A stretch of 64,000 nt of DNA, taken from positions 52,314,449-52,378,448 of the forward strand of contig JARDVH010000097.1 of assembly GCA_030324005.1 (NCBI GenBank). The letters are read 5' to 3'. Position numbers and translations under genes: made by a program. The stretch is from Negaprion brevirostris. Lineage: Eukaryota. Within the stretch, counting starts at the first letter, position 1, and the number at the start of each line of letters is the position of its first letter. The notes beneath the pieces were generated by a model that did not search any database, was not told the DNA's origin, and was given only the letters and a program-made list of their open reading frames with translations. Positions 1 through 64,000 of this stretch are shown here, in pieces.

Positions 1-463
1 TCTCCTTAAAAATCCTCCACTGTTCCTCAGCTGTCCTACCAACCAATCTGCGCCCCCAATCTACATTAGCCAATTCCACCCTCATCTTATTATATTCCCC
101 TCTGTTCAAGAAGAGGACACTGGTTTGGGACCCTACTTTCTCAGCCTCCATCTGCATCAGAAATTCAACCATATTGTGATCACTCATCCCAAGAGGATCC
201 CTCACAAGAAGATCCTTAATTCTACGTGCCTCATCTCCATAGGCTAAGGGGTGGGGTGGCTGTCCACAGGCCTTCACACCATTAACTGAATTGTAACGGT
301 GGTGGAAAGGCAGTGGAGTAGCTTCCCATCCATCTTCCCACCTTAATTTTATGTCCTCACAGCTGATATTCTGATTGAAAATATAACATATCACTGCTCA
401 TTCGACCTTATCTTCTTTTCCACAGTTGTCAATAAATAACCATTTTGCTTGAACTTATAATAT

Positions 464-789
464 ATAGAATCTTACAGTGCAGGAGGAGGCCATTCGGCCC
501 ATCAAGCCTGCCTCAACCACAATCCCACCCAGGCCCTATCCCCATGCATTTTTACCCTAGCTAGTCTTCCTGACACTAAAGGGCAATTTAGTACAGCCAA
601 TCCATCTAACTTGCACGTCTTTGGAGTGTGGGAGGAAGCCGGAGCATCCAGAGGAAACCCACGCAGACACGGAGAGAATGCAAACTCCACACAGACAACA
701 ACCCAAGCCGGAAATTGAACCCAGGTCTTGAACCCATGTCCCTGGCGCTGTGAGGCAACAGTGCTAACCACTGTTCCACCGTGCTGCCC
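464..789 (-). mobile_element. HE1-like tRNA-derived V-SINE, full length
   Basis: Reverse complement starts gggcagcacggtggaacagtggttagcac (tRNA-like head), has the V-domain tgtgtggagtttgcattctctcc, and ends in a CR1-type tail ...gaatggcctcctcctgcactgtaagattctat. Confidence 0.9.
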
Positions 790-1884
790 ACATAATACAA
801 GTCCAATCAAATCACATATTTCATTCATATTAGCGTCTTATAATGTCAACATTTTAAAACTGAGTGGAATAGCTCATTTTAAACTGATTAAACAAAGATT
901 TTTGTCTGTGTGGATTTGTGAAAGGTATACCTACTACCGTGTATTTAATTTACTACACATACTATCATTCTCTGTCCAATTTACAGTAATATGCATTATT
1001 AAGAGAAGCTCTTGACAGGGGTAATGCAGCTAAAATCTTGAAATGAATTCAGCTATACAGTTTTTAATATTAATGTTCTACTGCATATTTGCTGACAGTC
1101 ACTGCATTCCTACAACTATTAAATGTAATTGCTTAAAACAAATCATATCAATGCAAGTATTTTATCTTTATTGTAGTACTACATCAATTTTAGTGAAAAT
1201 ATTACAATTGCATCTTCTCTTAACAGTGTATGACAAAAAATCCGACAATATTCCTGAGAAACTTGATAGGAAGCATCTAAACAGGTGCTGTTAATTGTTT
1301 GGGAAACTAACAGAATTGGGGTGAGACAGAGTACACACCGATATATTTAATTTGTGACTGGAAACAGTAAGGAATGTTGCAGAAAAAGATCAGCTCCATG
1401 CAGACATTAATCACATGAAGTAAATGTTCACCAGAAATTTATGAAGCACGTTATGTTGTGATGTCAATCAATCTGCAGTGCTGAGTTGACGCTGATGCTA
1501 CCATTTTAGAGTTCAAAAGCTTCAGTCAGTGCCCTCCCTTAACCTCGCAGAACTGAACATGTACCCAACTGCAGAAAGGAGACCCCTATCAGCACTACTT
1601 AAAGGAGATTATTAACTCCTTACAGATTAGTTGTTTGATTTATTCTGGCTTTGCTATGATTCTACAACTTTTTAGTAATTTCTATGATTGTTTCAAGTTG
1701 CAAATGGTGTGGTAGCGTGAAAGAATAAGGGCTAAAATATATGGGACAGATACAATTAATCAATTTAAAAACTACTTTTGCTGATAAAAGATTACAAGTA
1801 TCTAGAAGCCACTCTCCTGGGGACCCTTACAATGTCAACTATCACTAAAGTACAATGCTAAAGTACAGTTCAGATAAGTAAAAC

Positions 1885-2308
1885 CTTTTTTTAAATTCAT
1901 TCGTGGCATGTCAGCATTGCTGTCTGGCCAGCATTTATTGCCCATCCCTAGTTGCCCTTGAGAAGGTGGTGGTGAGTTGCCTTCTTGAATTGCTGCAGTC
2001 CATGTGCTGTGGGTTCACCCACAATGCCCTTTCCCCCGATAACCATTGATTCCAGTTTTGCTAGGGCTCCTTAATGCCACACTCAGTCGATGTCAAGGGC
2101 TGTCACTCTCACCTCACCTCTGGAATTCAGCTCTTTCACCCATGTTTGAACCAAGGCTGTAATGAGGTCAGGAACTGAGTAAGCCTGGTGAACCAAAACA
2201 AGTTACTGCTGAGCAGGTGCTGCTTGATAGCACGGTTGATGACCCCTTCCATCACTTTACTGATGACCTAGAGTACACTGGTTGGGTGGTAAATGGCTGG
2301 TTAGATTT
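1885..2308 (-). mobile_element. CR1/L2-group LINE 3' tail plus RT fragments (same family as 56293-59305)
   Basis: cagcatttattgcccatccctagttgcccttgagaaggtggtggtgag is the reverse complement of the tail at 59225-59305; RT-region text resembles 58030-58200. Confidence 0.75.
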
Positions 2309-3253
2309 NNNNNNNNNNNNNNNNNNNNNNNNNNNNNNNNNNNNNNNNNNNNNNNNNNNNNNNNNNNNNNNNNNNNNNNNNNNNNNNNNNNNNNNNNNNN
2401 NNNNNNNNNNNNNNNNNNNNNNNNNNNNNNNNNNNNNNNNNNNNNNNNNNNNNNNNNNNNNNNNNNNNNNNNNNNNNNNNNNNNNNNNNNNNNNNNNNNN
2501 NNNNNNNNNNNNNNNNNNNNNNNNNNNNNNNNNNNNNNNNNNNNNNNNNNNNNNNNNNNNNNNNNNNNNNNNNNNNNNNNNNNNNNNNNNNNNNNNNNNN
2601 NNNNNNNNNNNNNNNNNNNNNNNNNNNNNNNNNNNNNNNNNNNNNNNNNNNNNNNNNNNNNNNNNNNNNNNNNNNNNNNNNNNNNNNNNNNNNNNNNNNN
2701 NNNNNNNNNNNNNNNNNNNNNNNNNNNNNNNNNNNNNNNNNNNNNNNNNNNNNNNNNNNNNNNNNNNNNNNNNNNNNNNNNNNNNNNNNNNNNNNNNNNN
2801 NNNNNNNNNNNNNNNNNNNNNNNNNNNNNNNNNNNNNNNNNNNNNNNNNNNNNNNNNNNNNNNNNNNNNNNNNNNNNNNNNNNNNNNNNNNNNNNNNNNN
2901 NNNNNNNNNNNNNNNNNNNNNNNNNNNNNNNNNNNNNNNNNNNNNNNNNNNNNNNNNNNNNNNNNNNNNNNNNNNNNNNNNNNNNNNNNNNNNNNNNNNN
3001 NNNNNNNNNNNNNNNNNNNNNNNNNNNNNNNNNNNNNNNNNNNNNNNNNNNNNNNNNNNNNNNNNNNNNNNNNNNNNNNNNNNNNNNNNNNNNNNNNNNN
3101 NNNNNNNNNNNNNNNNNNNNNNNNNNNNNNNNNNNNNNNNNNNNNNNNNNNNNNNNNNNNNNNNNNNNNNNNNNNNNNNNNNNNNNNNNNNNNNNNNNNN
3201 NNNNNNNNNNNNNNNNNNNNNNNNNNNNNNNNNNNNNNNNNNNNNNNNNNNNT

Positions 3254-3330
3254 TCCTATAATGTGGGGACCAGAACTGCACACAATACTCCAAGTGCGGC
3301 CGCACCAGAGTTTTGTACAGTTGCAACATA
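3254..3330 (-). mobile_element. CR1 (HER1-type) ORF2 fragment running into a gap
   Basis: Translation MLQLYKTLVRPHLEYCVQFWSPHYR is the canonical CR1 ORF2 C-terminal motif. Confidence 0.9.
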
Positions 3331-3485
3331 ATATTCAGGAAAATTACAATCTAGCTAAAAACAACTAGATTTTAGACTATTGAGTATGAATGACTCTCTT
3401 CCTTTGGAAGGGGGTGGGCAGGGGGGAAGGGGGAGGGGAGAGGGTGTAATTGGATCTGAGGCCCCAAAGTGTGTATCATGGAGTC

Positions 3486-3501
3486 TAGCTCCCTCTGGTG
3501 G
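3486..3501 (-). promoter_or_regulatory. Candidate CTCF binding site
   Basis: Minus strand reads CCACCAGAGGGAGCTA, close to the CTCF core consensus CCACCAGGGGGCGCTA; motif evidence only. Confidence 0.5.
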
Positions 3502-3769
3502 AAGAGGAGGAAAATTAGTTAAGGGATTCGCCAAATCCTGTAAACTTCAAGTTAGAGGTTGCGATAGTGAAAACCACCACAGTAGGTACTGAAGGATCCT
3601 TTTGGTGGCTTCAAGGTTTTTCTGCACTCAAACAAGTCCCTTGTTTGAGTGCAGAATAGACTTTTCCTTTGGAATATAGCAAGACTTGGAAAATGAACAG
3701 AAGTCACAGAGAGCAGAACAAGCTCCTGGGACAGGGAATAAGAGGGGGAGATGGGATTTCAGTAGGAGG

Positions 3770-4380
3770 CTGCATCGGCCCAGGGTATACAGGGAGCAAT
3801 CATCTTACCCAAACCTCAGCAAATAACAATGTATGCGATGTCTCTGTTTCAGTAAGAACTCCCTCACTGAAATCTGCCGCCAACTGCAGCCACAACTACA
3901 ACCTGAAGGAATGCAAGGACCACATTGCCAGTGGCTGTGAAAGTGAAAATGATAATAAACTGTTATTTACTTGGTTCCTTCCAGGCTGGAGTTATTTCCA
4001 ACTCTTTGCATTTGGCTATCCAATGTTGTTCTTCCTTCATTGAAAGCTAACTACATTTCACTCTCTTTTGCAAGAAAAAAACAGGCAGAGCAAGCATGTG
4101 GCTTTGCTAGGATTGCAGGCTTTTCTGTGGTGCAGATTACTATTGACTGTACTTTGTGAGGCTGCATATGAGCTCTGTTACGTACTGGAAAAGGGATTTC
4201 ACGTCCTCAATGCTGAAATGGTGTGTGATCATAATTAATGAATTATGTAAATCAATCCCAGTTTCCAGGCAGCAGTGATAATACCTCAGTTCTGCAGCAG
4301 TTCATGGCATTATTTAAGCTACCACGATGAACCAAATGGCAGCTAATGGCTGTCAAGTGCTAATCAGTGATAACATAGAT
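3770..4380 (+). mobile_element. Decayed PIF/Harbinger transposase fragment
   Basis: Broken frames give GSFQAG, GFARIAGFSVVQITIDCT (cf. GAIDCTH) and KGFHVLNAEMVCDH (cf. RKGFHSLNVQLVCDH). Confidence 0.75.
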
Positions 4381-4409
4381 GGTGAACTTGATGCACATGC
4401 ATCTTTTCC

Positions 4410-4852
4410 ACTTGGTCACCCAAATTTCTTAGCGTCCAAAGATTTGCAGGTTAAATGGATTGGCCATGCTAAATTGCTCCTTAGTGTCCAAACTTGTGTA
4501 GGTGAAGCGGATTAGCAGGGTAAATATATGGGGTTATGAGGATAGAGCAGGGGGTGGACCTGGGTAAGATACTCTGTCTGAGGGGCCTCCAGACCTAAGA
4601 ACATAAGAAATAGGAGCAGGAGTAGGCCATCTAGCCCTNNNNNNNNNNNNNNNNNNNNNNNNNNNNNNNNNNNNNNNNNNNNNNNNNNNNNNNNNNNNNN
4701 NNNNNNNNNNNNNNNNNNNNNNNNNNNNNNNNNNNNNNTATAAATGGTAAGTAGCTGAGGCCCCAGCACCGATCCCTGTGGCACTCCACTAGTCATCAAC
4801 CGCCAATCAGGAACTGAATGGTCTCCTTCTGCATTGCTGGAATTCTATGATT
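4410..4852 (+). mobile_element. HE1 SINE 3' part interrupted by a minus-strand CR1 (4595-4810, gap inside)
   Basis: gattggccatgctaaattgctcc... SINE body resumes at 4813 with gaatggtctccttctgcattg; nested aagaacataagaaataggagcaggagtaggcc tail and minus-strand SGVPQGSVLGPQL motif. Confidence 0.75.
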
Positions 4853-5670
4853 CGATGCAAAAATAAAAACCAGCACAAAACAAATATTCCAAAACACATA
4901 TATAAATGAAAAACATGCCATTTTCGTGCAAAAATCACTTTCGTGCATTCCCTTATGCATTCTTGTAAACTTGAAAGGGATCCCAAACAGGAATCTTAAA
5001 CTTAAACAAAGCCAATTACATAGGTATGAGGGGGAATCTGGGCAAGGTTGATTGAATAAATAGACTAAACTGTGTGATAGTAAATAAATTGTGGGAAATA
5101 TTTATAGAAACAATTCAACATTTTGAACGAAAGTAGATTCCAAAAACAATTACTCAGTGAATAGGTTCCAACTGCAGCTTACTAGAGAAGTTAAGGTGCT
5201 ATAAATTTAAAAAACGTTTCTCAGGTTTTAAAGAACAGTAGTAAGTATAACGATTTGGAATGTTTTAGAAAAATAGAAAAGGGTGATGAAAAAGTTGATT
5301 AAGAAAGGAAATAAATAGAATGAGTAGACTAACTAGGAATATATAAAAAGACTATAAGAGCTTTTAGAAGAAAAGGAAAAGAGTAGCTAAAATCTGGTCC
5401 CTTTGAGGCAGAGACTGGAGAAATTATCATAGTGAATGAAAAAATGGAAGAGATGTTGAACAAATAAGTTTCGCCTGTCAGTACAATAAAGGATAAAAGT
5501 TAAATAGGAAATAGGAGGTAACCAAGGGGCAAATAAAAATAATGAACTTAAGGTAATTTATATTAACAGAGAAAAAGTATTGGAGAAACTTATGGAGTAA
5601 AAGCGGATGAACCTCCAGGAACTGATGGCCTGCATCCTAGGGTACTGAAAGAAATAGCTGCGAAGATAGT

Positions 5671-6436
5671 GGGTAGGATTCTGCCAAAAAAAATTCTAAG
5701 TGCTGAATTCACGTAAAAAGTGGAGTAAATCCCACTGACTTTTCTCAGTGGGACTTTCAAAATGAATTTCCCATACTCTGTGCATCACAAACTGCCTCAG
5801 CATGAATCATACTAAAAATCAGGGAGCAGGGCCTAATCCCGCTGGAGAGGTTGGCAGAATAGCACTGAATGGGCCACTGCGCTGGCCTGTCCCACGACCG
5901 TACAACACTACTCCTCCAATCTCCCATGCCCCGATTGCTGGCCTCGTGATCTCCCCCCTCCCCACCAATCCCAATCTCTCAAACCCTGCAGGCCAACCCC
6001 CCCACCCCCACCCACCCAACCGACGGCCAGCCCCAATTGCTGGTCTCCCTCCCTCTGTCACTGCCAAGTGCAGAGTGGCGGGGGAAGCCCACCCCCCCAC
6101 CCCCACAGATCTCCCCCCAGAGGCCCTGTCCACTTGGCGTTGCCTGATGTCCCCTGAGCTTTGACACTTTGCCCCTTGGGCAGTGCAGGGGGCACTGCCA
6201 AGCTGGCAATGCCCTTGATGGCCATCCTTCACTCCAGTGGGCTAGGGCCGCCAACTCCCCGCTAATGGGGAGCTATTGTAAATCCTGCTGGAGTGAAACA
6301 CTCCTGGCAGGGATGGAGACTCTAACAGGCCCGGAGACTTCAGTCCCGGCCCACTAATCATATGCTAACTCTAATTTTAATAATTTACTCAGCTCTGTGC
6401 TGCTAGAGCAGTGCAGAGGGCTTGGAGAATTGTCCC
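5671..6436. mobile_element. Non-autonomous DNA transposon (Harbinger-like MITE)
   Basis: Imperfect TIRs gggtaggattct / agaattgtccc with a 3-bp TSD agt on both sides; splits an otherwise continuous CR1. Confidence 0.65.
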
Positions 6437-6649
6437 AGTGTACATTCTGGTTATGCTTTTCCCAAAATTCCCTAGATTCAAGAATGGTTCCAGTGGATTG
6501 GAAGTTAACAAATTTAACATTATTAGTTAAAAAAGGATAAAGAGTGAAAATGGAACTGCATACCTGTTAGCTTGACATCAATCACTGGGAAATGTTCAAA
6601 TTTATTATTAATGAAATGTACTTAGCAATACACTTAGAAAATCAAACAA

Positions 6650-7320
6650 AAGATTCCCCACTATCAACATCAATACTGACCAAAAATTATTGAACAGGAC
6701 CAGCCATATAAATACTATGGCTACAAAAGCAGGTCAGAAACTGAGAATTCTATAGGATATAACTCTCCTCTTGACTCTCCAAACCCTTGATTGAGAGTAT
6801 TCCATTAGGTCAGGAGCATGATGGAACACTGTCCACTTGCCTGGATGAGTGCAGCTTCAACAACACTCAAGAGGCTTGACACAATCCAGGAGAAAACAGC
6901 CCACCTAACTAGCACGTCATCCACCACTTTCAATAACCACTCCCCCCATGGATACACAGTGACAGCAGTTTGTACCATCTACAAGATGCACTGCAGCAAC
7001 TCACCAGGGCTTCTTCAAAGGCATTTTCCAAACCCACAACATCTATCACTGAGAAAGACAAGGACAGCATACGCATGGGAACATTATCATTCACAAGTTT
7101 CTCTCTAAGCTACACACCAACCTGACTTGGAACTAAACCTGCTTTCCTTCACTGTCATTCGGTCAAAATCCTGGAAATCCCTTGTTAACAGCACTGTGGG
7201 TATACTTACCCCACACATTGAAAAAAAACCAGATCATCATCACTTTCTCAAGAGCAATTAGGAATAGGAGATAAAAATACAGGCCTAGCCAGCAACACCT
7301 GTGTCCTGTGAAAGAATTTA
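6650..7320 (+). mobile_element. 3' part of the CR1/L2-group LINE family seen at 56293-59305
   Basis: MEHCPLAWMSAASTTLKRLDTIQEKTAHL...AVCTIYKMHCSNSP plus a 3' tail; collinear with 58650-59305. Confidence 0.8.
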
Positions 7321-7990
7321 AGAAATATCAACATGGTTAAATGTCATGTTTGACAAATTTATTTGAGTTTTTTGAGGACGTAAACAGGAAGGTTAGATAC
7401 AGAGGAGTCAATAGACATTACAAACTTGGATTTCCAAAAGTCATTTAATAAGATGCCGCACAAAAAATTAAAAAACAAGGACTCATGGAGTTTATGGTAA
7501 TATATTACCCTGGATTGAAGATCAGGTAATAGAAAAATTTATTTCTTAAAGGCATTACTAATCTCGCTGAGGTAGAGTTGCATGCACTAATTGCCCTCTT
7601 ATACCTTAAAAATAGCTGTAATTGCCATCAGAGAGGGACATCATAGCTGACATGTATAATCCCAGTAAAGGTCAACGAGTAATCAGGAGCAAGAATACTG
7701 ATTTCTACCACCTAACCATAATGGAGAGGCTAATTATACACTGGCACTAGCTAGACCTCAGCAGCAAACCTACATGGTCTGAATGCCTTACCTACATATA
7801 CAGTGTATGAAACTATTAACCAACTGAGGGAGGGACAGAGTTCATTCTTTAGTCCAGTAAGGGACAGTGCATGGCAAGAAGAAATGAAAATAAATTGAAC
7901 GCATAAAAAAATTTAGAAAGGGAGCCTGATTCAAAAAAAACCTGCTACAAATTAAAATAACACTGTCAACTCAAACATATTTGTACTTAC

Positions 7991-8067
7991 CGAAATTGCA
8001 GAAAAGCTTCTGCTAAAGTCAATTTATCCTCTTTACTTCCTCTGGCATCTTTCTTCTTCTTTGCCAT
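7991..8067 (-). CDS. CCDC83: First coding exon (partial CDS) of a CCDC83-like coiled-coil protein; whole exon probably 7991-8090
   Basis: aaaATGG start context; MAKKKKDARGSKEDKLTLAEAFLQF(R) followed by CG|GTAAGT donor; TTTATAG acceptor 23 nt upstream of the ATG. Resembles the recalled CCDC83 N-terminus (...KLPTSEALLDYQ in human). No later exon found in the window; identity not search-verified. Confidence 0.6.
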
Positions 8068-8980
8068 TTTTACTTCAAAAATGGGAGTTACTATAAATAA
8101 TATTTTTTTCAAAGTTATGAGGTTAATTTGTACTTTTTTAACATATTGTAAACTTATTTTACTCTAGAAAGCAATGCCCAGCAGTAAAGGAGTACAAGTC
8201 TAAAAATAAAGAAGTATATACATTAATCGCATTTTCCTTCATCTGGACTCTGTCTATTAATTGTTTGCTTTCTTCCATCCAGGATACAATTCCTAAATCT
8301 CTCATTACTTTCTGCTGAGCTTTGTACTAACACTGAATGAATGCAAATCTTTATTTTTTCATTATATCCAGTGTATCCTCCAATTTGTTTAGGAGCGTGC
8401 TGGTGATTTGTATACGTGTGGCCCTTTCAAATTAAAGGCTAGCTTGTCCACAGTCTAAGTGGGGACCTTTGGGTTTCTGAGCAGCTGCGTAGCTTGAAGG
8501 GAACGTTGCTCACAAACTTTCAGCCCACCCGCCAAATCCGTTACTTTCCTCCAATCATGCAGCACATTTCACTCCAACTTACTGTCCATGCTATTATCTC
8601 CTTCATCTCCTCACATCTGTGTCACATTTCACAAACTAAAAAACCCTGACATGTACATCTTCAAAACATCATTTAAACTTCAACTAACACACTACATTCT
8701 TTTTTTGAGACTGCACTGACCCATAATATGAAGGAGCAGGTGAAAATAAGAGGGGAAAAATTCATCCACATACTGCCCATGAGAAGATTAAATCATAGCA
8801 CTGATCAAGACATAGCAACCAGAGGAAATGTCAAAACAATTGTAACCACGACTGGAAGATGTGAGCTTGATGTGCTTGTGAGCATGTTCCCCTAACTTAT
8901 TTCCTACTGAAATATCACTTTAATACTACACTTGGCAAAACATGATTGCTTTGAGCAGCTCCACATCTGTTTCTGCTTAC

Positions 8981-9031
8981 CCTTGCACTAAACTGTAATT
9001 CCAATCCCTCTCTTACTGGCTCAAAATCAAC
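8981..9031 (-). other. Candidate 51-nt non-coding 5' UTR exon of the CCDC83-like gene
   Basis: Minus strand: gactttacag|GTTGAT...GCAAGG|gtaagc; consensus acceptor and donor in unique sequence between the promoter and the ATG exon. Confidence 0.35.
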
Positions 9032-9662
9032 CTGTAAAGTCTAAACTAATGCTTAAAGGAAATGAGCATCTCTTTAAATGTTACTTTTATAACTTCTTCC
9101 GATTTTATGTACAGTGTTACAAAATGAAAATTTACATACTTCCACAGGTACTTCACAAAAGGATTTTGACTCACGTGCAGGACATTTATTACAGTACTTT
9201 ATTAGGCCATATTTTGTTTCAGGTGGCCAATGGAGAAGCTTTAGGAGATCCTGACCAATGTAATATCTGTTGTTTTACTTAGCACACCACTGCTGCTTTT
9301 ACCTTGCACGATCATCCTTCTTGTAATTTAATGTTTCCTGTCTACCATTCTATTGCAGACCTTATATTTTGTTCCTCTCTTTCCCAACCTCTTTTATTAG
9401 CGCTTTGGTGACACACTGGCAGATGAGAAGACTTGTAAATGTTAAGGGAAGGTGTTGGGTTGCCCAACATCTTCCTGCCCCACATCTTTTTTGCCAGTAG
9501 TGGGAAAATTGGATCTTAAGTAGCCAATTAAGGGCTATTCCCACTTGGGGACACAGCTTCACATGAAACCTGACAGTCTCCGAGCAATTGATGGAGACAG
9601 CCCTTCTTTATGGACACGCCATTTTGCCTAAGTAGGTTAACTCTGTTTCTTTCTGCACAGAT

Positions 9663-9958
9663 CATAGTGGCATGGTGGTTAGCATTGTTGCCTCACAGCA
9701 CCAAGGACCCGGATTTGATTCCTGGCTTGGGTCACTGTCTGTGTGGAGGGTGCATGTTCTCCCTGTGCCTATGTGGGTTTCCTCCAGGCGCACTGGTTTC
9801 TTCCCACAGTCTAAAGACATGCTGGTTAGGTGCATTGGCTATGTTAACTTCTCCCTCAGTGTACCTGAACAGGTAGGTGCTGGAATGTGGCAACTAGGAG
9901 ATTTTCATAGTAACTTCATTGCAGTGTTAATGAAAGCCTACTTCTGACAATAATAACA
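9663..9958 (+). mobile_element. HE1-like V-SINE variant with an alternative 3' tail
   Basis: tRNA head and V-domain, then tail ggaatgtggcaactaggagattttcatagtaacttcattgcagtgttaatg. Confidence 0.85.
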
Positions 9959-9959
9959 A

Positions 9960-10272
9960 ATCATCATAGAATCCCTACAGTGTAGAAGGGGACTATTCAG
10001 CCCATCAAGTCTACAATGCCACAATCCCACCAGGCCCTATTCCCATAACCCCACATATTTACCCTGCCAATCCCACTGACGTGAGGGGCAATGTAGCTTG
10101 GCCAATCAACCTACCCACATACCTTTGGAGTGTGGGAGAAAACCAGAGCACCCAAAGAAAACCCATGCAAACACGGGGAGAATGTGCAAACTCCACACTG
10201 AGCGTGACCTGAGGCCAAAATTGAACCCAGGACCCTGGCACTGTGAGGCAGCAGTGCTATCCACTGTGCTAC
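9960..10272 (-). mobile_element. HE1-like V-SINE with CR1-type tail
   Basis: Collinear with 464-789; tail-to-tail with the SINE at 9663-9958. Confidence 0.9.
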
Positions 10273-10529
10273 CCCAGCTACTGTCATTCTTCTGGCAAAT
10301 CGAATAAACTAAGTCAAGCAAACGGAAGTGCACAGATGCTGCCAGCCCTGCTGAATATTCCCTGCATTCTCTATTCTCTTTACAGAAAAGGTTTTCAATA
10401 CTATCTTAGTGATGGGGATTAGCAGAGTGTACTGCACTTTGAGGCGGAAGGGGGATAGACATTTGCTCCAAGTTAATGAAGCGAGTGAAGTCCTGAGACA
10501 TTGTGGGTTTGCTCTGGGATGGCTCAGAC

Positions 10530-10750
10530 AGCCGGGCCAGCCACGCACCTACCTGAGTACCCCGGACCACCTTCACTCTACCACCGGCCGCTTGTTTTGG
10601 ATCGGCATCCGCTGTAACCAGGGGCAACGCCCCCCGCGGAGAACCGAGCATGCGCGAGCCAGCGACCCCTGTCGACAGAGCGCGGTCACTGCATCCTTGG
10701 GCTGCCAGAGGAAAGTCTGTGAAAGGTAAGACTGATTGCCAGGATACATG
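10530..10750. promoter_or_regulatory. Small CpG-rich candidate bidirectional promoter with RFX X-box
   Basis: Dense CpGs in an otherwise CpG-poor window; X-box GTAACC-AGG-GGCAAC at 10614-10628; minus-strand donor CAG|GTAGGT (exon end 10553); plus-strand donor AAG|GTAAGA (exon end 10725). Confidence 0.65.
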
Positions 10751-11179
10751 AAAATATAACCCGTTAACTAGCACCTTTGTGTGTCCTAAATCCGTCCCAC
10801 TGCTGGAAATCTTTAATTTCCTGCCTTCCACCCTATTGTAGACCTTATTTTTTTAGCAAAAGTCTTTAACAATAAAGAACACTATACACTGGTGGTGACT
10901 TCATTACAAAGCCAGTGCTCTGGTGATTGGGCAAACTTCCCTGAAAAAGGTTAGATTTTTCCACTTTTGTTATTTATATTCCAAAATGTTTAGCAGTGCA
11001 ATCTGAATCTTTTTGTTTTTAATTCAACAAACTTCATTTGAAACTTGTTAAATTCCTAGGGTTACGAGTGGATGATCCTAGAGTCTCCAGGAATTAAAAG
11101 TAATCTTCAGAACTCTGTTACCAAGTACTCCAATGAAGAATCAAAGTCATTAGGAATTATTCTGTATTTTGTTTTATCA

Positions 11180-12465
11180 TAAAAACAGAAAATGTTTGGG
11201 AGGGGGTGGAATTTATCAGGTCTGGCAGCATTTCTGGAACATATTTTTGAGTCCAGTAAGGCTTCTTCAGCACTAGAGAGATGCAGGAATGTAATGGAGT
11301 TTATGTTGTTGAAAAATGAGATAAAGTCAGGTGAAGCAAAAAAGGGGGTAGTTTGGAGGACATGGGGGGATAGGTGTTTAAATGGCAAAGATTTTATGGA
11401 ACAAAAGGCAAAGGAACAAAGCATTGGCTCAGAATTGATATTAATAGCAGAATAAAGATCAACATTATTTGAAAGCATTACATGAGGACAAGATACAGAC
11501 TGGGAGAAAAATGTAAAATGGAGGACAACGTTTATGGTCTGAAGTTATTAAACTCAACGTTGAGGCCAAAAGCTGTAAAATGCCTAACTGGAAAATGAGT
11601 TGCTGTTCCTTAAGTGCTGGTTGAGCTTCACTGGAAAATTGAAACAGGTTACAGACAGATATGACCTGAGAGCAAGATGGTGAATTGAAAGGACAAGTGA
11701 CTGGAAAGTCGGAGTCATGCTTGTGAACTGAATGGAGGTATTCCACAAAACAGTGACACAGCCTGCATTTGATCTTCTCAATATAGATATGTCCACAGTA
11801 GACTACATTGAAAGAAGTACAAGTAATTTGCTGCTTCACCTGGAAGAAGTATTTTGGACCTTGGGCAGTTAGGAAAGAAAAGGTAAAGGAGCAGATCTTA
11901 CACCTCCTGCAATTGCCTGGGAAGGGGATAAGATGTTGGGATGACAGAAGTATGGGCCAGTTTGACGGGGAAGGAGTAATTCCTTCAGAATGTTAACAAG
12001 AGAAGGGAAGAAGTGTTTGGTGATTGCATCATACAGGAGTAGGCAGAAGTGGCAAAGGACAATCCTTTGCGTGGTGGAATGGAAATTGAGGACAAGGGAA
12101 ACCCTATCATGGTTCTGAGAGGAATGAGAATGGATGCGGGCAGGAGAGCAGGGTAGACTTGGTTGAGGGTCCTGACAATCTTAGTGGGAGGCAGTGAATG
12201 CTCAGTTAAGGAAAAAAGAAGACATTGCAAATATTGTTGTGGAAGGTAGCATCGTCAGAACAATGTGGCAGAAATGGAGAAACTGGGAGAATGGAATGGA
12301 GCCCTATAGAATGCAGGGTATGAGAAGGTGTAGTTAAGGTAGCTGTAGGAACTGGTGAGTTTTAGTGAGTATTACTGGACAGTCTATCCCCAGAAATGGA
12401 GACATGGAAGTCAAGGAAAGAAAGGGAAGTGTTGAAGACGGACCATGTGAAGGTGAGAAAAGGAT
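11180..12465 (-). mobile_element. Penelope-like element 3' part (GIY-YIG endonuclease region plus terminal repeat), decayed
   Basis: ORF 11465-11839 KQQITCTSFNVVYC..YIEKIKCRLCHCFVEYLHSVHKHDSDFPVTCPFNSP..KEQQLIFQLG matches the PLE GIY-YIG pattern; decayed ctgaagaag..gactcaaaa terminal motif near 11245-11271. Confidence 0.85.
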
Positions 12466-12807
12466 GAGGCTTTAAATAAGTTTTTTGCCTTGGTCTTCAC
12501 GGAGGAGGACATGAATAGTTTGCCGGATCTTAAAGATAGAAGGATGGTAGGAGTTGAGGGCCTGAATGTGATTACTGTCACTAGAGAGGTAGTGCTTGAT
12601 AGACTAATGGGACTGAAGGTGGAAAAGTCCCCAGGACCAGATGGAATGCATCCCAGGGTTCTGAAAGAAATGGCAGAGGTGATAATGGATGCCTTAGTAA
12701 CTATTTACCAAAATTCGCTGGATTCCGGGGAAGTGCCAGAAGATTGGAAAACGGCAAATGTTACGCCACTGTTTAAAAAAGGTAGCAGACAAAAGGCAGG
12801 GAATTAG
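12466..12807 (+). mobile_element. CR1 ORF2 fragment, well preserved
   Basis: VFTEED...KSPGPDGMHPRVLKEMAEVI...VPEDWKTANVTPLFKKG. Confidence 0.92.
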
Positions 12808-12809
12808 AC

Positions 12810-13850
12810 AGTATCTGTTCCCAAGATACTGACTCCATTCCTTTGCCTGAAAGCAGTGAGATTAGCACAGTCTGCTTGTAACCTTGGTGTCGCTGTTGAC
12901 CAAGAGCTGAGCTTCTTACCTCGTATTTGTGCCTCACGAAGACCATCGATTTCCACCTTCATAACATTTCCTGCTTTGACCCCAGCTCATCTGGTTCTGT
13001 CCCTATCTCCTGAAAACTGAAAACAGTGTCTTAAGTCTTCCCAACATTTAATTCAGGAAATTTTTGCTCATCCATTATTGGATGCTGAACAAGCAGTATG
13101 ATAATTTAGAGACAGTGGAGAGGTTGGAAGAAGTGACGGTGAAATAAAGAATACAATCAATCAGTATGGTTACAACACTGAAGGCCATTCTGTCTGTCAT
13201 GTCTATGATGTGGAGATGCCAGCATTGGACAGGGGTAAACACTGTAAGAAGTCTCACAACATCAGGTTAAAATCCAACAGGATTATTTAATTATGTTGGG
13301 CTTTAACCTGATGTTGTGAGACTTCTTACAGTGTCATGTCCATGCTAGCTCTTTGTGCCCACACAATTGGATACCAGTGGAGAAACTAGATAGTGCAATC
13401 AATTGTGTCAATAACTGAGAAGGATGAGGAGGAAATATTTACCTTTTTAACCATCACATTTTAAGAGCTGTCTCGGTACTGAGACAGGGTCAGAAACCTA
13501 ATTGGAGGGATTCAAGAGCCCTTGGAAAGATGGGCACAAATTTGGAACTTGAACATGGTCAAGAACTTTGGAGAGGAAAGAGAGCTTGAAGTTCCGATAA
13601 TAGTTTACAGGGACAAAGATATCAAGTGGTTTTCTGAGGACAGGGGATGATAATAGCAGATTTGAAGGAGATAAGGACAGAACCTGAGCTGTAAGCAGCA
13701 GTCAATACAGGAGCCAGGAAGAGAACTTGAGTGGTCAGTGGTTTAATAGGAATAGGTTCAAGAGAGCAGGAGATGGGTCTCATGGACAAGATAAGCTTGA
13801 GCGGGCATAAGGAAGGTGAGCTAGGGGAGAAACAGAAAGATACAATTTCA
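12810..13850. mobile_element. L2-type LINE RT fragments in both orientations
   Basis: Plus strand NLGVAVDQELSF (12880-12915); minus strand LYFTVTSSNLSTVSKLSYCLFSIQ..WMSKNF (13050-13150). Confidence 0.6.
13205..13331. mobile_element. Fold-back PLE-terminus insertion (palindrome)
   Basis: atgatgtggagatgccagcattggac terminus; ~41-bp inverted arms; flanking direct repeat tgtcatgtc at 13195 and 13332. Confidence 0.8.
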
Positions 13851-13942
13851 TGGTGGGTGTGGGGGTACTTGGAGCCTTACATGAAGAAATGTTCCTGAAT
13901 GTGATAAGAAGTTCTGATGTAAGCCTACCAATGCACTAAGCA

Positions 13943-13982
13943 TGTGTGTGAGTGTGAGTGTGAGTGTCAGTGTGAGTGTGAG
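13943..13982 (+). repeat. (TGTGAG)n-type microsatellite
   Basis: Directly visible; explains the VSVSVS ORF. Confidence 0.9.
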
Positions 13983-14692
13983 CGCGCGCTCCCATCAGTC
14001 TTCTCCCATACGCCATCCCACTGAATTCATCATGGGCCCTCTGCAGCAGACACATCTGAGACATAACTCTCCAGTGAATTGCCACACACATGATCTCTTC
14101 CTACTGGCCTACCTACAACTCCTTCTTGCTCAGTGATTCAGCGTGATTCTGGCCCTGACTCTGTACATGCTCAATTCAACAGGACATCAGGTCATGTTGT
14201 GATCACCATGCCACCCCCTTATGCCACTCCCGTCCCTGCCTGCAGACATGCCATTTTAAGAAAATGATAAAAATCTGCCAAGAGTATAGAAATAAAAATT
14301 CTATATATACTCATTGAAAAGTTGATCTCATGTAAAAGTTGATCCCATAAATTTTGGGCCAAAAGTATAATTTTGCATATGCTTTGTGTAAATGTTGATT
14401 GTAGGTTTTCTGGAATCAAAGTCCAAAAATTTCAAAGTATAATCTTGGAGATATTAATCATTCAATCGCATTGTAAGTGAATAAATACAAATAAAAATGA
14501 ACCAATAAATTCACTATTAAAACATTTATGCTACGTGAAATGTATATAGTTTATAATGTTATAAAATAAATAAATGTTCAATAATTAATGAGTTCTCTTG
14601 TGTTGTTGGTTTTTAATTTATTCTGTTGCAGTAGACTTTGTCGCATTTCACCTGAACCCAAATCAAGCATGCATATCACCCCACAAAAAATT

Positions 14693-15081
14693 GGCTTGAA
14701 TTTTCCAGTTGTTCATGCTGATGGGATCTGCTGGTCCTGCTGACAGCACAGTCCCACTACAGGTGTCCCAATGGTGAGGGGTACATTTAACAGGAAACCT
14801 CTGTTAGCAACGGCAGGACTAGAAGATTCCACTGCCGGTCAATGATGGGCCACCTCCACCGTCCCAAAACATATGGCGGGGTGTGTGGAAAATCCTGTTT
14901 GTAGGCTAGACCTTCCCAGTAGTTATCGTTGGCGGGATCTTTCAATCTTGCCGATGGTGAGTCCCCTCTGCAGGTTTCCCAGCAGAAGCGGCCATATGTA
15001 ATGGAAACCCTGTTGACAGCAGTGGGATCTTCTTCAGAGGCAGTGTGTAAAACATACTGTGGGGGCACAGAAAATTCCACC
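14693..15081. mobile_element. Two adjacent non-autonomous Harbinger-like MITEs
   Basis: Two related ~190-bp units (ggcttgaattttcc...ggaaaatcctg; ggctagaccttccc...gaaaattccacc); a related copy lies in reverse at 60945-61150. Confidence 0.55.
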
Positions 15082-15370
15082 TATGATCCGTATAAAATAG
15101 ATCTCATGATTTTTTGCTTAACAAAATGTGTCTCAAAAGCTTGACGATTGATTGTTTGCATAAATGATTCTTTAGATATGATTAGGTGGAAATAGGAGGT
15201 TTCTGCAGGGAAGGATGAATAAGGCTATTCACAGCTTAAGCAAGATTTATAAAGTGGTAGGTAGGTCTCATTAGAAGTATCTGAAAAGTCTGGGGGCAGA
15301 ATTTTCCCAAAGAATGGCACTGTCAGGTTCAGACAGAAAACTGGCACAGAGAAACAGGCAGGTTTTCAAA

Positions 15371-16640
15371 AAACAAAGAAAATTAAAGCACAGGAACAGG
15401 CCCTTTGGCCTTCCAATCCTGCATCGACAATGCTGCTTAACGGAACTAAAACCCCCTATCCTTCCGGGGACTGTATTCCTCCATTCCCATCCCATTCATG
15501 TATTTGTCCAGATGGCCTTTAAAAGTCACTACTGTATCTGTTTCCACTACCTCCCCCAGCAAAGAGTTCCAAGCATCCACCACTCTCTGTGTAAAAAAAC
15601 TTGCCTTGTACATCTTCTTTAAACTTTGCCCCTCGCATCTTACAAACTTATACTCCCGGTTANNNNNNNNNNCCGTGCCCCTCAATCTTGTAGCCTTCTA
15701 TCAGGTTGCCACCTCAACCTCCATCGTTCCAGTAAGAACAAACCAAGTTTCTCCAACCTATCCTCATAGCTAATGCCCTCCATGCCAGGCAACATTCTGG
15801 TAGATCTTTTCTGTACCCTCTCCAAAGCCTCCACATCCTTCTGGTAGTATGGTGACCAGAACTGAACACTATTCCAATTGTGGCCTAATTAAAGTTCTAT
15901 AAAGCTGCAACATGACTTGCCGATTTTTAAACTCAGTACCCCAGCCGATGAAGGCAAGCATGCTGTATACCTTGTTGACCACCTTTTCCACTTGCATTGC
16001 CATTTTCAGTGACCTGTGTATCTGTGAATCCAGCTCCCTCTGCCTATCAATACTCTTGAGGGTTCTGCCATTTACTGTATATATCCTATCTTTATTACAC
16101 CTTCCAAAATGCATTACCTCACATTTATCTGGATTAAACTCCATCTGCCATCTTTCCATCCAAGTCTGCAACCAATCTATATCCTGCTGTATCCTTTGAC
16201 GGTCCACATCGCCATCCACAAATCCACCAACCTTTGTGTCGTCCGCAAACTTACTGATTAAACCAGTTACATTTTCCTCCAAATCATTTATTAAGCAAAG
16301 GTTCCAGCACTGATCCCTGAGGTACACCACTTGTCATAGCCCTCTATTCAGAAATGCACTCTTCCACTGCTACCTTCTGTCTTTTATGACAAAGCTAGTT
16401 CTGTATGCACCTTGCCAGCTCACTTCTGATCCCTTGTGACTTTACCTTCTGTATCAGTCTGCCATGAGGGACCTTGTCAAAAGCCTTAATGAAGTCCATG
16501 TAGACAACATCCACTGGCCTACCTTCATTAATTATTTTCGTCACTTCCTCAAAAAACTCAATCAAGTTAGTGAAACATGACCTTCCCTTCACAAAACCAT
16601 GTTGCCTCTCACTAATAAGTCCACTTATTTCCAAATGGAC
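15371..16640 (-). mobile_element. CR1 LINE 3' 1.3 kb (RT domain to tail)
   Basis: QHGFVKGRSCFTNLIEFFEEVT, VYMDFIKAFDKVPH, SKFADDTK, WQMEFNPDKCEVMHFG, FFTQRVVDAWNSL. Confidence 0.95.
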
Positions 16641-17802
16641 CATTTTAACATCAATGGAGAGAGTCTCCATCTTTATGAATATTTAGTTCATAATAATCCA
16701 CAGAAAAACAATTAAACTTCTATTGTGTTTCTAAACCAAGTGTGTAAAATAACCAATGATAACTGCCAGAGCAATTCTAAGGAAAGGCTATTGATCAATC
16801 CAAAACTTTCAAAAACCTTGGACTCTTGTGACTGCACAACAAGGAGGGGTCTCTTCAGAAATTGTTAAGAGCTTAATATCTTAATGTGGCATAAAAGTAA
16901 AATCACTTTTTGGATCTTTTATAAATGCCCAAGGCTTGTGCCAACAGCTGTCTCTCAGTTGCTTCACAAACAACTGTTCTGAACACAGTGGAACAGTGTT
17001 ATGACCCAGGCCTGTGGGCCTGCAGACTGAGTGATGTCAAGTGGAATGTGAGAGGAGATTCCACAACAGACTGTCTCAGTTCTGTTTGCAATAAGCAAGG
17101 CAAAAGGCAGCCCGAACGTGACTGTCCAAGGCAGCTGACAAACCCCAGTGGCACTGAAGGATTAGAGACATCACATAGTTCGAGCTGTATGAATGATTGC
17201 ATTCAAAACAAAGAGGGACTTAAAAATAACTTTATAGTGTCGGGAGATCTGGGCGAGTTGGCCTCAGTAACTGCACAATGATTGAATAGTTAGTCATGTG
17301 AAAGACAGAATTACTGCAAAATGAATTGAAATGACAAAGAGGGAAATTATTTCTCTGTATATTATGTCATGGTTTTCTTGCGAACACATTTATCTTGTGT
17401 TCATGGCTCTGTCACTAATTTGAGGGAGTCATAAATATCTTTCCAGGTAAAGTTGTGTCAGAAATGCCTGTACATGAACTGAGTCCCTTTTATGGGAGGT
17501 GACTTTCATTGCCCATTATCCACTAATCATAAGTAACCAGTTGGAGAATGCTGGTGATGCTGCCCAATAGGAACAAAATGTCAAACAATTCCTTGGTTGC
17601 ATTTCTGCCATTGTTGGAGATAAAATAGAATCACAGAATTGCTACGGCACAGAAGGAGGCTATTCAAGCCCATCATGCCTGCACCAGCTCCACCGAGCGA
17701 TTNNNNNNNNNNNNNNNNNNNNNNNNNNNNNNNNNNNNNNNNNNNNNNNNNNNNNNNNNNNNNNNNNNNNNNNNNNNNNNNNNNNNNNNNNNNNNNNNNN
17801 NN

Positions 17803-18010
17803 AGTTTAGGGGGCAGTTATTCCCTGGCACATTATCCATGGCAATGCCTCTACTCAGCAGATTCCACTTGCCAATCAACTTGCACTGTCTTCTTATGCAG
17901 TGTAAATTGCTGTTCCCTTCTATTGTGGGTATTTCTTATAATCTGCCCTGATGAGTGCAAGATGAAAGATTTCAATGGAATGTCACTTTTTTCAGCAATA
18001 CTCAAGTCAT
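17803..18010 (+). repeat. Repeat carrying a degenerate hammerhead-like motif
   Basis: CTGATGA-gtgcaagat-GAAA-gatttc at 17948-17973; helix I does not pair in this copy. Confidence 0.45.
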
Positions 18011-19439
18011 AGCCATTCACAAAATTATATTAATACATTGGAAAATGCTTTACAAAAAATGTTTTAAAATCCTACCTGTTATCTGCATGTTGCTATGCAA
18101 CTCAATTTAAGGTACAGTGATTGTGGGATGAAACGACAAGGCTGATACTATTTAATTTTACATCTTTCCTATTGGTTTCTAGTTTAATTATGTGTTAGTT
18201 GGGCTCCTCTAAAAATGATGCACTTTGTTTAATGGGAAGACCACAATGTCTGCTTATTTTCTTCTTGGGAAAAGAGCAATGTAGTGCTGTGATTACAGGA
18301 AACCTTGATATTATGTTCAGTCCTGGTAGCTGAATTAAAGGGAGACATCCAAATGCTGGAGAAGAGCCAGAGGCTGATCCCTACTGGCAACAGTCTAAAT
18401 TATAAGGAATGACTGGAAACTAATTTGAGCTTTTCAGCTTGGAAGGGAATATTTGAAAGGTGATTTTGTAGAGGAATAAATTGTAATTTATGAAATGGAA
18501 AAAATGAACAATTGAACCAAACTGTGAGGTTCATCCATTATTATCTTGTGAGAGGACAGAGATGGTAGATAGCCCCATCTGGTGGCTTGGCAGAGAGATT
18601 CCTCTCATGTACAACTGATAGAAAATAAACCATTGTTGTTGGGACTTAAAGCTGTTACCACAATAATACACAACAAATAATTTTTAAACTATATATTATC
18701 GAAGAATTTTATAATTAAGTCTTATTTCCAACTGCAAACTTCATTGTTTTAAATGCAAACAAGCTGTCTGGAATTAGAAGCAGTCTCAAGGCATAGCTGA
18801 AACAACTTTGATCAAAGCTGACATTATGAAAAGCTAGATTATGGAAGATTATGGCTGGTATGTAATGGAGGGGATGGGGGCCTTTCTCACTGGCTGGAGA
18901 GCCAGCGAGAGTCTCATGTCATCTGTTATCAGGAAGAGCCAGTACCACTCAGGCACTATCTGGATGGTGGTGTGTCTTCCCCGGGATCAGGGCTCTGGGC
19001 AAGAAGTCTCATCTGTTAAGCTCTGCCAGCCAATCAGAGACCATTAACTCTATTAAAATGTCTTCCCCTAATTACTTTAGTTAGAGTCATCACTCCTGTT
19101 CAAACTTCATTTATGGCTGGAGACCTATTAGGTACCTGCAAGCTAACTTCTGAGTGGAAACCTAAAGATTTTCCATGCCCTGATCAGAACTGAGGGCTTC
19201 TTGGCAATTAACATTATTGAGCGCCATTGATAGCTAAAGTCTACAATCAACAGTACGCTTCATTATTACTTACAGAGAGAGAGGACAAGACATGGAACCA
19301 CCTCTAGAACCTGTCAATGGTTCAAAAGCAGACAAAAATAACATTAAACAATGAAGAAGTGACAAGTAAACTCCATTCTCAAATTTACAGGGGAGGACTC
19401 AGCAGGCCAGCATGTTTCCCAAATGTTCCTCCATCCCTT

Positions 19440-20000
19440 CTCATTACAGTCCATCCATCTGTCTCCATGCAGGCCCAGCTTGCTCACAATAGGAAAAAGA
19501 AAGATCCGAGATTGCAGGACGGATGGCTGACGCCCAGGAATTCTCCAAATTCAAGAATGCCACCAAGTTAGCTAACGAGGACATTGATCACTCCTGTGGT
19601 TAAGGTGAGATCAGCTTCCCCCAACAATGTAGTTGAGTTCATCCATGAGTTTATCATTTCCTGACATTGTCAGTGAGTGAGTTGCAGTGCTGTATTCAGT
19701 CTGTTCATTAACTAAGTCTATCTTTGCTTTCATACAGGCATCAGCAAACCCAGACACACCCACAGAGCCACAACTCCCAGCCCACCTCACAGGGGATGAT
19801 GAGGATTCATATGAAGAAGACCTGTCTCTCCATTCAACTACACCCTCCACCAAATGCAGACTAGCGGGTCACAGATCTAGATTAGGTTCGGGGTCACAGT
19901 CTGGGCAACATTTCACAGACACATCTCCACAGCAGTCAGAAGCACTATGAGCCCATGTCTCAGACACTCTGAGGACTGCAAGAGATCAGACACCCACAGT
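19440..20000 (+). mobile_element. Probable decayed Harbinger accessory (Myb/SANT-type) gene fragment with intron-like structure
   Basis: catgcag|AQLAHNRKK.. segment, gtgaga donor near 19605, ttcatacag acceptor near 19737, then an acidic Pro/Thr-rich stretch; family assignment from memory. Confidence 0.4.
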
Positions 20001-21644
20001 TTTCAGTTTCAGCGAAGGCAAAACCTGCTATTTCTTTTCAGGAGACTGCTTCTGCAGCTGGATGTCACAATGATGTTAACTGTGACTGTGTCCCATTCCC
20101 CAGTCGTTGCGCTATGAATATATCATTATTTCTCTTTGATGTTATCCACCATGTGGAGTTGGTTTTTGATACATACTGCCAATTTCCTTATCTCTCCACT
20201 TTGATAAAACCCCTTCTTTTTCTCCATTGTTTTCCTCTAGCCATGTAGATAACACTTGCTTTTCTCACTGATATGCTAATTCACATTTCAACATTACTTC
20301 AAACATCTGCCCTTATCAGCTCCCCAATTTATTTTATCCCAATTTACTTTTTAAATTTTAATTTGCCCAATTCTTAATATTGTTTTTCTCTCCTGCACCT
20401 TGTGGTGCAAAAGGCAGACTTTCACCTGTTCCTAGTGCTAATTTCTCCCTGGGACAGGTCACTAGCCTGTCGCATGAGCTTATAGCTTGAGGGGTGCTAC
20501 TCAACATTAAGCATGGCTGACCAGGGGTCTCTCTTTCTCTTATCATCTGTTATTAGCATGCGCTGGAAGGATTTTACAGGTTGATACCCAACCTGTCTGG
20601 CAGGTTTATGAACGTACTTTCTTTGACCAACAAACCTTACTTTCTGGCTGCACTGCGCCGCAAGATCTTCAGAGTTCTGAGTAGCGCACCCCTCTTCCCC
20701 AATCGCTCTAAATCATGTTTTCCTGATTTACAGGCTATAAATGATTCTGAGGTTCACAAAATCCTAGGATTGTCTTTACTGTCTCATCCTGACTGTTGGC
20801 CCTCAACCAGGGACCATGACTGTCTTTCAATGAGCTCTGTCATTCCTCCTTTACTGATGACAACGCAATCTCCTTCCCCCCATCACCATGAGTCTTTGTA
20901 CAGCCCATCCCTCTTGTGCCATTCTAACAGAACCCCTTTCCTTCCCACACTCCTCCTCCCCCATATTCCTTAGTATGCATGCCCCCCCATATTCCGTATT
21001 ATGTGTACCCCACCACCCCCGCTCACCACCCCCACATATTCTGTAGTATGCATGCATTCCCTCACATTCAAACAATTTAATTCCATGTCAGGCTCCAGTT
21101 TCCCCGTGGTCTCTCCTCTGCCTGCCGTTGCACTCTCCCACACAAGCCCCACCAAAGTCCATTGTCCCCTATATTTCCATAATCCTTTCTGATTCTTGGC
21201 CTTTCTCAGAATTTTCCATTCCTATCTGTCGCCCAACACACCGCAGGCAGACATGGAAAATTCCACCTCTCATTTTTGCATTCAAACCAGCCGATTGGAT
21301 TACATGCAGGAGCAAATTCTCTTCTCTCAAAACCAATATTTGAGAGAGTAATTTCAGCCAATTACACTGTATAAATTCTCCATTCTGATCAATTTACCTA
21401 CTCTTTCCCTCTCTCAGAATTGTATAAACGTGCTTGGTGTTTTCGTTACGAGGTAAAAACAGGCTGTTAAGAACACTGAGAAACAGAAAAGAAACACTAT
21501 TGTACGCTGGTCCTAATTGGTCCTTTCTGACTTAGTAAAGCTAGTGAAGTTCAATTGAAATAGCTCATTCAGCAGAAAAGGAGAATAATTAATATTTCAT
21601 AACTGCTGTTTCTGAATTTGAAAAATGCAATCTATTTTTAAAAA

Positions 21645-22070
21645 AATATTCTACAGTAGGTGGCATTGCTAGTTAAGCCAGGATTTTTATTGCTCGTCCC
21701 TAATTGCTCTTGAGAAGGTGGTGGTGAGCCACTTTCTTGAACTGCTGCAGTCCATGTTGTATAGGTACACCCACAATGTTGTTTGGGAGGGTGTTCCAGG
21801 ATTTTGACCCAGCGACAATGAAGGAATCGTGATATAGTTCCGAGACAAGATTGCGTGTGGCTTTAAGGGAAGTGTGAAGGCATACTTGATGTTCCCATGT
21901 ATCTGCTGCCCTTCTCCTGCTACATTGTAGAGGTCATGGGTTTGGAAGATGCTGTCAAAGGAACCTTAAGGAGTTGCTGCAGTGCATCTTGTAGATCTGT
22001 GCAGCGGTGGTGGAGGGAGTGGATGTTGAAAATGGTGGATAGGTCACCAATCAAGCAGGCTGCTTTGTAT
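21645..22070 (-). mobile_element. 3' end of the CR1/L2-group LINE family seen at 56293-59305
   Basis: tttattgctcgtccctaattgctcttgagaaggtggtggtgagcc and gagttgctgcagtgcatcttgtagat match the 3' end in reverse. Confidence 0.8.
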
Positions 22071-22071
22071 T

Positions 22072-23590
22072 GAAAATACATTTCTCATGGAACTCAACAA
22101 AAATGTTTTCAAGTGCTGGGCCTAAAAGGGTATGATGTCTTTAAAACTGAGTGCAACTGTGTAAGTCATTGAGTTCGTAAGTTCAATGAATACTGATTCA
22201 CACAATGGTGGCGGTTCTAGATCACTATGATATACTACTGCAGCACAAATACCTGTGGCTTCCTTAAGTGGAATGTAAGTGGAGGCTCGCAGTGCCAAAT
22301 GTGTACATGGACACAACATTATCTGTCAGTACCCAAGTCCTATATTGTCTTCATAATTGTGAAGGAATCCTTCACCACGTACCTGGAAAATTTGCTAAAG
22401 ACTGCTTCTAACAATTTGCCCAATAATTCAGCCAATTCATGTTGTGCAGAATGAATCATAGATAAGGCTGGTTGTAAAGGGAAATCACTTTTGTGTGCCT
22501 TGGCAGCCCATACATACATGGACGCCTGTCATTTATAACACGTGGCTCATCGTTCTTACACAAGAGGGTGTTTTTAGCTTACATTTGAACAAGTTTGACC
22601 AATCATTTTGAACAACAGGTCCAATGAATACAAATTTGGACTCATGGTTAAAAATATTGTGCATTTTGTTGATATAGTCCCACTTGTTAAGAAGACTATT
22701 TCCATCTCTTTTTCCGGTTAATTATGTCTATGTCCAGATTGGTCTTAAGGCCTCACAATTTTGTAAGACACAATTTTGTCGCATATGGAAAACAGATAAT
22801 TCGGAATCCCACAGTATGCACTAGATCAGCTAGGTGTGTTTTCAAGGACTTGGCATCTTCAGTCGATACCAGTTTGTGGCAGGATAGTTGGGAGTAGGAG
22901 AGTTCAATCTCAGTAAATACCTCTTCCCATTTGATTTGGAATGAAGGCATACCAACATTGAAACATGAATAAGAACAAAATTCTTGTTTTTTTAGAGTAA
23001 TAACCATAGAGATTTGTTAGGTGTTTGATGACATTGTTAACTCATTGCCAAACTGCTTCTACTTAAGTGAGTTTATGGTATCGTCGTGTATCAAAAGGAC
23101 ATTGTTCATGATGTGATCATCGATTGAAATAATATCAACTTGTTTGCCCTCCTCAACTACCTTACACTTGAAAATTGGTTCATCAGTGTTCGGGATGACT
23201 CCAACCTGTCTCAAATAAGCCTCATCCTGTACAGAAGTAAGACTAACTTTGACTCTCTCATATTAAGATCAATTTTTGAACACCTTGACTTATCAGTAAC
23301 TGCCTCAAGATAGGACCAGTAGCCTCTGCCCCATTAACACCATTAATAAGCTTAAACACCATTTGAAAAGTTGAATTCATAAGTTCAATGAATACCGATT
23401 CACACAATGGTGACGATTCTAGATCACCATTGATACAGTGCTGCAGGGCAAATATCTGTGGCTTCCTTAAATGGAATATTGATGGAGGCTAGCAATGCCA
23501 AATGTGTACATGAACACATGGAAGTCTTATATGGTCTTCATAAATGTGAAGGAATCCTTCACCATGCACCTGGCCCAGTGCTCGATGTTC
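22072..23590 (-). mobile_element. Penelope-like element reverse transcriptase fragment, decayed, with a second partial RT copy at ~23380-23570
   Basis: Minus-strand motifs RPCMYGLP..HKSDFPL, VVKDSFT, IPLKEATGICAAVVYHSDLEPPPLCESVFIEL and GPALENIFVEFHEK follow PLE RT order. Confidence 0.85.
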
Positions 23591-24239
23591 AAAGCACGCA
23601 CCTAATTCAGGTAACAGGCTCTTGTTCAATAGACATCATGATCTTATGACATAAATAGGGCCCCAATTGCATTTTAAGGTATGGGCAATGCAAAGGAAGA
23701 GGCCTTCTGAGCATACAGTTATTTCTATGGGTCCCATTAGTTCCAGAGTGTTGATTGTAGGCTCATAGAAATAATCTAGGCTGCACCATAGGTGTCGGAA
23801 AGTTTACGGTCACACATGGCAGTTCCAGCCTGATTTTCAAGCTTCAATCAGGCAAACTGTATCAGGCGACCCTCTTTGACCCTTTGCTGCTGCTAGAGCC
23901 TCAGTATACTGGAAATCTTCACCAGCAGGATGGGCAATTGACCAGCAAGCTCCACCAGTCAGCTGCCTGAAATTAAACATATGGTCCAGTATTAACTCCC
24001 TGTCCTCTGTTTAAAAGCAGAATATTTTCCTGGTAATCTTACTCATATGCAATCTGTATCATTTCTTTCCATGTCCACACAACAACAACTTGCTTTTATT
24101 TAGCATCTTTAATGTAGCAAAGCATCTAAAGGGAATTCACAGCAGTGTACTCTGACAAAGATTGACGCCAAGTAAGGAAGGAGATATCACCGTAAGTAAA
24201 TAGAAACTACTAACTCAACTACTAATTTTAATTTGAAAG

Positions 24240-24907
24240 TATGAAAATAGATAAGTCCCCGGGCCAGATGGGATTTATCCTCGGATTCTCTGGGAGGCTA
24301 TGGAGGAGATTGCAGAGCCTTGTGCTTTGATCTTTAGGTTGTCATTTTCTACAGGAATAGTGCCAGAAGACGGGAGGAAAGCAAATGTTATCCCCTTGTT
24401 CAAGAAGGGGAGTAGAGACAACACTGGTAATTACAGACCAGTGAGCCTTACTTCTACTGTAAGCAAAGTTTTGGAAAGGATTATAAGAGATAGGATTTAT
24501 AATCATCTAGAAAGGAATAATTTGATTAGGGATAGTCAANNNNNNNNNNNNNNNNNNNNNNNNNNNNNNNNNNNNNNNNNNNNNNNNNNNNNNNNNNNNN
24601 NNNNNNNNNNNNNNNNNNNNNNNNNNNNNNNNNNNNNNNTTTAGAACGGAGTTGAGGAGGAACTTCTTCACTCAAAGGGTGGTGAATCTCTGGAATTCTC
24701 TGCCCATTGAAGTGGTAGAGGCTACCTCGCTAAATATATTTAAGTCACGGATAGATAGGTTTTTGATAGACAAAGGAATTAAGGGTTATGGGGAGAAAGT
24801 GGGAAAGTGGAACTTCAGATACACCATGATCTTATTGAATGGTGGAGCAGGCTCGAAGGGCTAGATGGCTTACTCCTGCTCCTATTTCTTATGTTCTTAT
24901 GTTCTTA
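24240..24907 (+). mobile_element. CR1 LINE fragment with 3' tail (gap inside)
   Basis: KANVIPLFKKGSRDNTGNYRPVSLTS; RRNFFTQRVVNLWNSLP; (ttcttatg)n tail. Confidence 0.95.
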
Positions 24908-25084
24908 AGTCAAATTAAACTCACAGGCAAGGCTGACAGTGAAGACAGCCTAACATCAGAGCAAGGGAGCTTGCTTTGACAGGAGGGAGAGGCTGAGGAT
25001 GTGGAATTGGGAGAGGCTGAGGCCAGGGCCATTGGGGTACAGAGAAGCCAGGACCGATAGAGGCCAGGACTGTGGGTCTGAAAG

Positions 25085-25651
25085 AGCGTGAAAACGTGAG
25101 AACACCATATCCCAGGTACACGGTACATACTCTTGCAACTCAGCCAACTGCAGGAAAGAATTCCCGAGGCATGGTACGTTGGGGAGACCATGCAGATGCT
25201 ATGACAACAAATGAATGAACACCACTCGATAATCACCAGGCAAGAGTGTTTTCTTCCTGTGTGGGAACACTTCAGCGGTCACGGGCATTTGGCCTCTGAC
25301 CTTTGGGTGAATGTTCTCCAAGACAGCCTTCACAACACACGACAACGCTGAATCACTGAGTAGCAACTGATAGCCAAGTTCCGCACACATGAGGACTGCC
25401 TCAATGGGGATCTTGGGTTCATGTCACACTATCTGTAACCGCCATGATTTGTCTGGGCTTGCAAAATCTTACTAACTGTTCTGGCGAAAGACAATACACA
25501 TCTCTTTGATCTGTGCTTAACCCTCTCTCCATTCACATTGTCTGTACCTTTAAGACTTGATTATCTGTAAAGACTTGCATTCCAACTATTATTTTGTAAA
25601 TTGAGTTTGTGTCTTTATATGCCCTGTTTGTGAACAGAACTCCCACTTACC
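25085..25651 (+). mobile_element. Penelope-like element 3' end (GIY-YIG endonuclease plus 3' UTR)
   Basis: QVHGTYSCNSAN..EAWYVGETMQML..MNEH..EHFSGHGH..LIAKFRTHEDCLNGDLGFMSHYL-stop; ends ...ctcccacttacc at the gap, where the terminal motif of 45488-45588 would start. Confidence 0.85.
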
Positions 25652-26267
25652 NNNNNNNNNNNNNNNNNNNNNNNNNNNNNNNNNNNNNNNNNNNNNNNNN
25701 NNNNNNNNNNNNNNNNNNNNNNNNNNNNNNNNNNNNNNNNNNNNNNNNNNNNNNNNNNNNNNNNNNNNNNNNNNNNNNNNNNNNNNNNNNNNNNNNNNNN
25801 NNNNNNNNNNNNNNNNNNNNNNNNNNNNNNNNNNNNNNNNNNNNNNNNNNNNNNNNNNNNNNNNNNNNNNNNNNNNNNNNNNNNNNNNNNNNNNNNNNNN
25901 NNNNNNNNNNNNNNNNNNNNNNNNNCCATATGCCTATCCACTGACCATTTGAACGCCCTTAAAGTTGGCGAGTCCACAACTGCTGCAGGCAGGGCATCCC
26001 ACACCCTTACTAACCTCTGAGTAAAGTTTGCAAGCTCACTGAGCGGGAACAACACTGCATCTCTCTTCTTTGTGTTGTCAGCTGCCCCTGAACTCAGCAG
26101 AAGCTGAGCAGCATTGTGTAGATCTCACATGGTGCAGATATCTGCTGTTCTTAGAGGCAAACTCTCCCATATGCTACACTGAGTAATCTTGCTAAATCAG
26201 CATTAGGCAAAGTGAGGGTTCTGGGGTGACATATGCAGTGATGGCAGCATCAGCAGTGACATGCTTA

Positions 26268-26567
26268 GAAGAATCATAGAATCCCTACAGTTTGGAAAGA
26301 GGCCATTTGGCCCATCGAGTTTGCGCCAACCACAATCCCACCCAGGCCCTACCCCCATATCACTACACATTTACCCGCTAATCCCTCTAAACAACGCATT
26401 TCAGGACACCAAGGGGCAATTATGGCATCGCCAATCAACCTAACCCGCACATCTTTGGGCTGTGGCAGGAAACCCAATCAGACCCGAGAAGAATGTGCAA
26501 ACTCCACACAGACAGTGACCCAGGTCCCTGGAGCTGGGAAGCAGCAGTGCTAACCACTGTGCTACCG
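26268..26567 (-). mobile_element. HE1-like V-SINE
   Basis: Collinear with 464-789, with small deletions. Confidence 0.88.
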
Positions 26568-26830
26568 TGTGTGTGAGAGAGTGGGAGGTGAGCATGTGTA
26601 TGAGAGAAATAGACGTGAGTATGTGTCAGAGAGAGAGGTGAGTGTGTGTGTGAAGTTATGTGTGAGAGAGAGGTGAGTGTGTGAGTTTGTGAGAGAGAGA
26701 GGTGAGAGTGTGTGTGTGTGTATGAGAGAGAGAGTTGACTGTGTGTCTGAGAGAGAGCTGTGTGTGCATGTGTCTTATAGAGAGGTGTGTGTGTTTGTGC
26801 ATATTTTGGGAGTGAGTCTGTGTGTGCATG
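26567..26830 (+). repeat. Compound (TG)n/(GA)n low-complexity tract
   Basis: Directly visible; source of the HTHT ORFs. Confidence 0.9.
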
Positions 26831-27479
26831 CACTTATGTCTGAAATAAGAATCCAGCTCTCCAGCTGCACTCCCAGTATTAAATGAATTTGTGGGCAAAA
26901 GATCAGCATCACTCCTCTCATTAAAAATGACAAGGTGAAGGTGAGACTTCGAAGTATTTGTTGAATAAGGGAACTTTTAATTTAAAAGACTTTTAATGAT
27001 TTGTTTTTGTATGTTTGTACCTACTGCACAATTTTTTTTGTGATTTAAGTCTTCAGTATAATAATTTTTTTGGTTCCATCTTGGGTGGTCCTGGCTATGT
27101 GCTTTAGGATATTTCTGAACATGAAAGACACCAAACAAATGCAAATTGTTATTGTTGGTTCCTTTTTATTTGCACTGTACCAGGCTTTATGAAAATTTTT
27201 GCTGAGGCTCAGTGCTGGACATCTGTCTGTAATTGGTGAATGTCCTATTTTCAGATATGAATAAAGTAGGAGGTATATTCTCAGCCTTCCACTTCTATTT
27301 CTTATCATTGAGATCTAGGACCAATGTGATCTGAAGGAGTTCCAAGAAGATTTTGTAGATTTGTGTTGGAAATCTTTCAGATGGTAAAGCCTGAGTAAGA
27401 CCTAGCCGAAAACCAAACAGAACCATTAGAGTATATTGGATTTCTTTAATGCTTGGGGCCTCTGATAGTCACTCACTAG

Positions 27480-27552
27480 TAAGAAGTCTTTTTACTGAGT
27501 GTGAGAAAGACTTCTTACCGTGCTTACCCCAGTCCAACACGGACATCTCCAC
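27480..27552 (+). mobile_element. Mini fold-back PLE-terminus insertion
   Basis: gtaagaagtcttt...aaagacttcttac hairpin, then gtgcttaccccagtccaacacggacatctccac; flanked by a 13-bp direct repeat agtcact(c/t)actag. Confidence 0.7.
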
Positions 27553-28585
27553 AGTCACTTACTAGCCAGACCTCACCTGCGAAGTCAACATCTGAACTCA
27601 TTTTTGTCTTCTTGTTTCCTGGTGTAGAGCAAATCTCAAGTTAAACTACAATGATTTACATTGATGTGTGGTCCTGATTAATGTAGTGAAACTATAAATT
27701 ATATTGTAATCTTATTGGATTTATTATCAAGGGGAGCAAAATTAGTAATGCTTTCCTTAAGAGGCTATTTAAAAGTATGCTCCCAAGTACCATATTTGTG
27801 TGCTTTTGTTGTTGAAAATTGTTTCCAAGATCAGCTGAATTTATTTGCATGAATATGACATAAGCAAATTCCTAAAAGATAACTAAACCTTCACCAAGCC
27901 CAGCTTTGTTTTTTTCGGCGTTCATGGGGCATTCCTGTATGTGTGGTTCTGGTTTGAAGACATTTTTGTCTGGCCCAACCCTTCAGGTACAACAAGATTC
28001 CACTGTATATTTTCAGAAGTTTGTGTCAGCCTATGGAAGCCAGTGAATTCTTCTATATTCAAGCATAGGTTTTTAGAACATTTATGGCACATTTAACATT
28101 AAGAAATAGGTTTAGTTATTTAAGTAGAGCAACAACAAAAAAAAACGCATGTTATCTCCGTATGTTTTTAAAGTTCTGCTTTATATGACTCCTCCTTTTG
28201 CATACTTTGTGTTGTCTTGGCTTGCACTATATACTTTAGTCACACCCAGAAATATCAACACATTCAAATATTTCTGAAACAACAATGTGCAATTTATTTC
28301 ATCTTTATACCAGTGCTAATAAACTGTATTTAACAAAAGCATGCTGTAGTATTAGCAAGCATCATTTTTTGACTTCAGTTGCGCCATTGGAATGTTTGCA
28401 GGTTCATGGGGGAAATAAATGCATAACTTCCAGTTTGCAAAACCCGTTTAACTGTGCAGGGACTGACCTGAGGCTGGTAATGTGGTATCAGTGCAATGAC
28501 AGCAGGATACCTGCTTTTTGCAAACAGTTCACACCTGTATTGTATTTAGCATTGTTTAATTTTTTTAAATTATAGTTTTTGCACA

Positions 28586-28830
28586 GGGTGACTGTCTGTT
28601 TGGAGTTTGCACGCTCTGCCTGTGTCTGTATAGGTTTCCTCTGGTTCCCTCCCACACTCCAAAGATGTGCAAGTTCGATTGATTGGCCATGCTAAATTGA
28701 CACGTAGTGTCAGGGAGATTAGCAGCGTAAATACATGGGGTTAGGAGGAGAAGGCCTAGGTGGGATTGTTGTCAGTGTTGACTTGAGGGGCCAAATGGCC
28801 TCCATCTGCACTGTCGGGATTCTATGATTC
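28586..28830 (+). mobile_element. 5'-truncated HE1-like V-SINE
   Basis: gggtgactgtctgtttggagtttgcac... through ...gcactgtcgggattctatgatt. Confidence 0.88.
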
Positions 28831-28899
28831 CAGGCCGTGGACAAAGACTCGTTGTCCTCGGCCTGAAGGACTTCAACAATAAGGTAAGCTTGGACTTCC

Positions 28900-30040
28900 T
28901 ATAGGTTAACTAACCCTTTAGCCATGCTAATATATTGCTGTAAGCTTCAAGAGTCTTATCTTACATATTATCCTTTCGAGTGCCACCTTATTGACTTACC
29001 TACTGCTTTTCTTCTAATTATGCTACGAGTTACATCTTCAAATACTCTAATAAATATTTAAAATATGACTTTCCTTGCTCTTAACTATGTTGGCTTTGTC
29101 TAATGATACTATAATTTTCAATGTACATTGTTAAGACTTCCTTAAAAATAAATTCCAGCATTTTCCCAATTATACAGCCTATCTGGCCAGTAATTCCCAG
29201 TTTACTCTCTCCTGCCTTTCTTGAAGAGTGATGTTACATTTGTTAATTTCTAATCCACTGGGCAGTTCTAGAATGTTGGGAAATTGTAACCAGCACCTCG
29301 GCTATCTCTACAGCTATCTCTTTTGAAGTGTTGGATGTAGATAATCAAATCTCATGATTCATCAGATTTTAGTCCCTTAAATTTCTCCAATATTTTTTCT
29401 CTGCTAATATCAATTACCTTCAGTTTCCCAATCTTACTAGCCTCTTGATTTTCCTCTCTTTCTGGCATGTAATTTGTGTCTTTCACAGCCTTGTTTGTTC
29501 AATATCTTTGCCACTCCTTTATTCCCCATGATAATTTCCCTTGTTTTGGCTCTAATGCACCAATATTTACTCTCTTTTTCATATGCTTTTGAATAATTTA
29601 TTTGAATGTTTACAACTTTATTTATTGTCATATCATTTAGTCCATTTCCTCATAAGAACATAAGAAATAGGAACAGGAGCAGGCCATCTAGCCCTTTGAG
29701 CCTGCCCCGCCATTCAATAAGATCATGGCTGATCTGAAATGGCTCAGTTCCACTTTCCCGCTTTCTCCCCATAANNNNNNNNNNNNNNNNNNNNNNNNNN
29801 NNNNNNNNNNNNNNNNNNNNNNNNNNNNNNNNNNNNNNNNNNNNNNNNNNNNNNNNNNNNNNNNNNNNNNNNNNCGCCCTTTAAATAGTAATCCCTCCTA
29901 CTATTATTCCTGCCAAAGTGGATAACCTCACACTTGCTAACATTGTACTCCGTCTGCCAGGCCCTCGCCCACTCGCTCAGCCTATCCAGATCCCCCTGCA
30001 GACTTTCCACACTCTCCGCACAATTTGCTTTTCCACTTCA
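28900..30040 (-). mobile_element. CR1 fragments: old copy 28900-29640 and younger copy 29654-30040
   Basis: aagaacataagaaatagg tail; LQGDLDRLSEWARAWQTEYNVSKCEVIHFGR. Confidence 0.8.
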
Positions 30041-30503
30041 ATCAACCTCAGCCAATATCCCTTCATATCCATCTAATTGATTTAATATAAATTTAAATTT
30101 CGTGTTTGGATTATGTCACTTTCAAAATTTAAAATGGAATCATGTTGTATTGTGATCTTTTAACATGAGATTTTTCATTAACCCAGCCCTAGTGCCCAGT
30201 ACTAGAGCTAAGATAGCTTTATCACTATTTAGTTCCCTGACAGGATGGATAATATACTCTTCCTCCTCCAAAGGAAGTATCCTGGAGATTTTGTGCCTCC
30301 ATTGATTGAATTCAGCAGTCTAGGGCAGTTGGCCCCTGCTCCTCTAGACCTCTGAAGTATGTCTACATGCAGAAATCCTGCTTTGTCAAGTAACCATTAG
30401 CAATCAGCAACTGGTCTTCCTTCTCCAGGCAACAAGTAAGCTAAGTGCAGGTGAAGGTCTCCACCTGCTCGACATTGCTTGGGGTGAATCTGCCAGCCGT
30501 AAT

Positions 30504-30757
30504 GGGTGGCACAGTGGTTAGCACTGCTGCCTCTTAGCGCCAGGCTCCTGGGTTCGATTCCCAGCTTGGGTCACTGTCTGCGTGGAGTTTGCACATTCTC
30601 TGTGTCTGCGTGGGTTTCCTCTGAATGCTCCAGTTTCCTCCCACAGTCTGAAAGACATGCCGGTTAGGTGCATTGACGGAGTGTGGCGACTAGGGGAATT
30701 TCACAGTAATTTCATTGCAATGTTAATGTAAGCCTTGTGACTAATAAATAAACTTTA
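30504..30757 (+). mobile_element. HE1-like V-SINE variant with the alternative tail
   Basis: gggtggcacagtggttagcactgctgcc...ggagtgtggcgactaggggaatttcacagtaatttcattgc...aataaataaacttta. Confidence 0.88.
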
Positions 30758-31713
30758 TTTAAAGAGTTTTGAAGAGGATAGCTCTGATGTGAGGACCTCT
30801 GATCCATATTGGGAACCACAAAATGTGAGCTGAAATGTTACTGATGGTTAAATAGCACAGAAACCTGACCCCCCCTCCCCCTCCCGCCATGACAAAGGTA
30901 TCAGCTTCTCCCTGGACCAGTTTACAAGTCATTTTATTTTTGCAAAAAATACAACAAGTAGTACAATCATTGATGGGGAAAACATCCAAAGTCTTTCTTT
31001 CTTTTTATACAAACGCAATGAAAAATCAATAAATTAAAAATAAATGAGGAAAAGTGGTTAAATGTTTGCATTAGACCTTAAGTTCCCCTTTGGACACTCT
31101 TTTCCATGTCCCTTCCCATAGGTGCTTACCCATACCACAGTTTGGGAACCTCTGATTTGCATAATAGCATCAGACTAGTGCATAATGCATAATGCTTTGG
31201 GAGTGCACCATGCAGTTTGTCCAGATCAGTGGCAAAGCCCAACATCCACCCTGAAAACAGCACTTGGTAATGTCCAACATCAAGCAGCAACAATAATGCA
31301 TTCATTCATGAAGTTCACTTTAGTTGCAGAAGAGTGCAATGGTGAATCACCAGAATGGTGACTGACCAGATAAAAACTGGAATTGACAGTTCAGCAAGTG
31401 CAACTTGTTTATCAGAGAGCTAGCTCAAGATTTTCTTCAGCTGCTGAGCCTTGGAACTACAAATAACTCATCATTACTCATTTGATGATGTGCCAAGCAG
31501 CCTTGAAAATCTGTGGTATCTATTGAAGAGTCCACAATATTAAACCATGTAATAATGCACGGTAGTCTGATCAATATTCTATAAGTGGCTTGTCCTTTCT
31601 ATAATTGTTTAAGTTGCTAAACTCTTCAGGGAGATGGCAAGCACAAACCACATGGATGTTCTAGCAGGAATTTCCCTTGGATTACAGCATCACTTATAGA
31701 ATCAATGGAAGCC

Positions 31714-31917
31714 ATGAGGTGGAGATGCTGGCATTGGACTGGGGTGAGCACAGTAAGAAGTCTCACAACACCAGGTTAAAGTCCAACAGGTTTATTTGGA
31801 ATCACAAACTTTCGGAGCACTGCTCCTTCATTCACCTGATGAATGAGCAGCACTACAAAAGCTTGTAATTTCAAATAAACCTGTTGGACTTTAAACTGGC
31901 ATTGTGAGACATCTTAC
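31714..31917. mobile_element. Fold-back PLE-terminus insertion with hammerhead-like remnants in both arms
   Basis: Long inverted arms; ctttcggagcactgctccttcat and cctgatgaatgagcagcactacaaaagc at the centre; flanking direct repeat agaatcaatg(g)aag. Confidence 0.8.
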
Positions 31918-31959
31918 AGAATCAATGAAGACATAGAGAGCACTACTAGGAGAGACGGG

Positions 31960-32370
31960 GGAAGGGAGCTTAGATGGAAGACATATCACTGCAGGGTGTT
32001 CAGGGACCAATTCTCTTACCTGAACCTCAGTGAAGAACATTGAAAGATGTCTACACTTCATAAGGAACTCCTCACAGAATTCCTCCACCTGCTGCAACCA
32101 CAATTGTAACCTCAGAATAGGGATTTCCAATGTTCACAAGGATGACTATGGAAATGAACTTTCATACATTAAGATCCTTCCAGGCTGGTACTGGAGGTAT
32201 TTGCAATATCTCATTGTTTGCTGTCTACTGCTGGACAAGGAAAGTCACTGAGACTTTTATTCAAAGAAAGCTAACATCTTGCTCTGTCTTGCTAAAGGCC
32301 AGTAGGCAGTGCTAGGATTGCAGACTTCTTCCTGTTGCAAGATGCAATTGACTGCATGCACATTGATTTT
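31960..32370 (+). mobile_element. Decayed PIF/Harbinger transposase fragment
   Basis: SYLNLSEEH, SFQAGTGGICNIS..AVYC..RKVTE, ARIADFFLLQDAIDCMHI; same family as 3770-4380. A further N-terminal-like piece lies at ~32740-32900. Confidence 0.75.
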
Positions 32371-33889
32371 TAGGCATTTTATTCAATTATGAGATGTAAT
32401 ACAATGTCCAGCTGATCTGTGACTATAGGCATCAAATCAAGTAGGTTAATGCCTGATATCCTGGCAGCAGCTATGATGCCTTCATTCTGTGACTGTCCGC
32501 TGTGCTATTTACATTTGAACTGCCTACAGGAAGGCTTTGAAGGAAAATTGGACAACTAACTGATCACAAAGACGACAGCAGTAGCAAGGGGCACAATGGT
32601 CACATTTTTCTGCCAGTGTCAAGGACAACCCCTTTGCTGGAGGCATGGAACCCTGGGCACCAGAATGATAGGGAAAGGAACAAGGGGCAAAAAGGACATG
32701 AAAGCCGTAGCCTCCACATAGGATCTATGTAATGATGGAGCTATCTGGAGACGATTGAGACCCAGTGCCTTTGGAGACTGCAACTTTCCAAGCAGATGGT
32801 CACAAATATCTGTGCTCTCATTACTGTGCCCTCATCACACCTCACAACACTGATCATTATGCTTTATCAATAACCATCAAAATCACTTTGGCCTAACTTC
32901 AGGCCATAAGATTAGCTTTCACAGATTAAACTGGGCAAGGCCCTAAACGAAGATAATTTGGAGTGATAAAAGAAAGAATATTTTTGGGAATACTGCAGGA
33001 GGTTTAAGAGAGGGTTGACAGAGGGGAAGAGGAATGACTATCCCTGCAGATGTTGAACACAGCACAAGAAATTCTTCCTGGACTATAATTGTTAGAGGGC
33101 TTCAAGGAAGATGTGAGAACCCTAAAGGATGAAACTGAGTATGAGCTTTAAATAGTTAACTTTTCCAATGCTTGTTTTGTTTAGATTGAACTAGGTTAAA
33201 CTGAAAAGACCCCAGTGACTAGGCTTTTTGTGTCACTTGACAATCCAACTTTGTTTCCAGCACTTTCTGTTTTCAATTCAAATTTTGACTATCAGCCTGT
33301 CAGGCACATTTCAAGTGATAATCTTTCAGTAAAACTGATGAACCATGTGGACGTAGCTCGACTTATCTAATGTCTCACTGTTGAACACTGTCTAGAGGTA
33401 CTTAAAGAGTAATCACTTGTGTGAGTGGCACCACATGAATCACCATAAATTCAAAAAAAAGGTAAATAAGGGAAAAAAAAGGTTGGATTCTGGAAGTTTG
33501 TACACATTTATCATTTGCTGTACATTTTAAAACAGATTGACAAAGAAGCTTTCAAAATCAACTAGACAACTTCTGGTTTCCAAACAATAACAATCGTGGG
33601 AGACTGGTAGAACCCCAGGAAAATGCCATAGTCATTTCCCCCATTCCTTGCAAATTCTGGGAACTTCCTGCTGGAATTACAGCAGAAGTCTTCAGTGAAT
33701 TCACAGGGCCAATCTTAGATTTTTTAAAAAGAGATGAATCACACCCAACTGGCCTAAAAGATTTATCCAGTCAGTAATTGAATGATGCAGACTAGGAAAA
33801 TACAAGGCTTGATTTCTGGTCTATGCTGAGTAAGTTCAAGAGACTGGTTGAGTGATGACAGTTAATCTCAGGTTTGTAGCCTCAGCAAG

Positions 33890-34995
33890 TGTTGTGGAAT
33901 GCTCCCCACTTGTCTGAATGATTGCCATTCCAGCACCTATTTTACATACCCAACAAATGAACAAACTCAAATTAACTTAGGGACAAATTAAAAAGGGCAG
34001 CCCCCCAAAAAGGAAGGGGGGATGGCCCAAACAGAAACCAAAGTCCAAAGGAAACTTAAAACATCAAATCAAAATGTGATTGTAAGGGTCTATAACACAC
34101 CCCANNNNNNNNNNNNNNNNNNNNNNNNNNNNNNNNNNNNNNNNNNNNNNNNNNNNNNNNNNNNNNNNNNNNNNNNNNNNNNNNNNNNNNNNNNNNNNNN
34201 NNNNAAATGTGATTGTAAGGATCTATAACACACCCCAGCCCTTGCCATTCCAGCACCACTTGAAAAAAAAACTCTCAGCCTCCAAGACAAAGCAGCCGGA
34301 TAATTGGTATCCCATCCACTACCCTAAATGCTCACTCTTGTATCCACTAATGCATCATGGCTACAATGAGTACGAATTACAAGATGCACTGCCCGTAAGT
34401 TAATTTGAGTTTGTTTATTTGACTGGTGTGAAAAGACCTGCAAGACGTACTGCAGCAACTCGCCAAGTTTTCTTCAATAGTACTTTGCAAACCTATAACC
34501 TTTGCCACGCGAAATAACAAGGGCAACAAGCAAATGGGCACACCACCATCAGCAAATTATCGTCCTGGCTACATACCATTCTGAATTGGAAATACACTGC
34601 TGATCCATAACTGTAATTGTCCCTTCTAGGGCAATGCAATAGAGTAAGGGTCACCTGGTCTGGGTGACCAATTAGGACTCAGAGCAGGGAATCACCCCAG
34701 GGAGGAGTTCTCCTAGTGCAGAGGTACTTTGGAGTTAGCTGCAAATATGCAGCTCTTGAAGATCATTTGTTAAGAAATTCCTTTTAGTTCTACTAATGAT
34801 AACTCCCTGAAAGTGTACCATTACACTGCTGCTGGCTCAAAATCCTGGAACTCTCTTTCTAACAGCACCCACAATAGTCAGACTGTAGTAGTTGAAGAAA
34901 ATGGCTCATCACCACCTTCTCAAGGGCAATTAGAGATGGGTAATAAATGTTGCTCTTGCCAGAAATGGCCACATCCCATGAATGGATTTAAAAAT
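33890..34995 (+). mobile_element. 3' part of the CR1/L2-group LINE family seen at 56293-59305, with three nested inserts
   Basis: Collinear with 6830-7320 after removing inserts at 33938-34241, ~34393-34440 and 34612-34825. Confidence 0.7.
33938..34241 (-). mobile_element. 5'-truncated non-LTR retroelement 3' end, probably Tx1/L1 clade
   Basis: Exact 16-bp TSD ttgccattccagcacc (33922-33937 and 34242-34257); minus frame GLGCVIDPYNHI(LI-stop) then a T-rich 3' UTR; clade from memory. Confidence 0.6.
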
Positions 34996-35769
34996 TCTTA
35001 TATGGACTGTTGCTTGTCTTTATAAAGAGTAAAAGTGAAGTTTATATTTCTCAAGAATAGTTTTATATTAATGAGGATTACAAGTTCTGGCAAGTAGAAT
35101 GAAGTGGTATAATTACGGATTTCATATTACTAAGCAAAGCTTTCATCTGATTGTTTGTTCTGCATTGCAACCATAGCTCATTAGGTCTCTGATTGCGGAA
35201 GGAGAATGTTTCGCTTTCATCACATAGAGGTGGAGTATATCTACTTCTTTAAAATGTGACACAGGTATCATTTGATGCCAATGCACAATTATAATATGAA
35301 GTTATGGTGTTAGTTTTTAATATAAATTAGTACTTAACATTCTGTTTGACATATGGGTGTGAATTTTACTGTCCAGCCCACCATGGGAATCAAAACAGGT
35401 GAGGGGCAGACAATGGAAAGGTCTGTTGACCTTGGGTGGGGTTTTCTGGTTTCAGGGCAAGTGAGGTCAGAAAATCCCATGTATGGATTATTAATGAAAA
35501 GCCCTAATACAAAAATGGTCTTATTTTTCCTCTTTTGTCCACTTCCCTCTGAAGGCATTGCTTTTAACTGCAACACTGTTCATCAGTGCTGTTTGTCCTC
35601 TTATATTTTGTCAGGTGGGTATGCTGGACAGGCTATTGAACTCTTGGGAACACCCAGCTATATCAACCCTGTTGTCATTCACCATTCACACACACACATA
35701 GAACATTTTCCTATCCAGCAGTAAGATGCTGAGTTGAACTGTGGGACATTTGGCTGACGAACAGGAAAA

Positions 35770-36630
35770 CTACTTATGACTTATAGTAGTGCCTTGGATG
35801 AAGGGACAGACTTATTTGCAGCCAAATTTGCTGACGATTGGTAGGAAAGCAAGTGTGAGGAGGATACAAAGAGTCAGCAAAGAGATANNNNNNNNNNNNN
35901 NNNNNNNNNNNNNNNNNNNNNNNNNNNNNNNNNNNNNNNNNNNNNNNNNNNNNNNNNNNNNNNNNNNNNNNNNNNNNNNNNNNNTCGAATGCTGCATACA
36001 AAGGGATCTCCTTGTCCTTGGACATAAATCACAAAAAGTTAGGTTGGAGATGCACTTCATAATTGGAAGGGCAAATGAAATGTTGGCCTTTTATTGCAAG
36101 GAGTATGGTGTATAAAAAGTAGGAAAGTGCATTGCTTGTACAGTTTTGTCATCTTACTTAAAGACAGACATACTTGCATTAGAGAGAGTTCAGAGAAGGT
36201 TCACTAGGCTGATTCCTGGGATAAGGGGCTTGTTTTATGAGAGGTTGAGCAGGTTGAGTTTCAAAGAATGAGAGATGACTTTATTGAAACACGAGATGCT
36301 AAGGAGACATGAGGATAGATGCTGAGAGGATGTATTCTCTTTGAGGAGAATCTCAAACTACGGGGCACAATTTAAAAATAAGGGGGTCTCCCATTTAAGA
36401 TGGAGATGAGGAAGAACTTTTTCTCTGAATCATTAGCATTTGGAATTCTCTTCCCCAGTGGACAGTGGTGGCTGAATTTAAAAATAATTTTGCGTTTCAA
36501 GAGTGTCAAGGGATCCTGCGGGCAGGCAAGAAAGTGGAGTTAAGGACACAATCAGATCAGCTGTGATCATATTGAGTGGCAGAGCAGGCTTGAGAGACCG
36601 AGTGATCTACTCCTGCTCTTATTTGTTGTT
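35770..36630 (+). mobile_element. CR1 LINE 3' fragment, decayed
   Basis: AKFADD motif near 35821; VQRRFTRLIPG; ...gatctactcctgctctta tail. Confidence 0.85.
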
Positions 36631-37192
36631 TCCACCTACTGCTACCCCAGTTGAAATCAGCTAACAAACCATTGACTGAAAATTGCACATGAGCCATTCT
36701 GGCATACAGCTCAGTGACTTATCAGATTCCTTTACATATCTTTTTATAATCAATCTGAAGTTGTACAGAATTTTTTGTACAAATCTACAGAAATTGAGGT
36801 CAGGTGACATTACAACCCCAACTTTTACCCTGCCTGCCCAGTACAAAGGTTTGTAAAGGGTATTAAAATGGTAGGTTGCCATAAACATCATGCCTTGTCA
36901 TATAACAAATTGGTGTATTTCCAGAGCAACATTAAGACCTGTGGCCTGAATTTGCCTAGTTTAGTTAAATATTATTTTAAGGTTTCCTTTTGGAGTCAGT
37001 GGCACAAGAGTGCTTTTCCTGACTCCAACCTTGGACACCCTCTGTCACAACTACCCCCACCTCCCAGTCATTAGTTTGGCCAAATCACATTTCCTTAGCC
37101 CCGCATTGCACTGATTTTCCACTTTCATTCATCGGCCTCAAAATCATCTCCATCAGCTTTGGGTAGGAATCAGCATCAAGATGTTTCTATTA

Positions 37193-37550
37193 GACCATAA
37201 GATATAGGAGCAGAATTAGGCCATTCAGCCTATCGAATCTGCTCTGCCATTCAATGATAGATTTCTCAACTCCTTTCTCCCTCTTTTTCCCTGTAACCTT
37301 GATCCCTTCACCAATCTAGAACCCATCTATCTCTGTCTTACATACACTCAATGATCAGGTCTTCACAGTTTTCTGTGGCAATGAGTTCTATAGATTCACT
37401 ACCCTCTGGCTAAAGAAATTCTTCCTCATCTTGGTTTTAAAAGATTGTCCCTTTACTCTGAGGCTATGCCCTTGGATCTTAATCTCTCCGACTAATGGAA
37501 ACATCTTCCCCATGTCCACTCTATCTAGGCCTTCCAGTACTCTGTATTTC
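37193..37550 (-). mobile_element. CR1 LINE 3' end
   Basis: gaccataagatataggagcagaattaggccattcagcc tail in reverse; RKNFFSQRVVNL motif. Confidence 0.85.
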
Positions 37551-38184
37551 AAATTAAATTGGGGAGTAAAATTCTTCCAGGCTTCATGTTGGTTTTGCTG
37601 AAGGCACCGCTCTCAGCCACACCATCCTCAAGTACAGGTTAAAACTGGGGCTTCAGTATTAGCATTGGAGCAGCCAATTGGGGATAGTCACTGTTGTGAT
37701 GGTGTGGAGCCAAGAAGGTTTAGAGAATGAAAGACCATTCCTGTGGTGAATTCAGTCATTGTGAACTTTTGTTTATTTAATTCACAAATCATTAAATTCC
37801 ATTTTGTCCATTCTACTGATTGGAGTAAACGTTATTCCACATGTAGCTTTCCACATGCCAGAACCCACAATCTAGTGGAGATGTTAATCATATTTGTGGG
37901 AGTTAAATAAGCTCCTCCAGCCTTACTTTCTGTAATAATGTAACAGTGAATGTGCAAGTGATACATTGTGACTTTCACTAGTGCTCACTTGAATATTGAT
38001 CTTAATAACTTGTTTCCTTTTCTCCACAGCAATGCTAGCAGTGTTTACTTTTTAACATTAAAGCAAAGTACTGGAAATCTGAAGTAAAACCTGAAAAATC
38101 TGGAAATACTCACCAGGGCTGATGGCATGTGTGGAGCAAACACAACGTTTCAGGCCTGTGTGAGCACTGTCGCCAAATACACTG

Positions 38185-38396
38185 ATGTGAAGATGCCGGT
38201 GTTGGAGTGGGGTGAACGCAGTAAGAAGTCTCACAACACCAGGTTAAAGTCCAACAGATTTATTTGGTAGCAAAGGCCACTAGCTTTTGGGGCTCTGCCC
38301 CTTCGACAGAATTTTGGGTCAGAGTCCCGAAGGCTAGTGGCGTTCGCTAGCAAAAAACCTGTTGGATTTTAACTTGGTGTTGTGAAACTTCTTACT
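38185..38396. mobile_element. Fold-back PLE-terminus insertion nested in an older PLE-derived repeat (38060-38445)
   Basis: Inverted arms agtaagaagtctcacaacaccaggttaaagtccaacag / ctgttggattttaacttggtgttgtgaaacttcttact; 12-bp direct repeat ccaaata(c/t)actg. Confidence 0.8.
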
Positions 38397-39249
38397 CCAA
38401 ATATACTGTCAGAACAGTTATTTCCAGCATTTTCTGTTTTCGTTTTATTTTTTAACATATCGCTTTTAAACGATCTCTTTTTCTGAAAGTCCTCCTAATG
38501 GAGTACAATTTCTTAAACGCTGCCCAACTCCTCTGTGCAGGGTTGACGTTTCAAACCGTTCATGGTCAAGGGTTGAAGCCCTACTCAGTTCCTAATCTGN
38601 NNNNNNTCAAGTGATGAGGCTCACGGTAGTGAGGAGACCAGGGCAATGGACAATCGAAAGGTTACACTTTTCGGTTATATGGGATATTGGCAAAGGCTCA
38701 TGTCTAGAACCCATCTATCATGTAAAAAGAAATCCACTGTGTGAAGGGGTTGGGGGGGGGGGGGGATGTCGTTGTCCTTTACATCCATCTGTGAAACGCT
38801 TTCGGCTTTTGCTTACAGTAAAGATGTTGTATTCAGGGGGCAGACTGTCGGAGTACAATAAAGTGGGGATTTACACTTTCTGGTAAAACGAGCTAGGAGA
38901 GCATTTAACCGCAAACGTGGAAGATGCTGTCGTTGGTAGGTTGAAAGCCTTTTAGTTTAGTGATTATGGAAACATTTGGAGGCATGTAACAACAGGTCTT
39001 CGAGATTCAATTCTTGGAAAAGCAATGCGGATCGAATTGATCCGTAAGAACTCATTGGGAAAAGAACATCAAACCAAATGATTAGTTTCAATAACCGTTG
39101 GCTTTGGAACAAAGTGTGTTTAAAAAAAAGCTGAAATAAATCAATGAGGGATTGAAAAAGGACTTGATGAGATTCTTATTAACTCGGAGACAAACCATTG
39201 TAGCTCCATTGTCTAATTGCTGTTTCACTATTTTAGGAATGCTTATTTA

Positions 39250-39476
39250 CCCGAATTGGTTCCGGGATCAGGCATTGGGTGGGGAATCCAGCTCAGAATC
39301 CACTTCATTTTTCGCATGCGACCTCTCCTGTTTGGGTGTGTGTGTCAGAGGAATTCTGTGCTAATTAGTCTGTAGGGTGGAGACTGTAGTTTGGTCGGAA
39401 CTTGCTTAGAGCACTCAGTTTTTTTTGCTTAAACACCCTCTTGACAAACTCAACGTTGCACGCTGCTATTGAGAAG
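39250..39476 (+). promoter_or_regulatory. Candidate alternative promoter and non-coding first exon of the plus-strand gene (possibly SYTL2)
   Basis: Lies in repeat-free, CpG-retaining DNA (~38.46-39.9 kb); two ATTGG boxes and GGGTGGGG at 39255-39285; donor AAG|GTAAAT at 39476/39477. Confidence 0.45.
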
Positions 39477-40159
39477 GTAAATGTTTAACGTAGGAACCAG
39501 CTTAAAAGTTTCTTGCTGTATTATCTGTAGCAAGCTTTTTCTGACGAGTTTGTATTGTGAATCAAACTGTGCTTGTTCATGGAAAGTGGTAATGCTGATC
39601 GTGTTGGGGGCAAGTTAGCACGCACTTATAGGCTTGTGGATTAACATTGACAGGAGCAACATATTGTGAAAACTAGTTTTTGACTAACTTGCTTGAAAGT
39701 CACAATACATGTAAACATACAAATTACAGTCGAAATGCGCAGAAGTTAATAGTATGTTTCATACAGGAAACGGGAGAATTGACACTAAAATAGTACGCTC
39801 TGCGTTTAGAAAGGATTGCCCTTTTGTAAAGGCATGGTGTGTCAACTTTATAAGTACTTCTCTAAATCTCACATCGGCTGTGCGTAAATTAGAATTATTG
39901 GCTGTGAAGCTAAATCATTTGTAATTTTTTTTGAAAGTGAAACTGTTTCATTGTTAGGGTAAGCTGTAAGGCGATTTTAACCATTCTTATCTGTTTCAAA
40001 ACAATTTTAAATTTCAAAAGGTGCGTAATGTGGGTAACTTTTTAAACTGAAGTCCTTTCTGTCTCTTCAGTTGGGTGTTAAATATCTCCTGGCTATATTT
40101 GAAAGCTATTAGGAAGTTCTCCAGATATCCTTACCTTGACCAATACCACCAAAAAGATG

Positions 40160-41030
40160 TTGGAACTTTTTAAATTTGTTGTTTGAGTTGTACATTGTTG
40201 GTAATCCTAATTACCTTGAAAATGGTGGTGAACCGCTACAGTCCATCTGGTCTAGTCACCCACGGTGCTGTTAGAATGGAAGTTCCAGGCTTTTTGACCA
40301 AGTGACAAGTGGAGGAATGACAATATAACTTGTTCAGATTGTATGTGATGGTGTTCCCAGGTGCCTGCTAACCTTGCTTGTGTAGAGGTTGTAGGTTTGG
40401 AAGGTGCTGTTGAAAGTGGCTTGGCAAGTATGGCAGTGTATCTTGAAGATGGCATATAGTGCTGCCACTGTGCAGGTGGTGGAGGAAATGAATGTTGTAA
40501 TTGGTAGGTAGGGTCTGATCACATAGACTACTTTGCCCTGGCTTGTATTAGAGCTGCATTGATCCAATTGAAGTGCTGAGTGTTCCACTACATCCTTAAA
40601 TGGTGCCTTTGTAGATGATTGGCTAGCTTTGAAGTATCCGGAAATGAGTTGCTTACTGCAGAATTCCCAACCACTGACCAATTTTTGGCAAGCCACTGTA
40701 TTTATGTGATCCAGTTTCTGGTCAGTGGTAAGGGGAGATGGTTATTGTCAGCCACTTGTGTGATGTGAATGTTGAAAATTCCTGATTGCAGTTTTGGTCT
40801 CTTTACCAAGGAAAAACACATTTGCCATTGAAGGGATTGCAATGTGGAATGAGGGGATTGCCCTGTGAGGGACTGAGTAATTTAGGCTTGTAGTCTTTAA
40901 ATTTGAGGTGATCTCACTGAAGCATACAAAGCTTTTAAGGAACCTGATGGTGGATACTTCCCCTGGTTGGTGTCCAGTACTAGAGATCAGTGTTTGAATA
41001 AGGTGTCAGCCAGTTAAAACTGAGATGCTC
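40160..41030. mobile_element. Decayed LINE pieces: minus-strand 3' end of the 56293 family (40160-40760) and plus-strand CR1 (40790-41030)
   Basis: gcagtgtatcttgaagatgg and ccactgtatttatgtg match 58700-59000 in reverse; gaggtgatctcactgaagcatacaaa is CR1 GDLIEAYK-like. Confidence 0.6.
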
Positions 41031-43137
41031 ACATTTGAGGGTAATCCTGGTGAATAAACATGTATGTTTTTACAGTGCTATGGTTATGTTTGGAAGTTAT
41101 TATCTTGGTTTTACTGGAAGCATTGTAGTAATGTAAAGTTGGCTGTCCTCTGTGGACCTTACTTGACACTTTTTTTTTGAAAATTTAAACTTGGATGACA
41201 AGAACAAATAAATCAAGAATTGTAACTTGCATCTTTAAATTCGGGTTTTAAAATTCTGTAGATTGTGAAATTGTGTGCTTTGAATTCTGAAATTGCTGTT
41301 CACTGAAACTACTAGGAGCTTTCAATCTGGCATTCCAATCACATGCATTGTTGACAGGATGACTAATGCCTTTTGCAGTACACTGACTCAGAAGCTAGAG
41401 TGAAAATTAAATTTGCAACTGTTCTGAGTTGTGCAAAACAAATCGAGCTTTAACCAAATTGCCAAATCCTTCTGTTAAGAGCCCCTTGATGTTAGATGCA
41501 AGGATATTCCAAAACCTGGAAGAACAACCTGGAATACCAGTTCTTAAGTTTTTTTTTCCATTTGGTATAGAATGAGGACAGATAATGTAAACCAGTCAGG
41601 AAAAAGGTTCAGTATTGTTGTAACTTCTCAAAAGCAAGTTTATTAACAGGTAAAACACACAACAAGGAAAGCCATAATACAAAACAAAGATACACCTAAC
41701 TATAACAGTGACTACACACACAATATATTCTGGAATTAACTCCATTCCCCATCCAGCTATGTCCTGAACTCTTGAGAAATGTCTCTTGTCTCAAAATAAT
41801 TATCCTATACAATAGCAGCTAAATCCAGCAAATAGTTACAACCGTCAATTGTCTTTACATTTAGGAGATCTCTTTCGGTTCAATGTAGTTTTTCTGAGGT
41901 TTTCAAATCAGCAGCTTTAAAATTCTGCTTTGCAGCTGGATGCTACTGTGATAACTGCTTCTGTCCTTTCTCCTTTCTGCGCAGCTGCTGATATAGCATT
42001 TTTCCATTTTGATGTCTTTGATTTAAACGAACTGCTTTGGAAGCCAGGTTTTTACACATTCATGTGAACTTTATCCTCATGTCTCCATTTTGAACTACCC
42101 TCTTCTGCAACTTTAACACTTAAAATTCTACATTTCTATTGATCCCCACTTCATGTAAGTAGTTATCCGTTTACCTTGCTTCTCAGCTAATTTGTATATC
42201 AAATCCCTTCAGGTAGCTGCACTGTACAATTCCTATTTCATCCCATTCTTCAAACTTTATTTCATCCAAACTTCTTTAATCTTTATATCCCTTTCTTAAA
42301 TATTTTTTTCAAGCTCTTGACACTAGTTTCAGAAGAAACAAGCCATCCAGATTTGAAACTTGGTTCAAAGGCTCACAGGTTGCAAAATTTATATGTTTTT
42401 ATTAGGATCAATTGAATTATATGAAAGGTATTAAGTTTAAATGTTAACCATTTAAAGAATGTTTGGATTAAACCATTGATGTTTATCTATGGTAGGATGT
42501 TATGGATTTAATGATTTCAGTTAACCTAATTTTCAAACTTTCTTAAGTATACTGCCCATCCTATGCCAAGCACTTCTACTTCATTGTGCACACTTTGCAA
42601 TACATGTAAAGCAAACACATTGAAGTAAGAAACATAAGATTTTTCAGTACTGAAATTAAGACCTTGCCAAGGTGGAATATGTAAATACAAAGCCATTTTG
42701 TTGCCAAGAGCTCAACTATTTCTAATTTTGTGATGGCAAGCCTTGACTGCGATCTAGAACCTGTTGAATTAGGATCATGGCATGATTTGGTGATATTCTG
42801 CAGCAAAAGTGGAGATGTTTCATTGTTCAACTGACTCATGTTACCTCAAGCACAAGTGTTCACAGAATACACAGAGCAGAGTGACTTTCTGTGGGCTGGG
42901 CTGTCTTGCTAGATTCTCTATCTGAAATCATAGAATATTTGTACATGCACGTGCTGCTAGATGTAACACAAAAATAAATAATTGGATCAGTAGGGTGGCA
43001 GCAATTGAATGTTGCTTATCTCAAAATAAATATAATTATTCTCTGTAATCTCTTCACAGCAGCCATAATAATGAATTAGGAATGGAATAGATTGTCACTT
43101 CCTTCCTTCCAATTTTCCAATCATTCTTGTACAGAAA

Positions 43138-44069
43138 TATCATAGAGCCCTACAGTGAAGAAAGAATCCCTTCCATCCCATCGAGTCTGCACCAACCACA
43201 ATCCCACTCAGGCCCTACCCCCATATCCCTACATATTTTACCTGCTAATCCCTCTAACCTACACATCTCAGGACTCTAAGGGGCAATTTTTAGCACGACC
43301 AATCAACCTAACCCACACATCTTTGGATTGTGGGAGGAAACTGGAGTGCCCAGAGGAAACCCACGCAGACACGGGGAGAATGTGCAAACTCCACACAGAC
43401 AGTGACCCAAGCTGGGAATCGAACCCGGGNNNNNNNNNNNNNNNNNNNNNNNNNNNNNNNNNNNNNNNNNNNNNNNNNNNNNNNNNNNNNNNNNNNNNNN
43501 NNNNNNNNNNNNNNNNNNNNNNNNNNNNNNNNNNNNNNNNNNNNNNNNNNNNNNNNNNNNNNNNNNNNNNNNNNNNNNNNNNNNNNNNNNNNNNNNNNNN
43601 NNNNNNNNNNNNNNNNNNNNNNNNNNNNNNNNNNNNNNNNNNNNNNNNNNNNNNNNNNNNNNNNNNNNNNNNNNNNNNNNNNNNNNNNNNNNNNNNNNNN
43701 NNNNNNNNNNNNNNNNNNNNNNNNNNNNNNNNNNNNNNNNNNNNNNNNNNNNNNNNNNNNNNNNNNNNNNNNNNNNNNNNNNNNNNNNNNNNNNNNNNNN
43801 NNNNNNNNNNNNNNNNNNNNNNNNNNNNNNNNNNNNNNNNNNNNNNNNNNNNNNNNNNNNNNNNNNNNNNNNNNNNNNNNNNNNNNNNNNNATCCATCCG
43901 CTAATCCTTCTAACCTACACATCTCAGGACACTAAGGGGCAATTTTAACATGGCCAATCAACTTAACCTGCACATCTTTGGACTATGGGAGGAAACTGGA
44001 GCACTCGGGGGAAACCCACGCAGACATGAGGAGAATGTGCAAACTTCACACAGACAGTGACCCAAGCCA
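43138..44069 (-). mobile_element. Two HE1-like SINE segments flanking a gap (43138-43429; 43895-44069)
   Basis: Both collinear with 464-789. Confidence 0.85.
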
Positions 44070-44294
44070 GGAAATATTTGAGTTCCTTGGCATATTCATG
44101 TTTAGGCATTATGCCATCATGCCTTTTATAAGTGGCACTGTTATCAGATGCACATTTTTGTAGCCCTGTCCAGTAAATAGCTACTTCTTTGCTAAGAAGA
44201 TGCAAATTCTTAAATTCTCATGGTAGCTGTGATGGAACATGTTTGAAATTCAAGGAAATTTAATTAATGCAGGGGAAGAAAACATTGAACTTCA

Positions 44295-44488
44295 AAGCTG
44301 TGCAGGTTATGTGTATTGATCATGTTAAATTGCCCCTTTTGTGTCCTAAGATTTGTAGATTAGGCAGATTAATGGGGTTATGGGGATAGAGTGAGGGATA
44401 GGCCTGGATAAGATGCTCTGTCAGAGAGTTGGCACATACTTGATTGGCCAAATGGCATCATTCTGCATTGTAGGGATTTTCTGATTCT
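44295..44488 (+). mobile_element. HE1-like SINE 3' half
   Basis: gtgcaggtta..attgatcatgttaaattgcccc...ctgcattgtagggatt. Confidence 0.75.
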
Positions 44489-45478
44489 TAGCGTTGCAGG
44501 TAGATGAACAGAGGGGGCCCCCTTGAAGGCATGTACGATACTTGGAGTAGAAAAGCTTACTATGTTCGATTTGAAGATGAAATTATGGTTGTAGGAAAGG
44601 AGGCAAAGTTACATATCAGTAAAACATTATTTAAAGACTGGAAACAGGAGTGCTTATACAAGATAAGATTAGGGAGGCAAAATCTGAATTACTTACAGCA
44701 GTTGCATGCTGTGATGGGGAGACCATTTTTTTCTATAAAAGGATAACCTGGGTGGACTGAATGGCCTGCAGGCTATCCTCCCAACTTGTGCGCAAGCTCT
44801 TCAATTTTTCAAAAGATCTACATGTCATTTACCCTTTGGTAACACCATCAGTAGGCAAAAGGCATTTTCTAATTTGTGTTGATGACCCTTTGCTTCCCTT
44901 GACCTACACTTCCTGTGTTTAATCAGACTGTTAGTAGTTTGAGACCATATTTTTCAGCTGAACAGTGGAAAGATTGTGGTCCTTGCCATAAGTTTGATTG
45001 TCTTGTTGACTCGATCCCTTTTTCTGATCAGCTAAATCAGACCATAATTGATCTTGGGAATCCTTTCAATCTAACCAAGTTACCAACCACATATCACCAA
45101 ATTGGCTGCTTTCAGTACTGCTGCATTATCTGCCTCTGATCTCCATCATCACTTAGCCCAAACTCTCATCTGTGGTTTACTTGTCTAACAGTTAAATTTT
45201 TATGTCCTTTGTTTTTTGGTCTTCCACTTTCTATAAATGTTAATGTCCAAAATTCAGGCATTCATATCCTGATCAAAACTATTTCATTTACCCATTACTT
45301 TCTTTGATCCTAATTGATCTACTCTGGCTCACTTTAATTGCTGAACTCCCTCCCGTGTTTGAATGTGTAATTCTATTCTCCGAATCTCCCCAGCTTACCC
45401 GTGTGATTTCCTCCCAAACTTGCATCTTCTCCCATACCTTAACTCTAATGTGCCTTGCCTTCTCTGGCAAAGCATGAC

Positions 45479-45588
45479 AGAACTGTCCACTCACCTGATG
45501 AAGGAACAGTGTTCTGAAAGCTTGTGGGTTTACTATTAAATAAACTTGTTGGACTTTAACCTGGTGTTGTGAGATTTCTTACTGTGTT
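45479..45588 (+). mobile_element. PLE-terminus insertion
   Basis: 10-bp TSD aaagcatgac (45469-45478 and 45589-45598); same sequence as the right arms of 31714 and 38185. Confidence 0.8.
45489..45529 (+). ncRNA. Minimal type I hammerhead ribozyme-like motif
   Basis: actcac-CTGATGA-a-ggaac-agt-gttct-GAAA-gc-TT-gtgggt: core boxes present, 5-bp helix II, 6-bp helix I, palindromic AGCT in place of helix III. Confidence 0.55.
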
Positions 45589-47398
45589 AAAGCATGACTA
45601 TAGGCAATATTGGACCTACAAATGGAAAAAACTGAAGCCTTTGGCCTCTTTCACATTAGACAAATGTTTCCAATTTGGTTTTCTGTGGCAAGAAGGGAAG
45701 AGGTAATCTAGGAGAAGTTTCTGTTTGCACCTGTTGAAAGGCTGAACAACTTTTTCACTTTCTTAGCTGAGGATAGTAACACGGTTTGGAAGAAACTACA
45801 TTAACAAATTAGAGTTGTACCAGTGTTAAATTGCACAACTTTCCAGATGTTGATGTTTGAGGTTTTAATATAAAGCAGTAGTTATTTCTGTATAATACAA
45901 TCTCATTCCTGAAGGAAAGGAAGAACAATTGATGTGTGAATAAATAGTTGAGGAAAGCCAGGAAATTTCTTTACTTCCTTGTAAAATCTTACAAGTTATT
46001 CAAGCATTCCTATCTTTGACTATTTCTCCTTTTGTATATTTTTTTCCCTTTTAATTCATTCTTTTGTGTATTTTTATTTCCATCAGTCCTTTCCAATTTT
46101 GATTGATGTATATGAGGTTAGATCTTGAACACACTGCAGCTAAGAACATTTCCAATGAATCTCTGAACACGTAATGCTTTGAGAAATGTTCTGATGAGAG
46201 ATGGCAATGGCTTATGTAAGCTGATCTGCAGTGCCAGTCATGTGGGGGGTGGGGAAAGCATATTGGGTGTAATTGATTCGTATACAAGAAAACATGCCAG
46301 CTTTTAAAATAAAGCAAAAAAAAAGACAAGCAGCTCGTTAATTTACACAACTTTAATTTTTTCCTCTTGCTGCCTGTAAACAGATATTTTGATTTACTTT
46401 CCTCTTTAAGAAGTGGTGCATCTACCAATCCCTCAATTTTGGTGTGATGCAGTTTTTTATTGATAATCCCACAGCAAACTCTCAATAGGATCCTGAAGGT
46501 TAGTTTATTTACACTGAGAGAAAAGGTTACTACATAGTCCCTATGCACTCATACTGTTAAAGAGTGGTATATAGAGAGATTTGCAGAGCAAAGACTTATT
46601 GTTGCACTGTGTTCAAAATCCAGAATCAAAATTCAATGAAACATTCCTTCTCTCAAGTTGACAGGCTTAAAACTGATGCTGGATAATTCACTTTTCTTTA
46701 CTGTTGACTTCCAGATGAGATGAATCAGTCTTGTAGGCAATGCTTAGAGGTCCCAGTGGGAAACCATCTAGATGAGTCTAGTAATTTGCCTGGGTTGAAT
46801 CCCTTTTCTGTGCTGTTGCTAGGTAGTTGGAAAAATATTACACTGACATGATTTTGTATCGCAAGACAATATTGCAGGTCTCAACAGTTAAAGGTTCATG
46901 TCACATGACTTCCACCTCCTCCACTTTGGGTTTTGGCAAGGGATGTGTATCCCTTTGTCTAGGTCCCTGAGATTGTTAATATTTCAACCATTAAATCTTA
47001 AAGGGAGGTTCACACATTGGGATTTGGACTACGTAGCTTAAACTTTCCTTCCATGGAGAGAGAAAGCAAAGAGTGCAAATTACCTGACTTGCATAAAGTA
47101 TTACACCTTATTTCTGTCAGGGATATAAATTGCATGACATCAGTTCTTTGTAACTGGAGCAATGCAGAGCTTTTGGCATTATTAATTTTTTAATCTTGAT
47201 GCACAATTTATAGCATGGGGCATGCACTTCAGGATAAATTGACCATGTCCTTGGAACATTTTTGGGGGAGTATTGATGAGAGAATGCCGAGGGAGTGTTG
47301 GGAAAACGCTGCAGCAGTCACGTGCATTGGGGGCGGAGCTGGGCCCTCAACATGGTGACCTGGCTGGTGAGCAGGCNNNNNNNNNNNNNNNNNNNNNN

Positions 47399-47570
47399 CC
47401 CTCCACGGCATCCTCCTTCTCTGCAGCCGTGACACTGTCCCTGATCAACAGTGCCACTCCACCACCTCTTTTGCCCTCAACCCTGTCCTTCCTGAAGCAT
47501 CTGAATCCTGGTACCTGAAGTACCCAGTCCTGTCCCTGAGATATCCAATTCTCTGTAATGGCCACCATTA
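47399..47570 (-). mobile_element. CR1 endonuclease fragment
   Basis: VAITENWISQGQDWVLQVPGFRCFRKDRVEGKRGGGVALLIR. Confidence 0.9.
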
Positions 47571-49870
47571 CAGTTGAAGGCAGAGTCCCGGTTAAATTTC
47601 TTTGAAGGCTGATTGACAAGTTTAACCTCAGTAGGAAAGCAGGATGGATCAAGCTTGAAGGAGCACATGGTTATCCCTGGGTCTTGGGATAGGATACTAA
47701 TGTCCATAGCCTATTATTTGCGGTTTCCGTAGTTTCAGGGAGGGTGGGAGCATTTTGGACATTGCCAGGTTTGATGGGATTTAGTTTTATGATGGGAAAA
47801 CTTGTTCTTCCAGGATTTTGCAGCGGCAGTGCCACAAAAACGCAAAACCTTTGTGATCAGGAAGGGTTTGAAGGCTTTTGGAATTCAGTATGTTCTACGC
47901 TAACCAGCTGTCCTGAGGGTCATCCTCAGAGTCCAATAAAATGTCCAACGTGCGCGCTGAGGCTTTGGCTCTTTTAGAATCCATTAAAGGCAATGATTCG
48001 GAATTGCGATTGTATATCCTTGATAATACTGAACTGTACTCCCTGTAATTATTTTCTTGTTTTGATCCTGGACTGTACTTTTTCATATTGGCGGAGACAA
48101 TCCTGTGGACTGAGCCATGAGGTAAATTCTACTACCTATGCTGCTTGGAGTCATATTCTGCAGTTTGACTTTAATTCTTGAACATATTCCCTGGAATTGA
48201 ATCTCTTAATTGATCCTATTGCCTAATTTATCACATTGATCGGAGCGATTCTGAGTGATTATGCTAGTGAATTTTTGCTCGAGTCCAAGGACATTTATTA
48301 TCCTTTAATCTCTGTTATTTCATCTCTTAATTGTCCTTGTTATGACTTATAAGGATGGATAGCAGAAATCCAGTACGATCCTCATATTCTGAGGTGACTT
48401 TTGCTGACCATCCTGTTTAGGGTCATATTTTGCAGTTTTGTCAATCCTTGGTAATGTGTTTTCTTTAATTCCATCTCCTATTTGGCCCTGTTGCATGATC
48501 TGTTGTCACATTGATAGAGGCAGTCCTACGAGTGTACGAGTGAATTTTTGCTTGTTATTCTGGTAGATTGATGCATCTGGGTGCATTCAGTTATCCTTAG
48601 TGGAATTCATCCTACTGTGTACTAGTTCTTCAGTAAGTTGTGTGATATTAGGGCTGTGCGACTGGATGTTTTCCATTTTCTTGCCTTATAACCGTGATGT
48701 ATATATCGTGGTGGATACTTTCACCACACATCCTTTATTTCAGTTATGATAAAAATGAGTAACACCATTGCAGAGAGATGGGCAAATAATTAGTACCTTA
48801 ATATGAAGGTAGTGAGTAGGACCAGAACTTATGAGCTCATGTATTTGTTTTGGGATTAGAGAATCTTTGCATAATTGCCTGTTATGGTACAGAAAGACTA
48901 TACAATCCTGGGAAGAAACGTATAGTCAGTGCCTCCGCTGTGGTTGGGATGGGGAATGTTTTCTTTGTACACGCCCAAGTGTGCCATGAAAATCCAGGGT
49001 AGTTTAACTGCCATTTTACCTGCACTAATTTCCTGTAATTTTTATGATTTGAAGAACAAAGGTTGTAACTGGAATATTTAGGGGATTCATCACCATGTTA
49101 AAAGAAAAAATATTTTTTCTTAGAGGAGAAAGTTGACATAACTCTGTTGCAAGGATCTCATCTGATGATGGGGAGCACCTCAAACTCAAGGGACTGGGTG
49201 GGGCAGGTGTTTTTTTTTCTGTTTGCTTTCTTGACTAGCTGTTGAGGGATATCAATGTGAAAGACAAAGGGGATAGGTATGTAGTTGTCAAGCGACTGTA
49301 TGTGGGGAGAACGTATCAATAATGTTTATGGTACCCCTAACTATTCCCCAGACTCTGTCACCAAGGTCTTTATGGACTTTGCTGAACTGGCCTCCAATTA
49401 TTCATCGATTGGTGGTAACCATGTAATGGAGCTTATCAACTAGCAAGTTATGAGAAACCACCTGACACAGCAAGCTAAGGCATTGGCTTTGGCTTGTGAA
49501 CTGGTGGATTATTTGGATGTGTGGAGAAATTTGCCTCCCAAGGATAAAGAGTTAACTCTTTTTTTCAGCCCTTCATTTGTGTCAAACCAGAATTAACTAT
49601 TTCATGCCAAAGATGATCCTGTATTTTGGTTGCCTCTTGCACTACAGGAGGTATTGTGATTTCTGGCCACGCTGGTATTTTTAGAACTTTGGTTGAGGGG
49701 CTCACCTTGGTCCAGGTCCTGGAGATTTAATGCATCTTTACTTTCCTAATTTGACGCATTTTATTCAGTTAATTCTCATTCTGATGTGAGCCTCTCTATT
49801 CTGTGGAAGACCTGCAAGGCCACATTTAGAGGTTTGGTCGTCTTATTTTTGGATGGAAAGGTTGATGATC
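47571..49870 (+). mobile_element. Decayed L1-clade LINE: ORF1 C-terminal half (~47571-48048), ~1 kb spacer, ORF2 endonuclease (~49060-49870)
   Basis: ORF1-like FQDFAAAVPQKRKTF..GIQYVLR.PAVLRV; EN-like NWNI.GIHHHVKRK..EKVDITLLQ, INNVYG, LDVWR, QTRINYF, IVISGHA, WRFNASLL. Confidence 0.8.
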
Positions 49871-49898
49871 AAAATCATTCTGTACTATTTATGTTTGG

Positions 49899-50251
49899 GG
49901 AGGCAGTGGCATAGTGGTAGTGTAACTGGACTAGTAATTTGAAGACCTAGGATATGCTCTGGGGGCCTGGGTTTGCTTCCCACCATGGCAGTTTGTGAAA
50001 CTTGAATTCAATAAAAATCTGGAATTAAACTTTAATGATGATCATGAAACCATTGTTGACTTGTTGTGAAATCCCATCTGGTTCACTAATATCCATGATG
50101 TGGCGATGCCAGCATTAATGTCCTTCAGGGACTTGTCTGGCCAATGTGACTCTAGATCCATAGCAATGTGGTTCACTCAAAAGGCCCTTGGGGATGGGAA
50201 ATAAATGCTGGTCCAGCCAACGGTGCCCACAACCCCCCAACAAATAAAAAA
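49899..50251 (+). mobile_element. SacSINE1-like Deu-domain tRNA SINE, near full length
   Basis: ggaggcagtggcatagtgg A-box head; cccatctggttcactaat..gtccttcaggg Deu-like body; gggatgggaaataaatgctgg tail shared with the LINE tail at 59225-59305. Confidence 0.8.
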
Positions 50252-51245
50252 TATACTGTCTCTGAACATTTCTTGTTTTTTTTGGGGGGGGCGGGGGGGG
50301 AGTCCAGATAGTTCATCAACAGTTGAATAAGCAGAGGAATTGTCTCTTGACAACAAACTTATCCATTTCTTCTCAGGATATAAAAGATTTTTCTGCATCT
50401 GCTAAGTTGTTTTGTCTTGGTTTACTATTAATAAAAAAGCACAGGAATGCTGTTGCTTCGTTTCTATGGTGACTAGTAAAAACCACATCTCAATTTCACT
50501 CCTTGGCCACCTGCGCTTAAAATGTTCACGTTTTTAGAATCAAAAGACGAATACCTCAAAGTATTTGATGATTTTCATGAGCATTGACTTGGTGTCTTGG
50601 TTGGCTTAAATATTTAAACAATATTCAATAGATGAAACAGTTTGTTTTACATTACCTTTCAACAAAATTCCACACATGGACAGTTCCTATGGCACACCAG
50701 CAGCACACTGGTTGAAGACTACTGCTCTATAAGGACCCATTGGTGGTGGTCCTTAAAATGGCTATGGGTTGGAGAATTTTGGCCTTCACAGAGGGCAGGG
50801 CTGTCCCCGGCCTCCACTTTTGTTTGCTCGACCATTTGAACTTTGACAAGGCCATTAGATGTGACCCCTGTGTTTGTGGGTCATCCAGTGGAGATGGGAA
50901 GCACAAAATTTCACTTTCTGCAGTTGTTTCTGAGCTGAGTGTCTCTGTTCCTGTTATTGATGTGGTTACTAGATTTGGTCTTTTTTTGGGTTTGATTTAT
51001 TTTGCCAAATTGGAGGTTATGTTCCTGGGCAGGTTAAGAAGTAAAATTTTATCGCTTTGCTGATTGGGTGTGTTGTCTCGGTTACTTTATCTTCTGCAAA
51101 TGCTATCTATCCTATTGTTAGCTAAGGTAATTTAAATTTATGCGTCATTTAGTTCTTTCAGTTCTGAATAAGAAGAAAACGTATTTAAAATTACCCAAGT
51201 TGCAGTTACCTGGCTCTAAAGGAGCATTAAAAATTTGTATATTAA

Positions 51246-51408
51246 GATCATAGAATCTCTGTGGTGCAGAAGAGGCCATTTGGCCTGATTCTGACAGCAT
51301 ATCGTGCCCAGGGCCTCTTGCACACCACCCCCAGCCCACTCCACACAGACAGTCACCCAAGGCTGTAATTGAACCCGGGTCCTTGGAGCTGTGAGGCAGC
51401 AGTGTTAA
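51246..51408 (-). mobile_element. Internally deleted HE1-like SINE
   Basis: Tail plus actccacacagacagtcacccaagg...tgtgaggcagcagtg head. Confidence 0.8.
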
Positions 51409-52644
51409 ACCCCTCCTTCTCCACCCTTAGATGTATCCTTTTATTACTTCTGTGGAAGCACTGGGTATAATGAATAATCTAAATTTTCCTTTTTTTTTGC
51501 TCTCTTCCTACTTGTTTGTTTGAAAATGATCCTACTGTACTATAACAATCTTTGAGAGCTTGTGGCATTTTTGTATAAAATGGAAAAATATTCAAAACAT
51601 TAATTTTAAAAAAAGTCTTGGCGAAGAGGTTTTATTCCTGTCTGATTTTAGTAAATTGCATTCAGATTGAGGAAGAAATACCCTGGGTAAACAAAGAAGT
51701 CTCCAAACTATCCAAACTCCCACAAGAAAATGTGTCATTCAGTTGAGGATTGGGTTCGGTTGTGTTGCCCATCACACTTTTTTTAAGTCACTTGGCTAGA
51801 TGTTCTAGAAGTTTGCTGTTGGATAGTATGGTAGTGAAAAGTATTTCAAAGTTCTTGGAGAAAGCAACTGTTTTGCTTGCTAGCAAAACTCATACTACCA
51901 CAGAGGCTGCAATCTCATTTAATTCGCACAGTTTTAGTGTATGAAGAATCTCTGGCCTGATTCTGAAACTGATATGAGGTCCTGTTGCACCTTTTGTGAA
52001 TCTGAAAGATATGCTAGCTGCATTTTTAATATGCTTTGAAGTGTATCACACTAGACAAGGATATTATCCAATTGGAAGATCATTTATTTGCATATACTTT
52101 TTCAAAATGCTTCCGTCTTTGTGCTTTGTTTGTTTTTGCACAAAGCTTTAAATGGGGGAAATAAATGTCAAATAGCTGAGGTTGTAGCTTTTTTGGATTG
52201 TTGTTTTATGGTGCTGACTCCTTGCAGTTAATAAATTGCTGTATGATGCTAGCTCTCCATGCATAAAATATACTGGTCAGACATTTTAAATTTCTGTAAA
52301 ATAATTCAGTGGTTTTATGTATATTTGGTAATCATGAGGATAATGGGAGTGTGCATTGCATGCAAATGCTTGTATTTGATCAACTTTTTCTGGTACTTTT
52401 TCTGGTACTTTTTCTGAACTGCCTCAATACTACTTACTTTTCCTCTCCTTAACACACATTCCCTTTTTGTTTTGGGAGGGACAGCATATTTTGGAGATAG
52501 GAATAGCTGGCATTCAGAATATTGGCTGGAACACTCTCATCCTCGCTCATGTCGTTTTTTTTTACCAGCATAAAAAATGGGCCACAGGTTAGCTCCAATC
52601 CTTTAGTTAATTCCATACCAGCCACTATATGTACCGGGGTGGCA

Positions 52645-54124
52645 CAGTCATGTAGGTTCTTCACTCCTACGATATATTCTTTTGACTCAGAATTTATTTT
52701 TCATACCTCTGAAATGCCTTGGAATGACTGAAATGTTTGTTTTATTGAAGGAACCTAAAAATGAGTGAGTTGCCTGGAGAGNNNNNNNNNNNNNNNNNNN
52801 NNNNNNNNNNNNNNNNNNNNNNNNNNNNNNNNNNNNNNNNNNNNNNNNNNNNNNNNNNNNNNNNNNNNNNNNNNNNNNNNNCTCTTTTGGCTCAGAATTT
52901 ATGTTTGATACCTCTGAACTGCCTTGGAATGACTGAAATGTTTGTTTTATTGAAGGAACCTAAAACTGAGTGAGTTGCCTGGAGAGAGGGAATGGAGTTT
53001 TGGCAAAGGAACAAAGTTTATGGCAGCAATTCATAATAGTTTTGATCTTCTAACCCAGGGACCCTGGGTTTGAATCCCAGCTTGGGTCGCTGTCTGTGTG
53101 GAGTTTGCACATTCTGCTCGTGTCTGCGTGGGTTTCCCCCAGGTGCTCTGGTTTCTTCCCACAGTCCAAAGACATGCTGGCTAGGTGTATTAGTCATGCC
53201 AAATTCTCTCTCTATATCCGAACAGGCATCAGGTGTGGCGACTAGGGGATTTTCACAGTAATTTCATTGCAGTGTTAATGTAAGCCTACTTATGACTAAC
53301 TAACTGTTTTACATGAGTAGCCAGGGCTAGCTAGCTACCTTTTTTGTGTGTGTGAGATTACATCTGTTCTTTCCCAATAATGAAGTTTCAGAATTAAGAC
53401 CACAAGAGTGGTGTCTACCTTGTGTATGAGAGAACAGATATGTCTTTCCCATTCCATGCTGTACCACGTTCACGTTTCTATTTGTTGGATGTTAGTAACA
53501 CTTTCAAGGCTATATTTAATGCTCAACCCTGCCTGTCACCACCCTTGCAATGCTAGATGTTAAATTCCACAATATTCATCATTGCTTGATAATCAAATGA
53601 TACAACCTGGAGGAGAATTGAGGTGATAGTGTTCTCGTGAATCGCAACTCTTGTCCATTATTGCAGGGTAGGAGGGACTATTGAATGAACTTGAGTTGCT
53701 GAAATGTGTCCAGTAGGTCCTAAATGTCCAGCTCCCTTGTGTGATTATAATGCAGGGGGGTTCCTGGGGAGTTCAATGGCAGGAACACCAATTCAGAGAC
53801 TCATTCAATCCGTGTGGCATAGGGATTGTGTTACTTTTGATTCTACCATTCAGGTGAATGACAAGTATTCCATTGCTCAGATTTTGAATGGTTCACTTTG
53901 TGAGGTCAGTCAGTGTATTTTTTTGTTATAGATTGTCCATTCTGTGCCATGAACCTGTGGCCAAGGCACTGATTATGACTGTTCCAATTAAACATCTGAT
54001 GATCTTGCTTTCAGTCATGTAGGTTCTTCACCCCTTCTGCAATTATACTCTTTTGGCTCAGAATTTATGTTTGATACCTCTGAACTGCCTTGGAATGACT
54101 GAAATGTTTGTTTTATTGAAGGAA
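52645..54124 (+). repeat. Three copies of a ~105-135 bp unit (52645-52781, 52882-52986, 54012-54124), each abutting a gap
   Basis: ctcagaattta..atacctctgaa.tgccttggaatgactgaaatgtttgttttattgaaggaa in all three. Confidence 0.85.
53055..53300 (+). mobile_element. HE1-like V-SINE variant with the alternative tail
   Basis: ccagggaccctgggtttgaatccc...gtgtggcgactaggggattttcacagtaatttcattgcagtgttaatgtaagcc. Confidence 0.88.
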
Positions 54125-56292
54125 NNNNNNNNNNNNNNNNNNNNNNNNNNNNNNNNNNNNNNNNNNNNNNNNNNNNNNNNNNNNNNNNNNNNNNNNNNNN
54201 NNNNNNNNNNNNNNNNNNNNNNNNNNNNNNNNNNNNNNNNNNNNNNNNNNNNNNNNNNNNNNNNNNNNNNNNNNNNNNNNNNNNNNNNNNNNNNNNNNNN
54301 NNNNNNNNNNNNNNNNNNNNNNNNNNNNNNNNNNNNNNNNNNNNNNNNNNNNNNNNNNNNNNNNNNNNNNNNNNNNNNNNNNNNNNNNNNNNNNNNNNNN
54401 NNNNNNNNNNNNNNNNNNNNNNNNNNNNNNNNNNNNNNNNNNNNNNNNNNNNNNNNNNNNNNNNNNNNNNNNNNNNNNNNNNNNNNNNNNNNNNNNNNNN
54501 NNNNNNNNNNNNNNNNNNNNNNNNNNNNNNNNNNNNNNNNNNNNNNNNNNNNNNNNNNNNNNNNNNNNNNNNNNNNNNNNNNNNNNNNNNNNNNNNNNNN
54601 GGACTTCAACTTGGTATTGTGTTTACCCCAGTTCAACGCTGGCATCTCCATATCGTATAAATTCCAGCCATGACTTTGTCTCAATGCTGCAATTATGTGA
54701 AGTTTAGGCTGGAGGGATTCAAACAGGGAATGTAGAGTTAGATGTGCCCTGATGATAACATTTAATTAAATGCTTAGAAATGGATTGATAGTTGTACAAC
54801 TTGAAAGGAGGTGGGACAACATCAGAGAAAGGGGAAACTTGGCTTTCCCTCCTTGCCTTCATGTTAAACAATGGGAAGAGTCAAGATAGAAAGGAGTTGT
54901 GCTTCCTGGAAGAAGTGAGTATGGTGAGATTGTGGGGAAAATGACTGGATCAGGAGGAAATCTAAGCAGAAAACGTGATGGAGAGAAAGTAACAGCAAGG
55001 AGAAAGCGTGGTGGAAACAGCTGCACAAATAATCCCCACCCCCTGCATCCGAGAAGCAAAGAAATGCTGAGCTTTTTGTACTGTGTTAAAGATATGGTGG
55101 GGAAGCAGATTGTCGGAAGTAGTTAGTGAAGGATTGCCCTTCTGCTCCAGGGTAAATCTGAAATAGGAGGACAGCTATAAGAATAGGCACAATAATGCTT
55201 GATGTGGTGAAGTCGAATCCTTTTTTGAATAGGTTGCAGCCTGAAATTACACAAGATGAGAAATACATTGGGAAAATGGCAGGGGTGGGGGATTTTTTTT
55301 CCCGTTTGCAGGAAACGGACGGAAAAATTAAAGACAGTTGAGAAATCAAGATGTGTAGAGGACAATAAAGAGAAGGTTGCATGTTTGAGAGTAAATGGAT
55401 GATGAGAGTTGAAATATTTTTCTTATGGCTATACAATGAGCATTGTGCATGCTGAATGTAAGTGGAAATGGAGATGCAAAGTGTTTAAAGGCCTTTTTTA
55501 TGTCAGCGGCTGGACTGTGGAGAGGCTGAAAGGAAATTGGAGAATTGTCAAAAAATGTGAATCCATGATTCTACTTCACACGTGATTCCATCCTCCTGAA
55601 CTGATCATGGTACAAGAAAAAGGAGAGATTGCATTCAATGTGAAGAGTTTCAGCATTTTCACTAACTACACGAAAATAGCTTCCGTATCACATTTTGACG
55701 ACTCCTAACTGATGTCTTGACATTTCAAAAGTAATTCATGACCAACAACTGCTTTCAACATGATAAAAAGACACATGCCAATCGTCTTGGTATTCTTGCC
55801 AAAATTCTCAGACAAGCCTTTCTTGCCACTAATTCTAGCCTGAATTCATCATTCGTTCTTCTCATGAGGCTGTATCATCTTTTAGATTGCTGGGTGTTGA
55901 ATGGTATGCGAATGCAATCAAGTTCCCTTTTTTTCCTTTGATCTTTCAGGAGTTACAAGATTCCACTCTGTTGCATGCTGACCAGCTCTGAGCCATTAAG
56001 TGGAATCATTTATACCCGTGCTTATGTCATAAATTTAACCTGCAATTGGAATTTATCATTTGAAAAGTGGGCAAACTCATCCTTTTCTGCTTTGTATTGG
56101 AGCCTTGAAGTCCTACTTCACTACTGAATTTAGCATCAACTTTATGAAGGCAATGGTCTGGTTCAAGATGAAATGGCAGAGTTCTCCACTGACCTTTTTG
56201 AAGAAAGCAGCTGTGGCATGGATTTCCCCTTTGCAATGTTGCTTTCGTTGTGGCATCCAGCAACATTGTCAACCAGCAGCCAATCACATTGT

Positions 56293-59200
56293 GGAGGCAG
56301 TGGTGTAGTGCTAAACTAGTAATCCAGGCACTTGGGGGTAATACTGTGGGAACACGAGTTTGAATCTCTCCATAGCATCAGGTAGTAGAATCTGAATTCA
56401 ATAAAGTCTGGAAGTAAAGGTCTAATAACAAAACCATTGTTAACAGCCATTAAGTCTATCTGGTTCACTAATTTCCTTTTTGGGGAAGGAAAACTGCCAT
56501 CCTTAACCTGGTCTGGCCTCCAGACATAGCAATGTAGTTGATTCTTAAATGCCCTCTGAAATTCAGTTGTATCAAACTGCCAAAAGTCTCAAAGGAATGA
56601 AACCGGCTAGACCACTTGGAAATGGTAATGGCAAACTTGGTCCAGTTGGCCCTGCAACTGCCTCGGTACTAACATCTGGAGGCTTCTGCCAAAATTGGGA
56701 GAGCTGTTCTGCAGACTAATAAAGCAACAGCCCGATGCTGTCATACTCATGGAATTATAGCTTTACAGAGAATGTCCCAGACGCCACCTTTACCATCCCT
56801 GAGAATGCCCTGTCCTACCAGCGGTGGTGACACCCCAGTGATGTACAGTCTGTAGGGAATTTCCCTGGGAGCCTTCAACACTGACCTGGTACCAGGTCAA
56901 ACATGGCACGGAAACATGCCAATTATTACATAACCACACCCAGCTGCTGAATCATCTTGAACACAAGAGGAAGCATTGTGAATAGCACAATTATTTTCTG
57001 GGTGGGGCACTTCAATGTCCATCACCAAAAGTGTTGGTAACAGCACTACTGACCTAGATAGCTGGGTCCTAAATGACATAGTTGCTAAACTGGGTTTGTG
57101 GTAGGTGATAGGGAACCAACAAGTGGAAAAAACCTCCTCACCAACCTATCAGCCACAGGTGCACTTGTGTGATAATAGTGGTAGAAGTGTCTACTGCGCA
57201 GTTCTTGTTTAGACAAAATTCCATTTCATTTTGAGCATATCCCCCATTTGTGTTGTATGATGACACCACTATGCTAAATAAGAGCACTTTCAATAGTTCT
57301 AGCAATTCACCATTGGGAGATCAGCACTGTGGGTCATTAGCAGCAGAATTGTATTCAACCACAATTTGTAACCTTGGACATGATCTGGAGGAGGGAACCG
57401 AGTGTATGGTGTCGAAATTTGCTGATGACACCAAGATTGGTGGAACGGCAAATNNNNNNNNNNNNNNNNNNNNNNNNNNNNNNNNNNNNNNNNNNNNNNN
57501 NNNNNNNNNNNNNNNNNNNNNNNNNNNNNNNNNNNNNNNNNNNNNNNNNNNNNATTGAATGGCGGGGCAGGCTCGAAGGGCTGGATGGCCTACTCCTGCT
57601 CCTATTTCTTATGTTCTTGTGTTCTTATATCTCCTCCTCTGCCATTACTACCAAGCTAGGGGATCAATTCTGGTTCAGTGAAGAGTCCAGGTGGGCATAC
57701 CAGGAACAGCACAGGCGTACCTAAAAATTAGATGTCAAGCTACAACGCAAGACTGCATGTCAAACAACATTAGCAGCAAATGATCTTCAACCAATTCAAT
57801 TCACTCCGCATGATGTCAAGACATGGCTGAACACATTGCATATTGTCAAAGTTTGAGCCCTGCCAGCTATAGTATTTTATTACATTCCAAGCTATTTCAG
57901 TACAGCCACAACATTGGAATCTACCCAGCAATGTGGAAAATTGCCCATGTATTTTGTATACAAAAAAAGCAGGACAAATACAATCTGATCAGTTACTGCC
58001 CTATCAGTCTGTTCTTGATCATCAGTCAATTGATGGAAGGGGTCATCAACTGTACTGCAAGGGACATTTGTTCAGGATTACCCTATTCTGTGATGCTGAA
58101 TTTGGGTTCTGACAGGGTCCCTCAGCTCCTGATCTCATTACAGCCCTAGTTCAAACATGGACAAAAGAGCTGAAATCCAGAGGTGAGGTGAGAGTGATTC
58201 CCATGACATCAGTGCTGCATATCTCCCAAGTATCGATGACTCCAGATTTGTAGGGCGCAATGGGGATTGAGGGGCTCGTGGATGGAATTTTCCATTGTTT
58301 GGAGCCATACAGAGAAAGGTGGTTGAGGTTGTTGGAGGTCAATCATCTCAGTTTCAGGACATCCACTGCAGGACTTCGTCTGGGTAGTATACTCGGCCGA
58401 AACATCTTCAGGTACTTCATCAATAACCTTGCTTCCATTTTAAGGTCAGAATGGGGATATTGGCTGGTGATTGCACATGTTCGATACCATTTGTGACTCT
58501 TCCGATCCTGCAGCAGTTCATATTTAAATGCAGCTAGACCTGGATAATATCCAGGCTTGGGCAGACAGATGAAAGGTAACATTTGTGCCACACTGTGTCA
58601 GTCACTGAGAACCTAACCATCACTCCTTGACATTCAATGGTACTACCATCATTGAATCCCCCACTATCAACATCCTAGATGGTTACCATTGACCAGAAGC
58701 TCCACTGGATTAGCCATATAAATACTATGGTTACAAGAGCAGGTCAGAGGCTCAGAATCCTGTGGCAAGTAATTCCCCTATGATTCTCAAAGCCTGTCCA
58801 TAATCTACAAGGTACAAGTCAAGAATGTGATGGAATACTGTCCCCTTGCGTGGGTGATTTGCAGCTCCAACAACACTCAAGAAGCTTGACATCATTTAGG
58901 ATAAACAAACTGGGATCCTATCCGCAAATCTCCACTTCCCCTGCTACTTGACACAGAGTAGCAGTGTATGATCTACAAGATACGCTGCAGAAACTCACCA
59001 ATGCTCCATAGGCAGCATCTTAACAGACCCACAACTTCTAGCTAGGAGAAGAGCAGTAGATACATGGGAGGAACACCACCTGGAAGTTCTCCTCTAAGCC
59101 ACTCTCGATCCTGGCTTGGAAATATATTGCCATTCCTTCACTGTTGGTCAAAATGTTAAAACTTTCTCCCTAACAGCTTTGGGTGTGTCTACATGTACAA

Positions 59201-59305
59201 TTCAGGAAGGCAACTTACCACATCACCTTAAGAACAACCAGGAATGGGCAATAAATGCTGGCCTAACCAAAGAAGCACATTCCTTGAATGAATCAAGAAA
59301 AGAAT
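56293..59305 (+). mobile_element. Near full-length decayed CR1/L2-group LINE (EN+RT) with a tRNA/Deu-SINE-like 5' end
   Basis: Head 56293-56560 collinear with SINE 49899; EN-like NIW..LPKLGEL..KQQPDAVIL, WVGHFNVHHQ; RT-like MWKIAHV..Y.PISL; 3' tail gaatgggcaataaatgctggcc. Confidence 0.8.
57376..57628 (+). mobile_element. Younger CR1 3' fragment nested in the LINE (gap inside)
   Basis: DLEEGTECMVSKFADDTKIGG; gatggcctactcctgctcctatttcttatgttctt tail. Confidence 0.9.
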
Positions 59306-59347
59306 TTTCATAATACACTTTCAAGCTCCCCAATAAAGCTTGGGTCA

Positions 59348-60580
59348 TATTCAAGCGAGTAGAGTAGATGATGAATTTTATAATAAACTTTAAAACATTA
59401 ATTGATCACAATGGAGAAATTAGGTCAGATCCTGAGAGGTTATTCAGCAGAAATTATGAACTTAATACCCTCCTCTTAAAGAATCCAGTTACGTAGTCAA
59501 CAAGATGCAACTATTTGAGAATAGAGCAAAAATGAATCAATCTGTGACTTTCAAAAGATCAACATCTACGAGGACTTCTGCACAGTGCACCCTGTGGAGG
59601 AACTGGGAATCGCTGACTGCAATGAGGGTGACAGTTTTGCCATCACTACTATCAATGTCTGGCTTGTTTCGAGTAAAAATAATTTTTTAAATAACCATGG
59701 TGTGGAGTATTAAGTCCTGATTTGATTAATCCTGTTCAACCTTATGACTGCTGAATGATTTGATTTTTTTTCTCTAGACGAATTTGATTATGGAGGTTAA
59801 TTAACCTTAATTTGGATAACTGAGTCTTTGCCGTAAATAGCCGTTAGTTTAGACTTAGTTTACTAAAAGCTTTGAAGCATTTTTTCATCTTAGCATCTCT
59901 GACCATTAAAAATATTTTGGTATTGCGCACAAGCAGTTGCTTACAATTTTCCTTAATCAAATTTTTAAAAATTGCTTGGAATGCTACTTTTGTTTTAACT
60001 TCAAACTTGATGGTCAATTGCTGTCAATGTTTTTCCTTTGGGACATGATAGCTGATCTTTGTGTTATTGGGTAGAGAAGGATGAAATTGGATTGGGCATT
60101 ACTTCAGATTGTTGGCTAATGGCCCCTACCACAAAATTAAAAGCGAATGAAAATCAATGAGAACAGCACTTGGATTCTGCTGCAATGAACTAGCATCTTA
60201 GTGCTTGCTGTCTAATTGTGGAGTATTAAATCCTGATAAGAATTCAAGCAATTAGAGCAGTTCATGAATTTTATTAAAGCTTTAAAAAGTAATTGATCAC
60301 AATGGAGAAATTAGGTCAGGTCCTGAGAGGTTATTCAGCAGCAATTATGAACTTAATACCCTACTCTTAAAAAATCCAGTTACACAGTCAACAAGATGCA
60401 ACTATTTTTCCAAGGAATTTTACATTGATTCAAATGTTCATTTTTGCTCTATTTTCAATCTGTGACTTTCAAAAGATCATCACCTACGAGGACTTCTGCA
60501 CAGTGCACCCTGCGGAAGAACTGGGAATCGCTGACTGCAATGAGGGTAACAGTTTTGCCATCACTACTATATCAATATAG
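59348..60580 (+). repeat. Direct duplication of a ~310-340 bp unassigned unit (59348-59656 and 60241-60576)
   Basis: Two high-identity blocks aattgatcacaatggagaaattaggtcag...gatgcaactatt and caatctgtgactttcaaaagatc...gccatcactactat occur in both copies. Confidence 0.9.
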
Positions 60581-61676
60581 TAGAACCAGATAAAGATGAT
60601 CAATTGTCAAGCAATATACAGAGGGAAACTCAACAATGAGACTGCCCGTAGCTTCAAGCAAGACTTTGCTATGGGTCTGTTTATGTGCTCTACCTTGTGA
60701 TTTCATTATTTACAAATCATTGCCTTTTGGAGTGACACTTGGCTTGTTAAATCCTGGGATCAGAATGTATGATGTAAAAAGGCTTAAGAAGGATAGTTAG
60801 TCAGCTTTTTAAGTTGGAGAAAAGACAGTGAGCTGAAAACCATGACTACATATCTACACAAGTCCTTGGCACTACTTGTAATGTTTTTTAAGGTGACACT
60901 TTTTAGTGTGCTGTGCATAATATTTTTTGTCTTTTGACAACATAGAGAGTGGGAATTACCAAGCAACCCGCTGCTTGTTTTGTGGCAGTAGGAGGTGGCC
61001 TGCAATTGACCAGTGCATAATCTTCTGGCCTCTCGGTAGTCAACGGGGTTCCCTGTTGAGTGCGCTTCTGGCTGCCGGGAAACCTGCATGGGGGTGTGTT
61101 GGTGGGATTGGAAAATTCCGCCAGCATGCACAACTGGAAGGTTCTGGCCTCTTATGAGTAAACTTTGGGACTCCATGTATGCCAAATATCTGCTTCAATG
61201 ATGTATAATTATTGCTCAAGGAGTGAGACTCTGCAATTGCTTGACTTCTATTATCTTGAGTATGCCTGTGTCTTTGCATCAAACCTCCTCATCCTCAGCT
61301 TGGATCATTGTACTTGTGGAAGCATTTTTGTTCACTCATTAAGATTGTCACTGTCACTGTGTTGTGTCTTCATCTTGAAATAGAGATTAGGAGCTATTTG
61401 CAAGTCCACTTAGCAGTAATGCTTCTTTCTTGATCATTGCATATCTGTTCAGTCTGTCAGTGAATGGGATGCATAATAAACTGGTTAGCACTTTCCATTT
61501 ATATCTGAAAAGAGGCACAGGGAAAATGTGCAAACTCCACGTTTGGCGACCATTCGATTGGTCAGAAAACATTCCCAATCCTACATTTATTCGGTGATAA
61601 TGGCACTTTTTTTCCCCTCCAAAAGACCTCTCCCAGAACCGTGTTTTGTTGATTTTATAACCATTGACATAGTAGC

Positions 61677-61890
61677 TCATAGAATCCCCACGGTACAGGA
61701 GGAGGCCATTCAGCCCATTGAGCCTGCATCAACAACAATCCCTCTCAGACCCTTTCCCTATAACCTCTCATTTTGCCCTGCTAATCCCCTTAATGTCAAG
61801 GGGCAATTTAGCGCGGTCAGTCAACCTAACCCGTACATCTTTGGACTGTGGGAGGAAACTTGTGTGACATGGAGAGAATGTGCAAACTCT
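61677..61890 (-). mobile_element. HE1-like SINE 3' part
   Basis: catagaatcccc..ggaggaggccattcagccc...gagaatgtgcaaactc. Confidence 0.85.
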
Positions 61891-61894
61891 ACGT

Positions 61895-62800
61895 TTGCTG
61901 ACTATTTGATTGGGCAGCAACGTTCTTATTGGTTTAGCACAACACATGAATCTCTGGATTTTAAGCACATTCCAAAGAACTGGGAACTCCTTGATTGCTC
62001 TTATCTTCTGTGGATCAACTCTGACACTGGGAGTATTTATCTATGTGAAGAGTCCGCTCTTAAGCGCAAGTCCTTCCTGTAGGCATTGCAGCACAGCTTG
62101 TACTCGTGTTCTGTCTGAGTGGATCCATGGATCAGAACATCATCCATGTGACATTTGACCCAATCCAGTCCTATGGGACACTTGACATTGTCATCCTGAA
62201 GATCCCTAACACTGTGATGCTGAAAAGTAATCTGAAACATAACCTGTACTACACAGTTTGGGATATTATGTGCAACTTGGACTCTTCTACGATGGGTAAT
62301 TACCAAAAATCAATATTTGCAAATTCAGATCTGTTGGGTTTTGGCACTGGGATCATCCCTGAACACTAGTTTGCTGGTCCTGGTACAAATGAAATAACCC
62401 TATGTTTCAACAGAGTCAACTGTCCTCTTTGCCTTGTTAGCAAGAATGGACGACAGGCTTTGTGCGATGTAATACACTGCTTTCCTAATTATGTGAACAG
62501 GAAATTTATATGGAACTTTGACTCCGAAGGCTTTAGGCACATCTTTTATTAGTTTTTCCTCGGTGGAAATCAGTAAAGCTTTCCTGCTTAAGAGTGAACA
62601 GCTCTGATATCAGAGTTTGTGCTTTTTAAGCTTGTTTTCAGTTATCCTATCCTGAGTTCCCAATCTCTTGGCCCATGTAGATTTTCCTTTTGCACAGTTG
62701 CAGAAGAGGACTCTCACTCCAACCTCAGGTCATCGTCAGAGCTGCAACTGCTGCATGTGTAGTTTGTTTGGTTTCTGGATCTTCAAGGAAAGACATCTTA
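61895..62800 (-). mobile_element. Decayed Ty3/Gypsy internal fragment (RT core; possible protease/gag remnants)
   Basis: GLDWVKCHMDDVLIHGSTQTEHE matches the Gypsy RT xCHMDDVL motif. Confidence 0.7.
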
Positions 62801-63139
62801 ATACCATGAATATCTTTAATTTGTGGATCTTGTCCTCTTTCAAAGGATTTTCTTTTTATCTTATACTATATAGGTTACTTGCCATGGCATATGGCCTGAA
62901 AGTGGCCATTCTTGCTGCAAAAATAATCTTCTGAGGAATACATTTTTGAGCATATTTATTGTATACATGGTGTGTCCAACCAAAGTTTGCCTGTGAATTC
63001 ACGTACCACTTGCTCCTCTGATGTAAATTTATTTTATCTTTCTGACCTAAATCCACAGAATATTCTGTGGATTTAGTTTGCAAGTATCTTTATTCTGTTT
63101 GCAAGTATCTTTAAAGCTCACTTTATCTACTTTATAACA

Positions 63140-63670
63140 TCAGAAGTAGGAGCTTGGAGGCTGTTCAGCCCTTCGAACCTGCTACACCATTCATTATGGT
63201 CATGGCTAATCATCCAACTTGATAGCCTGATCCCAACTCTTTCTGCCCCCCACCCCCTGCACCCTCTTGATTTCCCCCTTCACCTCAAGTGCTATATCTA
63301 ACTGCTTCTTGAAANNNNNNNNNNNNNNNNNNNNNNNNNNNNNNNNNNNNNNNNNNNNNNNNNNNNNNNNNNNNNNNNNNNNNNNNNNNNNNNNNNNNNN
63401 NNNNNNNNNNNNNNACCCTCTTGATTTCCCCCTTCACCTCAAGTGCTATATCTAACTGCTTCTTGAAAATATTCAATGGTTTGTCCTGGCTACTTTGTGA
63501 TAGCGACTTTGATTAGCTGCCCGCTTCTGGGTGAAGAAATTTATCTATCTCTGGCCTAAACGGTCTAGCTTGTATCGTCAGACTCTGACCCCTGGTTCTA
63601 GATGCCCCCACCATTGGAAACATTCTTCTTGCATTGCCATGTTAGAATTTTTATAGGGTTTTTCTGAGTT
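63140..63670 (-). mobile_element. CR1 LINE 3' end, decayed (gap inside)
   Basis: agaagtaggagc..ttcagcccttcgaacctgct tail; NIFKKQLDIAL; aaatttcttcacccag. Confidence 0.8.
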
Positions 63671-64000
63671 CCCTCCCCCGCCCCTCGTTCTTCTAACAAA
63701 TGTCATTGGTCTCCAGTCAGATAGTCACCTCAGTAACAATTTGTGGGTCTGACCAAGGATTGTAAAAACTTTGAGGCAATTGCTCAACTTCAGATTGTAG
63801 CTTGATATAAAGTCATGAGGCCACTATAAAAGCAATTGTAGCCGCTTCTAAATTCCTGTTTTTTAAGGATGTTCTGTAATCAACTATTCTTTGGATTGTG
63901 AATATGTTACATAATTAATATGCATGCATGCAATCTTCACAACCCTGTGCAGTATCTGGTAAAAGTCCTTCAGCATTTTTAAGAAAGCTGGTCTCTTGCT

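Follow-up and report, generated by a model that had tools for sequence, protein, structure and literature searches.

LINEs are usually held to be Pol II transcripts and SINEs Pol III transcripts, and one locus in the genome of Negaprion brevirostris raises the question of whether a LINE can be driven by the promoter of a SINE. The window (the whole stretch of 64,000 nt analyzed here, contig JARDVH010000097.1, positions 52,314,449 to 52,378,448) contains a LINE that opens with the same head as a SINE located elsewhere in the window. The original prediction read this element as a possible Pol III-headed LINE without ORF1 and as the possible parent of a Deu-SINE. The parts of the element and the other repeats considered below are the following.

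1895..2308 (-), Zenon LINE 3' fragment, internally deleted
6693..7317 (+), Zenon LINE 3' fragment
15872-16640 (-), CR1 fragment, control family for T-runs
21686..22068 (-), Zenon LINE 3' fragment
24261-24907 (+), CR1 fragment, control family for T-runs
34438..34987 (+), Zenon LINE 3' fragment
40339..40731 (-), Zenon LINE internal 3' fragment
49899..50253 (+), SINE copy, rearranged (LINE head 1-275 plus tail)
56293..59305 (+), Zenon LINE, full-length decayed copy, of the older subfamily by its markers
56293..56568 (+), 5' head common to LINE and SINE (family positions 1-316), with type-2 Pol III boxes and a non-Deu body
56301..56311 (+), A-box, mutated in the window copy
56356..56367 (+), B-box-like motif
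56569..56667 (+), LINE-specific linker, with an Arg-rich frame continuing into the endonuclease
56668..57374 (+), apurinic-type endonuclease region (tblastn), disrupted by stops and frameshifts
57375..57626 (+), nested unrelated CR1 3' fragment, holding a 100-N assembly gap (57454-57553)
57627..59229 (+), linker, reverse transcriptase (RT) and C-terminal region, broken
59230..59305 (+), last codons, stop, 3' UTR of ~55 nt and A-rich end; tail common to the SINE

The architecture first described for this copy was borne out. An A-box was found at 56301 and a B-box-like motif at 56356, and in the family consensus both boxes conform to the textbook box consensus. Alignment confirmed the collinearity of the head with the SINE that begins at 49899. 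The endonuclease (EN) indeed follows closely, the SINE-shared part ending at 56568 and the first endonuclease strand lying ~100 nt further on, at 56668, an interval with no room for an ORF1; the RT and then the SINE-shared tail were both seen downstream of it. In pieces from sister copies, the endonuclease region matches the Pfam family Exo_endo_phos_2 (E 4e-13) and the RT matches RVT_1 (E 1e-6, just under the curated cut-off). The window copy itself is dead, with stops and frameshifts all along its length, ~18% substitution divergence from the older-subfamily consensus, and a deletion of ~265 nt at 57784. It carries 0 young and 6 old subfamily markers in the head and 2 young and 16 old markers in the body. 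The linker contains a conserved ATG at 56597, which in the family consensus falls out of frame. As for the 3' fragments of the family said to recur in the window, five were mapped, but nothing extends as far left as the proposed 33890 or 40160. The CR1 insert at 57375-57626, whose apparent length depends on the 100-N assembly gap, and the deletion at 57784 were both absent from the original prediction.

We then looked into whether the head belongs to the LINE. A query spanning the join gave 5,039 candidates in the own genome, from which 39 non-self matches were scored and 37 of these 39 retrieved. The join is covered in a single alignment by 23 of the 39 scored matches, and many of the retrieved copies are collinear from head to tail. 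A second query consisted of endonuclease DNA alone, which avoids selecting for the join. Among 36 of its 39 non-self matches (three short contigs were excluded), 27 extend at least 50 nt into the head, 10 have their start at positions 1-4 of the head, and 5' truncation at 315-498 affects 9. The same join aligned in 58 of 74 sequences (window copy included), a genome-wide recurrence that agrees with the proposal that the headed LINE amplified as a unit. We looked for a join unique to this locus and for a separate ORF1 or 5' UTR upstream and found neither; the upstream flanks have nothing in common adjoining the element, except in one pair with assigned starts inside the head. The subfamilies gave the same picture at 22 body markers: young heads are joined to young bodies in 20 of 21 cases (the remaining one is chained to a second copy), and old heads to old bodies in 13 of 13. 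For this comparison the groups were taken from the head tree and the body markers derived afterwards, and copies outside the grouping mostly agree. Head and coding body travel as a unit, have one 5' start, and co-vary between subfamilies. The target site duplications (TSDs) expected around whole units gave no signal against shuffled flank pairs, either for the LINE (n=8, P 0.09) or for the SINE (n=16, P 0.26), in copies that are 9-22% diverged. Three loci (L044:1547-2205, L056:1331-2365, and L129:2144-3605, oriented coordinates) hold single Zenon copies with large internal deletions at differing breakpoints, and at L054:765-4239 an internally deleted LINE copy stands in tandem between two SINE copies, all on the same strand.

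By its sequence, the window element is the elasmobranch Zenon LINE of Stuart et al. 2026 (PMC13343379), who describe Zenon elements without ORF1 and with poly-A tails in five elasmobranchs and whose Table S3 includes a few intact ORF2s from stingray, whale shark, and dogfish. In the first 400 nt, compared by eye, all seven elasmobranch Zenon consensuses from these five species (CarCar, HypSab, RhiTyp, and ScyCan Zenon-1; SquAca Zenon-1 to -3) open with the head and run in the same way into the endonuclease start, and over the same 400 nt of the consensuses of that paper, three family motifs match elasmobranch Zenon rows only. The junction is thus found in other elasmobranchs, as the original prediction would have it. 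The five Zenon-1 consensuses measure 3,244-3,314 nt, compared with ~3,290 nt for the element reconstructed here, and elasmobranch Zenon, like the latter, has no ORF1 and an A-rich tail; over the first 400 nt and in length, we saw no structural difference between them. The suggestion that the element might already be catalogued was correct: the LINE family is known, and the head lies inside its published consensuses (PMC13343379). Similarly, the absence of ORF1 had been set against the two ORFs of CR1/L2 LINEs; the absence stands, but it is normal for Zenon as described in PMC13343379. The main text of that paper contains no mention of tRNA or promoter and one of SINE, in the reference list, and we found there no discussion of promoter type, of a SINE derivative, or of T-run loss. 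In the open-access literature consulted, we found no description of the head, of its SINE, or of any Pol III-driven LINE.

Other comparisons bear on how Zenon elements differ from one another. Hagfish and coelacanth Zenon consensuses (PMC13343379) and lepidopteran Zenons have other 5' ends, the coelacanth entry being probably 5'-incomplete (39% endonuclease coverage). Six B-box spellings match only three elasmobranch Zenon rows within the first 400 nt of the CR1-group consensuses, which is a weak check on whether further LINEs carry such a head. In a comparison that covered CR1s and unnamed proteins, the element protein shares 27-31% identity with two CR1s and 39-40% with the single-ORF proteins with which it groups. 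A homologous-protein search gave one unnamed match, and cluster look-ups gave one uninformative name out of ten. An assignment to L2 or Daphne on the basis of motifs was abandoned when the consensuses of Zenon proved to match.

Two subfamily consensuses were built. The young one (3,285 nt, or ~3.29 kb; 47 copies, 16-47 per consensus window) carries one stop-free EN-RT frame of 979 codons, the intact frame that had been sought in a rebuilt element, whereas in the old one (24 copies, with a depth of only 4-7 over the 3' half) the frame is broken. The A- and B-boxes are present. No ORF1 was found in the consensus, nor any upstream sequence common to the copies, and full-length copies terminate in short A-rich runs that are eroded by age. 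Where translation would start is less obvious, as none of the 11-12 ATGs upstream of the endonuclease in the consensuses opens an in-frame start. An in-frame ATG within the SINE-shared part was considered as the start in older copies but rejected as a general start: in the commonest allele of old LINE, young LINE, and SINE copies it is followed by a stop at codon 3, and the young subfamily does not preserve its frame. Full-length relatives at 39-40% identity start with Met and a basic extension resembling the Zenon Arg-rich stretch, and for this reason the Arg-rich stretch before the endonuclease is probably coding. The conserved out-of-frame ATG lies about where P0006 and P0010, the closest headless relatives, have their start Met. 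Around family positions 290-440 (window 56540-56680), the A-rich linker of the young subfamily is shifted by a net one base relative to that of the old. A recoding event in this linker is possible.

The composition of the element offers a way to address its polymerase. The threshold for Pol III termination is a run of four T residues (T4+ below; T3+ for runs of three or more). Pol III terminates at oligo(dT) (PMC10498592), and the sense strand of the young consensus contains no T4+ against 4.7 expected and five T3+ against 22.7 expected, with runs of 4+ of A, C, and G near expectation. T4+ runs, whose absence from a rebuilt consensus had been put forward as a check, are missing from the old consensus as well, which has 8 T3+. 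In the ORF, 3 T3+ compare with 12.6 under permutation of its own codons (0 of 5000 permutations as low), although the absence of T4+ alone is not significant by this test (P 0.086). Raw, unpolished copies contain 0.56 T4+ per kb over 108 kb, compared with 1.98 expected. Under dinucleotide shuffles, TTT is modestly low (z -3.0 in the young and -2.6 in the old consensus, ranks 1 and 3 of 64), and CCC and GGG are likewise reduced. Two CR1 consensuses that were constructed in the same way from the own genome contain 9 and 8 T4+ and show no depletion. Among distant LINE-type metagenome loci (28-34% identical where measured), all eight hold T4+ in their longest frame, one of them with a mild T3 depletion (P 0.01). 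A sense strand that is free of T4 and poor in TTT favors Pol III transcription of the LINE, as far as base composition can speak to it.

We propose that the active Zenon LINE would be transcribed end to end by Pol III from its tRNA-type head. We consider this the most likely reading, with somewhat better than even confidence, given the T-run depletion, the absence of a usable AUG, and a fixed start that precedes the A-box by ~10 nt. Pol III would initiate ~10 nt upstream of the A-box and read through 3.3 kb, terminators being selected against. The uncapped RNA would be translated via a non-standard start, since no in-frame AUG is present upstream of the endonuclease, and the protein would bind to the tail at the 3' end and, like those of other CR1-group LINEs, make new insertions through target-primed reverse transcription. 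The idea of a Pol III-headed element thus holds at the level of sequence, which is compatible with Pol III, while the transcription itself is what we infer. Several points count against it. Exchange of heads between SINE and LINE could preserve the A- and B-boxes even if the LINE made no use of them; 3.3 kb would be exceptional next to the known Pol III transcripts and SINEs, which are short (PMC10886601); the lack of T4+ does not reach significance under codon permutation, and the TTT deficit is modest in the shuffles; there is no TSD signal, and ARAGORN and Rfam detect no tRNA; and the old consensus, to which the window copy belongs, is thinly covered and has its frame break.

It is possible, if on balance doubtful, that the captured SINE head serves as an ordinary Pol II 5' UTR and promoter, with boxes that persist via exchange with the SINE, and that T-runs are at the same time avoided for other reasons, such as splicing or polyadenylation signals, RT slippage, or RNA sensing. 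LINEs are generally Pol II transcripts (PMC5786205, PMC10886601), L1 is reported to recruit new 5' UTRs (PMC5381506), SINE/LINE head exchange is indicated by the tree and markers described below, and further homopolymer trimers are also low. But the 5' start of the LINE coincides with that of the SINE, ~10 nt upstream of the A-box; the depletion affects T alone among runs of 4+, is confined to one strand, and is not seen in the two CR1s of the own genome. Moreover, 11-12 upstream ATGs without a usable in-frame AUG fit cap-dependent scanning poorly. A precedent in L1, namely a SINE-derived 5' UTR, was looked for in the literature consulted and not found.

We then analyzed the SINE. Thirty loci obtained with a SINE query show that it consists of LINE positions 1-316 joined to 3219-3287 (the last ~70), with a one-base overlap and no private middle. 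Its consensus has A- and B-boxes at the 5' end, called against the textbook box consensus, and its 3' tail (the last ~70 nt) is common to the partner LINE. The prediction that the SINE equals the 5' end plus the 3' end of the LINE is upheld by 26 of 30 other loci, at which the join is present within 5 edits, but it cannot be read from the window SINE, which is rearranged and has lost the join. ARAGORN found no tRNA or cloverleaf at any of six loci, and Rfam gave no tRNA or ribozyme match in two LINE heads and six SINE loci; because neither program detects a tRNA, it is on the box motifs that a tRNA origin of the head rests. In a tree of 34 LINE and 29 SINE heads, LINE and SINE interleave (9 changes, with weak support), and a monophyletic SINE clade is rejected (p-AU 0.031). 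Most SINE copies bear young or old LINE head markers, and a few are mixed. Since the heads interleave and SINE copies carry either marker set, LINE and SINE ends were probably swapped after the SINE arose. Young SINE and young LINE have a tail marker in common (family 3219-3287), yet both SINE types retain a join-proximal base unlike that of both LINE types, which suggests one join, then later exchange of ends.

The SINE likely arose once, via internal deletion of the headed LINE, because capture of a finished SINE would have to hit the boundary between body and tail, which deletion produces automatically. As to the head, its likely source is an older tRNA-type SINE. The reverse order, in which a complete SINE (head, body, and LINE tail) existed before the LINE acquired the 5' part of it by template switching, seems unlikely to us. 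SINEs typically evolve through tail swapping and template switching (PMC5499810), and the other 5' ends of lepidopteran, hagfish, and coelacanth Zenons imply that the head was gained at some point. Such a switch, however, must have occurred within ~1 nt of the boundary between SINE body and tail, as no private middle is present in the SINE and no remnant of the tail at the 5' join of the LINE; and the pattern that deletion explains automatically has company in single copies with other internal deletions (L044, L056, and L129).

Derivation of the SINE from the LINE by deletion has a precedent in Persaeus, which is short and derives from lepidopteran Zenon with an internal deletion (PMC6740152), but Persaeus is described there as having no Pol III promoter or tRNA homology, whereas the Zenon SINE has A- and B-boxes. 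In the model of Kojima 2018 (PMC5786205), bipartite SINEs derive from RTE and Vingi elements, and the tRNA head is joined after the deletion; these SINEs and RTE-1_DAn of the same paper are among the closest comparisons. The Zenon case differs from this model, as the paper presents it, in two respects: RTE and Vingi are its sole contributors, whereas the parent here is a CR1-group LINE, and its head is added later, whereas the Zenon head is already part of an autonomous-type LINE.

Taken as a whole, the scenario would be that of an autonomous shark and ray retrotransposon that switched to Pol III, with terminators purged over 3.3 kb, uncapped AUG-less translation, a SINE derived by one deletion, and a shared pool of heads; judged from sequence, we place this full combination on an even footing with its negation. 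If true, it would provide a natural protein-coding Pol III transcript of 3.3 kb, cap-independent translation would be needed, and the LINE would give rise to the SINE in one step, unlike in models where the head is added later. The Pol III question is directly testable, given the abundance of the family and the published consensuses from five species.

For translation of an uncapped Zenon RNA, R2 and L1Tc provide a working analogy, as their RNAs are uncapped and thought to be translated by internal initiation (PMC6765202). R2 RNA is cut from rRNA co-transcripts, and the Zenon RNA could in the same manner be excised from longer host transcripts at the tRNA-like head, by an RNase P-like activity or a ribozyme, so that its 5' end would be uncapped without Pol III. 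The fixed 5' end would suit such processing, as would the uncapped, IRES-like translation described for R2 and L1Tc (PMC6765202). We nevertheless regard it as highly doubtful: R2 and L1Tc use an HDV-like ribozyme on the co-transcript (PMC6765202), whereas Rfam detects none in the Zenon head; Rfam gave no tRNA match and ARAGORN no cloverleaf either; and the loss of T-runs is left unexplained.

The Deu label did not survive, nor did the idea that the LINE is the parent of a Deu-SINE. A reading of the SINE as SacSINE1, with a Deu domain for its body, is very improbable, its one favorable sign being a weak collinear resemblance to the 3' half of a genuine Deu-SINE in a single alignment, which is not significant. 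We tested two Deu motifs, from EbuSINE2 and SINE2-2_CM (supplement of PMC5786205), and both are absent from the head, with 6-7 mismatches at best. One of them has 52 exact sites in the own genome, compared with 0 for a control, and 25 of these 52 sites define a separate SINE family of ~470 nt with a different tail, which we infer to be SacSINE1 itself. Against a genuine Deu-type SINE, the body scores at shuffle level in nine of nine tests (P 0.17-0.94), and profile searches in both directions reached a best E of 0.046, on the wrong strand. We rejected the identity of the head with Deu or SacSINE1 on these three grounds, that is, absent motifs, shuffle-level scores, and a separate Deu-SINE in the same genome. 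The central Deu/Nin domain that defines the Deu-SINE superfamily is not found in the SINE body, and the Zenon element has no bearing on the origin of the Deu domain. The Deu-SINEs SacSINE1 and LmeSINE1 resemble the Zenon SINE in their tRNA-type head, occurrence in sharks, and similar size class but differ from it in body and tail, as far as they are described in PMC5499810 and PMC4824008. A remnant at 10219-10283 (-) in the window matches the profile of a genuine Deu-type SINE (E 9e-5).

That a SINE fragment and a 5'-truncated LINE came to lie side by side at the window locus by chance has nothing to recommend it except the abundance of both repeats, and it is already refuted, with virtually no probability left, by the identical join in 58 of 74 sequences and in published consensuses from five species. 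Just downstream of the Zenon copy, the window also contains a direct repeat of ~250 nt, at 59349-59598 and 60242-60516, whose two units are 80% identical.
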